Of a stretch of DNA of 64,000 nt, positions 1 through 64,000 are shown one piece after another. The stretch lies in the IMG/VR virus record IMGVR_UViG_3300042922_000295, positions 20,498-84,497 of that record. One strand, written 5' to 3'. Source of the stretch: a virus. The notes below the pieces were generated by a model. It had not been told where the DNA came from and did not search any database. It worked only from the letters and a program-made list of their open reading frames with translations. The translations under genes and the position numbers were made by a program. Each line of letters begins with the position of its first letter. The first letter of the stretch is position 1.

Positions 1-2
1 CG

Positions 3-2423
3 CTCCTGCTGAACGGACTGGAGGACGCCCGGGTCAACGCTCGCATGTTCGCGGCTCGCCCCGGCACCCGCGCCATGTTCGAGGCGAACGTGCGCGAGGT
101 GATGGCGAACGGCTTCGAGACGCATGAGGGTACGGTGCGGTGGAACGAGCGCCCGCTCAACGCACAGATCACCATTGGCCTGTACGCGGTCGCCAGCGGG
201 TACGACTACACCGGCTGGTTCCACGAGAAGGTCGAGCACGACCTCAAGGATGCCAAGCTCGTCGGCATCTGCGAGCAGGTGGCCGGGTCCGAGGGTGCCG
301 GTCAGGTGTACAACCTCGCCTTCAAGGCGCTGGCGCGACTGCGCGAACTCGGATACTGCCTGTCCGAGCGTGACCCCGACGTGGAGGAAGAAGAAGATGA
401 GCAGCCCGACGACGAGTCAGTACCTGAGCCGGATAGCGGAGAGGGTGAGCAGCCGGACGGGGATGCCTCCGAACCCGAGCACGCTGACAGCGATCAGCAG
501 GGCGAGGGTGAGGATGAACAACCGGAAGCTGAAGAAGCTGACGGGACGTCCGAACCTGACGGCAGCGCCGACGACAGCGACGCACACGCCGACCCAGATC
601 AGCAGGGTTCTGACGAGCCAGACTCCGGCGAGGCGCCGTCCGACGAGCCTGCATCCGACGAAGCGGACGATGGTTCCGAGAGCGACGCTGGTGACCCCGG
701 TGACGGGGATTCGGGAGCCGGAGCTGACGACGATGGTGGTCCTGCAGACTCCGAGGATGCTGGTGACGATGCCGACTCTGAGGGCGATGACGGAGGAGCA
801 CCTGAAGGGGAAGGTGCTGACGGGCGACCTGACGAAGCTGGCGGCAGTGACGGAGTGGACGATCAGGACTCCGAAGCAGGCGATGACTCGTCAGGCCAGG
901 ATTCGGGCGAAGCGGATGCTTCGAACGAGCAGCAGGATGGGGTAGACTCCGATGGCGAAGAGAGTGCTAACGGTGGGGCGCCTGACTCCGAAGGAGAAGA
1001 GGGTGCTGATCAGCCCGAGGCAGGGGGAGAGCTGGGAACTGGTGATCGCTCCGCCGACGCGCCAGTGGCTGACAACGATGAGCCTCTGGACGGGGACGGA
1101 GCCGACGACGCTGGCGAGGGTCAGCCCGAAGGAGACGTGACCGATGGAGCAGCCCTGGGTGAAGCTGGAAGTCCAGGAGGGGCCGACGAAGGTGTATCGG
1201 GTGACGTGCCTCCTGGGGACAGTGCAGACGTCGGTGAGGTTCGAGACGACGAGACGCCTGCCGCCGAGGCTGGCGAAGGCGACGATGGACGTCACGAGGT
1301 CAGCGACGACGGCGATCAACCGTCTGACAGCGATGGGGCGCTCGACGTCGGACCGGCGAAGAAGGCCGGATGGGCAGAGCCCCTCCCCGAGTACGGCGAA
1401 GCCCGAGATGTCGAGGGAGACCTCGACGCCGCCATGCACCACGACGGTGACCAGGTAGCACCTTCGGGAGACATCGTCTACGACACGCAGGACGACGCCG
1501 AGGAGGTTGCCCGGGAGATCATCCAGGGCATCTACTTCGAGACGGGGTCACTCAACGTCGCGGGCGTGGTCGAGCATCGTCGTGACGACGAGCGCACTGG
1601 CGCACACTGGAGCGCGGCCAAGAGGTTCAACGCCTTCGACAGGCGCCAGCGTGGCATCGACGGTGACTTCACCGTGCCGGAGTCCGTGCTCGGTGCCGCC
1701 CTGCAGCGCATGCGTGTCGTGTTCTCCGAGAACCGTCGAGCCGTCCACACGCGCAACCTCAAGGCCGGGAAGGTCAACGCACGGTCGCTCGGCAAGCGTG
1801 CGTGGGGTGACGACGAGCGGCTGTTCCGCCGCAAGCAGCAGCCGGGCAAGCGTGACTACTCGGTCGTCATCGGTATGGACATCAGCGGCTCGACGGCCGG
1901 GCAGGAGATCGCCATTGAGAAGCGGGCCGTCATGGCGCAGGCTGAGCTGCTCAACCGTATGGGTATCAGGTTCGCCATCGTGGCGCACTCGACCCAGCAT
2001 GGTGGCGTACCAGGCATGACCGGCGGCATCACGCTGAGCATGTACCACGTCAAGGAGTTCGACCAGCCGTGGACGGACAAGACGCGGGACAACCTGTCGT
2101 CGTTGGCATCTGGCAACGGCAACCTCGACGGTCACAGCATGGAGTTCTACCGCAAGATGCTGGACCGAGAGAACACCACCGACCGCATCATCATGTACTA
2201 CACTGACGGCGCAATGCCTGCCTCCAACTACGACGAGGAACTTGAAATCCTGCGTCGGGAGCTCCAGGTGTGCGCCCAGAAACGGTACACCGTGATGGGA
2301 GTCGGCATCCGTACAGACTCGCCCACGGAGCACGGACTCGACACGGTCGTGGTGGAAGAAGACTCCGATATCGTCAACGTCGTGAAGTTCCTGGAGCGGC
2401 GGCTAGAGCGTACGGTACGGTAG
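3..2423 (+). CDS. CobT-like VWA-domain protein with long acidic linker (5'-truncated)
   Basis: Frame is open from the window start (LLLNGLEDARVNAR, the NxxEDxR motif of CobT-like N-domains). About 360 aa of Asp/Glu/Gly-rich linker, then a C-terminal MIDAS motif DISGS and YTDG. Confidence 0.88.
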   Translation, partial: LLLNGLEDARVNARMFAARPGTRAMFEANVREVMANGFETHEGTVRWNERPLNAQITIGLYAVASGYDYTGWFHEKVEHDLKDAKLVGICEQVAGSEGAGQVYNLAFKALARLRELGYCLSERDPDVEEEEDEQPDDESVPEPDSGEGEQPDGDASEPEHADSDQQGEGEDEQPEAEEADGTSEPDGSADDSDAHADPDQQGSDEPDSGEAPSDEPASDEADDGSESDAGDPGDGDSGAGADDDGGPADSEDAGDDADSEGDDGGAPEGEGADGRPDEAGGSDGVDDQDSEAGDDSSGQDSGEADASNEQQDGVDSDGEESANGGAPDSEGEEGADQPEAGGELGTGDRSADAPVADNDEPLDGDGADDAGEGQPEGDVTDGAALGEAGSPGGADEGVSGDVPPGDSADVGEVRDDETPAAEAGEGDDGRHEVSDDGDQPSDSDGALDVGPAKKAGWAEPLPEYGEARDVEGDLDAAMHHDGDQVAPSGDIVYDTQDDAEEVAREIIQGIYFETGSLNVAGVVEHRRDDERTGAHWSAAKRFNAFDRRQRGIDGDFTVPESVLGAALQRMRVVFSENRRAVHTRNLKAGKVNARSLGKRAWGDDERLFRRKQQPGKRDYSVVIGMDISGSTAGQEIAIEKRAVMAQAELLNRMGIRFAIVAHSTQHGGVPGMTGGITLSMYHVKEFDQPWTDKTRDNLSSLASGNGNLDGHSMEFYRKMLDRENTTDRIIMYYTDGAMPASNYDEELEILRRELQVCAQKRYTVMGVGIRTDSPTEHGLDTVVVEEDSDIVNVVKFLERRLERTVR
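397..945 (+). CDS. Candidate overprinted (nested, +1 frame) basic protein, 182 aa
   Basis: ATG 9 nt after GGAGG (383-387), starting where the acidic linker begins. Codons are GC3-rich (AAG, CTG, AAC, ATC). Confidence 0.4.
   Translation: MSSPTTSQYLSRIAERVSSRTGMPPNPSTLTAISRARVRMNNRKLKKLTGRPNLTAAPTTATHTPTQISRVLTSQTPARRRPTSLHPTKRTMVPRATLVTPVTGIREPELTTMVVLQTPRMLVTMPTLRAMTEEHLKGKVLTGDLTKLAAVTEWTIRTPKQAMTRQARIRAKRMLRTSSRMG
952..1140 (+). CDS. Candidate overprinted (nested, +1 frame) protein, 62 aa
   Basis: Starts 6 nt after the stop of the previous nested ORF, same frame. Confidence 0.4.
   Translation: MAKRVLTVGRLTPKEKRVLISPRQGESWELVIAPPTRQWLTTMSLWTGTEPTTLARVSPKET
1144..1458 (+). CDS. Candidate overprinted (nested, +1 frame) protein, 104 aa
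   Basis: AAGGAG (1129-1134) 9 nt before ATG, 3 nt after the previous stop. Globular-looking N-terminus MEQPWVKLEVQEGPTKVYRVTCLLG. Ends near the end of the acidic linker. Confidence 0.5.
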   Translation: MEQPWVKLEVQEGPTKVYRVTCLLGTVQTSVRFETTRRLPPRLAKATMDVTRSATTAINRLTAMGRSTSDRRRRPDGQSPSPSTAKPEMSRETSTPPCTTTVTR

Positions 2424-2538
2424 TCGTAGGTCCCCACGGGAACGGGGGCCACAGCCAGGCGACGGCGCGGCCCGTTGGCACGAGCGGCGCGGCCCGTCGC
2501 CTGGCTCGCCCCCCGACACACACACGAAAGAAGGAACA

Positions 2539-2985
2539 ATGAGCAACGCGGACTACAGCGAGTTCGAGGGCAAGAAGGTCATCCTCACCGCCACCGTCGA
2601 CGGCGAGCAGGTCGAGCTGGAGGGCACCGCCGAGACGGTGAACGAGCTCGCCATCCTGTTCAAGCCGAAGGGCAAGGCGAAGCTCGACATCATCGAGGCC
2701 GAGAACATCGTCGGCGTCCGGTACGCGCCGGAGAAGCCGAAGACGCTCAAGGCGAAGTCGCTCCTCCCGATCCAGTACGGGCAGGCGCGCCAGCACCTCA
2801 TCGACCGGCACGGCTACACGCTCTCGGACATCAACGCGATGACCGAGGAGCAGGCGTACAACTTCCACAAGGAGCTCGACCACAAGGCGAGCGACCTCGG
2901 CCACGTCCACGCGGCCAAGGAGCAGACCGAGGCCGAGGCCGCCGTCGAGGCCGTCGAGTCCGGCGAGACCGACTCCGAGGCCTGA
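2539..2985 (+). CDS. Hypothetical protein, 148 aa
   Basis: Strong RBS (GAAAGAAGGAA) and very biased GC3 codon usage suggesting high expression. Confidence 0.9.
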   Translation: MSNADYSEFEGKKVILTATVDGEQVELEGTAETVNELAILFKPKGKAKLDIIEAENIVGVRYAPEKPKTLKAKSLLPIQYGQARQHLIDRHGYTLSDINAMTEEQAYNFHKELDHKASDLGHVHAAKEQTEAEAAVEAVESGETDSEA

Positions 2986-3011
2986 GAGAGCCTTCGGGGT
3001 TCCCTCCCGAC

Positions 3012-3208
3012 GTCCGGCAGGCGCGGCGGTCGAGGGTTTCCAACAGGGGTGAGGCTAGCGGCGAGGTTGTCGGACCGGTCGCTGCAGGCCCTTCCCAAGT
3101 CTGCCTCATAAACGGTCCCGGGCGGCGGCATTCTACGCCGTGCGCCCGGGACTGATTAAAGGATGAGTGTGGTCGGCAAGAACTCATCACAAAAACTCCT
3201 GCCGGGCA
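3012..3208 (+). ncRNA. Candidate structured non-coding RNA, family unknown
   Basis: Lies in a 306-nt gap between genes. Closing stem GTCCGGCAGG/CCTGCCGGGC encloses several hairpins and is followed by a strong terminator-like stem. Confidence 0.5.
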
Positions 3209-3210
3209 CT

Positions 3211-3252
3211 CGCCCCGCACCTGGTTCCCCTGGCCAGGTGCGGGGCGTTCGT
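3211..3252 (+). terminator. Terminator-like hairpin
   Basis: CGCCCCGCACCTGG / CCAGGTGCGGGGCG 14-bp stem, then TTCGT. Confidence 0.6.
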
Positions 3253-3291
3253 GCTGACCCAACCAGACCCCAATGACGGGAGACAAGACGC

Positions 3292-3510
3292 GTGGACATC
3301 GCACTCATCATCCTCATCGCCTACCTCATCATCGGCGCCGTCGTCGGCACGGTGCTCGTGTTCGTGGGCGAGCGAGGCAACAACGACGACCTGTACGCGT
3401 TCCTCGGAGGCCTCATCTTCTGGCCGCTCGTGGTGACCGTGCTGCTCGGCTTCTTCTTCTACAACATCATCCGCAAGACGGCGGACAAGATGAACGAGAC
3501 CGGGCTGTGA
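3292..3510 (+). CDS. Small membrane protein (2 TM)
   Basis: Two hydrophobic segments; GGGAGA RBS. Confidence 0.85.
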   Translation: MDIALIILIAYLIIGAVVGTVLVFVGERGNNDDLYAFLGGLIFWPLVVTVLLGFFFYNIIRKTADKMNETGL

Positions 3511-3788
3511 CCACCGAGCCGACCGTGGCGCCACGGGTGCCACGCGCCCCGCACACGGGCGCCGACGCCCCGGCCGCTACCCCGGTAGCCTCCGACGAGG
3601 AGCGGCCGTCCACGGGGCGCACGCACGACCGGGCATCTTCCCGCCAGTGGCGAGACGGCATGCTCCTCATCAACCTTCTACCGTCTCAGCGTCGAGACGG
3701 GACGATGGCCGTGGTGGACTCCCGTGGTCGCATCCGCGACTACGACAGTGGCGAGCTGCTCGCCGTGACTAGAAGGAAGTCGAAGTGA
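3507..3788 (+). CDS. Hypothetical protein
   Basis: GTGA overlaps with both neighbours. Confidence 0.7.
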   Translation: MTTEPTVAPRVPRAPHTGADAPAATPVASDEERPSTGRTHDRASSRQWRDGMLLINLLPSQRRDGTMAVVDSRGRIRDYDSGELLAVTRRKSK

Positions 3789-4063
3789 AGAAGGCACTCG
3801 CACTTGCTGCGGCGGTCGCTGTTGCACTCGTCGCCACCGCATGTACCCCCGACATGGAGTCGGGGGTGGTGATCGCCAAGGACCACCAGTCGGGACACTG
3901 GATGCACTGCGGCAAGGGCTGCATGATCTGGAACGACGAGGAGTGGAACCTCCGCATCCAGGGGGTCAACGAGGAGGGCGAAGAGGCTACCGGCTGGGTC
4001 GACGTCCCCATGGAGGTTTGGGACGCCACCGAGGTCGGCGACGAGTACCCTCCCCGTGGTTGA
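3785..4063 (+). CDS. Putative lipoprotein
   Basis: Signal peptide MKKALALAAAVAVALVATA-C with lipobox Cys. Confidence 0.8.
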   Translation: MKKALALAAAVAVALVATACTPDMESGVVIAKDHQSGHWMHCGKGCMIWNDEEWNLRIQGVNEEGEEATGWVDVPMEVWDATEVGDEYPPRG

Positions 4064-4826
4064 CGGCTGGCCGGGCGTCACCTGGCAGGAGGACATCGGG
4101 CGCTGGCTGTTCGAGTGCCCCGAGCCCAGGTGCTGGTGGCGCCTACTCATCAAGCACGAGCACGACACGGAGCACACCTGCCCGCACGAGGGGCAGGTCA
4201 CGTACGGATGGAGCGAGACGGTGAAGCTGGTCAGCCAGATCTGGGAGATGCTCGACAAGTGCATCGACGACGTGAAGAACCCCGAGGTGAACGAGGCACA
4301 GCGGGCCGTCGCAGGCAACCAGGCCAGGGCCTACTGCAACACGCTGGTGCTGTTCATGACGCCGATCTTCTCCACCAGCAACGACGTCGCCAAGGAGGCG
4401 ATGGCACGCTGGCGCGCCCGGCGAGACGGTGTCGAGCACCACACGCCCGGCATGATGCACGCCACCTACAAGACCGTGCTCGACGGTGACGTCTGGTACG
4501 AGGGGACGGACGGATTCACCTCGGACCCGGCCTTCGCCTCGGGTGCGCCGCGCATCAACAACGAGACCGTGAAGAACCGGATGAAGGGCGCGCTAGATGC
4601 GGCGGCGTCGCAGTCCGGCGCGGAGGCCACACGCCTCCATTGGGAGAAGCAGGGCAAGCCGCACATGGGCCGACCCCGCCAGCCCGAGCTGCCTGTCGCC
4701 CACAACCTGGACGACAAGCAGGTTGCTGTCGTCAAGCAGTTCGCCGCCGCCGGTGCGTCTCACGACGAGCTGGCGAAGATGTTCAGCGTCAGTGCTGCGC
4801 AGATTGCGTCGATCGTTTCGATTTGA
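4056..4826 (+). CDS. Hypothetical protein, N-terminal Cys/His cluster and C-terminal HTH
   Basis: CPEPRC...HTCPH; C-terminal GASHDELAKMFSVSAAQIASIV resembles an HTH. Confidence 0.75.
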   Translation: MVDGWPGVTWQEDIGRWLFECPEPRCWWRLLIKHEHDTEHTCPHEGQVTYGWSETVKLVSQIWEMLDKCIDDVKNPEVNEAQRAVAGNQARAYCNTLVLFMTPIFSTSNDVAKEAMARWRARRDGVEHHTPGMMHATYKTVLDGDVWYEGTDGFTSDPAFASGAPRINNETVKNRMKGALDAAASQSGAEATRLHWEKQGKPHMGRPRQPELPVAHNLDDKQVAVVKQFAAAGASHDELAKMFSVSAAQIASIVSI

Positions 4827-4851
4827 GAAACTTATCGGCGTAGTGTACGAT
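4823..4851 (+). promoter_or_regulatory. SigA-type promoter
   Basis: TTGAGA-17 nt-TACGAT upstream of the gene at 4897. Confidence 0.7.
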
Positions 4852-4896
4852 AGCGCTATGTGTTCATGACCCGACACGGAGAAACGAGATTCAAGA

Positions 4897-5373
4897 ATGG
4901 ACACCTTCATTCCACTGAGGAGCTTCGAGGCTTCGGCTGAGGTTCTTCGTCCGCAGGAGGCACTGATCAGCCTGGAGGGCGCCATCCGGCTCCTTGAGCT
5001 CGATCACGAGGTTGGCAACCTCGACCGCAACAAGATGATCGCTCGGCACCCGCTCGTGCAGATGTGGGGCAGGCACACTCCCGTGCTGTGCACGTACGCC
5101 TACGCCATGCTGGAGCGCATGAAGAGCGACCAGGAGCACCGGCGCCTCCCGAACAGCCAGCGCATGAACTTCTCCAAGCTGGAGAAGAACCTCGACTATC
5201 ACATGGAGTGCGCCTCGTCGGGCGAGCTCGTGATGGAGAAGCCGCGCTGGCTGGGCAACGAGAAGTTCCACCAGACGCAGCGCGCTGCGCTCATGCGCCT
5301 CGAACCGGAGCACTACGGCAAGGAGTGGCCGGACGAGGACATGCACTACCCGACCTTCTGGCCGGTGTCCTGA
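4897..5373 (+). CDS. MSMEG_6728-family / pyrimidine-dimer DNA glycosylase-like protein (divergent)
   Basis: MxTFxP..F..SA.VL start, HPxVxMW, PxWLG...H...R.AL.R..P.HY and terminal WPV match this family as recalled. Confidence 0.75.
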   Translation: MDTFIPLRSFEASAEVLRPQEALISLEGAIRLLELDHEVGNLDRNKMIARHPLVQMWGRHTPVLCTYAYAMLERMKSDQEHRRLPNSQRMNFSKLEKNLDYHMECASSGELVMEKPRWLGNEKFHQTQRAALMRLEPEHYGKEWPDEDMHYPTFWPVS

Positions 5374-5823
5374 ATGGCGAAGAACACGGTCGAAGCCTGC
5401 ATGTTCTGCGGGTCGGTTCCGTGCGAGTGCAACAAGCCTGCACCGAAGCCGAAGGCAGCGAAGCGTGCACCGCGCACGCCGAAGCCTGTCGAGGTCGAGG
5501 CTACGGCGACGGCGCCCGCGCCTTCGCCTGCCGAAGACATAGCGCTAGGTGAACCGTCCGGGGGCAAAAAGATCAACGTGCGAGCTGCGATGAAGGCGAC
5601 GGCGAAGCCGCTACCGCCGAAGTCGGAGCCCGCACCACCGGCACCTGTCGATGACGGGAGTGTCAGTCCGGAGTTGGCGTCCGCGTTGCGGGTGCTCGAC
5701 ACGGTCGGCATCCTGCACCCGACGGAGCGCCGCAAGTACTCCGATGTACTCGACGCCGAGCCCGACGTCGAGGAGCGCAAGGTGACGTTCAGGAAGGCGA
5801 GGGAGTATGCCCAAGGCACGTAA
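5374..5823 (+). CDS. Hypothetical protein (N-terminal CxxCxxxPCxC)
   Basis: Abuts the upstream gene; Pro/Ala/Lys-rich. Confidence 0.8.
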   Translation: MAKNTVEACMFCGSVPCECNKPAPKPKAAKRAPRTPKPVEVEATATAPAPSPAEDIALGEPSGGKKINVRAAMKATAKPLPPKSEPAPPAPVDDGSVSPELASALRVLDTVGILHPTERRKYSDVLDAEPDVEERKVTFRKAREYAQGT

Positions 5824-6040
5824 CTACCGAGGCCAGCGTCCCCGGCAGCTCACCGACGAGGACATCGCCTGGTTCGAGGACACCAAGCTCGACAAGCCGC
5901 TGACGATGGAGGACGTGAAGGCGCTCCTTCGTCAGCGCAACCCGGTTCGATGGTGGCGGCTGCAGAACGACTTCAAGTGGATGCAGCGCCAGCTTCGCAA
6001 GATGGGGCGGAACCCCGAGGATGCGAGGTGGTTGTTTTGA
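5807..6040 (+). CDS. Hypothetical protein, 77 aa
   Basis: AGGGAG RBS; typical codon usage. Confidence 0.8.
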   Translation: MPKARNYRGQRPRQLTDEDIAWFEDTKLDKPLTMEDVKALLRQRNPVRWWRLQNDFKWMQRQLRKMGRNPEDARWLF

Positions 6041-6780
6041 GCGCCCTGGAGGACTCGCTCCGCAAGCTCGTCCGCTTCGATGGGAACAACTTCCGACTGA
6101 AGTGCATGTTCACAGAGGGCAGTGAGTGCAAGACGAGTTGGTGCAGGCACCGGAGCGACTACATCAACCGTCGCCTCGACAGCAGGGCCATCTTCGACCT
6201 GTTCTTCGGCGAGGATGGCGAGATGCTAGGGCAGGACGAGATCGACCTCCTCGCCCCCATCCGCCCGACCGCCGACAAGTGGTCAGCGGTTCGCCTGAAA
6301 GTCGTGAGTTACAACATCCTCAGTGTGATCGACCCGAACGACGAGAGCGTCTTCTACGGTGTCATAGGCGCCGGACAGGGCCTGCGAGACGTTCGCGATC
6401 TGTGGTTCGACTCCATGCAGCAGCGGGTCGAGATTCACGGGGAGGGCACCGAAGAGGGGCGCAAGCTCCTCAAGTGCACCGGCGCCCACGGATGGAAGGC
6501 CAAGACGGCGGAAGCCCTGGTCGTCAAGAACAAGGCCCAGGTCAACCAGTACAACATCGAGGTACACCTCACGGGCAAGTGTCCGACCTGTTCCCGGAGC
6601 GAGGGCTTCGAGAACTACGAGGACATGATCCCCGAGATTCAGAACACCGAGCGCAAGACCGTCTGGCAGCGCCAGCAGGAGCGCGCCAACGGTGGGCAGC
6701 TCAGCCGGTACGCCGTCCAGGCTGGGTCGTACATGGACAAGGACGGCAACACCTGGCACTACGATCCGAACGCCTTCTAG
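6037..6780 (+). CDS. Hypothetical protein with Cys/His motifs
   Basis: TTGA overlap start; C-x6-C-x4-C-x-H (SWIM-like) and CPTC motifs. Confidence 0.8.
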   Translation: MSALEDSLRKLVRFDGNNFRLKCMFTEGSECKTSWCRHRSDYINRRLDSRAIFDLFFGEDGEMLGQDEIDLLAPIRPTADKWSAVRLKVVSYNILSVIDPNDESVFYGVIGAGQGLRDVRDLWFDSMQQRVEIHGEGTEEGRKLLKCTGAHGWKAKTAEALVVKNKAQVNQYNIEVHLTGKCPTCSRSEGFENYEDMIPEIQNTERKTVWQRQQERANGGQLSRYAVQAGSYMDKDGNTWHYDPNAF

Positions 6781-6790
6781 GAGAGAACAA

Positions 6791-7015
6791 GTGAAGCAGC
6801 GAGTCTACCGATGCACCCGGTGCCGACGTGGCGAGGAGTCGGGTATCACCCGCGAGAAGCTCATGGTCAAGAAGGCCGTGTTCTACACCATGGGTGTCGC
6901 GCCCAAGATCATCCGATCCCGACGCCTCGACTGGCTCTGCCCCGCGTGCGTGGCCGAGGACCCCGACTGGCAGAAGGAGTCCCAGCAGGGCGCTTCGGAG
7001 GCCCTCGTTGGCTAG
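6791..7015 (+). CDS. Small zinc-finger protein
   Basis: GGAGAG RBS, GTG start; CTRC...CPAC. Confidence 0.8.
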   Translation: MKQRVYRCTRCRRGEESGITREKLMVKKAVFYTMGVAPKIIRSRRLDWLCPACVAEDPDWQKESQQGASEALVG

Positions 7016-7616
7016 GCAGGGTAGGCCGCGCAACGCCAAGGCTGCTGAAGGTCTGATCAGCAAGCACCGTGTGGCGTGGCTGGAGACCTTCATCGGCCAC
7101 GTCTACATCATGATGTATCCCGAGGGTCACGCCGACGAGACCGACGCACCCTCAGTCAAATCAGAACCCGGCCCGACACTCCGGCTGATGTTCGTCAAGA
7201 ACGGGCGTCCGATCTACTGGACGCTCACGGCGCTGACATCAGATGAGCTCGACAAGCTCAAGACCCTTCTCGACATGGCCTTCGACATCGCTCGCCCGAT
7301 AGTCGAGGAAAGAGACAAGGCGGCACAACATGCGTACGACACCCAGGGTGACGACTCTATCGCCCGACTCTATCGCGCAGTTTCGCGCCTCATTGTGCGC
7401 GAGGGGGCGATCACCGAAAACAGCACAAGCGTACGGCAGCGACCTGAAGACGATGCTGCTGGACCTGGAGGACCCGGAGATTCCGATGAAGGACTTCGAG
7501 TCATCGGCCCAGAACTGGCTGACGTTCAACCGGAAGCTGGTGGGGTACAAGACGACGGGACGCAGGCTGACGAGTCTCCGGGCGTTCGCCCGGTGGGCTG
7601 GATGGCCGACCTCTGA
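7008..7616 (+). CDS. Hypothetical protein overlapping the recombinase 5' end
   Basis: GGAGG RBS and TTG start; globular N-terminal part; last 287 nt overlap the recombinase. Confidence 0.75.
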   Translation: MARQGRPRNAKAAEGLISKHRVAWLETFIGHVYIMMYPEGHADETDAPSVKSEPGPTLRLMFVKNGRPIYWTLTALTSDELDKLKTLLDMAFDIARPIVEERDKAAQHAYDTQGDDSIARLYRAVSRLIVREGAITENSTSVRQRPEDDAAGPGGPGDSDEGLRVIGPELADVQPEAGGVQDDGTQADESPGVRPVGWMADL

Positions 7617-8166
7617 CCTCGACGAGTACAAGGCGCCTTCTGCCCCGCCGACCCAGCCTCACCCGATCCCCGAGGGCGTGGACGGACTTCGTCGCATGGT
7701 TGCGGCGGCGCGAAAGCCGAGCCATCGTGCACTAGTGGCGTTGTGCGGTTTCATCGGCTGTCGAGTCGGCGAGGCTCTCTCTGTCCGACCTAGCGACATC
7801 GACCTCGGGTCGATGGTCCTGAAGGTCGACGGCAAGGGCGACAAGATTCGCTTCGTCCCCATCTCCACCGAGGCGTGGGGGTACATGGCGGATGCAGTAA
7901 CAGCAGCTTTCCTGAACGGTGACGAGCGAATCATCAACGTTCAGGAGCGGGTGGCACGTCAGAACATCACCACCCTCGCGAAGCGCGCCGGACTCTCCCG
8001 GCACGTTTCCTCGCATGACCTGCGGTCGACGTTCTCGACCGCTGTGTACGACAAGACGGGCGACATCCGTCTTGTGCAGGAACTCCTCGGGCACTCGTCC
8101 GTGGAGACGACCCAGATCTACATTGGCGTCAAGCACCAGAAGATGCGCGACGCTGTGGAACTGTGA
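7330..8166 (+). CDS. Tyrosine recombinase (XerC/XerD-like, no arm-binding domain)
   Basis: GCRVGE (R), GKGDK (K), HDLR (HxxR), LLGHSS (H), TTQIY (Y). Start may be GTG 7348. Confidence 0.95.
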   Translation: MRTTPRVTTLSPDSIAQFRASLCARGRSPKTAQAYGSDLKTMLLDLEDPEIPMKDFESSAQNWLTFNRKLVGYKTTGRRLTSLRAFARWAGWPTSDLDEYKAPSAPPTQPHPIPEGVDGLRRMVAAARKPSHRALVALCGFIGCRVGEALSVRPSDIDLGSMVLKVDGKGDKIRFVPISTEAWGYMADAVTAAFLNGDERIINVQERVARQNITTLAKRAGLSRHVSSHDLRSTFSTAVYDKTGDIRLVQELLGHSSVETTQIYIGVKHQKMRDAVEL

Positions 8167-8175
8167 CGAAGGGAA

Positions 8176-9411
8176 GTGATCGTGAAGAAGCAGATCATCA
8201 GCAGCATCGCGGCCGTGGGCCTGGCCCTCGGTAGCATGCTGGCGGGGGCAAGCGTCGCCGCCGCCGAGGAGGCACCGTCGACCGGCGTGTGCGTCCCGGC
8301 TCCGGCAGTCCCCGCGACCACGGAGGAGCGTCTCGTCACCGAGGCGTGGGTCGAGACGATCGTGCACCCGGCCGTGACCGAGGAGGTCGAGCACGACGCT
8401 GTCTACGAGACGGTCGAGCACCCGGCCGAGACCGTCGACCACCCGGCCGAGACCGTCGACCACCCCGCCGTCTACGAGACGGTCGTCATCGTCGAGGCGC
8501 AGCCCGCCGTTCCGGAGGTTCCCGAGGTCAGCCACACGGACTACGTGTGGAAGAACTGGATCACCCAGGAGCGTCAGGTCACGCACGACTCCAACTCGCC
8601 CGGGTTCTTCTGGGCGAAGGTCGGCACCGAGAAGCATGTCACCCAGGAGTACGTCCCGGGCAAGCCCGCCGTCGAGGAGGTCACCGAGCAGCGTCTCGTC
8701 AAGGAGGCATGGAGCGAGACCGTCAAGGAGGCGTACACCGAGACGATCAAGGAGGCGTACACCGAGGAGGTGCTCGTCACCGAGGCCTGGACCGAGACGG
8801 TCGTCATCGTCGAGGCGCACACCGAGAAGATCGAGCACGACGCCGTCTACGAGACGATCGATCACCCGGCGGTCGAGGCGATCAAGTGCCAGGACGGTGT
8901 GACGGTCACGGCCAGCACGCGGTGCCTCGACGGCACCGCCTACGTCGGCGTCCGTGTGGTCAACAACACGGGCGGCGCACTCACGGTGAAGTCCGGTCCG
9001 ACGTCCGATGTCGCCTTCGCGGCGAACGAGGTCGCGGCGGGCGGGAACTTCTACCAGTCCTACAACCAGCGTGCCGCAACCCTGGACGCGGGCAAGGTCG
9101 TCGTCGCCCTGAAGAACGCGGGCGGCGCGTGGACGTCCACGGCGCGCTACACGTCCCTGGACTGCGAGGTCACGCCCGTGACGCCGGAGAGCCCGGCGCC
9201 CTCCAACGCGGCGCCCGCACCGGCGCCCACGGTGACGCAGGTCAGCAACCCGGTGGTCAACGAGGCGAACCCGACCGAGACGCTGTCGGCGCAGGAGGGT
9301 AGTACGCTCGCCAGCACGGGAGCGAACACCCGCCTGTTCGGCATCGGCGCGGGCATCCTCATCCTCGGCGGTGTCGTCATCATGGCGACTCGCCGGTTCA
9401 GCAGCAACTGA
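8176..9411 (+). CDS. Secreted, sortase-anchored (LAxTG) surface protein with repeats
   Basis: N-terminal signal peptide, HPAVYETV and EAxTET repeats, C-terminal LASTG, hydrophobic helix and RR tail. Confidence 0.88.
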   Translation: MIVKKQIISSIAAVGLALGSMLAGASVAAAEEAPSTGVCVPAPAVPATTEERLVTEAWVETIVHPAVTEEVEHDAVYETVEHPAETVDHPAETVDHPAVYETVVIVEAQPAVPEVPEVSHTDYVWKNWITQERQVTHDSNSPGFFWAKVGTEKHVTQEYVPGKPAVEEVTEQRLVKEAWSETVKEAYTETIKEAYTEEVLVTEAWTETVVIVEAHTEKIEHDAVYETIDHPAVEAIKCQDGVTVTASTRCLDGTAYVGVRVVNNTGGALTVKSGPTSDVAFAANEVAAGGNFYQSYNQRAATLDAGKVVVALKNAGGAWTSTARYTSLDCEVTPVTPESPAPSNAAPAPAPTVTQVSNPVVNEANPTETLSAQEGSTLASTGANTRLFGIGAGILILGGVVIMATRRFSSN

Positions 9412-9425
9412 TCCATCCGCTCGAA

Positions 9426-9455
9426 GTCGGGCTGGAGCCTCGGTTCCAGCCCGGC
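9426..9455 (+). terminator. Terminator-like hairpin
   Basis: GTCGGGCTGGAGC / GTTCCAGCCCGGC directly after the surface-protein stop. Confidence 0.6.
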
Positions 9456-9504
9456 CTCGGACTGATGTTATCAGCCCGACCCGACACAGCGAAAGGAGTT
9501 CCCG

Positions 9505-9747
9505 ATGGCCGAGAAGCTTCTGGTCTTCGAGAACAACCTCGGAGAGCGTGCGTTCATCAACGCGATCACCTCCGAGGTCAACCCGAGGTCCGGTCACCGC
9601 GAGGTGTACCTGAAGGGCTTCGACACGGAGGCAAAGCCGGTGTCCTACCCGGCTGACCTCCTCCTCGACGGACGCCTCCACGTCGAGCGCGGGATCGCGG
9701 TCCGGTGGCACTTCAAGCGATCGGAGTACACGGGTGCCGCAGGCTGA
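9505..9747 (+). CDS. Hypothetical protein, 80 aa
   Basis: AAAGGAG RBS. Confidence 0.85.
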   Translation: MAEKLLVFENNLGERAFINAITSEVNPRSGHREVYLKGFDTEAKPVSYPADLLLDGRLHVERGIAVRWHFKRSEYTGAAG

Positions 9748-10471
9748 CGCCGCCTACGATCTCCGGTACACCGACCGGGACGTACGGGAGGACCCCCGTC
9801 TGACCGAGCTGGCCATCGCCTACCTCGGTCAGTACGGCGGGGACTTCGAACCACTCGTGGGCGCGCAGCGCATGCTGCGCGCTCGCGGGGGGCTCACCAC
9901 GGCAGTGACACGCAAGGTGTTGAACTGCATGCGCCACGACTGGAACGTCGCAGGCGAACTGCCCGAGCCCAAGGGCTACAGCCTAGGGAGCAACGTCGTG
10001 CCTTTCCCGAAGCAAGAGCCCGAGCCCGAGCCGCCACCGCCGCTCGGTAGCCCGAGGTGCAACATCAAGGCGCTGCATCATTCTCACAGCGTCCCGGCCC
10101 TCTTCGAGAACCAGTACCGTGGCTGGTGCCCAGGCGTGCGAAACGAGCGAGAGGTTCTCATTCGCCCCGCCAGGGTTAAGCACGAGTTTCTCATCGGCAA
10201 GACGGGGCGCCTGATTCACAGACTCAATCCGTGGCACCCACCCGTCGTCATCTGGGAGCCCAACCAGTATGACGACACGGGGTGGGACAAGGTCTACCTC
10301 AAGGTATGGACGCAGTGCAAGAACCCGGGCAACATCAAGTCGCCCATCGTCATGTCGTACTTCGAGGCTGCATCGCTGTGGGCGACGGGCGAGCGTAACA
10401 TCGGATACGCAAAGCCGGTCGCGCTGAGCCTGTGCATGAACTGCTTTCCCAGGGGAGATCTGAATGCGTGA
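9734..10471 (+). CDS. Hypothetical protein, 245 aa
   Basis: Overlapping operon gene; GGAG RBS. Confidence 0.8.
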   Translation: MPQADAAYDLRYTDRDVREDPRLTELAIAYLGQYGGDFEPLVGAQRMLRARGGLTTAVTRKVLNCMRHDWNVAGELPEPKGYSLGSNVVPFPKQEPEPEPPPPLGSPRCNIKALHHSHSVPALFENQYRGWCPGVRNEREVLIRPARVKHEFLIGKTGRLIHRLNPWHPPVVIWEPNQYDDTGWDKVYLKVWTQCKNPGNIKSPIVMSYFEAASLWATGERNIGYAKPVALSLCMNCFPRGDLNA

Positions 10472-10634
10472 GTTCGCGCTCATGAACGGTGACACGGTGG
10501 TAAACATCGTGCTCACCAACAAGACCAAGGAGCAGGTGGAGCGCACCGCCTCGGAGGGCTACAAGGTGGTCCCCATCGAGATGGTGCCGCGTGCTTCGCT
10601 GACCCGCTACAAGTACTGGAAGGAGCGGTCCTGA
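10464..10634 (+). CDS. Hypothetical protein, 56 aa (not in ORF track)
   Basis: GGGGAG RBS, MREFALMNGDTVVNIVL...WKERS*; fills the gap exactly. Confidence 0.75.
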   Translation: MREFALMNGDTVVNIVLTNKTKEQVERTASEGYKVVPIEMVPRASLTRYKYWKERS

Positions 10635-10898
10635 ATGGACATGGCCCAGGCCCTGGAGTGGGCTGCCAAGTTCGCTGAGGACACCAAGCTGTTCGAGCCG
10701 GTCCTCAACGCTCGCGGCTACGCGGACGGCTGGAAGCCGCCGGACCCGCACGACAAGTCGGTCATCATCACCGAGCTCGCCAAGACGGTGGTGACCCCGG
10801 TCGTGAGCCTCAACGACGTGTCCAACGTCTGCATGCACGGCGCGCTCATCTGTGCACCGTGTGACTTCATCCCGCCCTCGTGGCGCCCGAGCGAGTGA
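10635..10898 (+). CDS. Hypothetical protein, 87 aa
   Basis: AAGGAG RBS; CxH...CxxC tail. Confidence 0.8.
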   Translation: MDMAQALEWAAKFAEDTKLFEPVLNARGYADGWKPPDPHDKSVIITELAKTVVTPVVSLNDVSNVCMHGALICAPCDFIPPSWRPSE

Positions 10899-10906
10899 GG
10901 ACAGGA

Positions 10907-11716
10907 ATGGCAGAGACAACGACCGCCGAAAAGTTCTGCACCAAGAAGGTCAAGAACGAGTACGGCGAGCAGGTGCCCTGCGGGCAGCGCCTGAAGGGGG
11001 AGTGCCGGAACCGCAAGAACCACGTCGGCAAGTACAAGACGGGGTTCTGCTCGAACGGGTTCTGCGAGGGGGTGAGTGTCAAGTCCCCTCGCACCGGCAA
11101 GCCGATGAAGCACTGCGAGGCATGGCAGACGTGCGGGTGCCAGTGCCACGTCGGCGTCGACAAGCTCTTCATCATGACGAAGATGCCTCGCGTCCACCAG
11201 GACATGTCCGGCTACAGCCCGCCGCACAGCCCGTACAAGATGCCGACCGCCGAGGAGCGTGCACTGCTGCACGCCGCCGCGAAGTCGAGCACGCCCGACA
11301 AGCCCGTAGTCGTCATCGAGTCGCCCGCCCCCGGGCTGGTTCCCCCGACGATCCAGCGCGAGTTCAAGGAGACTCCGACCGGCCGCGCCGGGCGCGGTCA
11401 GCTCGAATACCGGGTGAAGGAGTTCTGCGACGAGTACCTGGTCGCCACGCTGGACCTCGCCTGCACACCGAAGGCCGTGGCCGAGGGCATCGCGAAGAAG
11501 TACGGGATCGAGCCGCCGAGCCAGGGTGCCGTCGATGCCGTGTTCAAGCGGTGGGTCGCGCTCGACTTCGCCATGGTCGCGAGCAAGCCGACGCGCTTCA
11601 TCGGGTACACGCCCGAGGGCGCGAAGCTCGGCCTGGAGGCCATGAAGGTCCAGGCCAAGCAGCGTGCCAAGTCGAAGGAAGCGGAGTCAGCGCGCACCTT
11701 GCGTCCGCGCAAGTAA
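10907..11716 (+). CDS. Cys-rich protein with possible C-terminal winged helix
   Basis: Nine Cys in the N-terminal part; C-terminal TPKAVAEGI...PSQGAVDAVFKRW. Confidence 0.8.
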   Translation: MAETTTAEKFCTKKVKNEYGEQVPCGQRLKGECRNRKNHVGKYKTGFCSNGFCEGVSVKSPRTGKPMKHCEAWQTCGCQCHVGVDKLFIMTKMPRVHQDMSGYSPPHSPYKMPTAEERALLHAAAKSSTPDKPVVVIESPAPGLVPPTIQREFKETPTGRAGRGQLEYRVKEFCDEYLVATLDLACTPKAVAEGIAKKYGIEPPSQGAVDAVFKRWVALDFAMVASKPTRFIGYTPEGAKLGLEAMKVQAKQRAKSKEAESARTLRPRK

Positions 11717-11743
11717 CCGCTCCACGCCGATAGCATCCCTCGC

Positions 11744-11773
11744 TAGACGGCGACCGGGCGCATGCCCTAGACT
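11744..11773 (+). promoter_or_regulatory. Putative promoter
   Basis: TAGACG-18 nt-TAGACT in an intergenic gap. Confidence 0.55.
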
Positions 11774-11865
11774 ATGACCTGCCGCCGTACTGTGTCGGGT
11801 CGATGGCATCCGCCGAGGGTCACGCTTAATCAGCGTGGCCCTCGGCTTCTCTGTGAGGAGGAAAC

Positions 11866-12168
11866 GTGGCAGACAATCGCGGCCAAGGGGTCAACCTTCC
11901 GGCGCCTAACGTCGGACTGCCTCCGCGCCCGTTCCTGTACACGATCGATCAGCTCGCGGTCGTGCTGAACATGCGCGAGGAGAACATCAAGAACCGCTAC
12001 CTCTACCTCGAAGGGCGCAGTATCGGCGTCCGGAGGAAGGATCTCATGGTGGCGCGGAACATCGCACTGCGGGAAGAGAAGCCCGACTGGCGGGTGACCG
12101 AGCGCGAGTTCATCCGGTGGATGAAGCTCAAGGGCTTCAAATACTACGAACGAGGTACCTTCGCCTAG
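11866..12168 (+). CDS. Putative HTH DNA-binding protein (excisionase/MerR-like fold)
   Basis: GAGGAGG RBS; LYTIDQLAVVLNM...WRVTEREFIRW. Confidence 0.7.
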   Translation: MADNRGQGVNLPAPNVGLPPRPFLYTIDQLAVVLNMREENIKNRYLYLEGRSIGVRRKDLMVARNIALREEKPDWRVTEREFIRWMKLKGFKYYERGTFA

Positions 12169-12217
12169 TAGCCGATAGCGCGCCGTGACGTGCACGAACG
12201 TATGGGATGGTACGGTT

Positions 12218-12670
12218 ATGAACATGCCGGAGCCCCAGCCTGGACCGCTACGTAAGGCGCTGAACTACGCCGAGAACGACCTCGGAGTGCACGCGGCTTA
12301 CGAGGAGGCCAACAAGGCAAAGGCCACACTGGAGGCCGATCTGGACCTCCTTGCACAGGCTCGCAGTGGCAAGCGCGAGCTGGAACAGAAGATTGCCGAC
12401 AGGGAGATGGAGCTCGTCATCGACGAGACTTCCAAGCACCCGAGCATGTCGGTAGCGGCCATGGAGCGTCACCTCAAGGTGGTGGTCCACACGGATGAAC
12501 CGATGCGGAGCCTGAAGCAGGGCCTGTCCAATCAAGCCCTAGCCCTTGACCTGGCCGAATCAAGGGTGAAGTCATCCGACGCAGCGGTTCGGATTGCAGT
12601 CGCTCGCCTGAGTGAGTTGGGTGGATATCTCACCTACCTCGCTGCAATCAAGTCAGCCCAGAAAGCGTAG
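12218..12670 (+). CDS. Coiled-coil hypothetical protein
   Basis: Helical heptads. TGG-TACGGT extended -10 at 12208-12216 suggests a leaderless start at ATG 12224. Confidence 0.8.
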   Translation: MNMPEPQPGPLRKALNYAENDLGVHAAYEEANKAKATLEADLDLLAQARSGKRELEQKIADREMELVIDETSKHPSMSVAAMERHLKVVVHTDEPMRSLKQGLSNQALALDLAESRVKSSDAAVRIAVARLSELGGYLTYLAAIKSAQKA

Positions 12671-12684
12671 AAAGCGAGAACGGA

Positions 12685-13845
12685 ATGACAGTCGACACGG
12701 TCGGCAACGCAGGGGCCGTCGGCGCCTGGTCGCAGGGTGACCAGGGGGTCGCGGGCCTGGAGGACATCGGTGCGGAGGACTTCAGCGTCCCCCGGCTGAA
12801 GATCATGCAGCGGGAGTCGCGGTTCAAGCTCCCGGACGGTTCCGAGCTGCAGCAGCTCGACTGCATCCTGCTCGGCATGACCAAGCAGCGCATCATGTGG
12901 TACAGGGACCTGGAGGACAACGACAAGCCGCAGTGCAAGTCCCCGGACTTCCAGCACGGCTTCCCGAACATCGGGCGCGGTCGTCCCCAGACGCACTTCC
13001 CGTTCTCGATCACGCCCTTCACGCCGGAGTCGCTCCGGCCGGTCGAGGAGCCGCCGTCGTACGAGTGGCAGGACGGGTACTCGTCCAACGGTCACCCGGT
13101 CATCGCCTGCTCCACGTGCCCGCTCAAGGAGTGGGGCAAGGACTCGTCGGGCAAGTCGACGCCCCCGCCGTGCTCGGAGCAGCACACGTACGCGCTGCTC
13201 TACACCACGGACCAGGGTCAGAGCTGGTTCCCGGCGATCCTCACGCTCCAGAAGACCGGCATCAAGCCCTCGAAGAACTACATCCAGGGCTTCGCGCAGC
13301 GTCGGCTCCCGCTGTTCTCGGCGCAGACCCGCATCACGCTGCGCGGCGAGAAGCGCGGCATGGTCGAGTACTCCGTGCCGACGTTCGAGAAGATCGGTGA
13401 CAACGATCCTTCGATGGCGGCGGAGTTCGCGGACAAGGGTCGGGCCATCCGCGACTTCCTCCGGGCGGCTCCCCGTCCGAACGAGGTCGAGGCAGCTCCG
13501 GAGTCGAACCCGGGCGCGGCAGACCCGTGGGCGACGGACGGTCAGCGTCCGGCACCCGCACCGGCTCCCGCCCCGGCACCGGCAGCCCCGGCACCCGCCG
13601 CACCGGCACCGGCAGCGGTCGCTGCTGCCCCTGTGGCGCCCGCTCCGGCCGCACCGGCACCCGTGGCACCGGCAGCCCCGGCTGCGCCCGCACCGGCCGC
13701 TCCGGCGCCGCCCGTGGCACCCGCCGCGACGGCGCCCACGGCCCCGGCAGCGCCGCCCACGCCGACGCCCGCGCCGCCCTCCATGCCCGCCATGGCGACG
13801 CCTCCTCCGGCGTCGGAGGACGACGACGACGAGATTCCCTTCTGA
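12685..13845 (+). CDS. Putative ssDNA-binding / recombination protein
   Basis: Cys-containing phage domain, long Pro/Ala linker and SSB-type acidic tail EDDDDEIPF. Confidence 0.7.
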   Translation: MTVDTVGNAGAVGAWSQGDQGVAGLEDIGAEDFSVPRLKIMQRESRFKLPDGSELQQLDCILLGMTKQRIMWYRDLEDNDKPQCKSPDFQHGFPNIGRGRPQTHFPFSITPFTPESLRPVEEPPSYEWQDGYSSNGHPVIACSTCPLKEWGKDSSGKSTPPPCSEQHTYALLYTTDQGQSWFPAILTLQKTGIKPSKNYIQGFAQRRLPLFSAQTRITLRGEKRGMVEYSVPTFEKIGDNDPSMAAEFADKGRAIRDFLRAAPRPNEVEAAPESNPGAADPWATDGQRPAPAPAPAPAPAAPAPAAPAPAAVAAAPVAPAPAAPAPVAPAAPAAPAPAAPAPPVAPAATAPTAPAAPPTPTPAPPSMPAMATPPPASEDDDDEIPF

Positions 13846-13873
13846 TCGTCGAGGGGTAATTCGTCAGTAAGAC

Positions 13874-13918
13874 CAGGGCGGTCCCGGTGTGCATCCCCAC
13901 ACCACCGGGACCGCCCTG
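13874..13918 (+). terminator. 16-bp inverted repeat
   Basis: CAGGGCGGTCCCGGTG / CACCGGGACCGCCCTG. Confidence 0.6.
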
Positions 13919-13946
13919 CCCATGATCCGACGAAAGTAGAGGTGCT

Positions 13947-14504
13947 ATGGACATCAACATGTACGTCCAGGACCAGATCAACCAGGTGAACGACACCCTG
14001 GACTCCCTGGACAACGAGTCGCTCGCCGTCATCGGGCAGCTCGTCAGCGCAATCGTCCTCGGCCACGAGGGCCTCGGGCACTACTGGAAGGGCACCATCG
14101 ACGCACGCCTCCGGGCACGCGGCGCCTGCCTCGGCTGCGGCGGAGACCCGCTGCGTCACGCACACGACATGGACGGCCAGATCGTCCCGCTGGACGAGGA
14201 CGAGCCTGTTGCGGCGCAGGGTGACTCGTATAAGCACTTCCAGAGCGAGCCCAAGGAGGTCGCGGAGTACCTCCAGGGAACGCTGTTCGACGACCCCGCA
14301 GACATCGTTCCGGGTGACCCCATCGCGAACATGAAGGCCAACGCCTTGGAGTGGGGAGTCACCTTCGCGGACGAGGGCAACCTCTTCGGTCCGGTCATCT
14401 GCGATGGCTGCGGCCAGGAGTACGTGTCGCTGGAGGACCGCATGCTCCGCCCGCCCGGCCTCGACGGGTGCCACTTCTGCCAGCTCAAGTCGCGGCTCGG
14501 CTGA
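13947..14504 (+). CDS. Hypothetical protein with three CxxC motifs
   Basis: AGAGGT RBS; CLGC, CDGC, CHFC. Confidence 0.85.
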   Translation: MDINMYVQDQINQVNDTLDSLDNESLAVIGQLVSAIVLGHEGLGHYWKGTIDARLRARGACLGCGGDPLRHAHDMDGQIVPLDEDEPVAAQGDSYKHFQSEPKEVAEYLQGTLFDDPADIVPGDPIANMKANALEWGVTFADEGNLFGPVICDGCGQEYVSLEDRMLRPPGLDGCHFCQLKSRLG

Positions 14505-14662
14505 TGGACTGGCTCGCACTGCTCGGCAGTGTCGTCACGTTCGGGATCGGCTGGCACATGGGTAGCCTCAAGGGCTACAAGATCGGCGTCAAGTCTGGCA
14601 CCGAGCGAACCACGCAGGCCATCACCGAGGGCTACATGCTGATTCCCCGGAGGAAGCGATGA
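14504..14662 (+). CDS. Small membrane protein, 52 aa
   Basis: TGATG coupling; hydrophobic N-terminus MDWLALLGSVVTFGIGW. Confidence 0.75.
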   Translation: MDWLALLGSVVTFGIGWHMGSLKGYKIGVKSGTERTTQAITEGYMLIPRRKR

Positions 14663-14913
14663 ACCAGGGTCGACGCAGGCGCAACGGACAGATCGACCGC
14701 AAGCGCATGACGTGCGCTCACTGCCTGCAGGGCAACTGCATGCGGTGCGTCGACGTCGTCCGAGTGGCGTTCGACATGAAGCCTCTGTGCACCTGCACGG
14801 CCAAGGACCACGGTGGCGAGCCTGCTGCGAAGCAGATCGAAGACCCTTTCACCGGCGACGTTCACGCGCCGGGAATGGTCATCAAGAAGGATGGGGAGGT
14901 GGAGCGGAAGTGA
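14659..14913 (+). CDS. Cys-rich hypothetical protein
   Basis: ATGA overlap; six Cys. Confidence 0.8.
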   Translation: MNQGRRRRNGQIDRKRMTCAHCLQGNCMRCVDVVRVAFDMKPLCTCTAKDHGGEPAAKQIEDPFTGDVHAPGMVIKKDGEVERK

Positions 14914-15170
14914 AGTGCGCGCTGTGTGGTAACCCGATCCTGGACGGTGGCGAGGTTGCCGTCGAGGTCAAGGGCTGGGTCAGCGGGCCGAAGCGGGACT
15001 CGATGCGACTCCGCGCCGAGACCGGCAGGAAGGCGCACGAGCACTGCGTCACCATCGTGGCCGCAGGCCAGGACCCCGTCCAGCCCGACCTGTTCGAGCC
15101 GGAGGGTCGGCTCGCAACGGCGGCGACCCAGAACACGGTCACAACCGAGAACCTGGAGGACATGCTGTGA
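14910..15170 (+). CDS. Small zinc-finger-like protein
   Basis: GTGA overlap; CALC...HEHC. Confidence 0.8.
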   Translation: MKCALCGNPILDGGEVAVEVKGWVSGPKRDSMRLRAETGRKAHEHCVTIVAAGQDPVQPDLFEPEGRLATAATQNTVTTENLEDML

Positions 15171-15175
15171 AGGGC

Positions 15176-15343
15176 ATGAGCACGGTATTCGAGTTCGAGA
15201 GGGGCGAGGCGACGCCGCAGGCTGTCTCCCAAGTCCTGTCGGACATCCCCGAGGGCGCCACCATGAAGGTGCTGTCCTACATGAACGGTGACCTCCGCAA
15301 GATCACCGTCACCTTCCCGTTCGACACCCCGCCTGCAGCATGA
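15176..15343 (+). CDS. Hypothetical protein, 55 aa (not in ORF track)
   Basis: MSTVFEFERGEATPQ...; ATGA overlap with the next gene. Confidence 0.7.
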   Translation: MSTVFEFERGEATPQAVSQVLSDIPEGATMKVLSYMNGDLRKITVTFPFDTPPAA

Positions 15344-15621
15344 GCGAGCAGGCGAACCCCCGCGAGGGGGAGTACGAGGCGGCAGCCTACATCTACTACG
15401 ACGACAAGCTCAACGAGGTCTTCAGGTCGTCGCAGCCGAAGTCGGACGCCGAGGCGAAGGATCACTACTACGACCTCTTCGAGCGCGAGCCCGCGTTCAT
15501 CCACGCCCGCCGCTTCGACGGCAAGCACGAGGCGCTGGAGTTCAACCCGGACGAGTACTACGAAGAGCCGACACCCGAGGAGCGAGAGGAGCTGGACGGC
15601 CTTGGCAGTAGCAACGCCTGA
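15340..15621 (+). CDS. Acidic hypothetical protein, 93 aa
   Basis: Typical codon usage; coupled start. Confidence 0.8.
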   Translation: MSEQANPREGEYEAAAYIYYDDKLNEVFRSSQPKSDAEAKDHYYDLFEREPAFIHARRFDGKHEALEFNPDEYYEEPTPEEREELDGLGSSNA

Positions 15622-17080
15622 GACGAACCAGTACACCGGACAGCGTCCGCGCAAGTCACTGGAGCCGTGGATCAAGGATGAGGTGCACTTCTACCCTCAT
15701 CAGATCGACGGTGTGCGGACGCTCGCCCGGCGTCGGTCGTTCCTTCTCGCAGACGACATGGGCCTCGGCAAGTCACTGCAGGCACTCACGGTGTTCGCAG
15801 TCGACGTCGTGCAGGGGTACTCGAAGACCGCCATCGTGGTTGCGCCCGTCACCCTGAAGGGCAACTGGTCCGACGAGATCGAGAAGTTCTCGCGGTTCCC
15901 GCACGTGGTTCTCGACGGGACCCCGGCCAAGCGCCGCAAGCAGATCGAGGAGTTCCGGCAGATCGATGGCCCGAAGATTCTCGTCGTGAACTACGAGCAG
16001 GTCGTCACCCACAAGGATGACCTGAACAGCCTCCTGTTCGACATCGCGATCTTCGACGAGGCGCACTACCTCAAGAACCCGAAGGCGCAGCGCACCAAGG
16101 CGTGCCTCATGCTCTACTCGCGTCGGTCGTTCCTCCTCACGGGTACGCCGATGCTGAACCACGTCGATGAGCTGTGGTCCATTCTCAACCGGATCGACCC
16201 GGTGAAGTGGCCCAAGTACTGGAGCTTCCTCAATCGCTACGCAGTCTTCGGCGGATACAAGGACAAGCAGATCATCGGCGTGAAGAACGAGCTGGAGCTC
16301 ACCGAGCGCCTCAAGGACGTCATGGTTCGGCGCCTCAAGAAGGATGTGCTCGACCTCCCCGAGGTCCAGTACATCGAGCGCCGCGTCGACCTGGAGAAGG
16401 AGCAGCGGACGCTGTACGACGAGGTCGCGAACGAGCTGCGACTCCCGACCCCGGACGGCGACCCGCAGGACATCGAGAACGCCCTCACGAAGTTCCTCCG
16501 ACTCAAGCAGATCTGTGGCACGACACTCCCGTTCACCGGCGAGGACGTGTCCAGCAAGCTCACGCTGGCGGTGTCGGACGACGTCGAGTTGCTGGAGAAC
16601 GGCGAGCGTGTCGTGGTGTTCACGCAGTTCAGGGACGTCCAGCGTGCGTACATCGACCGCCTCAAGAAGGCTCGGCCTAACACGCCTATCTTCGAGCTGC
16701 ACGGTGACGTGCCGACAGACGGTCGCCAGCAGGTCGTCAAGCAGTGGGGGATGACCCAGGAGCCTGGCGTGATCGTCTGCATGCTCCAGGTTGCAGGCGT
16801 CGGCCTGAACATGACGCAGGCGCGGCACGGCAGCTTCATCGACAAGCTCTTCGTCCCCGGCCTCAACCAGCAGGCCGTCGACCGGCTCCACCGTATCGGA
16901 CAGTCCGAGACGCAGCAGGTGCAGATTCGCGAGTACCTGTGCCGCAACACGATCGAGTCCAGGGTCAACCAGATCCTTCGGACGAAGAAGAAGTTGTTCG
17001 GGGAGATCGTGGAGACCGACCCGAACTGGAAGCGGAAGCTCATCGCGGCCATGCGAGAGGATGACAACTACGGTGGATGA
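15602..17080 (+). CDS. SNF2-family DNA helicase
   Basis: LADDMGLGKS, DEAH, LTGTP, GVGLN and QAVDRLHRIGQ. Confidence 0.96.
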   Translation: MAVATPETNQYTGQRPRKSLEPWIKDEVHFYPHQIDGVRTLARRRSFLLADDMGLGKSLQALTVFAVDVVQGYSKTAIVVAPVTLKGNWSDEIEKFSRFPHVVLDGTPAKRRKQIEEFRQIDGPKILVVNYEQVVTHKDDLNSLLFDIAIFDEAHYLKNPKAQRTKACLMLYSRRSFLLTGTPMLNHVDELWSILNRIDPVKWPKYWSFLNRYAVFGGYKDKQIIGVKNELELTERLKDVMVRRLKKDVLDLPEVQYIERRVDLEKEQRTLYDEVANELRLPTPDGDPQDIENALTKFLRLKQICGTTLPFTGEDVSSKLTLAVSDDVELLENGERVVVFTQFRDVQRAYIDRLKKARPNTPIFELHGDVPTDGRQQVVKQWGMTQEPGVIVCMLQVAGVGLNMTQARHGSFIDKLFVPGLNQQAVDRLHRIGQSETQQVQIREYLCRNTIESRVNQILRTKKKLFGEIVETDPNWKRKLIAAMREDDNYGG

Positions 17081-17261
17081 CAACGACCCTCTCGTGAAGG
17101 TCAGCAGCGTGGCGGAGATCTTCGGCGTCCAGCCCCGCACCGTTCGCGAGTGGATCAAGAGCGGCAAGATCAAGGCCACCAGCACGCCGGGTGGTCAGTA
17201 CCGAATCCCTCAGTCCGAAGTTCAGCGACTCGCTGACGCCATGTACGGGAGCAACGCATGA
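17061..17261 (+). CDS. MerR/excisionase-like HTH protein
   Basis: VAEIFGVQPRTVREWIKSGKIKA..TPGGQYRI. Confidence 0.9.
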   Translation: MTTTVDDNDPLVKVSSVAEIFGVQPRTVREWIKSGKIKATSTPGGQYRIPQSEVQRLADAMYGSNA

Positions 17262-17875
17262 ACAAGTTCTTCTGGATCGACGTCGAGACCACCGGTCTGG
17301 ACCCCCAGCAGGGGGACGTCCTGGAGGTGTCGTTCGCCGTCACCGACACCGAGCTGAACATCATCGACATCGCCAACTGGATCATCCGCCAGCATGGCGC
17401 CGAGGACTACGTCGCCCTCCGCGCCAGCGGCGGTGACACCGGCGCCGAGACCGTCCTGCAGATGCACCGCAAGACCGGGCTCTGGGAGGACATCCTCTCG
17501 CCCAAGGCGTGGTCGGAGAACGACGCGGCGAAGGCGATGATCCAGTTCCTGGAGCAGAACGGCATCACCCTGAAGGACCCGATGTGCGGCTCGTCCGTGC
17601 ACTTCGACCGGGCCTGGATGGCCCAGCACTTCCCCGACGTGCACGCCCTGTTCCACTACAGGAACATCGACATCAGCACGCTCAAGGAGCTGTGCCGTCG
17701 GCTGCAGCCCGAGATGTTCGCCTACCAGGAGAACGACCTCCGGCCCTCGATGAAGGAGCCGTTCCACCGGGCGGAGAACGACGTCGAGAACACCATCGCC
17801 GAGGCGCGGTGGTACTTCGACAACTTCCTCTTCATCCCGACCATCGAGGTCATCAGCGACCCGGGTGAGATCTGA
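17258..17875 (+). CDS. orn: Oligoribonuclease-like DEDDh 3'-5' exonuclease
   Basis: WIDVETTGLD, MHxKTGL, GSSVHFDR, HYRNIDISTLKEL and HRAEND match Orn. Confidence 0.9.
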   Translation: MNKFFWIDVETTGLDPQQGDVLEVSFAVTDTELNIIDIANWIIRQHGAEDYVALRASGGDTGAETVLQMHRKTGLWEDILSPKAWSENDAAKAMIQFLEQNGITLKDPMCGSSVHFDRAWMAQHFPDVHALFHYRNIDISTLKELCRRLQPEMFAYQENDLRPSMKEPFHRAENDVENTIAEARWYFDNFLFIPTIEVISDPGEI

Positions 17876-18453
17876 TGAACCCCGAAGGCGATCCGGTGGA
17901 CGGGAAGGTCGGCCCGTCCACCGATGAGGTTATCGGTCACCTCGTCGATGCCGCCAAGAAGGGCTTCATCACGCCGCCGAACCAGTCGGGCTCGTGGTCG
18001 GACCCCAACACAGACGTCATGGCGAGCCTTCGGAAGGCGTCGGATGCCTTGTCGAAGCAGATCGGTTCGGGGAAGATCTTCGCGCTGCCTGCCGACATGC
18101 AGCCCACGGTCGCCTCACTGCTGGGTCCCAACGGTCTGGGGCAGCCGCTGAACGGCATCCGGTCGGGCAGGTTCACGGGACCGACGCCACCGGCCAACAC
18201 GCCCGCAAGTGGTGGCATGCTGTCACGAGCTGCCGGGCATCGGGATTGGGCAGAGAAGATGAACAGCACCGAGACCGACTACCTCATCAACCTCCTCGCC
18301 CTGCTCATCGAGCAGGTCGGTGGCAGCATCGTCCTGTCCAAGCAGGAGGTCGAGCAGCTCGCTATCGCCCCGCGCCGAACCCTCGAAGTGTTCGAGGACC
18401 CCGAGCGCGGTTCCATCACCTATCGAGTCGACATCGAGGAGACCCAGCAGTGA
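17875..18453 (+). CDS. Hypothetical protein, 192 aa
   Basis: TGATG coupling. Confidence 0.75.
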   Translation: MNPEGDPVDGKVGPSTDEVIGHLVDAAKKGFITPPNQSGSWSDPNTDVMASLRKASDALSKQIGSGKIFALPADMQPTVASLLGPNGLGQPLNGIRSGRFTGPTPPANTPASGGMLSRAAGHRDWAEKMNSTETDYLINLLALLIEQVGGSIVLSKQEVEQLAIAPRRTLEVFEDPERGSITYRVDIEETQQ

Positions 18454-19550
18454 CGATCAAGGTCACATTCGAGACTGCGACGCTGGCGGACGCCATCAAG
18501 AAGGCCGACCGCGTCGCCCCCGGAAAGGGGAAGGCCTTTGACGAGGCCGGTGGCATCGTCATGGAGTTTGTCCCTGACGAGAACCTGGTTGTCGTACGCG
18601 CCACCAACACCGAGATCTTCTACCGCGAGTGGATCAACGGTCAGATCGAGACCGACCAGGAGTCCGTCCTCTGGCGGCTCCCGAGCCAGATGCTCACGCC
18701 CATCGTCACCAGCCTCCCCATCGGGTCCGGCAAGACGGTGACGTTCGAGCAGGTGGGCTCGCGCATCGAGTTCAAGTCGGGGCGCGCCAAGGGCAAGATC
18801 AACCTGCTGGACCCCTCGTACTACCCCGAGTGGGACGTGTTCGACCCGGACGACCTGAAGCCGGTTGCCGACCTCGGCGGCAAGGTCAGCCTGGTGGAGT
18901 GGGCTATCGACAAGACTGCCCCGCCCTTCAATGGGGTGAACTTCAACGGTGACGCGGTGCGTGCCACCGACAAGTACAGGATCGCCACCGTTCCGCTCGC
19001 CATCCCGCTGGACGCGCCGGTCACGGTTCCCGGAGGCCTCCTCGGGTCGATCCTGAAGCAGACTGGCGAAGTCATGGTCGGCTTCACGGAGCACCAGATG
19101 CTCCTGATGCCGAACGAGACGACGCAGATTCGCCTCGTGCTGATCGGCAGCCAGTACCCGGCGGTCGAGCGTGTCATGGATCGTGACATGGAGATGTCGG
19201 TGACTTTCAACAAGACGGAGTTGCTGGAAGTCATCAACCGTGTCATCATCGCGGCGGGCGGGGATCGGCTTCCCGTCATGAGGATGTACTTCGGTCGTGA
19301 GGGCATCAACGCAGTCGTGAAGTCGGACACCAGTTCGATCCTCGACGGCATTGAGACGCCGGGGTACTGCGTGCACGACCGCATCGAGATAATGTTCACG
19401 CCCAAGAACATCGTTGACCCGATCTCGAACGCGCCGAACGAGAAGGTTACCCTGCACTACAACCTCTCGGACAACAAGAAGGTCTACATCGACGGAGGTT
19501 CAGGCTACGAGGCCTGGGCCGTCGTTCGGGCCTCCACTGGCGAGTCATGA
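18450..19550 (+). CDS. dnaN: DNA polymerase III beta sliding clamp-like protein
   Basis: 366 aa; ATNTEI, YPEW, ATDKYRIA, QYPAVERV and the three-domain pattern of beta clamps. Confidence 0.88.
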   Translation: MTIKVTFETATLADAIKKADRVAPGKGKAFDEAGGIVMEFVPDENLVVVRATNTEIFYREWINGQIETDQESVLWRLPSQMLTPIVTSLPIGSGKTVTFEQVGSRIEFKSGRAKGKINLLDPSYYPEWDVFDPDDLKPVADLGGKVSLVEWAIDKTAPPFNGVNFNGDAVRATDKYRIATVPLAIPLDAPVTVPGGLLGSILKQTGEVMVGFTEHQMLLMPNETTQIRLVLIGSQYPAVERVMDRDMEMSVTFNKTELLEVINRVIIAAGGDRLPVMRMYFGREGINAVVKSDTSSILDGIETPGYCVHDRIEIMFTPKNIVDPISNAPNEKVTLHYNLSDNKKVYIDGGSGYEAWAVVRASTGES

Positions 19551-19951
19551 GAGACGAGGAGACGACGGGAATGAAGCTTCCCAAGGGGTTCGACTTCCAG
19601 CGGGAGTACTACCTCGCTGGGCCGATGACGGGGTACGAGCACTTCAACTACCCCGCCTTCGAGCGCAACATGCACGAGCTCGAAGGAGAGGCGGTGACGA
19701 TCAAGTCGCCGCACACGATCCCCTGGCCCGAGGAGCCTCAGGAGGGGGAGGAGCTCTGGCAGACCATGATGCGCAAGGCGCTCGCGATGCTCCTCACCTG
19801 CAACGGCATCATCCTCATGCGAGGGTGGACCGAGAGCAAGGGGGCGTTGGTCGAGTACAACATCGCCACCGCCCTTCGCATGCCCGTCTACTTCCTGGAC
19901 GGTAAGTACGTAGTTCCGATGCACGACCACGAGAGGACGCTTGTTTCATGA
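19547..19951 (+). CDS. DUF4406 / nucleoside deoxyribosyltransferase-like protein
   Basis: YLAGPMTG...FNYPAF...GWTESKGALVE..IA..L.MPV. Confidence 0.88.
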   Translation: MRDEETTGMKLPKGFDFQREYYLAGPMTGYEHFNYPAFERNMHELEGEAVTIKSPHTIPWPEEPQEGEELWQTMMRKALAMLLTCNGIILMRGWTESKGALVEYNIATALRMPVYFLDGKYVVPMHDHERTLVS

Positions 19952-20547
19952 CCAACGCAGCTTACGCCGAGCCGATGTCCGTTGAGGACTACTCGGCCAA
20001 GGCGCTCACGACCGCCATCTACCCGGGTCGCAACGAGACGGGTGGTGTGCTGTACGCCACCCTCGGCCTCGTCGGCGAGGTGGGCGAGACGGGCGAGTTG
20101 TTCCTGGAGGACAAGGACTTCGAGCGGTCCGCCACGACGCCCGAGCTGGGTGACGTCCTGTGGTACATCAACGCGCTGGCCGACGAGCTCGAGTGGGGTC
20201 TCCCGGGCGTGCACAACGAGGTGTGCTACCGCCTGGGGATCGACGTCGCGAACATCTTCCTCGCGTCATCCCGGTCAGCGATCCCGTGGCGCCTGCACGC
20301 CGAGCTCGTCGTCAAGACCGGGGCCATCGCCAACAAGGTGAAGAAGGCGCTCCGCGACGACAAGGGCGTCATCACCGAGGACCGGGCGTCGCACCTTCGC
20401 GTCCTGCTGTCCCAGGCGTACGAGGTCTACATCCAGCTCGTCTGGGCGTGCGACCTCGACCTGCACGCCGTGATGGTGTACAACATCGACAAGCTCTTCG
20501 ACCGCAAGCAGCGCGGTGCCCTGGGTGGCGACGGGGACAAGCGGTGA
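19948..20547 (+). CDS. MazG-like nucleotide pyrophosphohydrolase
   Basis: LGLVGEVGE, ELGDVLWY, NIDKLFDRKQRG..GGDGDKR. Confidence 0.9.
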   Translation: MTNAAYAEPMSVEDYSAKALTTAIYPGRNETGGVLYATLGLVGEVGETGELFLEDKDFERSATTPELGDVLWYINALADELEWGLPGVHNEVCYRLGIDVANIFLASSRSAIPWRLHAELVVKTGAIANKVKKALRDDKGVITEDRASHLRVLLSQAYEVYIQLVWACDLDLHAVMVYNIDKLFDRKQRGALGGDGDKR

Positions 20548-21098
20548 GCCAGTTCATCTACCTCTACGTACCGGTCAACCCCGAGCCGTGGGCCATCGGG
20601 CCTGTCGGCTACGCTCGCCGGGGTGGTAAGATGTCGGCGTATGTCGGGCAGAACAAGCAGCTCGCTGCCTTCAAGGAGGCCGTCGCGGAGTCCGTTCGTG
20701 AGCAGTGGGGCGGGCTGCCGATGCTCGAAGGTGCCATCGAGATGCGACTGTGGTTCTGGCGCCAGCGAGCCGCGTACAAGACTCCGGCAGCCCGCGTCCA
20801 CCGCAAGCACGAGGCCGACGCGACGAACATGCAGAAGGCAACCGAGGACGCCCTCCAGGGCATCGTGTTCGGGAACGACCGGGACGTGAAGATTCCCCGC
20901 TCCGTCATCATGGAGCAGGGCGAGTCGACGGTCGGCGGTATCGTCATCGCGGTTCGGAGCATCGAGGGGTGGGCCGAGGCCGAGGAGGATGCCCTGCCTC
21001 CCGGCGTGCGCGCCGCTCGTATCCAGCACATCGGCAGCTTCACCCCATCCCCCGAGACCGACAGCAACGCGTGGCCCCCGGCTGACGGAGCCTTCTGA
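20544..21098 (+). CDS. rusA: RusA-like Holliday junction resolvase
   Basis: DATNMQKATEDALQGIVFGNDRDV. Confidence 0.88.
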   Translation: MSQFIYLYVPVNPEPWAIGPVGYARRGGKMSAYVGQNKQLAAFKEAVAESVREQWGGLPMLEGAIEMRLWFWRQRAAYKTPAARVHRKHEADATNMQKATEDALQGIVFGNDRDVKIPRSVIMEQGESTVGGIVIAVRSIEGWAEAEEDALPPGVRAARIQHIGSFTPSPETDSNAWPPADGAF

Positions 21099-21403
21099 TG
21101 CTGACGGTGTCGGTCAAGGTCAATGACCTCGAAGTCGCCATCGTGGAAATCAAGAACGTCCAGACGAACGAGGACGGGACTGCTAACTACGTAGCGACCT
21201 TCGAGGTTGACCGGATGGGTGCGCGAGGCCGACACCGTCGCAGGCTGTTCGGATTCCCGCGCACGCAGTACAACGCACTTGGGCTACTCAAGTTGGCCCT
21301 GGATTCACTCGACCCGAGAGACTTGGAGCTCGAAACCGATGGGACTGGTACATCAGATCTGGCACGGCGACAGCGTGGAGCTGGCCCAGCGCTTCCACGC
21401 TAA
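21098..21403 (+). CDS. Hypothetical protein, 101 aa
   Basis: TGATG coupling. Confidence 0.75.
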   Translation: MLTVSVKVNDLEVAIVEIKNVQTNEDGTANYVATFEVDRMGARGRHRRRLFGFPRTQYNALGLLKLALDSLDPRDLELETDGTGTSDLARRQRGAGPALPR

Positions 21404-22067
21404 GCGTCGCATCCAGAGCGTCATCACCGACCCGCCCTTCGGCGTGGACAACCTGTCGAACATGGCGACGACGCAGGCTGGCAAGGAGTATGCCCGCAAG
21501 ATCGCCAACGACGAGTCCCCCGAGGTGGCGATCAAGGTCTTCCGTGACGTCATGGAGTCCGTCATCCCCGGGATGAAGGAGGAGTCGGACATCTACATCT
21601 TCACGGCGCACCAGGTGCTGGAGGAGTGGCTGGTGTTCACCCGGGACCTCCTGGAGCCGCACGGCTTCCGCCGCAAGGCGATCCTCGTGTGGGAGAAGGA
21701 TGGCCCCGGCATGGGCGACCTCAACTCGTGGGGCATGGGCTGCGAGTTCGTCCTGTACTACAAGCGGGGCAACCGCGAGAAGTCGGACAAGCGCCGGAAC
21801 AACGTCCTGCACCTCCCGCAGCTCAGGCCGAACGAGCTCATCCACCCGCACGAGAAGCCGGAGCAGTTGCTGGAGTTGCTCCTGAAGCACTCGACGGACC
21901 CGGGCGACTTCGTCATCGACCCGTTCGGTGGTAGCGGCAGCCTCGTGCGCGCCGCTCGCCGGTGCGGCCGGTCGGCGGTCGCCATCGAGCTGGACGAGAA
22001 GAACTACGAACTCGCCAGCAAGAAGCTCAACGAGGGCGACGGCGGAGGCTTCGACTTCGGAGTGTGA
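21339..22067 (+). CDS. Orphan N6-adenine/N4-cytosine DNA methyltransferase (beta class)
   Basis: TDPPF (motif IV) precedes HPHEKP and DPFGGSGS (motif I). Confidence 0.93.
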   Translation: MGLVHQIWHGDSVELAQRFHAKRRIQSVITDPPFGVDNLSNMATTQAGKEYARKIANDESPEVAIKVFRDVMESVIPGMKEESDIYIFTAHQVLEEWLVFTRDLLEPHGFRRKAILVWEKDGPGMGDLNSWGMGCEFVLYYKRGNREKSDKRRNNVLHLPQLRPNELIHPHEKPEQLLELLLKHSTDPGDFVIDPFGGSGSLVRAARRCGRSAVAIELDEKNYELASKKLNEGDGGGFDFGV

Positions 22068-22080
22068 TCGACCTGCCAGG

Positions 22081-22140
22081 CGGGGGCGGCGTATCCGGTA
22101 GTGCACGCACTATCACGCCGCCCCCGCTTTCGGCTACCAT
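22081..22140 (+). promoter_or_regulatory. Inverted repeat followed by -10 TACCAT
   Basis: CGGGGGCGGCGT / ACGCCGCCCCCG with inner TAGTGC/GCACTA; TACCAT at 22135-22140. Confidence 0.5.
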
Positions 22141-22177
22141 GACACCACCCGAAGCCCCGACCCAGCAGGAGGCACCA

Positions 22178-22531
22178 GTGAGTACGACCGAAGGCCAGGA
22201 GGTGCGGGAAGTCCACCCGTTCTCCATGGACAGGATCAGCCCTGTCATGAGCTTCGCCCCCGTCCCCGAAGTCGAGGCGGAGGTCCCAAAAGAAGAATCT
22301 GCACCGGAGCCTGCTCCCGTGCCCGATCCGACGCCGACGACTCCGGACCCGGAGAAGAAGGACCCGGAGGACGACCCGCTCAAGGACGTGAAGGTGAGCG
22401 AGGGGGAGGCTTCGAAGAAGTCTGGGGAATCGACCTCGTCCCCCACGCCGCCCACGACCCCCGCACCCCCGGCGAAGCCTGCGACTGCGGCGAAGGTGTC
22501 GAAGAGCGACTCGCCGACTTCTTCCAAGTAG
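22178..22531 (+). CDS. Pro-rich hypothetical protein, 117 aa (zero frame of candidate frameshift)
   Basis: AGGAGG RBS, GTG start. Confidence 0.75.
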   Translation: MSTTEGQEVREVHPFSMDRISPVMSFAPVPEVEAEVPKEESAPEPAPVPDPTPTTPDPEKKDPEDDPLKDVKVSEGEASKKSGESTSSPTPPTTPAPPAKPATAAKVSKSDSPTSSK

Positions 22532-22752
22532 ACACGTCATGGCAGGAGCGCGGAGCATGCTTCGGCCGGGCTCCTGCCAAGCGTGGCGAGCCTGACCCCT
22601 TCTTCCCGGAGAAGGGGTCTATCGCCTTGGCGAACAAGGCAATCAAGGAGTATTGCATGGTCTGCCCCGTGCGCAAGCTGTGCAAGCAGTACCAAGAAGA
22701 GACTGGCTCCGTCGGAGTATGGGGCGGGCAGTACATCGGTCGAGATTCCTGA
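22291..22752 (+). CDS. whiB: WhiB-family transcription factor domain (no in-frame start; probable -1 frameshift product)
   Basis: WQERGAC...DPFFP...CMVCPVRKLC...GVWGG at 22540-22752; absent from the ORF track. Confidence 0.88.
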   Translation, partial: RRICTGACSRARSDADDSGPGEEGPGGRPAQGREGERGGGFEEVWGIDLVPHAAHDPRTPGEACDCGEGVEERLADFFQVDTSWQERGACFGRAPAKRGEPDPFFPEKGSIALANKAIKEYCMVCPVRKLCKQYQEETGSVGVWGGQYIGRDS

Positions 22753-22763
22753 AGGGAACAACA

Positions 22764-23084
22764 GTGAACGTCCACAAGGTCACCATCTACACGGACCCCG
22801 AGACCGGCAAGCTCAGGTGGCGCTTCGTCCGCAAGGATGGGTCGATCCTCGCGGAGAGCACCAAGGTGTACGACACCCGCGAAGAGCTCATGGAGGACAT
22901 GCAGATCGTCGTCGGCCTGTGGTTCGCCTTCGACGAGCACATGCCGGACCGCGTCAAGCAGGTCAGCCTCCACCGGAGCGAGCCGGTCGGCCTGGAGCTG
23001 CCTCAGCCGCAGGTCACCCCGGCCGAGCCCGAGGAGTCCGGCGAGGTCATCGGCGACCCCGACACCGAGGTCGAGCAGCCGTGA
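22764..23084 (+). CDS. DUF1508/YegP-like domain protein
   Basis: IYTD..GKLRWRFVRKDGSILAES..Y. Confidence 0.7.
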   Translation: MNVHKVTIYTDPETGKLRWRFVRKDGSILAESTKVYDTREELMEDMQIVVGLWFAFDEHMPDRVKQVSLHRSEPVGLELPQPQVTPAEPEESGEVIGDPDTEVEQP

Positions 23085-24304
23085 GGCCCAAGTCTCTGTC
23101 GGCATCAGCGCTGCAGGTTGCAGCGCTGTGCCTCTCTCGGTACAACGCGGAGAACATCAACTACTCACGCGGCGCGTCCAACGAGGCGGCTCTCACCGGA
23201 ACGTCGGCGCACGGCGCACTGGAGTTGTACGTCCAGAAGGTGTACCTGGAGAAGTCGATGGAGCCGAGCGTCGAGCTGCTCCTGGAGTTCTTCAAGCTGT
23301 CGTACGTCAAGACGTTCGGCAACTCGGACTTCCGCTCGAAGAACTACAAGGACGGCGTGAAGATGCTCACGGCGTGGTTCGAGCGTACGTCGTTCGAGGG
23401 CTTCGAGGTCATCAGTACGGAGAAGAAGAAGAACTTCCCCATCCCCGTGATGATCGACGGAGTCAAGGACTCCATCCCGTTCAACTATGTTCTCGACCGG
23501 TTCGATCGCCTCGGCGAGACGAAGTACCGAGTCGTGGACTACAAGACGAACATCATGCCGCTCTCGCCGTCCGACCTGCGCGACAAGCCGCAGGCTCGCT
23601 GCTACGCACTCGCCATGCAGATCGAGCACAAGGATGCCACCCAGATCTGGGTCGAGTTCGACATGCTTCGTCACGACGGCCCCGTGGGTGTGACCTACAC
23701 CCGCGAGGACAACGTCGAGACGTGGAAGTGGATCAAGGCCGAGGCGCAGCGCATCATCGACACGCCCACGACCAAGATCGACAAGCAGACGGGCGAGGAG
23801 GTTCCGGCCAAGCTGCCCGAGACGCTCAACCCGGAGTGCAACTTCTGCATCCGCAAGACCACGTGCGAGACGGTCACCCGGAACATCGAGAACGGCGGCG
23901 TCCTGAGTCTCGGGATGCCGGGGATCGCTGACCGCCGCGCCGCGCTGGAGAACCAGAAGAAGGCGGCGGCGGCTGCCATCGAGGAGATCGACCGCGTCCT
24001 CCTGGCCGAGGCCAAGGTTGCCGACGTCGACCTCATCCCGGGAGACGACTACGACCTCGCGGTCGGCGTCTCGAAGCGTCGGGGCGTGGACGCGGAACGT
24101 CTCGTCATGGTACTGGCGGACAGCCCGAACCTGATCCGCAAGTACACCGGCGGCGCGTCCATCACGATGCGTGACTACGACGCCCTGCTGTCCGACCCCG
24201 AGCTCACCGAGGATCAGCGGCGGCACGTGTCAGGGCTGGTTTCGACCCGCTACGGGGAGCCGAGCATCCGAGTCAAGAAGAAGCCGACGATCCGCTCGAA
24301 GTAG
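23081..24304 (+). CDS. Cas4/RecB-like PD-(D/E)XK exonuclease
   Basis: LSAS...C, GTSAH, DRFD...VVDYKT, QxxxY, CNFC...C. Confidence 0.92.
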   Translation: MRPKSLSASALQVAALCLSRYNAENINYSRGASNEAALTGTSAHGALELYVQKVYLEKSMEPSVELLLEFFKLSYVKTFGNSDFRSKNYKDGVKMLTAWFERTSFEGFEVISTEKKKNFPIPVMIDGVKDSIPFNYVLDRFDRLGETKYRVVDYKTNIMPLSPSDLRDKPQARCYALAMQIEHKDATQIWVEFDMLRHDGPVGVTYTREDNVETWKWIKAEAQRIIDTPTTKIDKQTGEEVPAKLPETLNPECNFCIRKTTCETVTRNIENGGVLSLGMPGIADRRAALENQKKAAAAAIEEIDRVLLAEAKVADVDLIPGDDYDLAVGVSKRRGVDAERLVMVLADSPNLIRKYTGGASITMRDYDALLSDPELTEDQRRHVSGLVSTRYGEPSIRVKKKPTIRSK

Positions 24305-24432
24305 CGCCACGCGGCCCGGTGGGACCCGCCCGGAGACGAACGGCGCGCTAGCGGCGGCACGTCCTCTAGGGAATCGGCTCCACCGGGCCGTTTCGCTTTA
24401 AAGACCCGACACAACTGTAGTGAGGACTGAAA

Positions 24433-24732
24433 GTGCCCGAGTTCAAGAACATGATCGTCATGATCCAGCGAGGGTTCGGCAAGGCTGCTCTCGCGGCGAA
24501 GGAGGCCGGAAAGGCCTTCGAGATGTGGGGCCAGACGACCTACCGCAAGGTGCAGCGCTACAGGCTGCAGATGGAGACGGCCGACTGGCCTCCGTACAAG
24601 CGAGCCGAGGCTCTTCGCAAGCTGGATGCGACGTACCGCAAGCGGGATGCCATCGCTGCCAACCACGCGCAGGGTCACCCGAGCATGCGTGGTATCATCA
24701 GGAAGTCCAACAAGTCCCGAAAGGGGTGGTGA
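24433..24732 (+). CDS. Basic hypothetical protein, 99 aa
   Basis: GAGGA RBS, GTG start. Confidence 0.75.
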   Translation: MPEFKNMIVMIQRGFGKAALAAKEAGKAFEMWGQTTYRKVQRYRLQMETADWPPYKRAEALRKLDATYRKRDAIAANHAQGHPSMRGIIRKSNKSRKGW

Positions 24733-25052
24733 CAGTGCCGCACGACAAGAACAAGCCGACCTTCATCTGCGGTGGCGATGACACGCCGGGTGATCGTGGA
24801 ACCGAGTGCCCGAACGCCCTGCACGATCATCCTCTTCCGTCCGGCTACGTGGACGCTGCTGCAGCGGCAGACAGGCGCTTGCGCTCGGGCAACTGGCGCA
24901 ACAAGCGCTGCCCGGAGTGCGGCACGTACGGCTGGGAGGGGAGAGAGGACGACGCCCCACCGGAGGAGGTGCGGGGCGTCGTCCAGTCCAAGGGCCGGAT
25001 CGTCGGCGGCAGCATGAAGGGACTCGAGTCCCAGGGCCGCATCATTCGATAG
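24729..25052 (+). CDS. Cys/His-containing hypothetical protein
   Basis: GTGA overlap; C...H and CPEC. Confidence 0.7.
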   Translation: MTVPHDKNKPTFICGGDDTPGDRGTECPNALHDHPLPSGYVDAAAAADRRLRSGNWRNKRCPECGTYGWEGREDDAPPEEVRGVVQSKGRIVGGSMKGLESQGRIIR

Positions 25053-25446
25053 GGGACTTCTCCTCGTCCTCGTCCTCCTCGTTGAAATCGACTTCGGCCA
25101 GTTCCATCACCGGCGGGTCGGGCAAGTTAAGCCCGGCCCGCCGAAGCTCTTTGACGACAATCTGGTCCCACGTGGCGTGCGCGTCGAAGAGCTTTCGCAT
25201 CTTGTCGTCTCGCCTGCGCACCGCAGTCTTGAACCGGTCGAACCGAGACGAGACGCGGATGTTCTCTGCACGCAGTCGCCCGTTGTCCTCCTGCAGGTTG
25301 AGGACGATCCCGCCCGCCGCCTGCGTGATGATGTGGGTTGCGTCCGCAGAAAGCTTACGCTTCTGGATTACGCCGTTGGCAATCGCTCCGAGGATCACGG
25401 TTACGCCTGACGATCCAATGACCGCAATAAGGACGTCAGTGTCCAC
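25042..25446 (-). CDS. Lysis-cassette membrane protein (1 TM plus coiled coil)
   Basis: N-terminal TM; last gene of the late operon. Confidence 0.8.
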   Translation of the reverse strand: MDTDVLIAVIGSSGVTVILGAIANGVIQKRKLSADATHIITQAAGGIVLNLQEDNGRLRAENIRVSSRFDRFKTAVRRRDDKMRKLFDAHATWDQIVVKELRRAGLNLPDPPVMELAEVDFNEEDEDEEKSPIE

Positions 25447-25882
25447 GATTCCCGAACCCCCTCTGCCGACGCTGTGCGAGAACCTCGGCCTTCTTCAGTG
25501 CCTTCTGGATGCGCCACCAACGCCGGAAGCAGGCCAGGCCGAAGCCGGTAACCGCGATGGCTGGGAAGAAGCCTGACCACCCGGCCGCGTCGAGGACAGC
25601 AGCAGCATACGCGAGCATGCCTACGCCCGTCGCCACCATCCCGATCTGCTCGATGATGAGCCCGGTGTCCCGCCTCGGGAGAAAGATTCCGATGAGGGCG
25701 ATGAGCGACCCGAGGCAGATCATCAACCCCCATACGAGCTGCCACTGGTGCGGGAGAAGAGCCTGGATCGTGCCCGGCGTGGCGTCCCCGAAGATGATCG
25801 GCGGTCCACCGAGCACGCACAGTACGAGCGTGTAGATCTCGAAGCCTTCACGGCCTTCCCGCGTCACCTCGGTCAGTGGCAT
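25436..25882 (-). CDS. Holin-like 4-TM membrane protein
   Basis: Four hydrophobic segments downstream of the endolysin. Confidence 0.8.
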   Translation of the reverse strand: MPLTEVTREGREGFEIYTLVLCVLGGPPIIFGDATPGTIQALLPHQWQLVWGLMICLGSLIALIGIFLPRRDTGLIIEQIGMVATGVGMLAYAAAVLDAAGWSGFFPAIAVTGFGLACFRRWWRIQKALKKAEVLAQRRQRGFGNRGH

Positions 25883-26300
25883 TGTAAGCCTTCCTCGTGT
25901 TTCGGTAGACCTCGGCCATGCCCGCGTACATCACTCCGAGGATAGCGAAGATGATGAGACCGAGGCCTGACGAGCTGGGGATATCCATGAAGGCCTTGCC
26001 GAAGACCCCTGCAAAGAAGAACGACCATACGGCACTGGCGTAGAAGCCGATGACGATGTAGATGAGCTTGTGAAGTATGCCGCCGTAGGCGGATACGAGT
26101 CCTGCCAGGAGGATCACCCAGCCCCACGTCGGAGGAGCGCCGGGCACCGCCAGGGCGTATGTGAACCCTGGCGATGCCCAGCGACTCGGTTCCGTGAGGA
26201 CGATGAAGACTCCCTGGAGGATGGCGAACAGCGACAGTAGCCGCGACCCCTGCGTGACGGCCCACTGAGCCATCTTCAGGGGAATGATCGGTCCAGTCAC
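25848..26300 (-). CDS. Holin-like 4-TM membrane protein
   Basis: GGAGG RBS, GTG 26300; four TM segments. Confidence 0.8.
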   Translation of the reverse strand: MTGPIIPLKMAQWAVTQGSRLLSLFAILQGVFIVLTEPSRWASPGFTYALAVPGAPPTWGWVILLAGLVSAYGGILHKLIYIVIGFYASAVWSFFFAGVFGKAFMDIPSSSGLGLIIFAILGVMYAGMAEVYRNTRKAYNATDRGDAGRP

Positions 26301-26313
26301 TCCAGGGCCTCCG

Positions 26314-27417
26314 TCACTTGTTGATAGCGTGCTTGCGCCACGCCTGGACGAAGGCTGCGTCCGTTCCCGGACCCCACTGCCCGTCGATGGCTCCCTTGTA
26401 GAAGCCGTGGGCCTTGAGGGCCTGCTGGACACGGATGACCGCCTGGTCGTGGGCCTTGATCGACTTGCGACCCCAGTCCCCGTCCTGTCCGGTGCCGACG
26501 ACAGCCTGCGCGTACTTCACGCCGAACGGGAACTGGCGACCCTTGAGCGACGAGGACATGCGAACCGCGTGGGTGCGCTTGTCGGTGTCGTTCCCCCAGA
26601 AGCCGTCGTCCGTCGCGCCGACCGCACGCTGGATGGCCTTGACGGCCTCGTTCCCAGCGGGCTTGGGCGGCTTCGGCAGCGCGGGCTTGCCCTTGTTGGC
26701 GATGGCCCGGTCGAGCGCGGCCATCGTTGCAGGACCCGGGTCGCCGTCCACCGAGATGCCCGCCGCCTTCTGGAAGGCACGCGTGGCGTCGTAGGTGTAC
26801 TTGCCCAGGTCGCCGTCCACGCCCGCAGGGCCGAGGTTGTACCCCAGCGCCTTGAGCTTGGTCTGGATGGCCTTGATCCAGACGCTGGTGCGACCGTTCG
26901 GGTTGTACTTGACGGTCGTGCCGCCACCCGTGGAGACCGCGTTGGAGTACGCCGGGGAGCCGTAGCCCACGATGTACGCCTTGCGACGCTTGCGGACAAC
27001 GGCGCGCCCGTTGCGCTGGTCACCGGCAGCGGTGCCGCTGGTGTTGAACTCGATCGTGTTGACCGAGCCGTCACCGTTCACGGACTCCACGATGCCGACG
27101 TGCGAGATGCGGTTCGGCTGACCGGGCCAGTCGAAGAACACGATGGCGCCACGGTGGATGCCACGCGTGCCCGTCGTCCACTGGCCGCGAGCCTTGAACC
27201 AGTTCGCACCCGCAGGGGTGTAGGCGTGCAGCGGGAAGATGTCGAGTCCACCGACGCCGTCGAACACCCACGACAGACCCATCGCGCAGAACGCGGCGGA
27301 GTCGTAGACGCTGGAGCCGACCTTGTCGCCGTACCAGACACCGTACTTCGAGTTGCCGGGGTAGTAGTTCCCCAGCTCCCCGCGAGCCTTGGCGAGAACC
27401 TGCTCGATGGTCGTCAT
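26314..27417 (-). CDS. Endolysin (CHAP domain plus peptidoglycan-binding repeats)
   Basis: FCAMGLSW, SHVGIV, TIEFNT; DG.xG..T..A...FQ PG-binding repeats. Confidence 0.93.
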   Translation of the reverse strand: MTTIEQVLAKARGELGNYYPGNSKYGVWYGDKVGSSVYDSAAFCAMGLSWVFDGVGGLDIFPLHAYTPAGANWFKARGQWTTGTRGIHRGAIVFFDWPGQPNRISHVGIVESVNGDGSVNTIEFNTSGTAAGDQRNGRAVVRKRRKAYIVGYGSPAYSNAVSTGGGTTVKYNPNGRTSVWIKAIQTKLKALGYNLGPAGVDGDLGKYTYDATRAFQKAAGISVDGDPGPATMAALDRAIANKGKPALPKPPKPAGNEAVKAIQRAVGATDDGFWGNDTDKRTHAVRMSSSLKGRQFPFGVKYAQAVVGTGQDGDWGRKSIKAHDQAVIRVQQALKAHGFYKGAIDGQWGPGTDAAFVQAWRKHAINK

Positions 27418-27566
27418 CCGCCGACCTCCTGCTCGCCGTCCGGGCCGACCTCGACGCTCGGGTCGTTCGGCGGGTCCGGATACTCCGAGGGGTGGTTGCC
27501 CGTGTCGGGCAGGTCACCGCCCGTGGGGTCGTTGGTCGCCTTGGCGATCTTCTTCTCCTCGGTCAT
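27414..27566 (-). CDS. Small acidic protein, 50 aa
   Basis: ATGA overlaps on both sides; MTEEKKIAK...EVGG. Confidence 0.65.
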   Translation of the reverse strand: MTEEKKIAKATNDPTGGDLPDTGNHPSEYPDPPNDPSVEVGPDGEQEVGG

Positions 27567-27904
27567 GCTGCGTGCCGCCCCTCGTACGTCTGGACGGCAG
27601 CCTGCTCCAGCGCGACGACCTCGGCGTCCTCGTTGAGGTCGACCACGGCGTTGCCGGGATAGATGACCTCGGGGGCGTCGAACGGCTTCGGCTGGAAGGC
27701 GATGACCTTCGCCATGCTCGTGACGGTCGGTCGTGCCACGAGCACCAGGAACAGCGCGCTGACCGCCGTGAACAGGTCGACGATGAGGTCGACCCACTGG
27801 TTCACGTCGGGGATGCCGAACTGCGCCAGGATGCCCGCGAGCGCCACCAGCAGGCCGCGCACCAGCACGGGCTCCGTCTGGAAGAACTGCTTGAGCTTCT
27901 CCAA
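27563..27904 (-). CDS. Holin (2 TM)
   Basis: AGGAGG RBS; EPV motif, two TM segments and RxxVT, typical of actinophage holins. Confidence 0.8.
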   Translation of the reverse strand: MEKLKQFFQTEPVLVRGLLVALAGILAQFGIPDVNQWVDLIVDLFTAVSALFLVLVARPTVTSMAKVIAFQPKPFDAPEVIYPGNAVVDLNEDAEVVALEQAAVQTYEGRHAA

Positions 27905-27931
27905 GTTCCTCTCCTCCTTCTGTCAGGCCGA

Positions 27932-27961
27932 ACTGTACGGCCCACTAACCACCCGCGTCAA
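27932..27961 (-). promoter_or_regulatory. SigA-type promoter of the lysis cassette
   Basis: TTGACG-18 nt-TACAGT on the - strand. Confidence 0.7.
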
Positions 27962-28005
27962 ACGGGAGGCTGTTCGCGGATTGAACGCACCCGCGTCTAT
28001 AAGTA

Positions 28006-29460
28006 CTACGCCTCGGCGACGAAGTTGATGCCGTTGAGACTGTGCCAGGAAGTGACCGTACGGTTCATGTGCTCGATGTCACCAAGTGAGGCTGCAAACA
28101 GGTCAACTCGTGCCCACTGATTGTCGGACGAGATGGTGTACAGGCCTCGCTCGGAGGGGCGTGCGCCGACAGGAAGGATTCCAGAGTCGCCAGGAAAGGT
28201 TCCACCGGTGATGAGTCCCTGGAGTTGGACAAGGCTGTCAGCATGGCGCTGGTACTGCTGTGCTGGCATAGAAGCGTTGAACGATGCCCAACTGTTTGTG
28301 TAAGGGATGTTGGTCATCGCCTCGTACTCTTCCGGGGTGTACATCAACCCAGCGAGCGAGACCCAGGTAGTCGTGTTGGTGCCGGTGGTCTTGCGCTTCC
28401 AGCGGAGCGTCGGGTAGTTGGCGTCGCCACCCGCCGCGTTGATCCTGGCAAAGTCGACACCGCTTCCGACGTTCGTCATGAGAGCAGGCATGTGGAGCTG
28501 CAGTCGAGGCTGGAGGTTCGTCGGGAGCTGGGCCATGATACTGTCAGCCGTGGGAACTGCTCCCCTGTACACCATGCCCCGGAACCAGACTCGTCCCAAC
28601 CGATCCTGCCACCACGAGGGCGTGCCATAACCAGAGCCGCCCGAGTCCGTGTATTCCAGCCACGAGTTGACGAGCGTGAGCGGCTGCCAGTCGGCAACAC
28701 CAGCGGCTGGGAACATGATGCCGTCGAGGCCGATCCAATCCGGGTCAGACCGAACAGCCACGATGTTCCCGTTAGGGTGGACGTCCACACGCCCGACGAT
28801 GTTGGAGAACGTGGACGTCTCGAACACCATCCGCTCGTCAGGCCGGTAGCCCTCCGGAAGCTGGGCAATCACGCTACCCTCGGCTCCGCCCTTCACAAGT
28901 CCCTTGAGGACAACGATGCCGGTATTGAGCTTGAGGTATCCACCGTCTGCATACGATGTGGCGTAGCGGGTCCACGGAGTCTCGTAGGGGAGCTGGGTCC
29001 ATGTAGCCTTGCTGGGCATGGCGTCAATGGAGAGCCAGGTCACCCCGTCCGTCGTGAGGCGAAACTTGTACGGGTCCGTAACGGCGTCGTTCCTGTGGAT
29101 GATGACAGGCGAGTTGTGATCCGGCCTCATGGCCGCGAGGATAGCCTGCTGCTCGGTGAAGGTGGAAGCGCTCAGGATCGGGACCGTCTCGGGTACACCG
29201 ACGACTCCGTCGATGAAGCGGTCGGTGCCGATGCCTGACACTCGCACGATCTGCCCCGGTCGCGGCCAGACGCCAGCGATGGGAACGTTCACCGGGTCGA
29301 GGTCGCCGTTGAACAGAACGCTAGCCCTCTTGGCGGGGATGTCGACCGAAACGCACGCGCCATACCTGTACGCCGGGCGCAGCTTGTTGATCGTACTCTC
29401 GGCGATCGACGTGATGAGGTCACGCATCTTCGCTGAGACGTTGTACTCGGACAGGCCCAT
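28006..29460 (-). CDS. Minor tail / receptor-binding protein
   Basis: N-terminal OB-like tail domain plus three W....G.V.L.G....LP.G.RP repeats. Confidence 0.85.
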   Translation of the reverse strand: MGLSEYNVSAKMRDLITSIAESTINKLRPAYRYGACVSVDIPAKRASVLFNGDLDPVNVPIAGVWPRPGQIVRVSGIGTDRFIDGVVGVPETVPILSASTFTEQQAILAAMRPDHNSPVIIHRNDAVTDPYKFRLTTDGVTWLSIDAMPSKATWTQLPYETPWTRYATSYADGGYLKLNTGIVVLKGLVKGGAEGSVIAQLPEGYRPDERMVFETSTFSNIVGRVDVHPNGNIVAVRSDPDWIGLDGIMFPAAGVADWQPLTLVNSWLEYTDSGGSGYGTPSWWQDRLGRVWFRGMVYRGAVPTADSIMAQLPTNLQPRLQLHMPALMTNVGSGVDFARINAAGGDANYPTLRWKRKTTGTNTTTWVSLAGLMYTPEEYEAMTNIPYTNSWASFNASMPAQQYQRHADSLVQLQGLITGGTFPGDSGILPVGARPSERGLYTISSDNQWARVDLFAASLGDIEHMNRTVTSWHSLNGINFVAEA

Positions 29461-29462
29461 GG

Positions 29463-31790
29463 TCAGCTCACATTCGTGACGCGTCGTGCCTTGCCGTCCA
29501 TGAGGCCGAGGCCGAGCGGGATGGAAAAGTCGCTAAGCAAGAACGTCGTCGGGTCGCCGGGCGCCGGACGAGGGTCCACGAACCCGACGATATCACCCGC
29601 CTCCAACCAGGGAAGCATGAGGGAGCTGAATCCCAGCTCGAACTCCTCCAGTGCGTGCACTGCGAGGAAGCTGTCTGCGACCTGCTGCGCCTGCGGTGTC
29701 GTCTCGATGAACGAGCTGGAGTACTCGTAGACCCGCTCCCCGATGTTCACAGTACTCGTGGGGGAGTTGGGGTCGTCGTTGCGAGCGACCGCATAGACAG
29801 GCGGCGAGTCAGCGTCGGACGACTCGCCCGTCACGAGCACCACGTTGTAGATGCGCGTATCCGTCGTGGACTTCTCGTACGATCCGAGCTGACCGCCGTC
29901 GCGCCCGGTCTTGAGTACCAGGACGGGGCTCGTGCTGACAGGATCGCTGTACGGACGGAGGATCAGGAACCCGGTCGCGTCGAAGAAGATCTCGTAGTCG
30001 TACGCAGTTGCGATCTCCTTCATCGCTTCCCACCGGGATACGCCCCGGTCGAAGAAGAATTCGCGGGCGACGACGACACCCGTCGTGGGGAGGCTCCGCT
30101 TCGTGATGCCCGCCGCCCCGGCGATGGACGCGATGATCGACTCAAGCGCCATGCCGGAAGCAAACTGCGTGGCGTAGAGGAACTTCGACCCCATGCACTT
30201 CTTGGTGTAGTCTCGTCCTGTGAGCGACACGTCGTAGGGGAAGTGACGCTCGGTGATCCGATCGATCATGAACTCACCGATCTGGCATTCCCACTCCAGC
30301 ATCGGCTTCACCGTGTTGAGCCACCCGAAGAAGCTCGCCAGCATGTTGACGACCTGCGGAACGTCATACTGGTTGTAATCGAAGGGCAGGTGCGCTGCAA
30401 TGAGTCGCCCGCCGCGAATCGGCTCGGCGTAAGCCACGATGCGCGAGTAGATCGCGTCCACAGGGTCGGCGGAGATGACGGACGCCTGGGAGATGCCAGA
30501 CACATCGTACGACCGGCCCGCGATAGCCGAGCGAGTGGACGTCGAAGCGTTCGCCGTCGATGTCCACGCGTAGTCGTAGAACTGCGTGTCAGTCATGTCG
30601 CCATCGACATACGGCTGAATCTCCGGCTCATAGTAGGTGCGACCGCCGGTCCAGTGGAAGATGTCTCCCACTCCGAGGTACGAGCCGCCCGAGGGGACGA
30701 ACCACACTCGAGTCGAGGTGTAGTCGCCGGTCGACGTCACAACGTCCGACAGCTCCAGCCACTGGTTGAGCGGCAGGGTGACGCTGACCTGCTTGCTGCC
30801 GACGACGGTGCTGCCGTTGTAGAAGCGGAAGTAGGCGATGCCACTCACAGCTCGATTCGCCCTGATCCACATGCCGATGTTCGCCGTCTGTCCAGCACTG
30901 CCCGAGACGAACACACTGCGGTAGGGTCCGCTCGACCCAGCCGTCTGCGCTGTCGTGACCTCTGCACGGCGGTACGTCGTGATCTTCGAGCCGTCCGAGA
31001 GAACCGGGCCGTCCGACGCTCCCGTGACGTTCGAGAGGGTAGCCGCTCCACCGGTGCCGAGTCCCAAGGGCCAGTTAGTCGCAGTCGTTGCACGCGGGTC
31101 AGGGTCGAGGTTCGTGAGCTGGATCGGCGTGTAGTTCTCGAACTCCTGCCAAGCCTTGGATGCGGGGTGCGGCGACCCAGCCAGCGGCGCAACGGTCCTG
31201 TCGGTCGAGTAGATCGACAGTGCAGTCGGGTGGTACGCCTCCATCCAGGCAGCCGCGTCGGCGTCCTGGAGGTACACGGACTTGCCAGCCTCGTACGCCT
31301 CCTGGAACAGCTCGACCTGCGACTCCACGGCGCCGCCGAGGCCGACGATGATGTCGAAGTCGAGAACGTCGCCCCAGACGTAAGCGGTGGTGTTCACGAG
31401 GACGTCACCGAATCCGCTGGTAACGAGCGCGTCACGGAACGAGCTGGCGAGCGTCTCCGGGCCAGCCTTGTCCGTGATGATAAGAATCTTCGGAGTGCGC
31501 GTCGGCTGGTTGATCCGAACCCCACGGAAGACCTTGATGATCTTGTCGTACCAGAACTCGTCCGGCGCGTTGACAAGAACGCCGTCCGCGTTCGCGAGCT
31601 GAAGGTCGAGGGTGCGGCGCTCATCGCGATTCTGGTCGACGCTCACCGTCCCATCCTTGAGGCGCAGCTCGGTGTCCTTCGACCAGCGAGTCAACCCATC
31701 CGCCTCGTAAATCTCCACGCGGCGGATGTGGCGAGTCGTCGAGCCGAGGAACTCTCGGAGTGCGATCTGCGGGGGAGTAGTGGTGGGCAC
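29463..31790 (-). CDS. Minor tail (baseplate hub-like) protein with inserted carbohydrate-binding-like domain
   Basis: Position; RRTLDL...GEF, SRWEA..EIA..Y and LPWLEAGD motifs; central beta-rich insert. Confidence 0.85.
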   Translation of the reverse strand: MPTTTPPQIALREFLGSTTRHIRRVEIYEADGLTRWSKDTELRLKDGTVSVDQNRDERRTLDLQLANADGVLVNAPDEFWYDKIIKVFRGVRINQPTRTPKILIITDKAGPETLASSFRDALVTSGFGDVLVNTTAYVWGDVLDFDIIVGLGGAVESQVELFQEAYEAGKSVYLQDADAAAWMEAYHPTALSIYSTDRTVAPLAGSPHPASKAWQEFENYTPIQLTNLDPDPRATTATNWPLGLGTGGAATLSNVTGASDGPVLSDGSKITTYRRAEVTTAQTAGSSGPYRSVFVSGSAGQTANIGMWIRANRAVSGIAYFRFYNGSTVVGSKQVSVTLPLNQWLELSDVVTSTGDYTSTRVWFVPSGGSYLGVGDIFHWTGGRTYYEPEIQPYVDGDMTDTQFYDYAWTSTANASTSTRSAIAGRSYDVSGISQASVISADPVDAIYSRIVAYAEPIRGGRLIAAHLPFDYNQYDVPQVVNMLASFFGWLNTVKPMLEWECQIGEFMIDRITERHFPYDVSLTGRDYTKKCMGSKFLYATQFASGMALESIIASIAGAAGITKRSLPTTGVVVAREFFFDRGVSRWEAMKEIATAYDYEIFFDATGFLILRPYSDPVSTSPVLVLKTGRDGGQLGSYEKSTTDTRIYNVVLVTGESSDADSPPVYAVARNDDPNSPTSTVNIGERVYEYSSSFIETTPQAQQVADSFLAVHALEEFELGFSSLMLPWLEAGDIVGFVDPRPAPGDPTTFLLSDFSIPLGLGLMDGKARRVTNVS

Positions 31791-34405
31791 TACCCGACCT
31801 CCTCGTAAGGAATGGTGATGTCACCCATCTCGGAGGTGCCGGTCCCCGGGAGGGGCGACCAGCCGATGTTCCCGAGGGCGACCTCGAACAGGCGACCGAA
31901 CGGCGTCCGGTAGTAGTACGACTCCTGCGAGTTGCGCATCGCCTCGATGGCGAGACGGAACCGGTTCGGCCGCTCCGTCCCACGCGCCTGGCAGACGATC
32001 GATCCGGTGTACCCGAGTCGGTCACCGTAGTCACGGTGGCGCCCTCGACCGATGATGGTAGACGTCTCGGACTCGTACTCCAGGGTGCTGTCATCGCTGA
32101 TGACGTTCTGGAGGCGAACGCTAAGCTGGGGGTTGTCCGGGTCGATCAGCCAGTAGTGCGTGAGGTCGATGAAGTAGACGCGGTTCTCGACCTGCTCGTC
32201 ACCGCTGGGGTCATCTGCAGGGACATAGTAGCCGACCGGGCTCTCCAGGAGGATGCCGGAACGGCTCGCCGCCTGGGTAACCGAGTAGGCGTAGTTGCTC
32301 CCGGCGCTGACCATGTAGTCGCGGAACTCGCGGGTGTTCTGGTTCGTGACCTCGCCGATCAGCTTCCACGTGGTGTCGGGCAGGTTACGTCGGTAGACCT
32401 TCCATGCTGCGAAGAGCGGGTCGGGAGCCGCATCCACCCAGGTGACACTGACGTAGCCGTTCTCGTCCACCTGATCCACGTTGACACTGTAGGACAAGAT
32501 GTCCGGGGCGATGTACTCCGTCTCGAACGCTCCGGTAGCCACGCCCGTGAGGCCAAGCGAGTCGGTAGCCTCGATACGGAAGTGGTAACTACGAGCGTTG
32601 ATGAGGACGACGACCTGGGGCGTGACCTGGGTGGCCTGCCCGACCACCGCATCGGTCCAGATGAGCTCGTTGTTGGCGTCGTCGAACACCTCGATGACAG
32701 CCAGAGCCTGCGTGCCACCGGACGGGGCGGTGAACTCCCACGAGAACGTCGGCGCGCCGTTGTCGACCGGCAGGGACGGGGCGGGCGTGATGACCGTCAC
32801 GACAGGCGGGTCGGCCAGCGTGAACAGTCCCCAGCCGGTCCAGCCGGACTCGGTGTCGCCCTTGTCCCAGACCTTCACGCGCCAGCGCAGGACGTCGTTC
32901 TTCTTGTCCTCCGGGATGGCGACCGACCGCGAGACCGTCGGGTTGGAGGCACTCGACACGAGTGCGACCTTGCCGCTGTCGTAGACCACGTCGCCGGAGA
33001 GGTTGTCCTCGATGACGAGCTGGTAGGCAGACTGCACGTCGTTCGGGTTGGCCGCGTCCGTGAAGCGCCACTGGAACACCGTCTGCGCCTCGTACCGAAC
33101 CGTGCTCCCTGTGACGGGAGACTGGAGAGAGACGGACGGCTGGTGTGCCTGGGTGATCTTGAGCGTGGTCGACCAGGGAGTGATGTAGCCCGTGTTGAGG
33201 TTCGTGACCTTCGACCGCATGTACCAGTCGCCGGACTTCAGGTACACCGCCGTCTTGGTGAAGCGGTACAGGCTGTTCGAGGCGACCGCAGCAGGGGTCA
33301 GCGTCTCGGTGGTAACTCCCGTGGCAAAGGTGGAGTCCTGCGACACCTCGACCGTAATGAGGCTCTTCGTGGCGATGATGCCGAGTGCCTTGATCGTGAC
33401 GTCGAGGATGCCGTTGCTGACGGTCGCGTTGTTCGCGGGGGACGAGAACTCCGGGGTGCCAGCGAGTGTGGTGAACGCCTGTGCAGCAGACCACGGGCCA
33501 GGGCCGACACCGTTGGTGGCGCGGACGCGAGCCCAGTATGGCGTGCCAGGCGTGAGGTCCGTCAGCTCGGCAGGCGTGGTTCCGTCATCGAAGTTCTTGA
33601 CGCCTGCCGTGAAGCCGCTGTTCGTGGCATACTGGATGTTGAACGTCTTGAGCGCCGACCCGCCGGTGCTGGCAGGGTTCACGAAGTTCAGCCGAGCGGA
33701 CGTCTGCTCGACGTTCGAGATGGACACGCTCTGCGGCACGGTGGGGATCGTGGCGCCCGTAGTGAAGGAGATCGTGCCGGACCAGGCACCCCATCCTACG
33801 CCGTTACGTGCCCGCGTACGGGCGTAGTAGGTGGTTGCCGCAGCCAGACCCGTGACGGTCCCCGAACCACCGCCCCACGTGAGATGCGGCGAGGCGAAGT
33901 TCGAGTTGTTGTCGACCTGGCTCTGGTACTCCTGGATGCCCGAGCCGCGCCCGTCCGCAGCGCTGACGGTGATGCGAGCGCTGTTGTTCGTGACCGACCC
34001 GGCCGAGATGCCAGGCTGCGTCGGGACGTTCGCAGGGCGCGCCGGAACCTGCCACGACCGGGACACGCTCGGCGCGCCGCCGAGGTAGGAGCCGCTGATC
34101 GAGGCGTTGAATCCCCACACCGGACCTGGCGAGTAGTTCAGCCCAGCGACGACGTGGCGAGTCGAGATGAACTTCGTCTGCGGCTGACCAGGAACGTTCG
34201 GGGTGTTCATGTAGAACGCCCACGACCCACTTCCCCACGAGTCGGCGAAGTGGTACGTCTGGTTGTCCGCGAAGCCCCAGCCGTCCGAGCCGACATAGTA
34301 GTCAGCGTAGACGTTGATGGCAGTCGTGTTCGTGTTGTACGAGTCGTGTCGGATGTCGATACCGACTCGCTCGTGCTGCGAATAGCCGCCCCAGACGATA
34401 GCCAT
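31790..34405 (-). CDS. Minor tail protein with fibronectin type III repeats
   Basis: YYARTRARNGVGWGAWS and YWARVRATNGVGPGPWS FN3 motifs; follows the tape measure gene. Confidence 0.88.
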   Translation of the reverse strand: MAIVWGGYSQHERVGIDIRHDSYNTNTTAINVYADYYVGSDGWGFADNQTYHFADSWGSGSWAFYMNTPNVPGQPQTKFISTRHVVAGLNYSPGPVWGFNASISGSYLGGAPSVSRSWQVPARPANVPTQPGISAGSVTNNSARITVSAADGRGSGIQEYQSQVDNNSNFASPHLTWGGGSGTVTGLAAATTYYARTRARNGVGWGAWSGTISFTTGATIPTVPQSVSISNVEQTSARLNFVNPASTGGSALKTFNIQYATNSGFTAGVKNFDDGTTPAELTDLTPGTPYWARVRATNGVGPGPWSAAQAFTTLAGTPEFSSPANNATVSNGILDVTIKALGIIATKSLITVEVSQDSTFATGVTTETLTPAAVASNSLYRFTKTAVYLKSGDWYMRSKVTNLNTGYITPWSTTLKITQAHQPSVSLQSPVTGSTVRYEAQTVFQWRFTDAANPNDVQSAYQLVIEDNLSGDVVYDSGKVALVSSASNPTVSRSVAIPEDKKNDVLRWRVKVWDKGDTESGWTGWGLFTLADPPVVTVITPAPSLPVDNGAPTFSWEFTAPSGGTQALAVIEVFDDANNELIWTDAVVGQATQVTPQVVVLINARSYHFRIEATDSLGLTGVATGAFETEYIAPDILSYSVNVDQVDENGYVSVTWVDAAPDPLFAAWKVYRRNLPDTTWKLIGEVTNQNTREFRDYMVSAGSNYAYSVTQAASRSGILLESPVGYYVPADDPSGDEQVENRVYFIDLTHYWLIDPDNPQLSVRLQNVISDDSTLEYESETSTIIGRGRHRDYGDRLGYTGSIVCQARGTERPNRFRLAIEAMRNSQESYYYRTPFGRLFEVALGNIGWSPLPGTGTSEMGDITIPYEEVG

Positions 34406-37400
34406 TACTTACCCGCCAGGTCTTCGAGGTTACGGATGAACTTCTCGGCGTCGTTCTCGTCCTTGATGTTCGGGAACGACAGGTCGCCGTGGAAGTGGAA
34501 GGTTCGGTTGTCGTTGTACGTCTGGCTCTGCACTCCGGACTCCGCCTTCTCCAGGCGGGCCATGATGCGGTCGAGACGGCCAGACAGGCTCTGGATGCTG
34601 TTGTTGCCCTGGAACATCGTCTGCCAGTTGCGGGGCAGCGGGATGACAGCCTCGTCTCGACCGGCTTCGCCGATGGTCGCGAGCGTACCACCGCGCCGTG
34701 CGCCGACGATACCGCCGTCTGCAAGCGGCACACCCTTGCTAGCCATCCACGGAACAGGGTTCGTGGCGACCCCGCCCTGCTTCACGATGAAGTGAAGGTG
34801 GGAACCAGTCGATGCACCTGTGCTACCCATGCGGGCGATGAGCTCGCCCGGGGTGACCTGACGCGGCCCTCCGACGTAGCCGGAGAGGTGGCCGTACCAC
34901 GTCTGCAGACCGGCGCCGTGGTCGACCTTCGCGTACTGACCCAGACCGCCGTTCATGCTGTGGTAGGTCACCCGACCACCGGCAGCGGCGAAGATCGAGG
35001 AGCCCATCGGACCGGCAAGGTCGACGCCGTCGTGCAGGCGACGCTGACCGGTGATCGGGTGCGTACGCATACCGAACGGCGAGGACATTCGGTAGCCCGT
35101 TGCAGGCTTGCGCCACGGACCAGACCCGCCAACCTCGGTCGCAGCCTTGCGGTACGCCTCGTCCGTTCCGGTGACCCACTCCCAGACCTGATTGAGCCCG
35201 GCCTGTGCGTACTTCTTGCCGAACTGCCAGGTCATACCGTCGATCTGCGTCTGTGCAAGCTGGCGGATCGGCTCGAAGATGACGGACGCCGCGCCCTGTG
35301 CAACATCCTTGAGCCAGTCGACACCCTGGCCCGCGAGGTCCGCACCCTTGCCGATGAACGCCTTGACATCCTCCCAGCCGCCCATCCCGAGGCCGGTGTC
35401 GTCCGTCCCGGCGCCGATGCGCTTGCCGAGCTCCTCGTAGAGTGCGCTGGCACGGCGGCGGTGAGTCGGGTCGGTCGGGATGACGAACTCGGGGTGGTTC
35501 GCCTTTCCCTCACCGACGATGGCGCGAGCGCCGTTCGTCTCGAATCCGCCACCAACACGACGCGTCGGGATGGCACCACCCTTAGCCAGCAGGGGGATGG
35601 TGCTGATGTTCCAGTCGAGACCGGGCAGGATGTCCGCGACCTTGTTCAGGCCATCGATCAGCTTGTTGACGAACTTGATGCCGCTGTTGATGCCAGTCTT
35701 GATGAAGGTCGTGATGTTGTCGAAGATGCCGCCGATCTTGTCCTTGACCCAGGTGAACGCACCAAGCATGTTGTCGCGCAGCGTGTTGAAGGCTGTCGTG
35801 GCAGCGTCCTTGAGGAGGTTGACCTTCTCCATGACGCTGTTGCGAATCTGCTGGAACTTCTCCACGACCTTGTCCCAGATCATCTTCGCGACTGCGATCA
35901 GGGTGTCCTTGAAGTTGTTCCACTTGGTGATGGCACCGGTCACGAGGTCTGCGATCCACTGCAGAACCTTCGCCCGCATGTCCAGAATCCAGCCGACGAC
36001 CTCGTAGGCGATCATCTTGGCGAAGTTGACGATGTTGTTGTACCAGCCCTGGACGGTGGTGACGACTGCAACCACCATGTTCTTGATCCAGGTGGTCACC
36101 CGGTTGTACAGGTCCACGAACCAGTCCACGACACCATTGACGAGGCCAGACACGAAGTCGATGACCGTGTCCCACAGGTTCTTGAACCAGTCGATGATCG
36201 CCAGGACCATGTCCGGGATGATCGAGTGGCCGACCAGAACGTCCCAAAGCCAGGTGAAGAACTCGACGATGCCTTCGACCAGGCCGGAAACCAGGCCGTA
36301 GACGATGTCCCAGGCGGTGGTGAAGATCGACACGATGGTGGACCAGATCGCACCGAAGATCTCGGTGATGCCCGTCCAGGCCCGCGACCAATCGCCCGTG
36401 AACACGCCGACGATGAAGTTCACCAGGCCTCGGATAACCTGGATGACGTTCCCGATGAGGTCACCGATGAAGCTGATGACAGGCTCGACGATGTTGCCGA
36501 TCATCGAGAACGCGGTCGAGAAGGCTGCGACGAGCGTTCCGCCGATGAAGCCCACGAGCGGCTTGAGGATGTAGTCCCAGAGCCACTTGAGGACGCCGCC
36601 GATGTTGCCCAGCGCCTCCTTGACCGGACCCATCATCGGGCCGAACTTGGCGAGCTGGGTCTTGATCTCCTCGACGGCCGGGCCGACCGCCGCGACGAGG
36701 TTGTCCCAGATCTCCTTGAGCTGAGGGCCGAACAGGTCCCAGAGCTGGCTGGCGCCGCTACTAATGCCTTCCCACAGACCCTTGAACCAGTCGCCCACCG
36801 CTGCGAACTTGTCGGTGAACCCGCTGAAGTCGATTCCGCTGAACGCGTCCTTGAGGCCGCCGACGAGACCGTTCCAGGCGGGGACGATGGTCGTGTTCCA
36901 CCAGTTGACGACCTTGTCCCACATGTTCTGGAGGCCGGTCAGCGGGTTGATCGACGCGAGCGACGCCGCGAGATCTTCCTCAAGCTGCTTGGTGAACTCG
37001 TCGATCATCCCGGACTGGTCGCCGAACCCGCCTTCGCGGGCGATCGAATCCATTCCTCCAACGTCGGGGAACTCTCCACCCGCCGCGTTCATAAAGTTTT
37101 CGGCTCCGGGCGACAGGGACCCCGCTCCGCCCGCGCCGCCGCCCGCCGCCGCGTCCCGGGCCTGCTTCGCCGCCGACGCCGCGCTCGCGACGTCGTTCAG
37201 TGCGGCCTCGATCTCCCGGATAGCATCGGCGGTGAGCTGGTACTCGTCCTTCAGGGTCTGGAGGCTCGCGTACTCCTGATCGTACGCAGCCTGCACCGCG
37301 TTCTTCGCTGCGGTGAGCTGGTCAACAGAAGCGGACTGCGCGTCGTACGAGGCCTGGGCGGCGTCGAGCTGAGGCTGCAGCGCCGTCATCGCGGCCTGCT

Positions 37401-40400
37401 CGCGCTGGATGCCAGCGATGATCTCGGCGAACGTAAGCTCCTTGGACGCGTTCGCCGCCTGCTGAATCTGACGCTCCAGCCCGTCGAACTGCAGGCTGTT
37501 CTCCAGGTCGAGCCGGGTGCCCTGTCGCTGCAGGTCGGCAAGCTGCTTCTGCAGGTCGCTGATCCCGTTGCCCTGGCCCATGCTCTGACCCATGGCGTCA
37601 TACGCGGCCTGCATGGCATCGATCTGCGAGTTGATCGGACCGAGCACGTCCGACCCAGCACCTGCAGCGCGGAGGTCGTTAGACTCTCCGCGCAGCTTTT
37701 CGATGTCGCCCTGCAGGGAGGCCATCTTGCCACTGATGTCCTCGACGGCGCCGCCAGCGTCCTCCAGGTCCATGATGGCGAGCTGGAGTCGCTTCTGCTC
37801 CATGGTGTTCGCGAAGATCGCGTCGTCCATGGCCTGCATGCCGACGATGCCTGTGTTCGAGTAGTTCGCGATGGCATCGGCGTGAGCCTGGTACTGGTTC
37901 TGCAGCTTCTGCAGCTTGTCAGCCGCCGCGTCGAGCTTGTTCTGCTGCAGGTCGAGAGCGGTGTTCGCCGCGTCGAGCTTCTTCTTCCACGAGTCGACGA
38001 CGTTCTGCTGGCGGGTGACCAGAACCTGCTGCTCGGCCAGGAGGGTGTTGAGAACCTTGAGGTCCCCGACCAGGGCGTTGAAGTTGCCGAGGTTCCCCGG
38101 CATCATGTCCTTGACCTTGCCCCGCTGGTCCGACCACTCGTCGAAGTTCATCGAGGCTGCCATCTTCTTGAACTTGGCGAGGTCTGTAGCAGCCTTGCCG
38201 AAGATGGCGCCGACGTTGCCGACGCTCTGGAACTGGCGCTTGATGGCTGCCATGCCCCAGGTGACCGTCTCCACGAGGGACGGGGAGTGGTGGGCAAACG
38301 GGTTGATATACGAGAACCACTCGTAGATCGCGAGTGCCGCCTGCTTGATGATGTTCACCACGGCGATCATCGACTTCTGGATACCCTCGGGCAGCTTGTA
38401 GAACAGCCGCACGATCCCGTCGATGAGCCCCTGGAAGAACTTCCCGAGTGGCTCGAAGCCCTTGGCGATGCCCTCCGCGTTGCGCGACAGCCCCTGTCCG
38501 AGCTGGCTGAAGAAGTCCTTGATGTCGTTCCAGAAGATCGACAGCAGCGTGACAATCGCAGTGATGGCGATACCCCAGGGGCCGGTGAGCAGGCCGATGA
38601 GGCGAGGTCCCCACGTCTTGATGAACGCGAGGATCGCAGGCCAGAGTCCCTTGAAGAATGCGAGGACCGCCGCGCCACCCACCTTGAAGGCGACGAGGAT
38701 CATCGGGAACAGCTTGCCCCAGAGCGTCGCGATGGCAAGCATGGCGGTCCGAGACAGGGCGACGAGGGCGGCGTAGCCCTTCGCCATCACCGTCTGCATA
38801 GCCCACATGGCCTGCGCCATGAGGAGGCCGAGCCGCGCAGCCATTGGAGCGAACACTGCCGTGACGGCGGTCCACATCGCCACGAAGGCGCGCTGGACTC
38901 CAGCGATGCCAGCCCAGACAGCACCGGACAGGCCTGCCATGACCGAAGCCATGGTGCCCATCATCATCGGCACGCCCTTGGTGAACATCGCCGTCATGAG
39001 AATGACGCCGCGCATCATGAGCAGGTTAATGCCTGCCCATCCCCGCTTGATGATGCCAGGGATCGTGGTGAACAGGAGCATCTGGAAGGCGAAGTTAACC
39101 CGCCCCAGCGCACCGAACACAGCCGGGCCGAGCAGTGCGGCCCTGGTGTACATAAAGGTGGTGATCTTGGCCCAGCCCGTGGAGATTGCGGCGCCCATGG
39201 CAGCGAACATCGAGGCGATTCCCGCCGTGATTCCGCCTGCCGCCGCGAAGGTCTTGACCGACCACAGGGCGATGATGCCCTTCACCCACAGAACCTTCAT
39301 CGCCGCCCAACCGGCGGGGATCACCGTTCCAAGAACGGCGAACATCTTCGCGAAGCCAGCCGCTACGGCGATGCGCAGGGTAGCCATGTACGACTGGAAC
39401 GACGACATGCCCTTGACACTCGTCACTGCCGCTGCGCTCACGCCGAGCATGCCCTGGACGAGCCGCGACAGCCCGCCGAACAGCGCCCCGACTCCGGTCG
39501 CCGCCGCCGTGAACGGGAGGGCCAGGAACGAGCCCATGACGCGCACGGCAGGCAGCATACCCCCGGCGAACCAGTGGACGGCCTTTGCGAGCTGACCGAA
39601 CAGGACTGCCGTTGCGCCGACGTACCGACCGATGGGGCCAATGAGGGCGAGGAACACTGCCCCGATGACGACGGCCTTCTGAATCCACGGCTCCAGCTCG
39701 CTGAACGACTTGGCGAGTTCCGCGACTTCCTTGGCAGCCCAGACGATCCACGGGATGAGCGGCTGGATGACGTCAGCCAGCGCGTTCTGCAGGATGACCC
39801 ACATCTGCTGCAGCTTGTGCGGCGACGAGTCGAGGACCGCGTTGAGCTCCTTGACCTTCTGGTTGTAGGTCTCGGTAGCACTCGCGGTGTGCTCCAGCGC
39901 TCGGTTGTAGTAGCCGAGCGGGTTGATGATGTCTCGCATGAGAACGTCGAAGCGGTTGATCTGCCAGCGTCCAGCGACCGATGCCGACACCTGCGCCTTC
40001 TGTGCGTCGCTGAGCTGGTCGAACGCCTCCGCCATCTTCTCCAGGCGCTGCGCACCGTTCAGGGACTGCCACCCCATGTCCTGGGTGTTCATCCCCATCA
40101 TACCCATGATCTCGGCAGCCTCCTTGGTAGGCGCCAGGAGACGGGAGAGGATGGTCTTGAGTGCGTTACCGGCATTCGCGGCCGACCCGGACGCCGGGAC
40201 GAGCGCGGCGGTCAGGGCTGCGAGGTGCTGGACGTCGACACCGGCCGAGCGGGCCGAACCGGCAGCACGAGCGAAGGTCTGGATCAGACCCTCCATCGTG
40301 ACACCGGTCTCGTTCTCAACCATGTTGAGGGTGTCGATGGTCTTGGAGAGTTCCTGGGTACTCAGACCATACTGAGCCTGGATCGCGATGAGTGCCTCGG

Positions 40401-40911
40401 TGGCGGCAGCCGCCTCCATCTCACCGAGGACCATGGCCTCCAGTGTGAGCTTGACACCCCGGGCGAGCGCGATGCCGGATGCACCGGCTGCAGCCCAGTC
40501 TCCAGCGATCTCGATGACCTGCTGCTGGTGGACGCCGAAGCGGTCCGACAGGGCTCGAAAGGCTCCTTCGAGAGCCTTGAGCTCGTTGGTCATCACCTGC
40601 GCGGAAAGCCTACTATCTCCGTAGACCTTGTTCACGCGCACCATCGCCGCCTCGTTTTCGAGGGCGAACTTCGTTGCCGCCGCACCTGCGATGGCGAGGG
40701 GGATGGTGAAGTTGTACGTGAGCTGTCGTCCGGCCCACTGCACCTGCGAGCCCCACTTGGTCAGGTTACTCCCAGCACCGACCTTGGTCTGGGCGCCCTG
40801 AGCGCGCTCAAGCTGCTGCTGCAGACTCGCAACTTCGCGGCGCAGGCTCTGGACCTCCTTCTGAGCCTGCGCGGCCTGAATGCGAATCTGGATCGCCATG
40901 AAGGCGTTCAT
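34405..40911 (-). CDS. Tape measure protein with C-terminal M23 peptidase
   Basis: 2168 aa, helical, aromatic-spaced repeats; HDGVD, YGHL, GSTGASTGSHLHF. Confidence 0.96.
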   Translation of the reverse strand: MNAFMAIQIRIQAAQAQKEVQSLRREVASLQQQLERAQGAQTKVGAGSNLTKWGSQVQWAGRQLTYNFTIPLAIAGAAATKFALENEAAMVRVNKVYGDSRLSAQVMTNELKALEGAFRALSDRFGVHQQQVIEIAGDWAAAGASGIALARGVKLTLEAMVLGEMEAAAATEALIAIQAQYGLSTQELSKTIDTLNMVENETGVTMEGLIQTFARAAGSARSAGVDVQHLAALTAALVPASGSAANAGNALKTILSRLLAPTKEAAEIMGMMGMNTQDMGWQSLNGAQRLEKMAEAFDQLSDAQKAQVSASVAGRWQINRFDVLMRDIINPLGYYNRALEHTASATETYNQKVKELNAVLDSSPHKLQQMWVILQNALADVIQPLIPWIVWAAKEVAELAKSFSELEPWIQKAVVIGAVFLALIGPIGRYVGATAVLFGQLAKAVHWFAGGMLPAVRVMGSFLALPFTAAATGVGALFGGLSRLVQGMLGVSAAAVTSVKGMSSFQSYMATLRIAVAAGFAKMFAVLGTVIPAGWAAMKVLWVKGIIALWSVKTFAAAGGITAGIASMFAAMGAAISTGWAKITTFMYTRAALLGPAVFGALGRVNFAFQMLLFTTIPGIIKRGWAGINLLMMRGVILMTAMFTKGVPMMMGTMASVMAGLSGAVWAGIAGVQRAFVAMWTAVTAVFAPMAARLGLLMAQAMWAMQTVMAKGYAALVALSRTAMLAIATLWGKLFPMILVAFKVGGAAVLAFFKGLWPAILAFIKTWGPRLIGLLTGPWGIAITAIVTLLSIFWNDIKDFFSQLGQGLSRNAEGIAKGFEPLGKFFQGLIDGIVRLFYKLPEGIQKSMIAVVNIIKQAALAIYEWFSYINPFAHHSPSLVETVTWGMAAIKRQFQSVGNVGAIFGKAATDLAKFKKMAASMNFDEWSDQRGKVKDMMPGNLGNFNALVGDLKVLNTLLAEQQVLVTRQQNVVDSWKKKLDAANTALDLQQNKLDAAADKLQKLQNQYQAHADAIANYSNTGIVGMQAMDDAIFANTMEQKRLQLAIMDLEDAGGAVEDISGKMASLQGDIEKLRGESNDLRAAGAGSDVLGPINSQIDAMQAAYDAMGQSMGQGNGISDLQKQLADLQRQGTRLDLENSLQFDGLERQIQQAANASKELTFAEIIAGIQREQAAMTALQPQLDAAQASYDAQSASVDQLTAAKNAVQAAYDQEYASLQTLKDEYQLTADAIREIEAALNDVASAASAAKQARDAAAGGGAGGAGSLSPGAENFMNAAGGEFPDVGGMDSIAREGGFGDQSGMIDEFTKQLEEDLAASLASINPLTGLQNMWDKVVNWWNTTIVPAWNGLVGGLKDAFSGIDFSGFTDKFAAVGDWFKGLWEGISSGASQLWDLFGPQLKEIWDNLVAAVGPAVEEIKTQLAKFGPMMGPVKEALGNIGGVLKWLWDYILKPLVGFIGGTLVAAFSTAFSMIGNIVEPVISFIGDLIGNVIQVIRGLVNFIVGVFTGDWSRAWTGITEIFGAIWSTIVSIFTTAWDIVYGLVSGLVEGIVEFFTWLWDVLVGHSIIPDMVLAIIDWFKNLWDTVIDFVSGLVNGVVDWFVDLYNRVTTWIKNMVVAVVTTVQGWYNNIVNFAKMIAYEVVGWILDMRAKVLQWIADLVTGAITKWNNFKDTLIAVAKMIWDKVVEKFQQIRNSVMEKVNLLKDAATTAFNTLRDNMLGAFTWVKDKIGGIFDNITTFIKTGINSGIKFVNKLIDGLNKVADILPGLDWNISTIPLLAKGGAIPTRRVGGGFETNGARAIVGEGKANHPEFVIPTDPTHRRRASALYEELGKRIGAGTDDTGLGMGGWEDVKAFIGKGADLAGQGVDWLKDVAQGAASVIFEPIRQLAQTQIDGMTWQFGKKYAQAGLNQVWEWVTGTDEAYRKAATEVGGSGPWRKPATGYRMSSPFGMRTHPITGQRRLHDGVDLAGPMGSSIFAAAGGRVTYHSMNGGLGQYAKVDHGAGLQTWYGHLSGYVGGPRQVTPGELIARMGSTGASTGSHLHFIVKQGGVATNPVPWMASKGVPLADGGIVGARRGGTLATIGEAGRDEAVIPLPRNWQTMFQGNNSIQSLSGRLDRIMARLEKAESGVQSQTYNDNRTFHFHGDLSFPNIKDENDAEKFIRNLEDLAGK

Positions 40912-41019
40912 GTGGACCCACGATCTTGTTCGATCTATATGGGCCTCAAGTGCCCGACGACTCGCGAAGCATACAGGTAGGGCCGGTCCCGCGTCTAGCG
41001 GGACCGGCCCTAGGCTTTG

Positions 41020-41822
41020 CTATCGGCGGCGTCCGCCAGCAACTCGACCTGCTCCCTTGCCGCTCGATTGCTTTTTGCGATCGAGCTCTCGCTTCCGCTC
41101 TTGCTCGGCTTCGTGCTCGCCGCGCTTAGCGAAGATGTAGCGAAAGTCTTCCAGGAGCTTCGGGTGTTGATCGTACAGCCCACCCTCCACCGGGAGGTGG
41201 TTCCACTTCATCGACTCGCACAGTGCGAACAGGCGGATCGACTCGGCAGGGTTCGGTACGGACTCACCCTTGATGAACAGGTCTACTTGCTGGTGGAAGA
41301 GCCTTCCCCCGCCTCGCGCTCCTCGGCCTCCTTGATGAGCTTGTCGAGCTCGTCACGCTGCTCGTACAGCTCCTTGGCCGACAGCTCCGCCGTGAGCCAG
41401 GGGTTGGCCTTGCGGATCGCGACCTCGATCTTCTCGATGATCGCGGGGTTGGCGTCGCGCAGGAACTCGCGACGCGTCTGCGCGTTGAAGGGGACGTCCT
41501 CCAGGGGGCCGTCCGCGCTGCGGCGGCGCTTGAGGTTCCAGCCGACGAGGCTCGTCTCGATGAGCGCGTGGCGCTCCGAGGCCGGGTCCATCCGGGTGCG
41601 GGCGTCGCCGCCGCGCTGGATGACGAGGTCGCGCTGGGTGTCGCGCTGGAAGCGCGCCTTCTGGCCCTCGTTCATGATGGCGTACTCGACGTACGACACC
41701 TTGTCGGGGAAGAGGAAGCGCTCGGTGCCGCCGAAGCCGAAGTAGTCCATCTGCGGCTGCTGGAACGAGTCCGGCGCGGCGTCGACGGGCTGGGGGGTGT
41801 ACTGCGTGGAAGTCTCGGACAT
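41020..41822 (-). CDS. Tail assembly chaperone pair (G 41283-41822; GT via -1 frameshift to 41020)
   Basis: In-frame G GGG GAA at 41310-41304; the -1 frame is open to 41020, just upstream of the tape measure gene. Confidence 0.9.
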
Positions 41823-41925
41823 CCTTGTGACCCTCTCTGTGGTCTAGTGGGCATGCATGCAAGGGACATCATGCCACAGCCCCGGGGCGCGGTACACACC
41901 CCGGGGCTATCGGCATGACTCCGGC

Positions 41926-44900
41926 CTAGAGCGCTGCGAGCTCTTCCGGCGTCAGGGCCTTGCGGAAGATCTGCACCTCGTCCACGATACACCCCTCCGC
42001 GACGTCGAGCTTGATCCGATCTGCAATCGGGATGATGCCCGTCGTAGCAGCAGGCGTTCCGATCGACGCTCCGTCTCGGTACAGGCGCAGCATCGATCCG
42101 TCGAACGTCGCTGCGATCTTGTACCACACCTTTCCCGGAGTGTTGCGCGACACCTGCTGGAACACGTTCTTGCTGGCCCCGCCGAACACACCCTCGAAGC
42201 GGCAGGTCACGTAAGGCTGGGTTGCAAGCAGGTTGCCTCGAACGTACATGCGAGCCACGTACTCCGGCAGCCCGTCCGAGAACAGCGAGACGTAGTTGAT
42301 GTTGGTCGAGACGCCCTCGGGAAGCATGACGTTCGCGAACAACGTGAAGGCCGATGCCAGCGTGGGTGCGTACCCGATGCCGACATCTCCAACCCCGCCT
42401 CCCGCGAGTCCCTGAACGCCCCCTCCGCCAGGCGTGGACACTCGGCTGACGTTCGACAGAAGCATCGGACGCGCCTTGACGGTGTCGACAGCAACATCCG
42501 GGTCCTCGTCTGCGATGAAACTCCACATCGCCGCCTCGGCCGGAGGCTCCGAGCCAAGGAGGGGGAGGAGGATGCCGCCCTGCTTGACCCACCCCGCGAC
42601 CACGGGGCGAATCTCGGCACCGACCTTCACCTTCTTAATCCGCCGCTCGGTGACGATGCCACCGGACTTCATGCGGATGACGACGCCCGTCTCGGGCTCC
42701 TGGTTGATCGGCACCACCACGTCGAGCTGAACTCGAATGGTGTTCGTCGTGTCGTATCCCCGGAAGGCGAGCGTGACACTGTCGGCCGTCTCGGTGACAG
42801 TCGTGATTCCGTGCTGCGCAACCTCGACGCCCTGCGTGGTGGGGTACATCCCCTCGGACCAGTCGTCGACAGACAGGGTCTTGATGGACGACGTGTTGCG
42901 GAACGGCGCCGCACAGAAGGACGGAAAGCCGCCCCAGGGGTTGTTCGACCCGTCGTCCGCCCCCAGGGAGTGCTGGTCGCCGGTAGCCGTGACGACCTGA
43001 CCAACCGCCTCGTTTGCGATGAAGGTGCCCAGCTCGGACTTCTCTGCAGGGAAGTCCTGCCACTTGTCCTCGCCGCTGTTCGGCTCGTTGTCGATCCAGA
43101 TGGACTCCTGAATCCACACCTTCACCGGCTCGGGCTGCTGCAGCTCTGCCTTGAACCAAGCCTTCTGCGTGGCCCCCATGCGGGTCACGCCGACCTCTGC
43201 AGCGTATCGAGTGTCCGTCACGATGTAACGAACGCTGCCGATCTTGAAGCTGTGGTACAGCATGTTGGGGTCGGGGCGAGTCAGGAAGGCGTACATCTGC
43301 AGGTTTGCAGCACGGTTGGCAGGCGTGTACACGCCAGGGAAGGAGTTGTTCGCACCTCCGCCGTCGTGATCCGAGTTGAGCGGAATCACGGGAATGGACT
43401 TGTGAAGCTCGCGCAGGGCAGACGAGTATGTCAGCGTCTGCTTGAGGTCGTTGTAGTGCGACGACTGCTGCGTACTACTGTTGTTGGCGTACGTCTTGTC
43501 GCCGAGATAGAACCAGAAGGCCGGGTTGTGCGCCAACATCCGCCCGAACGATCCAGACGACGGCGTGGTCAGCTCGGTGTCCAACGAGTCGAAGCACGAG
43601 CCCATGCCCCAGGAGTACGTGCCAACGAAGTTCTCGCCGGGGATGGTGTTCGTCTGCCCGACGTACTGAACAGGGTACTCGTACCCGTCGGTGCCGATGG
43701 GGATGAGTCCGTAGTGGTAGTCGGTGAACTCTGCGAGTCCGGCAACCGGGACCTGTACTCGTCCGATGGAGTCGGGGATTGCCGCCGTGGTCGTAACAAC
43801 TCCGGCAGTCAGTCCCGCGTTCGTCGCAACGACCAGCTTTGCTCCGCTGATCGGCCCCGTCGCCGTGGCACAGACGGTGAAGCCGGTCGACAGAGGCGCG
43901 GCCACGATGACGTCCGTGAAAGTCGGAGCCGGGGTCGGGTTGCGAGTGTCGAACCACGAGGCGATGATCTGCCCCGTGTCAGCATCATGCGCCAGGATCG
44001 GGAACTTGGCGACGTCCGACCGGCGAACATCCGCAGCGTCGGGAACCTGCGCCCCGTCCGTGAACGTGCCGCTGTCGAGAACGGTGTCACGTGCAGACCA
44101 CGTGGTCAGGTCCGAGAGTGGAGCCCACTTCATCGAGATGACGTTCGGCTCGTAGATCGAACCATAGAACACCATCAGCCTGTCAAAGGCGACGGTGACG
44201 GACGGGCGAGTATACCCAGCCGCCGTCCCACTTGGACCAGGACCGTCCGGACCCGTCTCGATTGCCACCGGGGCGGTCCAGGTTGTTGCCCCGGGAGGCA
44301 GCGTCATCATGTAGATAAGAACGACACCGTCCACGTCACCGTTCGTCGTCTTGGAGACGACGATGAGGGTTCCGTCCGGGAGTACCGTGGTGGCCAGGTG
44401 ATCGTCGGCAGTCGCCCCAGCGGGGAGCGACGACAGCGTGACAGAAGTTCCGCCTGCGGGCGTTCCGTTGTAATCCTCGGCGTACGTGCGAGACTGGCGC
44501 GGACCAAGGCCGTCGTTCGATGTGAGGAACGAAACCATGTTGTTGTCGCGAGGCATGTAGTCGAGCATGCCTCGCAGCGTTCCGCCGAGTCCGGCCGTGC
44601 TGGCGTTGGTAACCCAGGTTGCACCTCCGTCTGTCGAGCGGAGGTAACGCTGCGCTCCGCCCGTGTAGAGGCCGATCCACAGGTAGCCACTCGCACTGAT
44701 GGACAGTGAAGGCGGAGTCTCATCCGTGTTGGGGATGGTGATGGTGAACTGCGACGGAGTCCCCATCGCGATGATCGGAGCGAAGGTCGTTGCGTTGAAC
44801 GATCCGAACTTCATGCTCCCGTCCGAGCCGAAGCTCAGGACGTAGACGACACCGTTGCGGTACACCGAGGTGACTCGGCGGCTCTGAACCGACTCGACCA

Positions 44901-45744
44901 CCGAACCGATGACATGGTCACCACCCTCGCGAAGCTCGATGAAGCGGTGCCCCGTGGGGGTCGGGATGATGGAGAACCACTTGCTGTCGTGCTCCCAGAT
45001 GAGCCGAGTGACCGGCTTGAGCCACCTTCCCGCAGGCGAGAGCAGACCCGACGCCGACGCACCCGTGATCGCCCCCGGCGTCGGCCCCGTCCCGCCCCCG
45101 CCCGTGGACGTGAACGCAACCTGCCACCCCCGGAGGTTGTTGGTAGAGGTGGAAGTAAAAGTAGGGATTCCCGAGGTTCCCGGCAAGGTCTGGACGCCCT
45201 TGCGAGCGATGAAACCCTTGCGCTGGGTGGCAGAAATCAGTGTCGTCCAACCGCCACCCTGCACCGCTGCAGTGGTGGAGCCCGACCCTACCTGGACGCC
45301 TCCGTAGATGAGGGCATTGGGGTTCGTGGTGACAAGGTCGTCAACCTGAACCTCGTTCGTGCTGGTTGCAGTCCATCCCGAAGACTTGTCGTCTTCGAGG
45401 ATGATACCGCCACCCTCGCCGCGAAGGTGCACCCAGCCAATGTTGCCTCGAACGGCGCTAGCCCAGGTGTACTCGATGAATGTCGGGACGACAGCGGGGA
45501 CGGTGTAGACATGAACAGAACCACGAACGTTCGCACTTCCGGGCTGTGCGTCGCTGATGATGATGTTGTTGTCGGCGCCTGGCGTTCCAGTCAGAGGAAC
45601 GTCGATCACCGCACAGATGACCTCAACAAGGAACACATCCCCCGGCTGAGTCCCGACCGGCAGGTCGATCCGGTATGTGGCGGACTCCTGTCCAACCGGG
45701 TACTCCTTGGAGCTGTACCCGATCTCAGTGGGCGCGTTAGCCAC
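41926..45744 (-). CDS. Multidomain tail-region protein with PhoD-like phosphoesterase and LamG-like domain
   Basis: GSC, LGDxxY, DHD, DTR, DxW and GDQH PhoD motifs; C-terminal WYKIAATFDG..LRLY.DG...IVDEVQIF.KALT. Confidence 0.85.
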   Translation of the reverse strand: MANAPTEIGYSSKEYPVGQESATYRIDLPVGTQPGDVFLVEVICAVIDVPLTGTPGADNNIIISDAQPGSANVRGSVHVYTVPAVVPTFIEYTWASAVRGNIGWVHLRGEGGGIILEDDKSSGWTATSTNEVQVDDLVTTNPNALIYGGVQVGSGSTTAAVQGGGWTTLISATQRKGFIARKGVQTLPGTSGIPTFTSTSTNNLRGWQVAFTSTGGGGTGPTPGAITGASASGLLSPAGRWLKPVTRLIWEHDSKWFSIIPTPTGHRFIELREGGDHVIGSVVESVQSRRVTSVYRNGVVYVLSFGSDGSMKFGSFNATTFAPIIAMGTPSQFTITIPNTDETPPSLSISASGYLWIGLYTGGAQRYLRSTDGGATWVTNASTAGLGGTLRGMLDYMPRDNNMVSFLTSNDGLGPRQSRTYAEDYNGTPAGGTSVTLSSLPAGATADDHLATTVLPDGTLIVVSKTTNGDVDGVVLIYMMTLPPGATTWTAPVAIETGPDGPGPSGTAAGYTRPSVTVAFDRLMVFYGSIYEPNVISMKWAPLSDLTTWSARDTVLDSGTFTDGAQVPDAADVRRSDVAKFPILAHDADTGQIIASWFDTRNPTPAPTFTDVIVAAPLSTGFTVCATATGPISGAKLVVATNAGLTAGVVTTTAAIPDSIGRVQVPVAGLAEFTDYHYGLIPIGTDGYEYPVQYVGQTNTIPGENFVGTYSWGMGSCFDSLDTELTTPSSGSFGRMLAHNPAFWFYLGDKTYANNSSTQQSSHYNDLKQTLTYSSALRELHKSIPVIPLNSDHDGGGANNSFPGVYTPANRAANLQMYAFLTRPDPNMLYHSFKIGSVRYIVTDTRYAAEVGVTRMGATQKAWFKAELQQPEPVKVWIQESIWIDNEPNSGEDKWQDFPAEKSELGTFIANEAVGQVVTATGDQHSLGADDGSNNPWGGFPSFCAAPFRNTSSIKTLSVDDWSEGMYPTTQGVEVAQHGITTVTETADSVTLAFRGYDTTNTIRVQLDVVVPINQEPETGVVIRMKSGGIVTERRIKKVKVGAEIRPVVAGWVKQGGILLPLLGSEPPAEAAMWSFIADEDPDVAVDTVKARPMLLSNVSRVSTPGGGGVQGLAGGGVGDVGIGYAPTLASAFTLFANVMLPEGVSTNINYVSLFSDGLPEYVARMYVRGNLLATQPYVTCRFEGVFGGASKNVFQQVSRNTPGKVWYKIAATFDGSMLRLYRDGASIGTPAATTGIIPIADRIKLDVAEGCIVDEVQIFRKALTPEELAAL

Positions 45745-45755
45745 TTTCAGTCCTC

Positions 45756-46634
45756 TCAGGGAGTCACGGTCTGGAGGAAGATGGTGCCATCAGGCGCGGC
45801 AGCCTCCTCGACAGAGTCGGCGTCGATCATGAACTTGGCGTCGACTGCAGCCGTGATGTCAGCCGGGTCGGCGTCGGCACCGTCGTTGCCGGGAAGGCCC
45901 TGCGGTCCCCGGAGCGACTCCAGCGTAACGAGGTCGATCCAGGTCGCGTCGCCAACCAGGCGCCACTGGACGTGTGTGGCCGACGTCTGCATCTCGACGT
46001 TCTTGCCGTTGGTGCCAGCGGTTCCCTGGACGCCCTGAATACCCTGTGTCCCCTGCACGCCCTGGATGCCCTGCGGGCCGGTGATCGTAGACAGGGCAAC
46101 GAGGTCGATCCACGCCACGTCACCGACGTAGCGCCACTGGATGTAAGTCCCGTTGTTGCGCAGCTCGGGAGTCTTCCCGTCGACGCCATCTCCGCCCTCG
46201 CCGGACCCGCTACCCTTCGGCTCGTACAGAGTGTCCGCGACAGCCTTGGTCAGGGCCGTGGTGCCCTGCGGAACGGTGCCCACGGCCACAAGGTCGGCCA
46301 TGTCGACAGGGCCAGGCAGGAGTGCCTGAGGAACCTCGACCGAGTATCGACGCTGCGCGAGGCCACCGGCGAGCTGAATCTGCTCCTGCACGTCGTACTG
46401 GAACGACGGCAGTACGTCCACGTCGTTGGTGATCGGCACCTCCAGTGTGAAGGTGCCGTCCGGGTTCAGGTTGGCGGTCCTGGGTCCGGAGACGATGATG
46501 GTGTCGCTCGCCAGGTGCTTGATGTGGCTCGCGTTGGGCGTGATCGTGATGGTTCCCGAGGCCGGAGCCGACCCCAGGAAGTCCATGTACGTGCCCTTGA
46601 TGACGATGGTGTTGAAGTCTGCGGGGAGCGCCAT
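45756..46634 (-). CDS. Collagen-like virion protein
   Basis: (G-x-Q)n repeats flanked by two QWRxVGDxxWIDLV repeats. Confidence 0.8.
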   Translation of the reverse strand: MALPADFNTIVIKGTYMDFLGSAPASGTITITPNASHIKHLASDTIIVSGPRTANLNPDGTFTLEVPITNDVDVLPSFQYDVQEQIQLAGGLAQRRYSVEVPQALLPGPVDMADLVAVGTVPQGTTALTKAVADTLYEPKGSGSGEGGDGVDGKTPELRNNGTYIQWRYVGDVAWIDLVALSTITGPQGIQGVQGTQGIQGVQGTAGTNGKNVEMQTSATHVQWRLVGDATWIDLVTLESLRGPQGLPGNDGADADPADITAAVDAKFMIDADSVEEAAAPDGTIFLQTVTP

Positions 46635-46657
46635 CTCGGCAGCTGCCTTTCTATACA

Positions 46658-46695
46658 GTAGCGCCCCGGCCCCTTTCCGGGAACCGGGGCGCTAC
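46658..46695 (-). terminator. Inverted repeat after the major tail gene
   Basis: GTAGCGCCCCGG / CCGGGGCGCTAC. Confidence 0.6.
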
Positions 46696-46714
46696 GCCTG
46701 CGAGGATCGGTGGA

Positions 46715-47728
46715 TCAGGAGATCGTCGCCTTGCCCGTCTTGAGCGACGCCGTGAGGATCGGCGTACCCGGGTCGGGGCGGAGGGCGCGACCCTCGATGT
46801 CGTTCTCGAGGATGTCGTCGCCGGACGCCTCGTACGAGAACGGGTTCATCACGAAGTTCGGGATGTCGAGGTCGATCGAGTACTTCGTGAGCGGGGTCGA
46901 CGCGGGGATGTCCTCGTAGGTCGACGCCGTGATCTTGAGCGGCGCCTTGACCGTCGTTCCCTGCGGGGCCGTGGCCGACGCCGCACCGTAGACCGCCTGG
47001 CGCCACAGCTGGCCGTTGGCGTGACGGATGTTGAACGAGGTCGTGATCTCACGGGACTTCGGCGTGAGGTCCCCGAGGTAGAACGACCCGAGACGGAAGT
47101 CGTCGTCCTCGAAGTTGTTGTTGATGTCGAGGCTGAACGACTTCGCCGGGAGGGCCAGCGAGTTGAACAGCACCTGGATGTTGGTGCCGACGATCATCGG
47201 CGTGTTGTCCCAGAGCGGCGTGTCGGTCTTGACGACACCCGCGATCTGGCGCGCACCGATGAGGCCGACCGTGCCCTGGAGGTAGCCATTGGCGTCCGCC
47301 TCGATGTGGAGGGTGTTGATGACGACGTCCGTGTAGTTGTACGCCTCCAGGCCGTTGCCGATCACCTCCTCCACCGAGAAGAACGGAAGCTGGGCCGCGT
47401 CCGAGGGCGTGATGCCGTGGGTCGTGACGCCGCTCGCCGTGACGGGAGCAGCCGCCGTGCCGAGCACCCCGTAGAGGAGCGTGGCGAAGGCGTCGAGACG
47501 GCAGTAGAAGTCGAAGTCGCCCGACCACGAGACGGCACCGAGGTAGGCGTCGGCGGTGTCACGACCGCCGCCGATCTCGGGGTCCGGGACGAGCAGCTCG
47601 CGATTGGTTCCGAACGAGCCGGAGCGGAGCTTGATCGCCACGCCCTCGGTGCCGGTGTCCGGGTCGAAGACCCCCGGAGTGGCCTGCTGCTTCAGGATCA
47701 GCTGGCCTGCCTGGGACGAGTATCCCAT
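46715..47728 (-). CDS. Major tail (tube) protein
   Basis: Position, 337 aa, beta-rich, strong codon bias. Confidence 0.85.
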   Translation of the reverse strand: MGYSSQAGQLILKQQATPGVFDPDTGTEGVAIKLRSGSFGTNRELLVPDPEIGGGRDTADAYLGAVSWSGDFDFYCRLDAFATLLYGVLGTAAAPVTASGVTTHGITPSDAAQLPFFSVEEVIGNGLEAYNYTDVVINTLHIEADANGYLQGTVGLIGARQIAGVVKTDTPLWDNTPMIVGTNIQVLFNSLALPAKSFSLDINNNFEDDDFRLGSFYLGDLTPKSREITTSFNIRHANGQLWRQAVYGAASATAPQGTTVKAPLKITASTYEDIPASTPLTKYSIDLDIPNFVMNPFSYEASGDDILENDIEGRALRPDPGTPILTASLKTGKATIS

Positions 47729-47730
47729 GT

Positions 47731-48102
47731 TCAGTTCTCCTTCGTGGTGTCGGCCTTACCGGCACCCTTGGCCGGGGTCGGCGGGGCGGGGGGCGGCGTC
47801 GGCTCGTCGGCCTTGGCCTCGGTGTTCGGGTCGCCCACGACCTGCGCGTTGCCCGCACCGGCGTTGAAGGCGTCCGGCTCGGTCGCGACACCGGCGGACT
47901 CCGCCTGGTGCTTGGTCGCCGCCTTCTCGGCGTCGAGCTCGCGCTGCAGGCGCTCGATCTCCGCGTCGACGACCTCGCCCTGCGTCTCGCGCTCCTTCTC
48001 GGCCACGATGCTGGCGCGCTTGGCTCGCTCGTCCAGGATCGCCTGCTGGAGGTCGGCAGCCTTCTGGCGCTTCTCCTGCAGCTGGTCTTCGGTCAGTGCC
48101 AT
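47731..48102 (-). CDS. Hypothetical coiled-coil protein
   Basis: Coupled gene in the structural operon. Confidence 0.8.
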   Translation of the reverse strand: MALTEDQLQEKRQKAADLQQAILDERAKRASIVAEKERETQGEVVDAEIERLQRELDAEKAATKHQAESAGVATEPDAFNAGAGNAQVVGDPNTEAKADEPTPPPAPPTPAKGAGKADTTKEN

Positions 48103-48623
48103 CAGACTGTCTCCGTCTCGATCATGAGTTCCATGGTAGCCAGGTACAGAAAACTACCACTGATCTCGTTGCTCATGTAGCGCTGGGTAGGAATCCAACG
48201 CCGCTGCATGCGCTCCGTGATGCCGTTCTTTGTGACGCTAAGTCCGGCCAACGATACACCGAGGACGGGGTCGACCAAAAGCATGTCCCGGACCATCTTC
48301 GCGAACACGGAGTGCTTGTTCAGTCCTTCGATCTGGCCACCATGTGTGACCGAGCACTGGACTGAAACCATGTACCTCTGAAGGGTGGGGAACGACGGTG
48401 CGCCCCCCAGGGTCTGCCCGCCGAGCGCCCCACCGTTGAACTCGAAGGAACGCTCGTCGGGAGTCCAGAACGAAGCGAACACCCCAAGCGATACACGCGG
48501 GTCCGTCTTGCGGAGCGGCCGCATGAAGGGGTAGACCTCTTCGTCCAGGTTCCCGTCCGTGATGTGGTCGAAGATCGCCTTCACCACGTTGTTCGGAAAG
48601 ATAGGAGTGTTCTCGTCGATCAT
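48102..48623 (-). CDS. Putative tail terminator
   Basis: Size and position before the tail tube gene. Confidence 0.6.
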   Translation of the reverse strand: MIDENTPIFPNNVVKAIFDHITDGNLDEEVYPFMRPLRKTDPRVSLGVFASFWTPDERSFEFNGGALGGQTLGGAPSFPTLQRYMVSVQCSVTHGGQIEGLNKHSVFAKMVRDMLLVDPVLGVSLAGLSVTKNGITERMQRRWIPTQRYMSNEISGSFLYLATMELMIETETV

Positions 48624-49123
48624 CGGGTCATCTCCACAGCGGTGAAGTAGCCGGAGACGAGGAGGAGGACAGCCGCCAAGTCCTGCTCGTTCATGCCGAC
48701 CACGGGGCGGGCAGCATGAGCGTCGACACCCGTCTGGGCGACCTCCATCTTGTGCTGCAGTTCCCCACTAGCCTTGCGGCCCGGGGCAATCATGCTGGCA
48801 CCACCGGCAATCGGAGCGATGAGGCTCCGCTCGCCTGTGATGTACTCCTCCAGGTCGCCCGTACGGCGGTTGATCGGGTGCTCGCCGCCGAAGCCCTTCT
48901 CCTCACGGATGCGGACAGTGGCGGGCGAGAGTGGCTCCCACCGCCCCGTCACGTCGTCACCCTCCTGAGCGAAGCGCGCCGATGCCCTCCCTCGGATGTA
49001 GGGATCGATCGACGCGCCCATGAAGATCGCGAGTGCCTCGGGGCTCGTTGCCGTGTCGAGTCGCCTCAGCGTTTCCTCGATGGTGTCGGCCTGGATTGCA
49101 AAGTCGACTGCGAGGTGGATCAT
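48620..49123 (-). CDS. Virion morphogenesis / tail-completion protein (Mu gpG-like)
   Basis: RF..EG....WEPLSPAT...RRTGDL...ARP..G. Confidence 0.75.
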   Translation of the reverse strand: MIHLAVDFAIQADTIEETLRRLDTATSPEALAIFMGASIDPYIRGRASARFAQEGDDVTGRWEPLSPATVRIREEKGFGGEHPINRRTGDLEEYITGERSLIAPIAGGASMIAPGRKASGELQHKMEVAQTGVDAHAARPVVGMNEQDLAAVLLLVSGYFTAVEMTR

Positions 49124-49124
49124 G

Positions 49125-49637
49125 TTATCCGCCTGCCGGTCGGTACTGGTATGGGTACGGGCTGGGGTAGGGCTGCCCGGGGTACGTCGGCGTGGTCGCT
49201 CGGGAGTAGAAAGCCTCGACCGAGGACTCTGCGTCGACGTTGAAGATCAGGGGACCGTTCGGCTCGGGGTTCTCGTTGTCGACACGAGGAGCCCCCTCCA
49301 GGATGAGCTCACCGGAGGCAACCTTCTTGAGGAGCTCCAGTCCCTGGTTGAGCAGGTAGCGGCCATAGGCGTGAGTGCGGTTGTCCTCGGAACCGGCCGA
49401 CAGGGCCAGGAGGGTGCGACCGCTGCTGATGTAGACACTGATGCGCTTGAGGAGGAGGCGAGCAGGACGAACCACCGTCGAGGTGGCCTCGTCGATGTTC
49501 ACCGGCGTCTCGTAGAGGAAGCCGATGGCAGCGTCGATCTCGTCAGCGGCAGCCACGAGAATCTTCTCCTGGCCGATGTAGTCAGGGATGATGATGTCCC
49601 CGATCTCCATGTCGCTGACTTCGCTGTACGGTGCCAT
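49125..49637 (-). CDS. Head-to-tail adaptor (Mu gp36-like)
   Basis: Y....D...AADEIDAAIG..Y..P; L..LKKVASGEL.L. Confidence 0.75.
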   Translation of the reverse strand: MAPYSEVSDMEIGDIIIPDYIGQEKILVAAADEIDAAIGFLYETPVNIDEATSTVVRPARLLLKRISVYISSGRTLLALSAGSEDNRTHAYGRYLLNQGLELLKKVASGELILEGAPRVDNENPEPNGPLIFNVDAESSVEAFYSRATTPTYPGQPYPSPYPYQYRPAGG

Positions 49638-49674
49638 GCTCGCCTCCTCCTCTAGCAGTGCGTGACGCGGAGCG

Positions 49675-49986
49675 TCACTTGGTGGTGCCGGTGGCCTTCG
49701 CCGGGGTGGCGGGCGCCTTCGGCGTGGTGCCGCCGTCGCCCTTGTCCTCGCCCTTGCCGTCGTCCTCGGAGGACTTCTCCTCGTCCTCCGAGTCGTCGGC
49801 GGGCACGACGACCGCGTGCGACTTGCCCTTCTGGACCTTCGACTTGGTCTCGCCGTAGTACGGCGCGTCCGTGTCGTTGGCGAAGTTCTGGTAGATCGGG
49901 TCGACGCCCGCGAAGCCGTCGGAGTTCACCGGCGAGTCCTCGGGGTTGACGACCTCGACGTCCTGGGGCACGTACTTGGGGGCCAT
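49675..49986 (-). CDS. Hypothetical protein, 103 aa
   Basis: AAGGAG RBS; follows the capsid gene. Confidence 0.8.
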   Translation of the reverse strand: MAPKYVPQDVEVVNPEDSPVNSDGFAGVDPIYQNFANDTDAPYYGETKSKVQKGKSHAVVVPADDSEDEEKSSEDDGKGEDKGDGGTTPKAPATPAKATGTTK

Positions 49987-50014
49987 GCTGTTTCTCCTTA
50001 TCTGCCAGGCAGTC

Positions 50015-50046
50015 CTGTGGGGCGCCGGTTACCCGACGCCCCACAG
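50015..50046 (-). terminator. Inverted repeat after the capsid gene
   Basis: CTGTGGGGCG / CGCCCCACAG. Confidence 0.55.
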
Positions 50047-50062
50047 ATGACGGACTCGACCG

Positions 50063-51217
50063 TCAGAGGACGTCGAGAACGGCGGTGTACTCCATGTAGG
50101 GGAACACCGGGAAGGCCTTGATGCCGGAGCCGCGCACGTGGCCCCACGGGTCCTTCGTCTCGTCCTCCCACTCGTAGAAGCCGCTCGACCAGTTGCCCTC
50201 GGGGTGGGGCGCGGTGAGCGTCTTCGCGAAGCCGATCTGGGTGTCGTCGATCTCACCCAGGTCGCCCTCGGAGGGGAGGAGGATGACCTTGTCGTCCGCG
50301 ATGAAGCGGTTGAGCGTGTACGACGTGGAGCCGATGGCCCGCGTCTGGTACGCCCCCTCGTAGATCGTGAACGAGATGCCGGTGGCCTGCTCCACGATGC
50401 GGAGCGCGCCCTCGGGCGTGTAGCCCGACAGGCCCAGGTAGTTCGGGTCCAGCGGGACGTTCGGCGTGCCGCCGAGGATGGGCATGCCCAGCGCGGCCAG
50501 GAACTTGGGGGACCGCCAGAGCTTGTCCACCGCCTTCTGGCTGATGAGGCCCCGCGTCGGGCGGACGCCCCGGCGCTCGTACAGCAGGTCCGAGACGACC
50601 TTGAGGTCCCCGATGGGGTCCATGGCCTCGGCGTTCGTCGCCGGGTCCCAGAGGCCCGAGGTCGGGGCCATGTCCTGCTGGTCGGCGGGACGGCCGTAGT
50701 CCACGGTCCACTTGATCTTGCCGTCGTTGTAGACGATCTTGCTGGTGGCGAGCGCCTGCGTGATGAGCCACTCGATCCGGTTGTCGAGCTTGCGCTTCCG
50801 CGACCGGTCGTCGCGGGCGAGCTTCGACTGGAACTCCTGGACCTGACGGCCCGTGTAGTTCAGGTTGAGCGGGACGTTCGCGCCCTGCGCCGCCTGGAGG
50901 ACCATGAGGTCCTCGCGGTAGCGGGTGACGTCGGACGCCGTGTACCGGGTCTTGAGCGACCAGTCCACGACGGCCGCACGGCCGGACCCGTAGAGCAGCT
51001 CGTCCTTCTGGGCGAGCTCGGCCTCGGCGTCCTCGGCGCGGGCAGGGGCGAGGCCGTCCTGGAGGCCGCCCTTGATGTAGTCGAAGATGACGTCGTCCGT
51101 GGGGACGTCCAGGAAGGGTGCCACCTGCAGGCCGATGTACTGCTCCGGCGGCTGGAGGTCGCGGATCGCCCCGAGGGCGGTCTCCTTGCGGACCAGACGG
51201 TCGATGCTGGTTCCCAT
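50063..51217 (-). CDS. Major capsid protein (lambda gpE-like family)
   Basis: Position, 384 aa, RIEW...QAL..., VDYG.P and DPIGDL motifs. Confidence 0.9.
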   Translation of the reverse strand: MGTSIDRLVRKETALGAIRDLQPPEQYIGLQVAPFLDVPTDDVIFDYIKGGLQDGLAPARAEDAEAELAQKDELLYGSGRAAVVDWSLKTRYTASDVTRYREDLMVLQAAQGANVPLNLNYTGRQVQEFQSKLARDDRSRKRKLDNRIEWLITQALATSKIVYNDGKIKWTVDYGRPADQQDMAPTSGLWDPATNAEAMDPIGDLKVVSDLLYERRGVRPTRGLISQKAVDKLWRSPKFLAALGMPILGGTPNVPLDPNYLGLSGYTPEGALRIVEQATGISFTIYEGAYQTRAIGSTSYTLNRFIADDKVILLPSEGDLGEIDDTQIGFAKTLTAPHPEGNWSSGFYEWEDETKDPWGHVRGSGIKAFPVFPYMEYTAVLDVL

Positions 51218-51266
51218 GTCTTGTTTCGCTCCTTGTCAGGCGATGTTCGGGGTGACGTGCCTGAAC

Positions 51267-51755
51267 TCAGGCGAAGTTGATGTCGAGGCGCTTGCCGCCC
51301 CGCATCGCGTCGGCGGTCGTGTTGGTGAGCACGACCTCGGCGCCGGAGGCGTTGAGCTCGGTGCACCACGCCTGGACGGCCGTGCAGTTGGTGACCACGG
51401 CGACCTCGACGTCGCGCTCCATGAGCTGCCACGGGAGGAACGTCTCCTCCAGGCCGACGATGTTCGCCAGGGTCTGGCGCCCGTCCGTGGCCTGCGCGGA
51501 GAACGGGCCGATCTTGCCGACGTCGGCAGCCGTGGACGTGCCCGCCGCCGAGGTGATCTTCGCCATGACGGTGCCCGGCTGGAGGATCTTCGTCGTGGAC
51601 GTCGACCCGTCACCGTTGGTGACGGTGCGCTCCGGGACGCTGGTCTTCGCGACCGTGTACGACTCGGTCTGCGGCTTGGGGTTGGTGGAGCGGAGGAACT
51701 CCCGCTTGCCGAACGGCGTGCTGGCGGTTCCGCCGCCCTTCACGAAGGTGCTCAT
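51267..51755 (-). CDS. Head decoration protein
   Basis: Between protease and capsid; GTVMAKIT...A.DG.Q motif. Confidence 0.8.
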   Translation of the reverse strand: MSTFVKGGGTASTPFGKREFLRSTNPKPQTESYTVAKTSVPERTVTNGDGSTSTTKILQPGTVMAKITSAAGTSTAADVGKIGPFSAQATDGRQTLANIVGLEETFLPWQLMERDVEVAVVTNCTAVQAWCTELNASGAEVVLTNTTADAMRGGKRLDINFA

Positions 51756-51798
51756 GAGGTCTCTTTCTCCTCGTCAGGGGTGGGTGATGGTGTTGGTG

Positions 51799-53232
51799 TC
51801 ACTCAGCGGGCTTGGGCTTCAGCTCCGGGTGCTCGGCGTACAGCGCCTGGAGCTTCTGGTAGGAGTTGGTCTCGAACAGCTCCTTGTCCTTCATCCCGCT
51901 GTTGCGGTGGTGCTGGATGATCTCCTGCAGCGCGGTGACCTGTGCCTGCGTCGAGCTCACGGCGCCGGACTCACCACCGCCCCCCGAAGGAGCGTGCGTG
52001 GCGAGCAGCGGCAGCGGCTGGGCGGCCTCCCAGGACGCCTTCCACTGCGTGAACTGCTCGTCCGTCAGCGACGCGGCGAAGGCCTGGAGGCCCTCGGTCT
52101 GCGACGCCACGATCTTGTTGTCGGAGGCGAGGCTGTCGACGAAGGCCTTGCGGCCCGAGCTCTTCGACTCCTTGGCGAACGTCTCCAGGACGCTCACGTG
52201 CGCCGCGACGGCCGGGGGCACCTCGTGGCGCACCCCGTTGATGATGATGAAGTTCGCCGCGTTCTGGACGTCGGCGGGGGCGACCTCGGCGGGCGCCACC
52301 TCCTCGGCCGGAGCCTCGGGCGCCTCCTCCTCCTTGGCGGGGACGGGGGCGACCTCCTCCTCGGCAGGCGCCACGACCGGCTCCTCCTTGGCGGGCTCCG
52401 TCTCGGTGTTCTGGATGATGGGGACCACGGAGGCCTCCTCCTTGCTGAGTCGGTTCAGAACGGACTGCTGGATGAGCTTGGGCGAGGGCGCCTGCGCACG
52501 GCCAGCGTGGTTGAAGATCGACAGGTCCCAGCGGTCCTCCCAGAACGAGTACTCGTCCTCGGCGTCGGGCGTCTTGTCGTCCTCCGGCTTCGGCGGCGTC
52601 GCCGTCTTGGTGCTGGTCTTGTCGGCCAGCCCAGCCTCGACAGCCTCGGTCGGGCTGTACCAGGCCTCCTCCTTCATGATGCCACGCCACACGGCAGCCT
52701 TGCCACCGGCGCGTGCCGCGTAGATGTCCGCGATGTTGTTGGAGAGGAGGTCGAGGATGTCGGCGGTCTTGCGCATGCCGTCCGCGTTGTCCCAGGCCAT
52801 GCCGCTCGCGTCGTGGATCATCATGACGCTGCCCTTGAGCATGATGATCTCGTCACCCGCCTGGGCGATGAACGACGCAGCCGACGCAGCCAGTCCGTCG
52901 ACGTACACCGTGACGTTGGCCTTGTGCGAGGCGAGGGTGTTGTAGATGGCGACGCCGTCGAACACCGACCCGCCCGGGGAGTTGAGGTGCAGGTTGATCT
53001 GCGTCACGTCGAGGTCGCGCACGCGGTCCGAGAACCGCTGCGCCGAAGTGCCCCAGACGCCGATCTCGTTGTAGATGTAGATGTCGGCGGTGTTGGTGTC
53101 CGCCTTGTTCTCGATCGAGAACCATTCCGCCTTGTTCTCCGCCTCTCGCTGCACGGCCTTGGGCGCGAGAGACGCGTCCCGGAGGTGCTGCGCCAGCGGG
53201 ATCAGCGGCGGTGTGATGTGAGAACGCTTCAT
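51799..53232 (-). CDS. ClpP-type capsid maturation protease fused to scaffold
   Basis: LNSPGGSVFDG, LAASAASFI (Ser), MIHDA (His), EAVEAGLAD; acidic, helical C-terminus. Confidence 0.93.
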   Translation of the reverse strand: MKRSHITPPLIPLAQHLRDASLAPKAVQREAENKAEWFSIENKADTNTADIYIYNEIGVWGTSAQRFSDRVRDLDVTQINLHLNSPGGSVFDGVAIYNTLASHKANVTVYVDGLAASAASFIAQAGDEIIMLKGSVMMIHDASGMAWDNADGMRKTADILDLLSNNIADIYAARAGGKAAVWRGIMKEEAWYSPTEAVEAGLADKTSTKTATPPKPEDDKTPDAEDEYSFWEDRWDLSIFNHAGRAQAPSPKLIQQSVLNRLSKEEASVVPIIQNTETEPAKEEPVVAPAEEEVAPVPAKEEEAPEAPAEEVAPAEVAPADVQNAANFIIINGVRHEVPPAVAAHVSVLETFAKESKSSGRKAFVDSLASDNKIVASQTEGLQAFAASLTDEQFTQWKASWEAAQPLPLLATHAPSGGGGESGAVSSTQAQVTALQEIIQHHRNSGMKDKELFETNSYQKLQALYAEHPELKPKPAE

Positions 53233-53241
53233 GATTGGCTC

Positions 53242-53271
53242 ACCCTACGGGTTGGGTCGCGCCGGGCGCAA
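53242..53271 (-). promoter_or_regulatory. Putative late promoter
   Basis: TTGCGC-18 nt-TAGGGT, 9 nt before the protease ATG; same -35 and spacing as 58678-58707. Confidence 0.6.
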
Positions 53272-53556
53272 CGGAAGGGATGGTGTGGTGTTGGCGTCGA
53301 GCACTATCGGAGGCGAGGTCTCCTCCAACAGCACCTTGCTAGGGGAGCGCATCACGACGGAATGCCAACGAAGGCATTCGCGACAGTGAAGCCGAACCTC
53401 CCCCTCTGTCACGACGACCTCGCCGAAGATGCGATCCTGCTTGAACACCTTCACGTGGACGTAACGCCGCCCCTTCTCGTCCAGCCCGTAGGTGGCGAGA
53501 AGGGGCTTGCGTCCGCAGAAGCAGCGCAGCTCGTGACTGCTACGCCTGGAGGGCAC
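53245..53556 (-). CDS. Small zinc-ribbon protein
   Basis: ELRCFCGRKPLL...LHCRECLRWH; GAGGT RBS and GTG start. Confidence 0.75.
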   Translation of the reverse strand: MPSRRSSHELRCFCGRKPLLATYGLDEKGRRYVHVKVFKQDRIFGEVVVTEGEVRLHCRECLRWHSVVMRSPSKVLLEETSPPIVLDANTTPSLPLRPARPNP

Positions 53557-55237
53557 TATCCACCTCGGATTCCAGCTTGCTCTCCAGCATGTTGAGGAAG
53601 CCATCGGCGCCGACCTCGGAGCCGTGCTCCAGGATGAGGTTGATCCAGTTGTCCAACCGCTCGTACATCTCGTGCGTCGAGGCGAAAGCCTCCGACACGC
53701 CGTCCTCTTCGAGGGCGGTCTCCATGCGGCGCTTGTAGCCCATCGAGATGTCGAGGTTCTTGTCGAAGATTCCGTTGCGCTCGGCGTTCTCGACCTGAGG
53801 CCGAACCCGCGCCACGATCTCCTTTACCACGGCGCGGGCCGACGGCGACCGGCGACGGACCTTCACCCGGGCGGTGCCGCCGCCGTCGTCCTCGGGGTCC
53901 TCCTGCGCCGGGTCGTCCCCGGCGTCATCGTCTCCGGGCTTGGCAGGCGGCTTGGCGGTGTCCCGGACCTCCTTGAGCGTCATGCCGACGTGCGTCCCGA
54001 GCTCCTCCAGGTCGACCGTGGCCTGGTTGCCGTTGACCAGTGCGGTCACGAGCGACGCCATCAGCTCGGAGTTGGTGTTGCCCATCTTGCGGTACTTGAT
54101 CTTCGCTCGGGGCGCGTTGGGGCCGAAGTTGTAGTCGACCATCTTCGACAGGAGGTACTTGTCGATGTAGACCTTGCGGTCGTCGTTCATCGCATTGAGC
54201 ATCCACAGGTAGACCTGCATGTGCCCGACGCCGAGGTTGTACGAGCCGACGTCAGCCGTACGCATGAGGAGGATCGGCGTGAACAGGCCAATCGAGATCT
54301 CTTCGTCCAGTCGGGTGAGGTAGCGCTCGAAGTCCGCGCCACGCATCTGCGACTCGAGGTACTCGATCTCGTAGTCGAAGTCGGGCTGCGTCTCGTTGGC
54401 GTACGGCGTCTTGTCGTTGGGCAGCACCACGACGGACCGGTTGCGCAGGTCGCGCAGCAGGTCGAGCATGTACATGTTGCCCTTGACCGTCTTGCCGTCG
54501 ACGTCGATCACGTCATCGAACGGCGCACGACCGATGGGGACCGGCTCGCCGAAGCGCTCGTAGTAGCGGTTGGCGAACAGGTGGACGAGGATGCTGAAGA
54601 ACCACGACTGGAAGGCGGGCCGAAGAAGCTTGCGCCCGTAGTAGTCGCCATTCTCCATGAGCAGCGGATACCAGAGGCTGTTCTCGACCGGGATCGGCCA
54701 CTGCATGCCGAACTGCTTGATGCCGTCGTACTTCTTGAACGTGGGGGGCGTCCGCTCGGGCGGAGCCCAGCCCTTTTCGTCCTTCCAGTTGACGACGCAC
54801 TCCTCGGGGATCAGGTCCTTGACCTTGTCGAGGACGACACGACTGCCCTCGTTATCCCACTCCAGAGCGCCGGGCGAGAAACCAGCCCAGTTCGCCTGCG
54901 CGAGTGTGCGGTTGAGCATGGTCCAGTTGTTCCTGATCTGCTCGTCGCAGAAGTCACGAATCTTCTTGTCCTCGCACTCGATCGTGAAGTCCGACTGGTG
55001 CTGCATGAACGACAGCACGTTGAGCGAGGCGTTGACCTGGTAGTGGTCACGCATGCTGCGGAAGTCCGCCAGCGTGAGCTTGGAGAGGTCGAACTGAACG
55101 ATGCCACCGCCGGGCATCTGCATGAACTCGACGTCGCGACCAGCCCAGTGTCCGAAGGCGTTCCCCGTCTTGGGAGGAGCCGACTTCTTGTTTTCTGGAA
55201 CGATGATCGGTCGGCCCTTGGAATCCAGGAGGGGCAC
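53540..55237 (-). CDS. Portal protein (Mu gp29/DUF935-like)
   Basis: Follows the terminase; YG..LLR...W, ERFG.P.P.G, GSY.LG..H. Confidence 0.88.
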   Translation of the reverse strand: MPLLDSKGRPIIVPENKKSAPPKTGNAFGHWAGRDVEFMQMPGGGIVQFDLSKLTLADFRSMRDHYQVNASLNVLSFMQHQSDFTIECEDKKIRDFCDEQIRNNWTMLNRTLAQANWAGFSPGALEWDNEGSRVVLDKVKDLIPEECVVNWKDEKGWAPPERTPPTFKKYDGIKQFGMQWPIPVENSLWYPLLMENGDYYGRKLLRPAFQSWFFSILVHLFANRYYERFGEPVPIGRAPFDDVIDVDGKTVKGNMYMLDLLRDLRNRSVVVLPNDKTPYANETQPDFDYEIEYLESQMRGADFERYLTRLDEEISIGLFTPILLMRTADVGSYNLGVGHMQVYLWMLNAMNDDRKVYIDKYLLSKMVDYNFGPNAPRAKIKYRKMGNTNSELMASLVTALVNGNQATVDLEELGTHVGMTLKEVRDTAKPPAKPGDDDAGDDPAQEDPEDDGGGTARVKVRRRSPSARAVVKEIVARVRPQVENAERNGIFDKNLDISMGYKRRMETALEEDGVSEAFASTHEMYERLDNWINLILEHGSEVGADGFLNMLESKLESEVDSALQA

Positions 55238-55365
55238 TGTCTCACCATCTTTCGTCAGGCAAATCCCGTCACCGTCCTCGACGGTAGGGCAGTTGCTCTG
55301 GCGAACTATACGCGAACGGCCCGCGCCAAGGGAACCCATAGCGCGGGCCGTTCGTTTCCGGAGTG

Positions 55366-57258
55366 CTATCTGCGCCTCAACCGGTCAGGGATCAGGAACC
55401 CCATGCCCATCGAGGACGGCGTAGGCATCGGCCCCTGCGCCCCGAAGGGTCCGTTCGGAATGTCGCGACCCATGCCGACCGGGGACCACTGCTCAGCCTC
55501 GTGCTCGCCGTGGTCCTCGTCGGTCAGCTCACGGCTGGGCCGAGCCACGCCCTTACGGTACGAGCGATCCCCCATGAGGGTCGTCGTGACACCGGCGAGG
55601 CAGTCGGCCACATCCTTACTTCCGTCAGCAGGGTGGTCGATCTTCTTGCCCGTGTCGGTGAGCTGCGACAGCTCCTGGAAGGCGATATTCACCAGCGCCG
55701 AGTCGCCCTTGTTCAGGTAGGTCATGTACTTCGGGAACTCGATGCGCCGCTCGTAGATGGCCTCCCGCAAGTCCTCGTACGGAAGCTTGTTCTTGTCTAC
55801 CGAGAGGTAGTCCGCCCGATAGCGCTTCTTGCGGAGCTGCTGCATCGTGTCGGTGGACTGGAACCCATCCATGGTGACGGTGGAGATGCGGAACCCGAGC
55901 TCGTTCTTCATCTTGTAGATGATGCTGCGGATGTCCGAGAGCATGATCTCCTGCCCAGCGGGCACCTTCACGCGCATGAGGGCGTCGATGACGATGTACT
56001 CCTTGAGCTCGCCGTCGTCGGTCTCGATGAGGCGGTCGACGTACCCCATCGCCATGCCGAGTGCGTCGCCGTTGCCCGAGGTCGCGATGTCGATGTGCAC
56101 TGCACGACGGCGCGGGTCGTTCTGTGCCTGGAACCAGTCACGGAACATGATGCGAGTCGGCTCGGGGAGGACAGGGGACTCGTCGCCGAAGTCCGAGTGC
56201 TCGTGCCAGCGCGTCTGGCACTCCTCGATGCGGTCGAGGAGGCTGATAAACGGGTCCTCGGTCTCGGGCGGGATGCCTGCGAGGTCACGCAGCGCCTTCT
56301 CGGGGTTGGTGTCGAACTGGTGCTTGTACGCGTTCGGGACCTCGATGAAGTCCTCGTTCTCGACCATGCCCGCGATGCCATCAGGGATGATGGACTTGCG
56401 CTTACGGTCGTACCAGAAGCTGTCCCGCGTGCCGTCCGGCTTGAGGAACTTGTGCCAGCCGAGCGACTCCCAGATCGTCATGCGCGTGACGTGCGCCTTG
56501 GGATTCTGCTTCATCTGCTTGTACTTCTTCGCAGCGAAGCCGGACCCCTTCTTCATCTGTCCGATACAGATGAGCAGACCCTTGTGCCCGTTCGTGTCCT
56601 CGTCGATGAATCGCGAGGCGATGCGGGACTGGATCGTATCGAAGCCGACGTCGGCATAGTCCTTGTCCTGGGTGACCTTGTGAGAGTCCATCTCATCGAG
56701 GATGCCCGCGAGGATGTTGTAACCCTCGAACGTGGTCTCAGCGCTGTCGCCAGGGAGAATCCAGATGTCCTTGCCGGGGAATCGAATCTGCTTGGTGAAC
56801 TTCTTGTCGTACTGCGCGTTGACGAGGAACCAGGCACTGTGCTCGATGCGCGCCTTGATGTCGCCGAAGATGACCTGCATGGCCTGATCCTCGGATGTAG
56901 ACATCTGCATGAAGGCGATGCGCGATCCGGGCAGCAGGTTGAAGTAGTCCTGCGGGTCACGAAGGCAGATCACCCAATGGACCATGTACGGCAGCGCGAT
57001 CGAGGCGAACGTCGTCTTGCCGATGCCGATACCACCGGTGACCATCGCCTCCTCGAAGTTGGCGATGCGCTTGCCGTTGACCTTCTCGCCGAAGATCTCC
57101 ACGAGAGCCTTCTTGAGGCCGGGGCGAACCTTGGCCTCGATGTCGAGGTAGCCCTCCCCAAGGAACTCCAGGATCGACGCAGGCTTCTGGTCGAAGTGCG
57201 GGTGGTCCTGGAGCCACTTCAGCTCTTCGGCTGCGGCTACCGGATCGAAGGTGTTCAT
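55366..57258 (-). CDS. Terminase large subunit
   Basis: Walker A GGIGIGKT, ILDE, HIDIA..GD and DHP..GSKDVAD. Confidence 0.95.
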   Translation of the reverse strand: MNTFDPVAAAEELKWLQDHPHFDQKPASILEFLGEGYLDIEAKVRPGLKKALVEIFGEKVNGKRIANFEEAMVTGGIGIGKTTFASIALPYMVHWVICLRDPQDYFNLLPGSRIAFMQMSTSEDQAMQVIFGDIKARIEHSAWFLVNAQYDKKFTKQIRFPGKDIWILPGDSAETTFEGYNILAGILDEMDSHKVTQDKDYADVGFDTIQSRIASRFIDEDTNGHKGLLICIGQMKKGSGFAAKKYKQMKQNPKAHVTRMTIWESLGWHKFLKPDGTRDSFWYDRKRKSIIPDGIAGMVENEDFIEVPNAYKHQFDTNPEKALRDLAGIPPETEDPFISLLDRIEECQTRWHEHSDFGDESPVLPEPTRIMFRDWFQAQNDPRRRAVHIDIATSGNGDALGMAMGYVDRLIETDDGELKEYIVIDALMRVKVPAGQEIMLSDIRSIIYKMKNELGFRISTVTMDGFQSTDTMQQLRKKRYRADYLSVDKNKLPYEDLREAIYERRIEFPKYMTYLNKGDSALVNIAFQELSQLTDTGKKIDHPADGSKDVADCLAGVTTTLMGDRSYRKGVARPSRELTDEDHGEHEAEQWSPVGMGRDIPNGPFGAQGPMPTPSSMGMGFLIPDRLRRR

Positions 57259-58643
57259 CCCTCGATCACCGTGCCCTCGATCTCCTTCATGTCGGACTGC
57301 TGCATCTGCTGCGGGTCGACTCGACCCTCCAGCAGGCCGCGCATCATGTCCGGCGTGATCTGGTCACGCGGTACACCCTGGTCCTCCAGTTCGCGCACGA
57401 TGCTCGCGACCAAGATCTTGGGGTTGACCTGAGCCTGCACCCCGACCTGTCCAGCCTGCCCGACGTTCACCTGGACCTTCGCGCCGCCCCGCAGGTTGGG
57501 GTCGATCAGCTTCGCCATCTCGGTGCCCTGCTTGAAGAGCTGGTTCGACAGCTTGGTGACCTCGGGGTCGATGTCGCCCAACTGCTCCTCGACCGACAGG
57601 CCACGCTCCAACCGGCGCGCCGTGAGGACCGTCAGGTCCTTCAGGCCGTCGATGATGCGGTCGGCGTCGCGGGTGTTGAACTGGTCCGACAGTGTCTTGG
57701 GGGACGCGTGCGGAAGCGAGCACACGGCGCCGTCCCGGTAGTGCTTGCACTGGCTCGCCAGGGTGCACGAGTTGCACGTCACCTTGTCGCCGGGTTGCAC
57801 CTTGGTGCCGGTCGTGGTCAGGTGCGACTTCGTCTCGGGCGCCTGGTAGGACGCGTCCGGTGTCGTCGTGTCCACCACGGACTGCTTGCGCGTGTTGGAC
57901 AGGCGCACGTTGGGAACCGAGTCCCAGTTCTCGGCGGCCCACAGGGCGGACTTGATGTTGTACTGGCACCGCATCGCCGGGATGGCGAGCTCGACCGGCT
58001 TGAAGCCGATGATGGTCACCCAGTTCGGCCAGGCGCGGGCCTGCTCGAAGGTGAGCATCTTGCCGATGGGCAGGAACACATTCCCCTTCTGGGCGGTCGA
58101 CCGAGGGTCGATGTCCACCGAGAAGAAGTTACTGCCGAACATCACGCGGTACGAGTAGAGCCCGTGGATGTGCAGCTTGACGTCGGGGTAGTCCTCCTGA
58201 AGCTCGATGAGCTTCGTGGCGAACGTGCGACCTGGCCCGGTGTTCATGTCGGGCAGGTTGGTGATGACCACCCGGTGCTCCTGCCCGAACACGGGGCGCT
58301 CGTCTCCCGGGATCGAGGTGTCGCTGCATGCCGACTCGTTCTCGCCGAGCGGGTTCTCCAGCAGCTCTTCGAGAAGGCGGATGTCCTCGCCGTACTCCCA
58401 GACCGGGTACACCGCCGAGGGGCGGTCGAGCTCGTCGCCGCTTCGATACTCAGCCGCACCCTGTACTCCGATGGACATGGCGCGCCAGGCGTACGCCTCT
58501 CCGAAGTACAGCGACGCGTGCTTGATGGGATCGAGCTTGCGCTTTGCGAGCATGCCTCGATCCCACGCCACGAGACAGACGCCGGTGTCGACCATCTCTC
58601 GGATGTAGTTGTGCGGGTTTCTGCACCACACCTCTGTTGCCAC
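57255..58643 (-). CDS. TGT/DpdA-like domain fused to Cys4 and helical domain (possible small terminase)
   Basis: YPVWEYGEDIRLL and KLHIHGL...FFSVD resemble phage queuine tRNA-ribosyltransferase-like proteins; CNSC...C...C; ATGA overlap with TerL. Confidence 0.6.
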   Translation of the reverse strand: MATEVWCRNPHNYIREMVDTGVCLVAWDRGMLAKRKLDPIKHASLYFGEAYAWRAMSIGVQGAAEYRSGDELDRPSAVYPVWEYGEDIRLLEELLENPLGENESACSDTSIPGDERPVFGQEHRVVITNLPDMNTGPGRTFATKLIELQEDYPDVKLHIHGLYSYRVMFGSNFFSVDIDPRSTAQKGNVFLPIGKMLTFEQARAWPNWVTIIGFKPVELAIPAMRCQYNIKSALWAAENWDSVPNVRLSNTRKQSVVDTTTPDASYQAPETKSHLTTTGTKVQPGDKVTCNSCTLASQCKHYRDGAVCSLPHASPKTLSDQFNTRDADRIIDGLKDLTVLTARRLERGLSVEEQLGDIDPEVTKLSNQLFKQGTEMAKLIDPNLRGGAKVQVNVGQAGQVGVQAQVNPKILVASIVRELEDQGVPRDQITPDMMRGLLEGRVDPQQMQQSDMKEIEGTVIEG

Positions 58644-58677
58644 AGTTTCCTCCAGTTGCCACGGTAAGCCTGAGCGC

Positions 58678-58707
58678 AGGGTAGGGCATTGCTTCCTAGT
58701 CGCGCAA
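58678..58707 (-). promoter_or_regulatory. Putative promoter of the packaging operon
   Basis: TTGCGC-18 nt-TACCCT. Confidence 0.6.
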
Positions 58708-58715
58708 GAGGGAAC

Positions 58716-58748
58716 GGCCCCCGGAGTGGAGCGGTCACTCCGGGGGCC
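58716..58748. repeat. 13-bp inverted repeat in the divergent control region
   Basis: GGCCCCCGGAGTG / CACTCCGGGGGCC. Confidence 0.85.
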
Positions 58749-58921
58749 TGGGCACCGTGGCACGGTACGGCGCGAGCGTACACGCACGAGGGGGTCCGGG
58801 GTAGCCCTACGGGATCGGAGGGACGGTGGCGGCGCCCGATTCGGGAGGGATACGATAGGGGTCCGGTTCGCCCCGTTGGCGCGGCCCGGGAACGACCCGA
58901 CGCAGCACCTGGAGAACTGAC

Positions 58922-59764
58922 TTGTCTGATGACACCGCTCTTGCGGACCTGCTCGCCCAGAAGTTCATCTCTCGCCGGGATGTGAAGGCGATCCAGATGC
59001 CTGACGGCGCCTGGCGCCCGCACACGGCCGACGGCCGTACAGATGGCCAGCGCCTCCCGTGGAAGAGAACGGACCTTCGTAGGCACCTCGCTGGCGAGGT
59101 CACCTACGGACACTACCTGCTCGGCACGGACGACACGTGCAAGCTGTTCGCTTTCGACATCGACCTGGAGAAGAACAACCCGAACAACGATCCCGACTTC
59201 ATCGGAAGCTGGGTCGACACTTCGGGTCAGGTCCACGCGTTCGACGCCCGCGAGGCATGGCTGGATCGCCGCCATCCGAGCAGGGAGTTCCAGAAGATTC
59301 ACCTCATGATGATGGGGTACGCTCTGGCGTCGACCATCGCCACCGAGCTGGAGCTTCCCACCGCGATGGCATACAGCGGAGGCAAGGGCATCCACGTCTA
59401 CGGCTTCACCGGGCCGATGCCTGCCAAGGATGTCCGCGACGGCGCGAGGATCGTTCTGGACCAGTTCCAGCACGAGCTGGAGCCCACGAAGGGCGAGAAC
59501 TTCTACCGCACCACGAACCGTCACGACGACCTGACGGACGGCCTGCGGAACATGACCATCGAGGTGTTCCCCAAGCAGGACAGCCTCGGCGGCAAGGACT
59601 TGGGGAACCTCATGCGGCTTCCCCTCGGCAAGAATCTCAAGAACCCGAAGGACCCCACGTTCTTCATCGACCCGGACGGAGACTGGACGAAGATGCCCCC
59701 CATCGATCCCATGACAGCCCTGAACCGCACCTGGCTTCCCTCGGCTGTCGCGCAGAATGCCTGA
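58922..59764 (+). CDS. Archaeo-eukaryotic primase (TOTE-type AEP domain)
   Basis: HLAG..T.G.Y, FAFDID, SGGKGIHV, EVFPKQD..GNL.RLP. Confidence 0.85.
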   Translation: MSDDTALADLLAQKFISRRDVKAIQMPDGAWRPHTADGRTDGQRLPWKRTDLRRHLAGEVTYGHYLLGTDDTCKLFAFDIDLEKNNPNNDPDFIGSWVDTSGQVHAFDAREAWLDRRHPSREFQKIHLMMMGYALASTIATELELPTAMAYSGGKGIHVYGFTGPMPAKDVRDGARIVLDQFQHELEPTKGENFYRTTNRHDDLTDGLRNMTIEVFPKQDSLGGKDLGNLMRLPLGKNLKNPKDPTFFIDPDGDWTKMPPIDPMTALNRTWLPSAVAQNA

Positions 59765-61667
59765 CGCAAGCTCCTCCGCTTTTCAGCGCAAGCTGGCTGA
59801 GAAGCGCGCAAGGGAGGCTGCAGAGAAGGCTAAGAACTCACCACAGCCGTCCGGGTGGGAAGCCTATGCCGACTTGATCCCGACGGTCGACGATGTGCAT
59901 GAGCGCAGCGCCGACCAGAAGGCTCTGGACACCGCAGTCGAAGGCATCGACATCATCGCTGCCTATCGTCGCTGGTGCGGCAAGATGGAACCGGTCGTCG
60001 GCAAGAAGCGCGAGAGCATCATGATCTCGTGTCCGAAGCCGAACCACAAGGACTCGAACCCCTCGGCGTGGATCAACCTGGACAAGCAGACGTGGTTCTG
60101 CGGCTCGTGCCAGGAGGGTGGCGACTCGCACGACATCGCCGCCTACCACTACGGATACCCCGTACCGCAGTACAAGAACGACGCCACCTTCCACAAGCTG
60201 CGCGAGCAGATGGCGAAGGACTTCGGCTTCACCATCCAGAAGATGCCGGGTGGTGTGACTCACGTCATCGCCCCCGAGCCGGAGCCGGAGGAGGAGCCCA
60301 CACCGACGCCCACCGGGCCTGTCGTCGTCGGACCGGAGCCCACGGTTCCCGAGCTGGCACCAGTCATCGAGATGACCGACGATGGCGACCTTCCGTCGTA
60401 CGACTACCCGTCGCTCGACTGGCGTTCTATCGTCCCCGAGAACAGCTTCATCCGCATGTACATGCGGCAGTGCATCGTGGACGACATCGCGGAGGAGTAT
60501 CACTTCTGGAACGCACTTGTCGCCGTGGGGTTCGCCCTCGGCCGCGAGGCCAGGCTGTTCGACTCTAGGCCGGTGTACGGGAACTTGTTCGTCTGTACCC
60601 TGGGGCACTCCGGGTCTGGCAAGTCAAAGGCGGCGGGCTACCTCAACAACGTGCTGGACGAGGCACTCCCGCACGACTGGACGGACCCCTCGTCGCGTGG
60701 TGTGCGTCGCATCGCCACGCCGGGCTCGGCCGAGGTTCTGATCCACAGCTTCCAGAAGCAGGTGACAGACCCGAGCGACCCGAAGAAGGTCATGTACCAC
60801 GCCCCGGTCAAGGGTCTGATCGACTTCAACGAGTTCTCCCAGCTCATGGGGCGTGCGGGTCGGCAGGGCAACATGCTCAAGCCGACCCTCATGCAGTTCT
60901 ACGACATGGACAACCTGATCACGTCGAACTCGCTCACCACGGGGTCCAAGGAAGCTCACGACCCCTTCGCGTCCATCCTTACGACGACCCAGCCCGCCGC
61001 GATGCGCGAGCTGGTTGGAAAGGGCGACGACAATTCGGGATTCTTGAACCGTTGGGTGTTCGTCGCCGGGCCGGACAAAAAGAAGGTTTCCATCGGCGGC
61101 GCGAAGATCGACATCTCGCCCTCGGTGCCCTACCTGCAGGCCATCTTCGCATGGGCTGGCCAGTTCAGGGACAACGAGTACGTAGAGCTCGGCCCGGAGG
61201 CGTACGAGGAATGGGACAAGGCCTTCCACGAGGTTGTCTACCCGAAGAAGATCGGCTCGTCGTCGTCCATCCTCAACCGGCTCGACCTGCTCATGAAGAA
61301 GCTCATCCTGCTGCTCGCTGGTAACAAGATGGAGCGCGTGGTGTCCGGCCAGACGGTGCGAGAGGCCATGAGCCTCTTCGACTACATCCTCAAGTGCTAC
61401 GAGATGCCCGAATCGGAGCTCGGCAAGACGCTGAACTCCGAGGTCCAGGAGGCGGTGCTGTACCAGTGCCGCAAGCAGTGGGAGAAGAACCCCCAGGCGG
61501 GCGTGACGGTGTCCATCATCGCTCGCAACCTCGCCAGGCGGAACTATCCGAGGGAGATGATCGTGAAGACGCTTGACACCCTTGTCAAGCTGGACCTTAT
61601 CGAACCCGTGGTGTCCGAACCGGGCAAGCGCGGCCGACCGACAACGAGGTACCGCTATGTCGGCTGA
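59757..61667 (+). CDS. Zinc finger (CHC2-like) plus DUF3987-like P-loop helicase
   Basis: CP...H.D..PS...WFCGSC; GHSGSGKS; GFLNRW; C-terminal winged helix GRP...Y. Confidence 0.85.
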   Translation: MPDASSSAFQRKLAEKRAREAAEKAKNSPQPSGWEAYADLIPTVDDVHERSADQKALDTAVEGIDIIAAYRRWCGKMEPVVGKKRESIMISCPKPNHKDSNPSAWINLDKQTWFCGSCQEGGDSHDIAAYHYGYPVPQYKNDATFHKLREQMAKDFGFTIQKMPGGVTHVIAPEPEPEEEPTPTPTGPVVVGPEPTVPELAPVIEMTDDGDLPSYDYPSLDWRSIVPENSFIRMYMRQCIVDDIAEEYHFWNALVAVGFALGREARLFDSRPVYGNLFVCTLGHSGSGKSKAAGYLNNVLDEALPHDWTDPSSRGVRRIATPGSAEVLIHSFQKQVTDPSDPKKVMYHAPVKGLIDFNEFSQLMGRAGRQGNMLKPTLMQFYDMDNLITSNSLTTGSKEAHDPFASILTTTQPAAMRELVGKGDDNSGFLNRWVFVAGPDKKKVSIGGAKIDISPSVPYLQAIFAWAGQFRDNEYVELGPEAYEEWDKAFHEVVYPKKIGSSSSILNRLDLLMKKLILLLAGNKMERVVSGQTVREAMSLFDYILKCYEMPESELGKTLNSEVQEAVLYQCRKQWEKNPQAGVTVSIIARNLARRNYPREMIVKTLDTLVKLDLIEPVVSEPGKRGRPTTRYRYVG

Positions 61668-62025
61668 CCACGACGTGAACCTTCTCCGGAACGCCTCGAT
61701 CGAGTGGGTCGAGAACGGCCGTCTCGTTCTTCAGCTCTCCAACGGCGATAGGCTCATCCTCGCGCAGGACGTCTACGACGAGCTGTGCGACGGTGAATAC
61801 TCTAACCGGCAGCACTACAGCCGCGCCACCTACGCCAAGGGGTGCCGTGGCCCGATGTGCCGTCTCGCTGAGACGCACCGGGGCCGCAAGCGCAACGCCG
61901 ACCGCGCCCATGAAGGCGGTCGGGAGTATCGCGAGGGCTTCCGCACCAACGACAGGTCGGTGGAACTCGCCCCGATCATCACCTGGCACCTCGCGACCCG
62001 GGGCCGCAAGATACGCGAGTCCTAG
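61657..62025 (+). CDS. Hypothetical protein (H...TY..GCR...CR motif)
   Basis: GAGGT RBS; overlaps the helicase stop. Confidence 0.75.
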   Translation: MSADHDVNLLRNASIEWVENGRLVLQLSNGDRLILAQDVYDELCDGEYSNRQHYSRATYAKGCRGPMCRLAETHRGRKRNADRAHEGGREYREGFRTNDRSVELAPIITWHLATRGRKIRES

Positions 62026-62031
62026 AAGCAG

Positions 62032-62068
62032 AGAAACCCCCCGGCTGGAATCCAGCCGGGGGGTTTCT
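62032..62068. terminator. Bidirectional intrinsic terminator
   Basis: AGAAACCCCCCGGCTGGA / TCCAGCCGGGGGGTTTCT between convergent genes. Confidence 0.9.
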
Positions 62069-62075
62069 TGTGTCC

Positions 62076-62819
62076 TTATTGCAAGGCGCCTCGTTGGATC
62101 GGCGGTAGGTCGCCGGACAGGTTTCCAGTCGCATAGTCGTACGCGACGTCAGCGATGTGCCCGATGAGCGACCCGTCGAACTCGTCGCCGCAGATACACC
62201 CGGGCTCCGTCTGCGAGATGGGGCCGTGGTGCTCCTCGACTAGCGCCACGACCTGCTCGGGAGGGCGCCGTGCCCACATGTGACCCTCGAAGATGAGGGA
62301 CCCATCCTTGTCGTGGTTGAACTCCACCTCAACGCGGGGCACCTCGCCCACGGCATGCGTGAAGGTGACGAAATGCACACCGTCGAGCGAGGTGCCGTTG
62401 ACCACGACCTCTGTAGTGGAGGGCGAGATGTTCTGCACCTTCACCATGCCAGACTTCGGAATGCGGGACTTGACGTTGGTGCGCTCGGCCTGCGTGGTGT
62501 ACTTCTTGGCGCTGCACTTGGGGCAGTAGTAGCGCGTGACAACATTGCCCTCGATCTCGTCTGGAAGCCAGGCGTGTTCGCACGACCCAGAGGTGGGAGC
62601 TCCGCCCACAACCTCCAGAGGCCCGTTTCCCAGGGAGTCCTTGAAGACCTGTGGCGGCTCAGTGCCCACCTCCCACCACAGGTCGGAGTTGCAGATGAAG
62701 CAGTTGACGAGATACCGACCTTTGGTGTGACCCAGATCAGTTCGTACGTGACCCCACTGGTGCCTGTCGTCGCGACAGCAGGCGACAGTGCGGTCGAAGT
62801 CCCAGCTCAGCTGACCCAC
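62076..62819 (-). CDS. Cys/His-rich hypothetical protein
   Basis: GGAGG RBS, GTG 62819; several CxxC motifs. Confidence 0.75.
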   Translation of the reverse strand: MGQLSWDFDRTVACCRDDRHQWGHVRTDLGHTKGRYLVNCFICNSDLWWEVGTEPPQVFKDSLGNGPLEVVGGAPTSGSCEHAWLPDEIEGNVVTRYYCPKCSAKKYTTQAERTNVKSRIPKSGMVKVQNISPSTTEVVVNGTSLDGVHFVTFTHAVGEVPRVEVEFNHDKDGSLIFEGHMWARRPPEQVVALVEEHHGPISQTEPGCICGDEFDGSLIGHIADVAYDYATGNLSGDLPPIQRGALQ

Positions 62820-63499
62820 CTCCAGTTCTCCTTGCCAGCCTTGAAGCCGCCGCACACCTGGCATTGCGTGCCCGTGATGCTCCCCACCATGGCGCGTGCC
62901 GTTCGCGTGTGCGAGCAGGCGTCGACCTCTTCCTTGGTGTACTGACGCTTCTCGTTGCACCCGTGGCAGATCTTCCAGCCGCGCCGCATGTGGTGGTGCT
63001 CCCACTCGTGCTCGTGCGGCTGCTCCTCCAACACGGCCTCAAGCAGGACTGCCGCGCCGTCGAGCCACATGATGCGAGTGTGCCCGCCGTGCCCGTGGAC
63101 CTTCAGCGCGTCGTCGGCGGATGCGTACGTGATGGTGGAGGCCGTGTCCCCACGCCAGCGGAGCGTCACGGTGCCGTCAGTAAACTGCACCCCGTCCGCG
63201 ATGACGCCGGTGCCCGAGACGCCTGTAACGTCGTGAGAGCGGATGAGGACGAACTTGCGGAACCCCTTGGTCGGCGCACCCTCGCGCTCATCGTGCGGCT
63301 CCAGGCCGGGGCCGAACACCGCGACCTCCATCTGCACGAGGGTGATCGCGTCCATGAGTGCGCAGAGCGCCGGGTGGGTCTCCTGGAGAGACTTCCCGGC
63401 GCGCTGCTTGGGGTGGACCGACTCGTTGGCTTCCTGCATGGCCTTGGTGAACGCCGCTGAGAGCTGGTTCGCAGCAGCCTGGATGACACGGAGGTCCAT
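62807..63499 (-). CDS. Hypothetical protein
   Basis: Contains the F.L.R..DVTGVSGTG..A.GV.F.DG...HGH.G module common in actinophages. Confidence 0.8.
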   Translation of the reverse strand: MDLRVIQAAANQLSAAFTKAMQEANESVHPKQRAGKSLQETHPALCALMDAITLVQMEVAVFGPGLEPHDEREGAPTKGFRKFVLIRSHDVTGVSGTGVIADGVQFTDGTVTLRWRGDTASTITYASADDALKVHGHGGHTRIMWLDGAAVLLEAVLEEQPHEHEWEHHHMRRGWKICHGCNEKRQYTKEEVDACSHTRTARAMVGSITGTQCQVCGGFKAGKENWRWVS

Positions 63500-63750
63500 C
63501 AGTCGACCTCCGGCTTGGTGGGCTCTTCGGTGGCATCGAGCAAGGCCTCGCCGACCATCCGGAGAACCTTGTTCCCCAGGTCTCGGGCGAGCACCGGGTT
63601 CTCGGCCTGTATCGACTCGGCGTAGGCGATGATCGCGTTGACGGCGTGAGGGTCGTGCTTGGGGTCCAAGACGAACACCCAGCAGTTGTCGTGCTTGCCC
63701 TCCGGGTCGTTGATCTTCTTGACCTCGTAGCGTGCTTCCAGGCCCTTCAC
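63499..63750 (-). CDS. Hypothetical protein, 83 aa
   Basis: FVLDPKHDPHA..A..AYA motif; coupled start and stop. Confidence 0.8.
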   Translation of the reverse strand: MKGLEARYEVKKINDPEGKHDNCWVFVLDPKHDPHAVNAIIAYAESIQAENPVLARDLGNKVLRMVGEALLDATEEPTKPEVD

Positions 63751-63977
63751 GATACCTCCTTGTAGGGGACGAGCAGTGCGGCCAGGGCGCAGATTGCGCT
63801 GGCGATGAGGGGGAGCAGGGCGACGGGGGTCAGGTTGCCGCTGATGATGACGAACCAGACGAACCCCGCCAGGGCGCCGATGCTGGCGCTGAAAAGGAGC
63901 TTCGCACCGTAGCGCATCTCGTACCGACGCGGCGGGGCGGGCTTCTTGGCGATCACTGTTGCGTGTCTACCTTTCAT
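63747..63977 (-). CDS. Small membrane protein (2 TM)
   Basis: Two hydrophobic segments. Confidence 0.75.
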   Translation of the reverse strand: MKGRHATVIAKKPAPPRRYEMRYGAKLLFSASIGALAGFVWFVIISGNLTPVALLPLIASAICALAALLVPYKEVS

Positions 63978-64000
63978 CGTTACTCGTCGTGGAACGTGGG

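Follow-up and report, generated by a model that had tools for sequence, protein, structure and literature searches.

An HExxH/VWA gene with a long acidic linker

The window is a stretch of 64,000 nucleotides from an actinobacterial-type tailed phage of about 80 kb. At its 5' end it carries the greater part of a CobT-like gene, which lies in the early/replication region, reads in the frame of window position 3 (called here the VWA frame), and adjoins an AAA_5 ATPase gene on its upstream side. The complete reading frame (L001:900-3923) encodes 1007 amino acids (P0001), with its probable ATG at about window position -528, and 119 homologues of the protein were found, ranging from 760 to 1100 amino acids in length. 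The features of the locus are as follows, where +1 refers to the frame relative to the VWA frame and L036 is the closest relative.

1..2423, plus strand: CobT-like HExxH/VWA gene, 3' two thirds in the window, from the ORF and its homologues
375..1458, plus strand: acidic D/E/G/A/S/P linker in the VWA frame, 361 codons, 37% D+E
383..387, plus strand: GGAGG, 9 nt 5' of the ORF1 ATG, a motif that Glu codons also yield automatically
397..945, plus strand: ORF1, +1 frame, candidate, 182 aa from the ATG at 397 or 273 aa from the ATG at 124
943..951, plus strand: +1 stop TAG (943-945) and 6-nt spacer before the ORF2 ATG, identical in L036
952..1140, plus strand: ORF2, +1 frame, well-supported overprinted gene, 62 aa, pI 10.9
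1129..1134, plus strand: AAGGAG, 9 nt 5' of the ORF3 ATG; L036 has GGGAGG at a similar distance
1138..1143, plus strand: +1 stop TGA (1138-1140) and 3-nt spacer before the ORF3 ATG, stop-restart kept in L036
1144..1458, plus strand: ORF3, +1 frame, candidate, 104 aa

The C-terminal VWA domain contains a MIDAS DxSxS motif (DISGS; D827, S829 and S831 of P0001) that is invariant among the relatives. Pfam matches CobT_C (PF11775) to residues 608-776 of the window part with an E value of 1.5e-4 and a score of 22 bits, barely above the cut-off of 21 bits. The N-terminal domain has an invariant HExxH and three Cys; a Pfam search with the N-terminal 333 residues gave no match, including to CobT_N (PF06213). 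We therefore do not regard the protein as a full CobT, since HExxH and the three Cys stand in place of PF06213. In the GenBank relatives the ‘CobT-like’ gene is the sole annotation at the locus, and their ‘cobalamin’ label is annotation only.

No near-identical relative was found among GenBank phages or in IMG/VR, and no variants were seen among contigs from the two soil runs containing the sequence. Both runs are DNA metagenomes, and no RNA run is listed.

Open reading frames in the +1 frame of the linker

The initial annotation had proposed that the linker is overprinted by a three-gene operon of abutting +1 frames. Three such frames are indeed present, separated by gaps of 6 and 3 nt, and two of them (ORF1 and ORF3) have the SD-like sequence at 9 nt that it described. 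The corresponding element of ORF2 is weak (GGATGGGG at 935-942 in the window, GGAGGGGG in L036), and a caveat applies to the start signals of all three ORFs, because Glu and Gly codons generate SD-like motifs automatically. The stop and spacer at 943-951 derive from the VWA-frame codons GTA GAC TCC GAT G. The +1 products are small and basic, as had been suggested, with pI values of 10.9-12; their description as L/K/V/M-rich is only partly right, the actual composition being T/R/L/P/A/S/M/V. The +1 shadow of the VWA domain itself is ordinary (S/R/T/A-rich), and the control locus at 7330-7616 is also as described, with a recombinase-like ORF (7330-8166) overlapping the acidic tail of the ORF at 6828-7616.

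The length of these ORFs is not in itself evidence of coding, because a +1 stop needs a T at codon position 2, and such codons are scarce in the acidic linker (21/361, or 5.8%). The whole VWA gene contains 11 +1 stops. Synonymous shuffles of the linker have on average 3.1 +1 stops, with P(<=2) = 0.29, and their longest open +1 run has a median of 227 codons. The openness of the frame is thus not beyond chance, and the caveat in the initial annotation, that ORF length, +1 GC3, SD-like motifs and ATGs all arise automatically from Asp/Glu codons, is borne out. These results favor a reading in which the VWA frame alone is translated and the +1 ORFs, their SD-like motifs and ATGs, and the high +1 GC3 are by-products of Asp, Glu and Gly codons. 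We consider this reading unlikely as a whole on evidence presented below. One feature of the layout is not reproduced by synonymous shuffling: an ATG lies within three codons of both internal +1 stops (P = 0.007).

Codon usage of the linker

A/T-ending codons are enriched in the linker, in agreement with the initial annotation: VWA-frame GC3 is 0.46-0.66, compared with 0.84-0.92 in both flanking domains, and overall it falls from about 0.85 in the flanks to 0.58. The fall is seen for individual amino acids (GAC makes up 0.68 of Asp codons compared with 0.90, and GAG 0.56 of Glu codons compared with 0.91), and is shared by Gly, Ala and Pro codons. Several causes were considered and rejected. 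Amino acid and next-base context predict a GC3 of 0.81 where 0.60 is observed, next-base context explaining only 0.04 of the drop of 0.25. Tandem expansion does not apply, as no repeats were found inside the linker. Acidity is not a generic cause, since other acidic patches of the same genome keep a GC3 of 0.8-1.0, and the range is 0.75-1.0 when low-hydrophobicity patches are included. The proposed per-frame comparison places the linker below these stretches.

If the VWA frame alone were translated, the low GC3 would have to mean that codon selection is relaxed, or of a different kind, where the protein is a disordered spacer. Consistent with this, GC3 declines somewhat with low hydrophobicity genome-wide, from 0.91 to 0.74; against it, codon usage is normal in the PA-rich linker at 13450-13821 and in acidic tails elsewhere in the gene set. 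The drop in the linker exceeds chance and is unmatched by other acidic or low-hydrophobicity stretches of the genome. The first 250 nt of the linker have low GC3 yet evolve as an ordinary sequence coding in one frame would, and part of the anomaly is therefore not explained by the dual coding detected here.

ORF2, a probable overprinted gene in the +1 frame

Comparison with L036, whose flanks are about 60% identical in amino acid sequence, distinguishes ORF2 from the rest of the linker. The ORF2 region aligns with L036 as an ungapped block of 101 codons. The counterpart of ORF2 (L036:3600-3788) is 83% identical at the amino acid level (E 2e-30), while the VWA frame over the same nucleotides is only 61% identical. 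The 35 nucleotide differences within ORF2 fall 20, 7 and 8 on VWA-frame codon positions 1, 2 and 3, a skew that is significant by Fisher's test against both the first part of the linker (P = 6e-4) and the flanks (P = 4e-4). Third-position differences in the VWA frame number 8/66 in ORF2 compared with 277/599 in the flanks (P = 3e-8). At conserved VWA-frame residues, 38 of 40 codons are identical, and the excess of codon identity over chance is 0.88, compared with 0.15-0.18 in the folded domains. Correspondingly, pN/pS is 0.31 in the +1 frame and 2.1 in the VWA frame, and the +1 dNN/dNS is 0.35 (0.15-0.63), compared with 0.74-1.09 in flank controls. In L036 each of the three +1 stops (943, 1138 and 1456) is preserved, as are the ATG restarts. 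ORF2 thus shows three features of an overprinted gene: its start and stop are conserved, its +1 frame is under purifying selection, and the VWA frame has few synonymous changes; the alignment that had been proposed as a check therefore comes out in its favor.

If the VWA frame alone were translated, the frozen synonymous sites and free first positions of ORF2 would be unexplained: relaxed selection would raise the synonymous rate, and a lower rate is seen.

It could also be argued that the ORF2 block was recently exchanged, with the excess of first-position changes coming from diversifying selection on the spacer or from a nucleotide element such as an RNA structure. Phage genomes are mosaic, the block is 81% identical to L036 in nucleotides compared with 67-74% in the flanks, and in another pair of relatives, L050 and L051, synonymous divergence differs fourfold between the N- and C-terminal flanks. 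We nevertheless consider this very unlikely. The +1 pS of ORF2 (0.39) is near that of the flanks (0.49-0.56), indicating that the block is not young and can be explained without recent exchange. Diversifying selection has no rationale in a low-complexity A/S/G/P/T spacer, and an RNA structure would not be expected to produce a period-3 pattern with conservative +1 replacements down to 51% identity. A variable region of a DGR (reverse-transcriptase-driven hypermutation) was rejected, as there is no template repeat of the linker anywhere in the window, and the first-position changes involve all four bases rather than being adenine-specific.

The in-register minus strand and the +1 sense frame have the same wobble position, and the constraint might instead belong to an antisense gene. 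The window does contain a minus-strand ORF of 183 aa (891..1442), whose product would be hydrophobic, and its pN/pS within the ORF2 block, 0.37 (0.18-0.65), is nearly as low as that of the +1 frame. However, in L036 this frame has two stops (VWA-frame TCA codons) within the conserved block, in L007 and L034 it has many, and the conserved stop-ATG junctions and Trp codons are sensible only on the sense strand. We regard an antisense gene as improbable in the extreme.

ORF1 and ORF3

Neither ORF1 nor ORF3 shows purifying selection in the +1 frame against L036; what they have in common with that genome is boundaries and conserved nucleotide patches only. For ORF1, the +1 dNN/dNS is 1.62 for 397-620 (part A) and 1.01 for 621-945 (part B), and codon identity exceeds chance by 0.04 in 375-620 and by 0.50 in 621-944; its final 20 or so codons and its stop are conserved. 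ORF3 has a conserved start and stop, and its region is 43-45% identical to L036 in the +1 frame compared with 36% in the VWA frame, with a +1 dNN/dNS of 0.92 (0.68-1.26). A word-indexed protein search with ORF3 found no homologue. The three-ORF layout is common to the window and its nearest relative only, other lineages having 0-3 +1 stops placed elsewhere.

That part A behaves as an ordinary one-frame coding sequence, and that part B and ORF3 lack +1 selection, is what would be expected if only the VWA frame were translated. ORF1 and ORF3 may be fast-evolving companions of ORF2 or mere open shadow. The proposal of a dual-coding linker is accordingly upheld for ORF2, through its +1 selection, frozen synonymous sites and conserved ends, and not for the other two ORFs. 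There is probably one true overprinted gene here: ORF2 evolves as a gene, and the three-gene operon is unproven.

Homologues and predicted structure of the ORF2 product

An exhaustive HMMER search with ORF2 identified two proteins, P0122 (83% identity) and the metagenomic P0124 (51% by phmmer, E 1.6e-5; 48% in alignment A4). Both are gene-caller predictions on other contigs, that of P0124 starting further upstream. The direct support for ORF2 consists of one DNA pair and these two protein-only homologues, from contigs of 548 and 604 nt. Across the four ORF2 sequences the invariant residues are K3 R4 L6 V8 G9 R10 L11 T12 P13, W28, W39 and G48 T49 E50 P51, and the substitutions in the +1 frame are conservative (V/I, T/A, L/V) down to 51% identity. 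The translation contains no Cys and no signal sequence.

Other searches added little. The +1 products had no match in Pfam at the cut-offs used, and in PHROGs there was one weak match only, of the L034 +1 protein to a tape-measure family (E 1.7e-4), which is probably compositional. A search of the ESM Atlas with ORF2 gave no usable match. Using tblastn against GenBank phages, neither ORF2 nor the L034 +1 protein had a match, and P0124 had a single weak one, to an ssRNA-phage polymerase (E 0.6). Scanning genome contigs and viral contigs with the ORF2 alignment, and viral contigs with P0124 alone, found no relative, and in a phmmer search with ORF2 across the lineages only L036 outranked shuffled decoys. 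AlphaFold2 predictions were uninformative both for ORF2 (11-row alignment, low confidence, pLDDT 54) and for the 301-residue L034 +1 protein (3 rows, pLDDT 44). A word-indexed search with the latter returned only itself, 100% identical, called on a 2.6-kb contig. That neither fold nor family was found for the +1 products is a further point in favor of translation of the VWA frame alone; the existence of P0124 is one against.

The wider family of long-linker VWA genes

Dozens of lineages of soil phages have long linkers, of about 150-430 codons, as does the cultured Rhodococcus phage Reynauld (OR159659), of which no close relative was found in GenBank phages or IMG/VR. In Reynauld the gene is gp75, with an unannotated +1 ORF at L002:3360-3926, about complement 61359-61925 of the record. 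Unless stated otherwise, the statistics below refer to 27 non-redundant long linkers. GC3 drops in nearly all of them. They contain 32 +1 stops where 41.9 are expected, with no deficit in the flanks, and an ATG follows immediately after the +1 stop in 8/31 cases, compared with 9% in shuffles. The motif [KR][KR][VIL][VILM]x[VIL]G, derived from L001 and L036, is present in 3/25 other lineages compared with 0.05 expected, and a looser form in 9 lineages compared with 0.66 expected; the recurrent form across the family is KRVLxVG.

Only one pair of genomes beyond L001/L036 reaches significance, namely L050/L051 (97.8% nucleotide identity). Their linker differences fall 12, 4 and 4 on the three codon positions, 12 of the 20 being synonymous in the +1 frame (binomial P = 7e-4), and the linker dNN/dNS is 0.23 (0.07-0.60). 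Synonymous differences at identical residues number 2/319 codons in the linker compared with 41/601 in the flanks. For L007/L034 and L031/L037 the whole-linker dNN/dNS is not significant, and in deep pairs +1 similarity is mostly not above shuffles (median z 0.14).

The L050/L051 linker repeats the pattern of frozen VWA synonymous sites and free first positions, which translation of the VWA frame alone does not explain; nor does it explain the conserved stop-ATG junctions or the enrichment of the +1 motif over synonymous shuffles. Together, the GC3 drop, the deficit of +1 stops, the stop-ATG coupling and the KRVLxVG motif suggest, at the level of sequence, that dual coding is widespread but fast-evolving. 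It is plausible, although somewhat less likely than not, that the linkers of the whole family are generally dual-coding and that their +1 proteins evolve fast, reach about 300-450 aa in length, and are encoded in one ORF or in two to three ORFs coupled in translation. The second frame would then be the reason for the length and odd codon usage of the spacer, and the acidic spacer could have arisen by read-through of small genes that had been captured between a gene for an HExxH protein and one for a VWA protein, as their shadow.

Discussion

We consider it likely, from the pattern of substitutions, that the linker of this HExxH/VWA gene is read in two frames and that at least ORF2 is a conserved small basic protein. 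In the VWA frame the linker would be a disordered acidic spacer in which composition alone matters, while in the +1 frame the 62 codons of ORF2 would encode a small basic protein under purifying selection. Third positions of the VWA frame would then serve as +1 second positions, so that A/T-ending codons would accumulate and then freeze, and VWA first positions, being the +1 wobble, would be the site of variation. The few Val and Leu codons of the spacer would be the source of the +1 stops and of the Trp codons that are conserved. Translation of ORF2 would presumably be by internal initiation on the VWA mRNA, and its start may be coupled to the end of the upstream +1 reading through the succession of stop, 6 nt and ATG. 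With low confidence, we guess that the peptide serves the adjacent MoxR-like AAA+/VWA machine as a basic cofactor or regulator.

In tiny viruses, long genes nested on the same strand are a textbook feature; to our knowledge they are scarcely documented in large tailed phages, and annotation pipelines exclude nested genes by design. ORF2 would be a rare example from a tailed phage of two frames being used for coding in the same stretch of DNA, and it offers a mechanistic reason, in that a disordered spacer constrained in composition only can readily accommodate a second frame. Phage and bacterial linkers could be screened for its signs: a local collapse of GC3, third positions that are frozen, first positions that vary, and junctions of stop and ATG. 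If the family-wide reading is true, one to three genes are missing from the annotation of hundreds of phage genomes, and small partner proteins lie hidden within the AAA+/VWA remodelling module itself.

In phage lambda, the small spanin gene Rz1 is wholly contained in Rz, in its +1 frame and on the same strand, and its translation starts internally. The Rz1 product is a lipoprotein of the outer membrane that bears a lipobox Cys, and Rz itself encodes a membrane-anchored lysis protein. ORF2 would similarly be a small tailed-phage gene nested in a larger one on the same strand but shifted to the +1 frame. It differs in having no Cys or signal peptide, and in that its host is a VWA partner of an AAA+ protein, overlapped in a disordered acidic spacer. 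An embedded spanin pair of the Rz/Rz1 type was therefore rejected, ORF2 having no lipobox Cys and the host gene encoding a VWA protein.

Nested genes of the microvirus phiX174 (B in A, E in D, and K) are on the same strand and have internal ribosome-binding sites. ORF2 would resemble them in its nested same-strand coding; however, phiX174 has a tiny ssDNA genome under strong size constraint, whereas in the large genome described here a lax spacer, and not a shortage of room, seems to be what permits the overlap.

In polyomaviruses, ALTO/middle T is overprinted in the +1 frame on a disordered region of large T antigen (PMC4446436). As in our linker, a disordered segment hosts a second frame, with codon-constrained evolution in both frames. 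The polyomavirus is, however, a small eukaryotic DNA virus that uses splicing or alternative initiation, whereas the virus here is a tailed phage in which several +1 ORFs may stand in tandem.

Finally, VWA subunits of the CobT/BchD type with acidic linkers are partners of AAA+ (CobS/MoxR) ATPases (PF11775; bioRxiv 10.64898/2026.10.09.757910). Like them, the gene described here encodes an acidic spacer and, at the C terminus, a VWA domain with DxSxS, and it stands next to a gene for an AAA_5 ATPase. It differs from them in its HExxH/Cys-rich N-terminal domain and in its spacer, which is far longer at 361 aa and carries a constrained second frame.

The CobT-like VWA gene and its acidic spacer

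The phage record in IMG/VR is 84.5 kb long (window, bases 20498–84497). Upstream of the VWA gene lies a gene for an AAA_5 (MoxR/CobS-like) ATPase. The VWA gene and the three open reading frames inside its spacer are as follows.

~530–600 nt before the window to 2423: CobT-like VWA gene, 1007 aa from the first GTG (protein P0001)
N-terminal domain of this gene: invariant HExxH and three Cys
375–1458: acidic spacer of this gene, 361 codons
C-terminal domain of this gene: VWA, which barely passes Pfam CobT_C
397–945, + strand, +1 frame: ORF1
952–1140, + strand, +1 frame: ORF2, 62 codons
1144–1458, + strand, +1 frame: ORF3

A protein search gave 119 homologues of 760–1100 aa, and the analysis drew on DNA from about 100 loci. 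The relatives in culture are phages of Gordonia, Rhodococcus and Tsukamurella, with 40–49% identity in the VWA domain and the annotation ‘CobT-like’. Within residues 100–320 of P0001 (L001:900–1900, from upstream of the window into 1–374), H137, E138, H141 and Cys111/122/125 are invariant in 20 relatives. No Pfam family matches this N-terminal domain, whose sequence suggests a zinc-metallopeptidase-like domain joined to the VWA domain, unlike CobT. Between the ATPase and VWA genes, at −1175 to −523 (L102:1823–2475), two ORFs lie almost entirely over one another, one of 161 aa on the plus strand and one of 194 aa on the minus strand, and neither matches Pfam. At −618 to −496 a non-VWA frame is conserved with respect to L036, a relative described below.

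Codon usage and openness of the +1 frame

The unusual VWA-frame codons reported for the spacer are real: GC3 is 0.46–0.66, compared with 0.85–0.9 outside. The fall is present amino acid by amino acid, and the observed spacer value of 0.60 compares with 0.81 predicted from amino acid and next-base context. Elsewhere in this genome, stretches that are acidic or of low hydrophobicity have normal usage, as does a PA-rich linker of 124 aa. Neither tandem nor dispersed repeats occur in the spacer. Nearly all long-spacer relatives show a GC3 drop of 0.1–0.4, with 0–3 stops in the +1 frame and 15–42 in +2.

The ORFs, gaps and SD-like motifs of the initial annotation were all found at the locus, but the length of the three ORFs carries no weight by itself, because a +1 stop (xTA|A, xTA|G or xTG|A) requires T at codon position 2 (V, L, I, M or F), which only 21 of the 361 spacer codons have. 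The entire VWA gene has only 11 +1 stops, and synonymous shuffles of the spacer average 3.1 (P(≤2) = 0.29). High +1 GC3 is likewise automatic, since D, E, G and A codons begin with G; codon logic and shuffles thus bear out the earlier caveat that acidic codons alone can yield such features. Both internal +1 stops in the window are followed by an ATG within three codons (P = 0.007, synonymous shuffling).

Selection on ORF2

Among relatives for which DNA was available, the closest is L036, a contig from a soil metagenome; amino-acid identity in its flanking domains is about 60%. Along the spacer's first 250 nt, differences from L036 number 22, 23 and 46 at VWA-frame positions 1, 2 and 3, thus chiefly at third positions, and codons at conserved residues are identical no more often than expected by chance (excess 0.04). 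The pattern shifts from about 620 onward: the excess is 0.50 at 621–944, 0.88 at 945–1140 (38/40 codons) and 0.67 at 1141–1458, compared with 0.15–0.18 in the two folded domains. The block bearing ORF2 aligns without gaps, and its 35 differences are distributed 20, 7 and 8; the +1 protein is 83% identical and the VWA frame 61%. Nei-Gojobori pN/pS is 2.1 [1.1–6.3] in the VWA frame and 0.31 [0.13–0.56] in +1, while an OLGenie-style +1 dNN/dNS (an overlap-aware ratio, below 1 under purifying selection) is 0.35 [0.15–0.63], with flank controls at 0.74–1.09. At +1 wobble sites the divergence of 0.39 comes near the synonymous divergence of the flanks (0.49–0.56), so a young age does not by itself explain the block. 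The comparison of starts and stops in relatives that had been proposed shows that L036 keeps the stops at positions 943, 1138 and 1456 as well as the ATG restarts.

The in-register antisense frame shares its wobble position with the +1 sense frame and scores almost as well in this block (0.37); it is interrupted, however, by two stops in L036 and many in L007 and L034, two further relatives, and is very improbable as the constrained frame.

Two further members, P0122 (83%) and P0124 (51%; E = 1.6e-5), came from an exhaustive HMMER search with ORF2; both lie on short ENA contigs and show conservative replacements. All four sequences share KR(V/I)LxVGRLTP, GTEPxTLA and two Trp without change, and the conserved Trp codons account for the few conserved L/V residues in the acidic spacer. 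ORF2 is most likely a genuine overprinted gene.

ORF1 and ORF3

The ‘three-gene operon’ suggested originally is not established, because ORF1 and ORF3 have in common with L036 only boundaries and patches of nucleotide conservation, with +1 dNN/dNS of 1.62 (397–620), 1.01 (621–945) and 0.92 (ORF3). The VWA frame within ORF1 is under weak purifying selection. ORF1 and ORF3 are candidates only.

Possible dual coding in related spacers

Evidence for dual coding of long spacers across the family is suggestive but mixed. In 27 non-redundant long spacers there are 32 +1 stops, against 41.9 expected from synonymous shuffles (24% fewer), owed mainly to rarer xTA|G junctions; the flanks of these genes have no such deficit. 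An ATG immediately follows the stop in 8/31 cases (9% in shuffles). A strict motif derived from L001 and L036 occurs in 3/25 other lineages (0.05 expected), and a looser form, defined after the data were seen, in 9 (0.66 expected). At these motif sites the variation lies in first positions, and T-ending codons are conserved. One pair alone is very close, L050/L051 (97.8% nucleotide identity); it has 20 spacer differences (12, 4 and 4), of which 12 are synonymous in +1 (P = 7e-4; dNN/dNS 0.23 [0.07–0.60]), a result qualified by the mosaic history of the two. Codon identity is raised in L007/L034 (0.53 vs 0.26) and L031/L037 (0.29 vs 0.11), and in local blocks +1 is the best-conserved frame; the whole-spacer test is not significant for either pair, and most deep pairs lack +1 similarity above shuffles. 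The number and position of +1 stops vary by lineage, from one ORF of ~300 aa (L007/L034) to three (window). Dual coding throughout the family is plausible.

In L007:4294–5214 and L034:946–1848 the +1 frame runs uninterrupted for ~300 codons across the spacer; L034 has an ATG where the conserved part begins and L007 does not. On a 2.6-kb ENA contig, a gene caller reported the L034 frame as a protein (P0121). In gp75 of Rhodococcus phage Reynauld (OR159659), spacer GC3 is 0.48 compared with 0.88 in the flanks, and an unannotated 189-aa +1 ORF (L002:3360–3926) opens with a transmembrane-like hydrophobic helix. This spacer is a convenient cultured-phage system for tests of dual coding.

Other features of the record

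Window 61000–64000 (81497–84497 of the phage record, G000) repeats G000 836–3831 over at least 3 kb at only 96% identity, either as a diverged terminal repeat or as an assembly join of two strain variants; given these repeated ends, the true genome length would be ~80.7 kb. A 262-aa ORF at 6828–7616 ends in an acidic tail, which the start of a tyrosine-recombinase-like ORF (7330–8166, +1 frame) overlaps for 287 nt. Either the two genes truly overlap here, a second such case, or the upstream ORF has been called too long.

Comparison with known systems

Nested +1 genes occur in phages, as with Rz1 in Rz and the genes of phiX174. For the +1 products tested, searches gave no match to a known family or among GenBank phages, and structure prediction gave no confident fold. 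No second frame is annotated in the spacer of GenBank relatives, and our literature search found no report of one in phage CobT-like/VWA genes. The polyomavirus ALTO gene is overprinted on a disordered region (PMC4446436), as is proposed here for the phage acidic spacer.

Follow-up and report, generated by a model that had tools for sequence, protein, structure and literature searches.

The window analysed here (64,000 nt; bases 20498-84497 of the 84.5-kb IMG/VR virus record IMGVR_UViG_3300042922_000295) encodes a WhiB protein that is very probably made by programmed -1 ribosomal frameshifting, the reading that best accommodates the frames of the locus and their conservation in related phages. 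The record comes from an uncultivated soil virus and is rated complete by CheckV; the GC content of the window is 64%. The WhiB domain has no start codon of its own and would be reached from a short upstream open reading frame (ORF) through a slippery heptamer, C CCA AAA, which is followed in the -1 frame by a conserved four-cysteine extension.

Reading frames and slippery heptamer of the WhiB locus

The locus belongs to an early/DNA-metabolism block, with a DNA methylase on one side and a Cas4-like nuclease on the other. The first gene in this order encodes an N6/N4 (N6_N4) DNA methylase (21207-22067) and is separated by a gap of 110 nt from the upstream ORF of the WhiB locus, which lies on the plus strand with all its elements. 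The gap contains a very stable hairpin (22075-22134, plus strand; -45.4 kcal/mol, z = -6.7 relative to shuffled sequences) followed by CUUUCGG. A simple terminator scan did not call this hairpin; it may act as a terminator poor in U, or as a structure for regulation or processing that isolates the frameshift cassette as its own unit. On the other side of WhiB, a 106-codon ORF (22764-23084, plus strand) without a Pfam match precedes the PD-(D/E)XK (Cas4-like) nuclease gene. In relatives, the position of this ORF is taken by zero to four small unnamed genes.

The frame that encodes WhiB is free of stops from 22102 until a TGA at 22750-22752 closes it. Canonical start codons in this frame are limited to TTG 22627, ATG 22657 and GTG 22669, all 3' of the first cysteine of the WhiB core (22558), and even the first of them, TTG 22627, is 23 codons past that cysteine. 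An earlier sequence-only reading of this DNA had claimed that no ATG, GTG or TTG precedes the first cluster cysteine in this frame, and the window bears this out. The ATG at 22539 was considered as a WhiB start and rejected; it is in the third frame and opens an ORF of only 18 codons.

Overlapping the WhiB frame is an upstream ORF of 117 codons (22178-22531), which runs from a GTG at 22178 to a TAG at 22529-22531 and has an AGGAGG ribosome-binding site (RBS; 22165-22170) 7 nt 5' of the start, as had been described. Because this ORF is one frame ahead of WhiB, a -1 shift is required to join the two. The heptamer C CCA AAA (22285-22291) has the form X XXY YYZ in the 0 frame, where CCA and AAA are codons, and both tRNAs could re-pair in the -1 frame. 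It occurs once in the 64-kb window when both strands are searched. The earlier claim that it is composed of rare codons holds: across 41 ORFs of the window, CCA makes up 3.4% of proline codons and AAA 1.1% of lysine codons (8/739). The codon UUA, relevant to the heptamer variant of some relatives, is found twice among 17,497 codons, or 0.2% of leucine codons in this phage. The G-rich stretch noticed directly 5' of the heptamer is likewise present, as GAGGCGGAGG at 22274-22283, and resembles a Shine-Dalgarno (SD) sequence, making it a candidate frameshift stimulator. The first two codons after the presumed slip (22291-22296) are AGA AGA, and AGA accounts for 0.9% of arginine codons in this phage; the pair could be a by-product of the 0-frame GAA GAA, or could slow ribosomes just past the shift.

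The -1 frame portion of the predicted fusion (22291-22752) comprises 153 codons and the TGA, and reads RRICTGAC, then CDCGEG, then the WhiB core. A first pair of cysteines, in C-T-G-A-C (C-x3-C), is encoded at 22300-22314, and a second pair, in C-D-C-G-E-G, at 22480-22497. The core (22540-22749) begins with a tryptophan at 22540, and has cysteines at 22558, 22654, 22663 and 22681 and a G-V-W-G-G turn.

The record derives from a metagenome, and the split frames could be the product of a sequencing or assembly indel in an ordinary WhiB gene. We regard this as barely credible. Logan assemblies of two soil-metagenome runs span 21900-23100 in single contigs (74.8 kb at depth 57 and 11.4 kb at depth 1514) with no gaps and 0-1 mismatches, a result that by itself excludes only an assembler artefact, since the two runs may be the source samples of this record and are then non-independent. 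Sequencing error is ruled out altogether because 25 relatives, each sequenced independently, show this architecture as well.

Conservation of the heptamer and the -1 frame in related phages

A tblastn search with the WhiB frame matched 117 phage records (105 from Gordonia, 6 from Rhodococcus and 6 from Tsukamurella), and in most rows among the matches listed the match spans two annotated genes. A tblastn search with the 0-frame ORF gave no match, and the methylase gene was the sole match when 21200-23200 was compared with phages by megablast. Scanning IMG/VR with a single sequence recovered one locus; an alignment-based scan was needed for the rest. We read 14 loci from GenBank (L001-L014) and 14 from IMG/VR (L017-L030), which represent 25 distinct phages (L001-L014, L017, L019-L023, L025 and L027-L030). 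These cover the genera Woesvirus, Montyvirus, Gamtrevirus, Orchidvirus, Gordtnkvirus, Getseptimavirus, Tinduovirus, Gorjumvirus and Demosthenesvirus, as well as several unclassified Rhodococcus phages and one further uncultivated contig, L030.

All 25 distinct loci have a common anatomy: a short upstream ORF with a heptamer, then an extension in the -1 frame, then the WhiB core. The heptamer is CCCAAAA or CCCTTTA and in every case occupies one and the same position of the alignment, in the 0-frame X XXY YYZ register, so that heptamer, phase and -1 protein are all kept. The sequence-only reading had named conservation of the heptamer and of both frames as a check, and had taken a homologue with a normal start and no heptamer as a case against it; no such homologue was found within the clade examined. 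Exchange of AAA for TTT in the heptamer replaces lysine by phenylalanine in the -1 frame and Pro-Lys by Pro-Leu in the 0 frame and retains the slippery pattern. That the residues change but the slippery pattern stays is as predicted by selection on tRNA re-pairing. Counting the tblastn matches, the arrangement appears as a family trait with more than 100 related phage records, an observation that goes beyond the earlier reading.

The stretch between heptamer and WhiB core is a conserved four-cysteine module and not a spacer, which the earlier reading had not recognised. Right behind the heptamer, the -1 frame of the related loci encodes R-x-x-C-(T/S/N)-G-(I/V/A)-C. This is followed by a linker of highly variable length (roughly 12 to over 100 residues), by C-x-C-G-(E/H)-G and, after about 15 further residues, by the WhiB core. 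L030 deviates, with C-x2-C and C-x-C-P-G in place of C-x3-C and C-x-C-G-E-G. In this divergent locus (1072-1497 of L030, IMGVR_UViG_3300020034_000007) CCCAAAA is immediately preceded by a TGA, and the conserved tryptophan immediately followed by an ATG. Within an alignment of 15 sequences (A1), the four extension cysteines, the four core cysteines, the tryptophan and the motifs D.FF, CPV and G.W.G are invariant. In A1, the invariant positions of the extension include C6, G8 and C10 of the first pair and C66, C68, G69 and G71 of the second, and those of the core C92, C124, C127, C133, G144, W146 and G148 (C ... C-x2-C-x5-C; G-[VI]-W-[GA]-G).

WhiB could alternatively initiate at a non-canonical codon of its own, for example ATC 22429, the similarity of the -1 frame further upstream being incidental. 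Non-AUG starts exist, and in some relatives an ATG or GTG stands in frame near the conserved tryptophan, either just before it (GMA3, GordTnk2, Jumbo) or just after it (ReqiDocB7, Perlina, Niagara, Trogglehumper). One gene caller also chose an internal GTG in a Kampe-type sequence (P0005). We nevertheless find such a start very unlikely. The first cysteine pair, which is invariant, would be missing from its product, as would CxCGEG in most lineages; a start at ATC 22429, a case that had been named as refuting the frameshift, would lose the pair at 22300-22314. No candidate codon or RBS is conserved across lineages, and conservation of the -1 frame begins exactly at the heptamer. Moreover, GMA3, Jumbo, Kampe, GordTnk2/Gmala1 and L030, which represent at least four lineages, have a stop codon of the -1 frame no more than one codon 5' of the heptamer, so no initiation could supply the conserved extension in those lineages. 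Lineages with an ATG or GTG near the tryptophan might also, or instead, make a stand-alone WhiB.

The phase of substitutions supports the frameshift reading. We counted differences between related phages by codon phase and used the frequencies qualitatively, as the pairs are phylogenetically non-independent: in the 90 nt before the heptamer they are 0.39 at 0-frame position 3 (-1 frame position 1), 0.17 at -1 frame position 2 (0-frame position 1) and 0.17 at -1 frame position 3 (0-frame position 2). The corresponding values are 0.17, 0.16 and 0.23 in the overlap, from the heptamer to the 0-frame stop, and 0.12, 0.11 and 0.33 past that stop. The heptamer thus marks the point where the substitution phase passes from the 0 frame to the -1 frame. 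Loss of the 0-frame peak within the overlap, where the -1 frame wobble position is highest, indicates purifying selection on the -1 frame from the heptamer on. The flat profile of the overlap allows for some constraint on the 0-frame tail too.

Conservation at the nucleotide level is found at the CDCGEG site (22480-22497) relative to L001 and L002. The sequence GAAGCCTGCGACTGCGG(C/A)GAAGG, at 22474-22497 of the window and 1494-1517 of L001, is nearly identical between this phage and Woes-type phages; such near-identity, with no megablast match around it, fits a double coding constraint at CxCGEG.

These patterns also bear on whether the WhiB frame is a decaying or unexpressed remnant, or whether only the annotated stub of 33-41 aa is made. 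The frame does lack a start, and GenBank annotators have accepted stubs, but the four cluster cysteines, the tryptophan, DP.FFP, CPV and G(I/V)W(G/A)G are kept across genera and substitutions fall mainly at third positions of the -1 frame. A stub would miss at least the first cluster cysteine, and the 33-aa stubs miss two; the core of a homologue is also predicted with confidence to fold as WhiB. A remnant or stub is therefore highly improbable.

The 66 other phage WhiB loci retrieved in the same IMG/VR scan served as a control. They have ordinary starts 1-20 aa before W..C, and neither the four-cysteine extension (0/66) nor a heptamer upstream of the WhiB core (0/66) is found among them; in one, L078, CCCAAAA occurs inside the ORF, after W..C. 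We also looked for an ordinarily encoded version of the extended protein. A word-limited search of 5.8 billion protein clusters with the extension, covering proteins of 85-272 aa only, returned no extension-plus-WhiB protein encoded in the ordinary way. When 1.84 billion representatives were searched with an HMM, 35,749 WhiB proteins were obtained, and among the best 150 of these none that reaches into the extension had it whole in a normally called ORF. Two candidates were set aside: in P0011 a stretch HCPCQRC is unrelated to the extension, and P0005 is the internal-GTG call mentioned above. Within the reach of these searches, the extension-plus-WhiB protein is encoded only behind a slippery site.

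Predicted products and mechanism of the probable frameshift

The fusion of 191 aa predicted by the sequence-only reading gains support from the comparative data. It would begin with 38 residues read in the 0 frame, continue with the four-cysteine module and its Gly/Glu/Arg-rich linker of 55 residues, and end in the WhiB core, with the junction at EVPK/RRICTG. The 117-aa product of the upstream ORF has its first 38 codons (to 22291) in common with the fusion, and its remainder is a low-complexity tail rich in P/E/T/S/K. The upstream 0-frame ORF has no Pfam or PHROG match. Its N-terminal segment aligns with the upstream genes of related phages, and in most lineages contains the motifs (N/H)P(V/I/F) and DF(R/T/S)P(K/R). 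The upstream 0-frame gene is called an 'endonuclease' in several RefSeq records (Sombrero, Jellybones, Monty, Adgers, Flakey and GMA7) and in phrog_6890 (1184-1606 of L001 and relatives). This label may be a propagated guess, because the version in the window lacks any Pfam or PHROG match and looks largely disordered.

The WhiB domain had been described as intact, with four cysteines and GVWGG, and its match to PF02467 (Whib) agrees: residues 86-148 of the -1 product score 38.8 bits, relative to a cut-off of 23.6. This is the sole Pfam match in the -1 product, and a PF02467 search of the whole genome gave one match, at 40 bits. The PDB profile matches of the core are WhiB, WhiB1, WhiB3, WhiB4 and WhiB7. 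An AlphaFold2 model of the -1 product of the window, from an alignment of 14 sequences, was uninformative (pLDDT 38.6). For the Woes homologue (L017), which is 49% identical to the window product, an alignment of 107 sequences gave a model with a pLDDT of 90-95 in the core, which superimposes at 1.2-1.4 A over 64 residues on WhiB1 in complex with SigA region 4 (6ono_A). By homology, a [4Fe-4S] cluster is expected in the fusion, as is binding to region 4 of the principal sigma factor of the host.

The extension is modelled with a pLDDT of about 60 in the Woes homologue, and has no match in Pfam, PHROGs, the PDB profile search or the ESM Atlas. It is probably a metal-binding module, because its four invariant cysteines stand in two pairs.

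In the mechanism we propose, ribosomes would initiate at GTG 22178 and read 38 codons. At C CCA AAA a fraction would move back by one base; the tRNA-Pro in the P site would then pair with CCC in place of CCA, and the tRNA-Lys in the A site again with AAA. Slipped ribosomes would then read AGA at 22291 and go on in the -1 frame to the TGA at 22750, whereas those that do not slip would make the 117-aa protein with the common N-terminus and a disordered P/E/T/S-rich tail. As both products would come from one start, their ratio would be set by the efficiency of the slip. What the data show is the arrangement of the frames, its conservation and the switch in substitution phase; the slip and its efficiency are inferred, and WhiB dosage may be controlled by the frameshift, as had been suggested. 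The short product could compete with the fusion for whatever the common N-terminal segment binds, as OrfA does with OrfAB in IS3-family elements.

The same fusion would result if RNA polymerase slipped at the A or T run of the heptamer, since transcripts with a one-base deletion or a two-base insertion would put WhiB in frame, and homopolymer runs are present. However, these runs are just A4 or T3, and the runs known to give productive transcriptional slippage are of about 6 or more (reviewed in PMC5009743). The conserved feature is a phase-locked X XXY YYZ pattern that includes CCC, which is relevant to re-pairing of tRNAs and not to a polymerase. For these two reasons we give transcriptional slippage no more than a slim chance.

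Slippage of the ribosome may be stimulated by the SD-like G-rich element 5' of the heptamer and by the rarity of the A-site codon. That codon is AAA here and UUA in the CCCTTTA lineages, and a pause at such a 'hungry' codon may add to the slip. Both C_CC.A_AA.A and C_CC.U_UU.A shift at >0.1% without a stimulator in E. coli, where V_VV.A_AA.R is among the most efficient frameshift classes (PMC4066793). The best anti-SD duplex of the element in the window is -8.9 kcal/mol. In the 19 nt 5' of the heptamer, anti-SD pairing averages -8.1 kcal/mol relative to a background of about -3.3 kcal/mol and is enriched at 16/16 loci, every one of which ranks in the top 19% of the background (median top 4%), an enrichment that is partly confounded by conserved 0-frame Glu, Asp or Gly codons. 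Folding of the 60 nt that follow the heptamer revealed neither a shared nor a significant RNA hairpin across the 16 loci (z from -2.1 to +1.3).

The A-site codons of both heptamers are among the rarest in these high-GC hosts, and for this reason we also considered that the device could be a translational sensor and not a fixed-ratio splitter. The slip, and with it the amount of a dual-metal WhiB fusion that combines the four-cysteine module and [4Fe-4S], would then depend on how much tRNA-Lys(UUU) or tRNA-Leu(UAA) is available or on the translation state of the host, with the non-shifted product competing with the fusion. We consider such a sensor rather unlikely.

Known frameshift systems and implications

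The tail assembly chaperones G/GT of lambda and other tailed phages are made by a programmed -1 frameshift (Levin 1993; Xu, Hendrix & Duda 2004, as cited in PMC5009743). The WhiB device would resemble G/GT as a phage -1 slip at X XXY YYZ that yields, at a fixed ratio, a pair of proteins alike in their N-terminus, and as an arrangement conserved by position rather than sequence across many phages. Unlike G/GT, the WhiB locus is between the N6_N4 DNA methylase and the PD-(D/E)XK nuclease and not in the tail module, and its predicted products are a regulator fusion and a disordered protein without chaperone homology. The slip would also come early, at codon 38 of 117, which leaves a long overlap. 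In the same window, the likely tail assembly chaperone ORF (41283-41822, minus strand; GC3 0.97) contains no in-phase XXXYYYZ heptamer; a tail-chaperone frameshift of this phage, if present, uses another type of site or another location.

In OrfA/OrfAB of the IS3 family (IS911, IS150, IS3), frameshifting produces the transposase (PMC4066793). The WhiB locus has in common with these elements a functional domain without its own start, reached solely by a -1 slip from a short upstream ORF, and a short product that has the N-terminus of the fusion and could modulate it. In contrast to IS3-family elements, the WhiB fusion has no transposase or helix-turn-helix (HTH) domain, and no DDE transposase is found in the -1 product. 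The usual site of insertion sequences is A AAA AAG/A, accompanied by a 3' hairpin or pseudoknot, whereas the WhiB locus uses C CCA AAA or C CCU UUA with no 3' structure detected. The WhiB device belongs to neither the G/GT nor the IS3 OrfA/OrfAB family.

Frameshifting in E. coli dnaX (tau/gamma) is stimulated by an internal SD-like element 5' of the heptamer and also by a strong 3' hairpin (reviewed in PMC5009743). An SD-like element 5' of the heptamer is likewise present at the WhiB loci (16/16), but is nearer to the heptamer in some lineages, including the window. Slippage truncates the dnaX protein, while at the WhiB locus it would extend the product into a new domain.

Conventional phage WhiB genes exist, for example that of mycobacteriophage TM4. 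The WhiB of the frameshift loci has the same WhiB-like (Wbl) core, with four cysteines, the GVWGG turn and a PF02467 match, and differs from the 66 conventional IMG/VR phage WhiB loci in the features for which these served as a control: their own starts, and the lack of an extension and of an upstream heptamer.

GenBank annotations of the frameshift loci are of three kinds. A 33-aa 'WhiB' stub is annotated in MrWormie, RemRem and BenoitCattle. An internal ATG or GTG near the conserved tryptophan is used in GMA3, GordTnk2, Jumbo, Mbo2, ReqiDocB7, Perlina, Niagara and Trogglehumper, and no gene at all is annotated here in Kampe, GMA7 and TIN2. If the slip does occur, this gene would be mis-annotated in over 100 deposited phage genomes, as a 33-aa stub, with an internal start or not at all, and its true product would combine an unrecognised invariant four-cysteine module with a Wbl domain.

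Well-supported programmed frameshifts in bacteria and DNA phages are few beyond tail chaperones, IS elements and dnaX. We found no description of a frameshift-made WhiB in a full-text literature search, a result that is not proof of absence as subscription journals are largely outside its reach, and a large 2016 review of recoding does not mention WhiB. Searches of the literature with the heptamer strings gave no relevant match, and no programmed frameshift that makes a transcription regulator was found in the literature searched.

The cultured relatives Woes, Monty and GMA3, which grow on Gordonia, make the frameshift directly testable. A real slip would provide a compact natural -1 signal for Actinobacteria, composed of a heptamer and a 5' SD-like element with no evident 3' structure, which would be useful for recoding studies in mycobacteria and their relatives. 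For the phages themselves, the fusion would be an early regulator, probably aimed at the principal sigma factor of the host.
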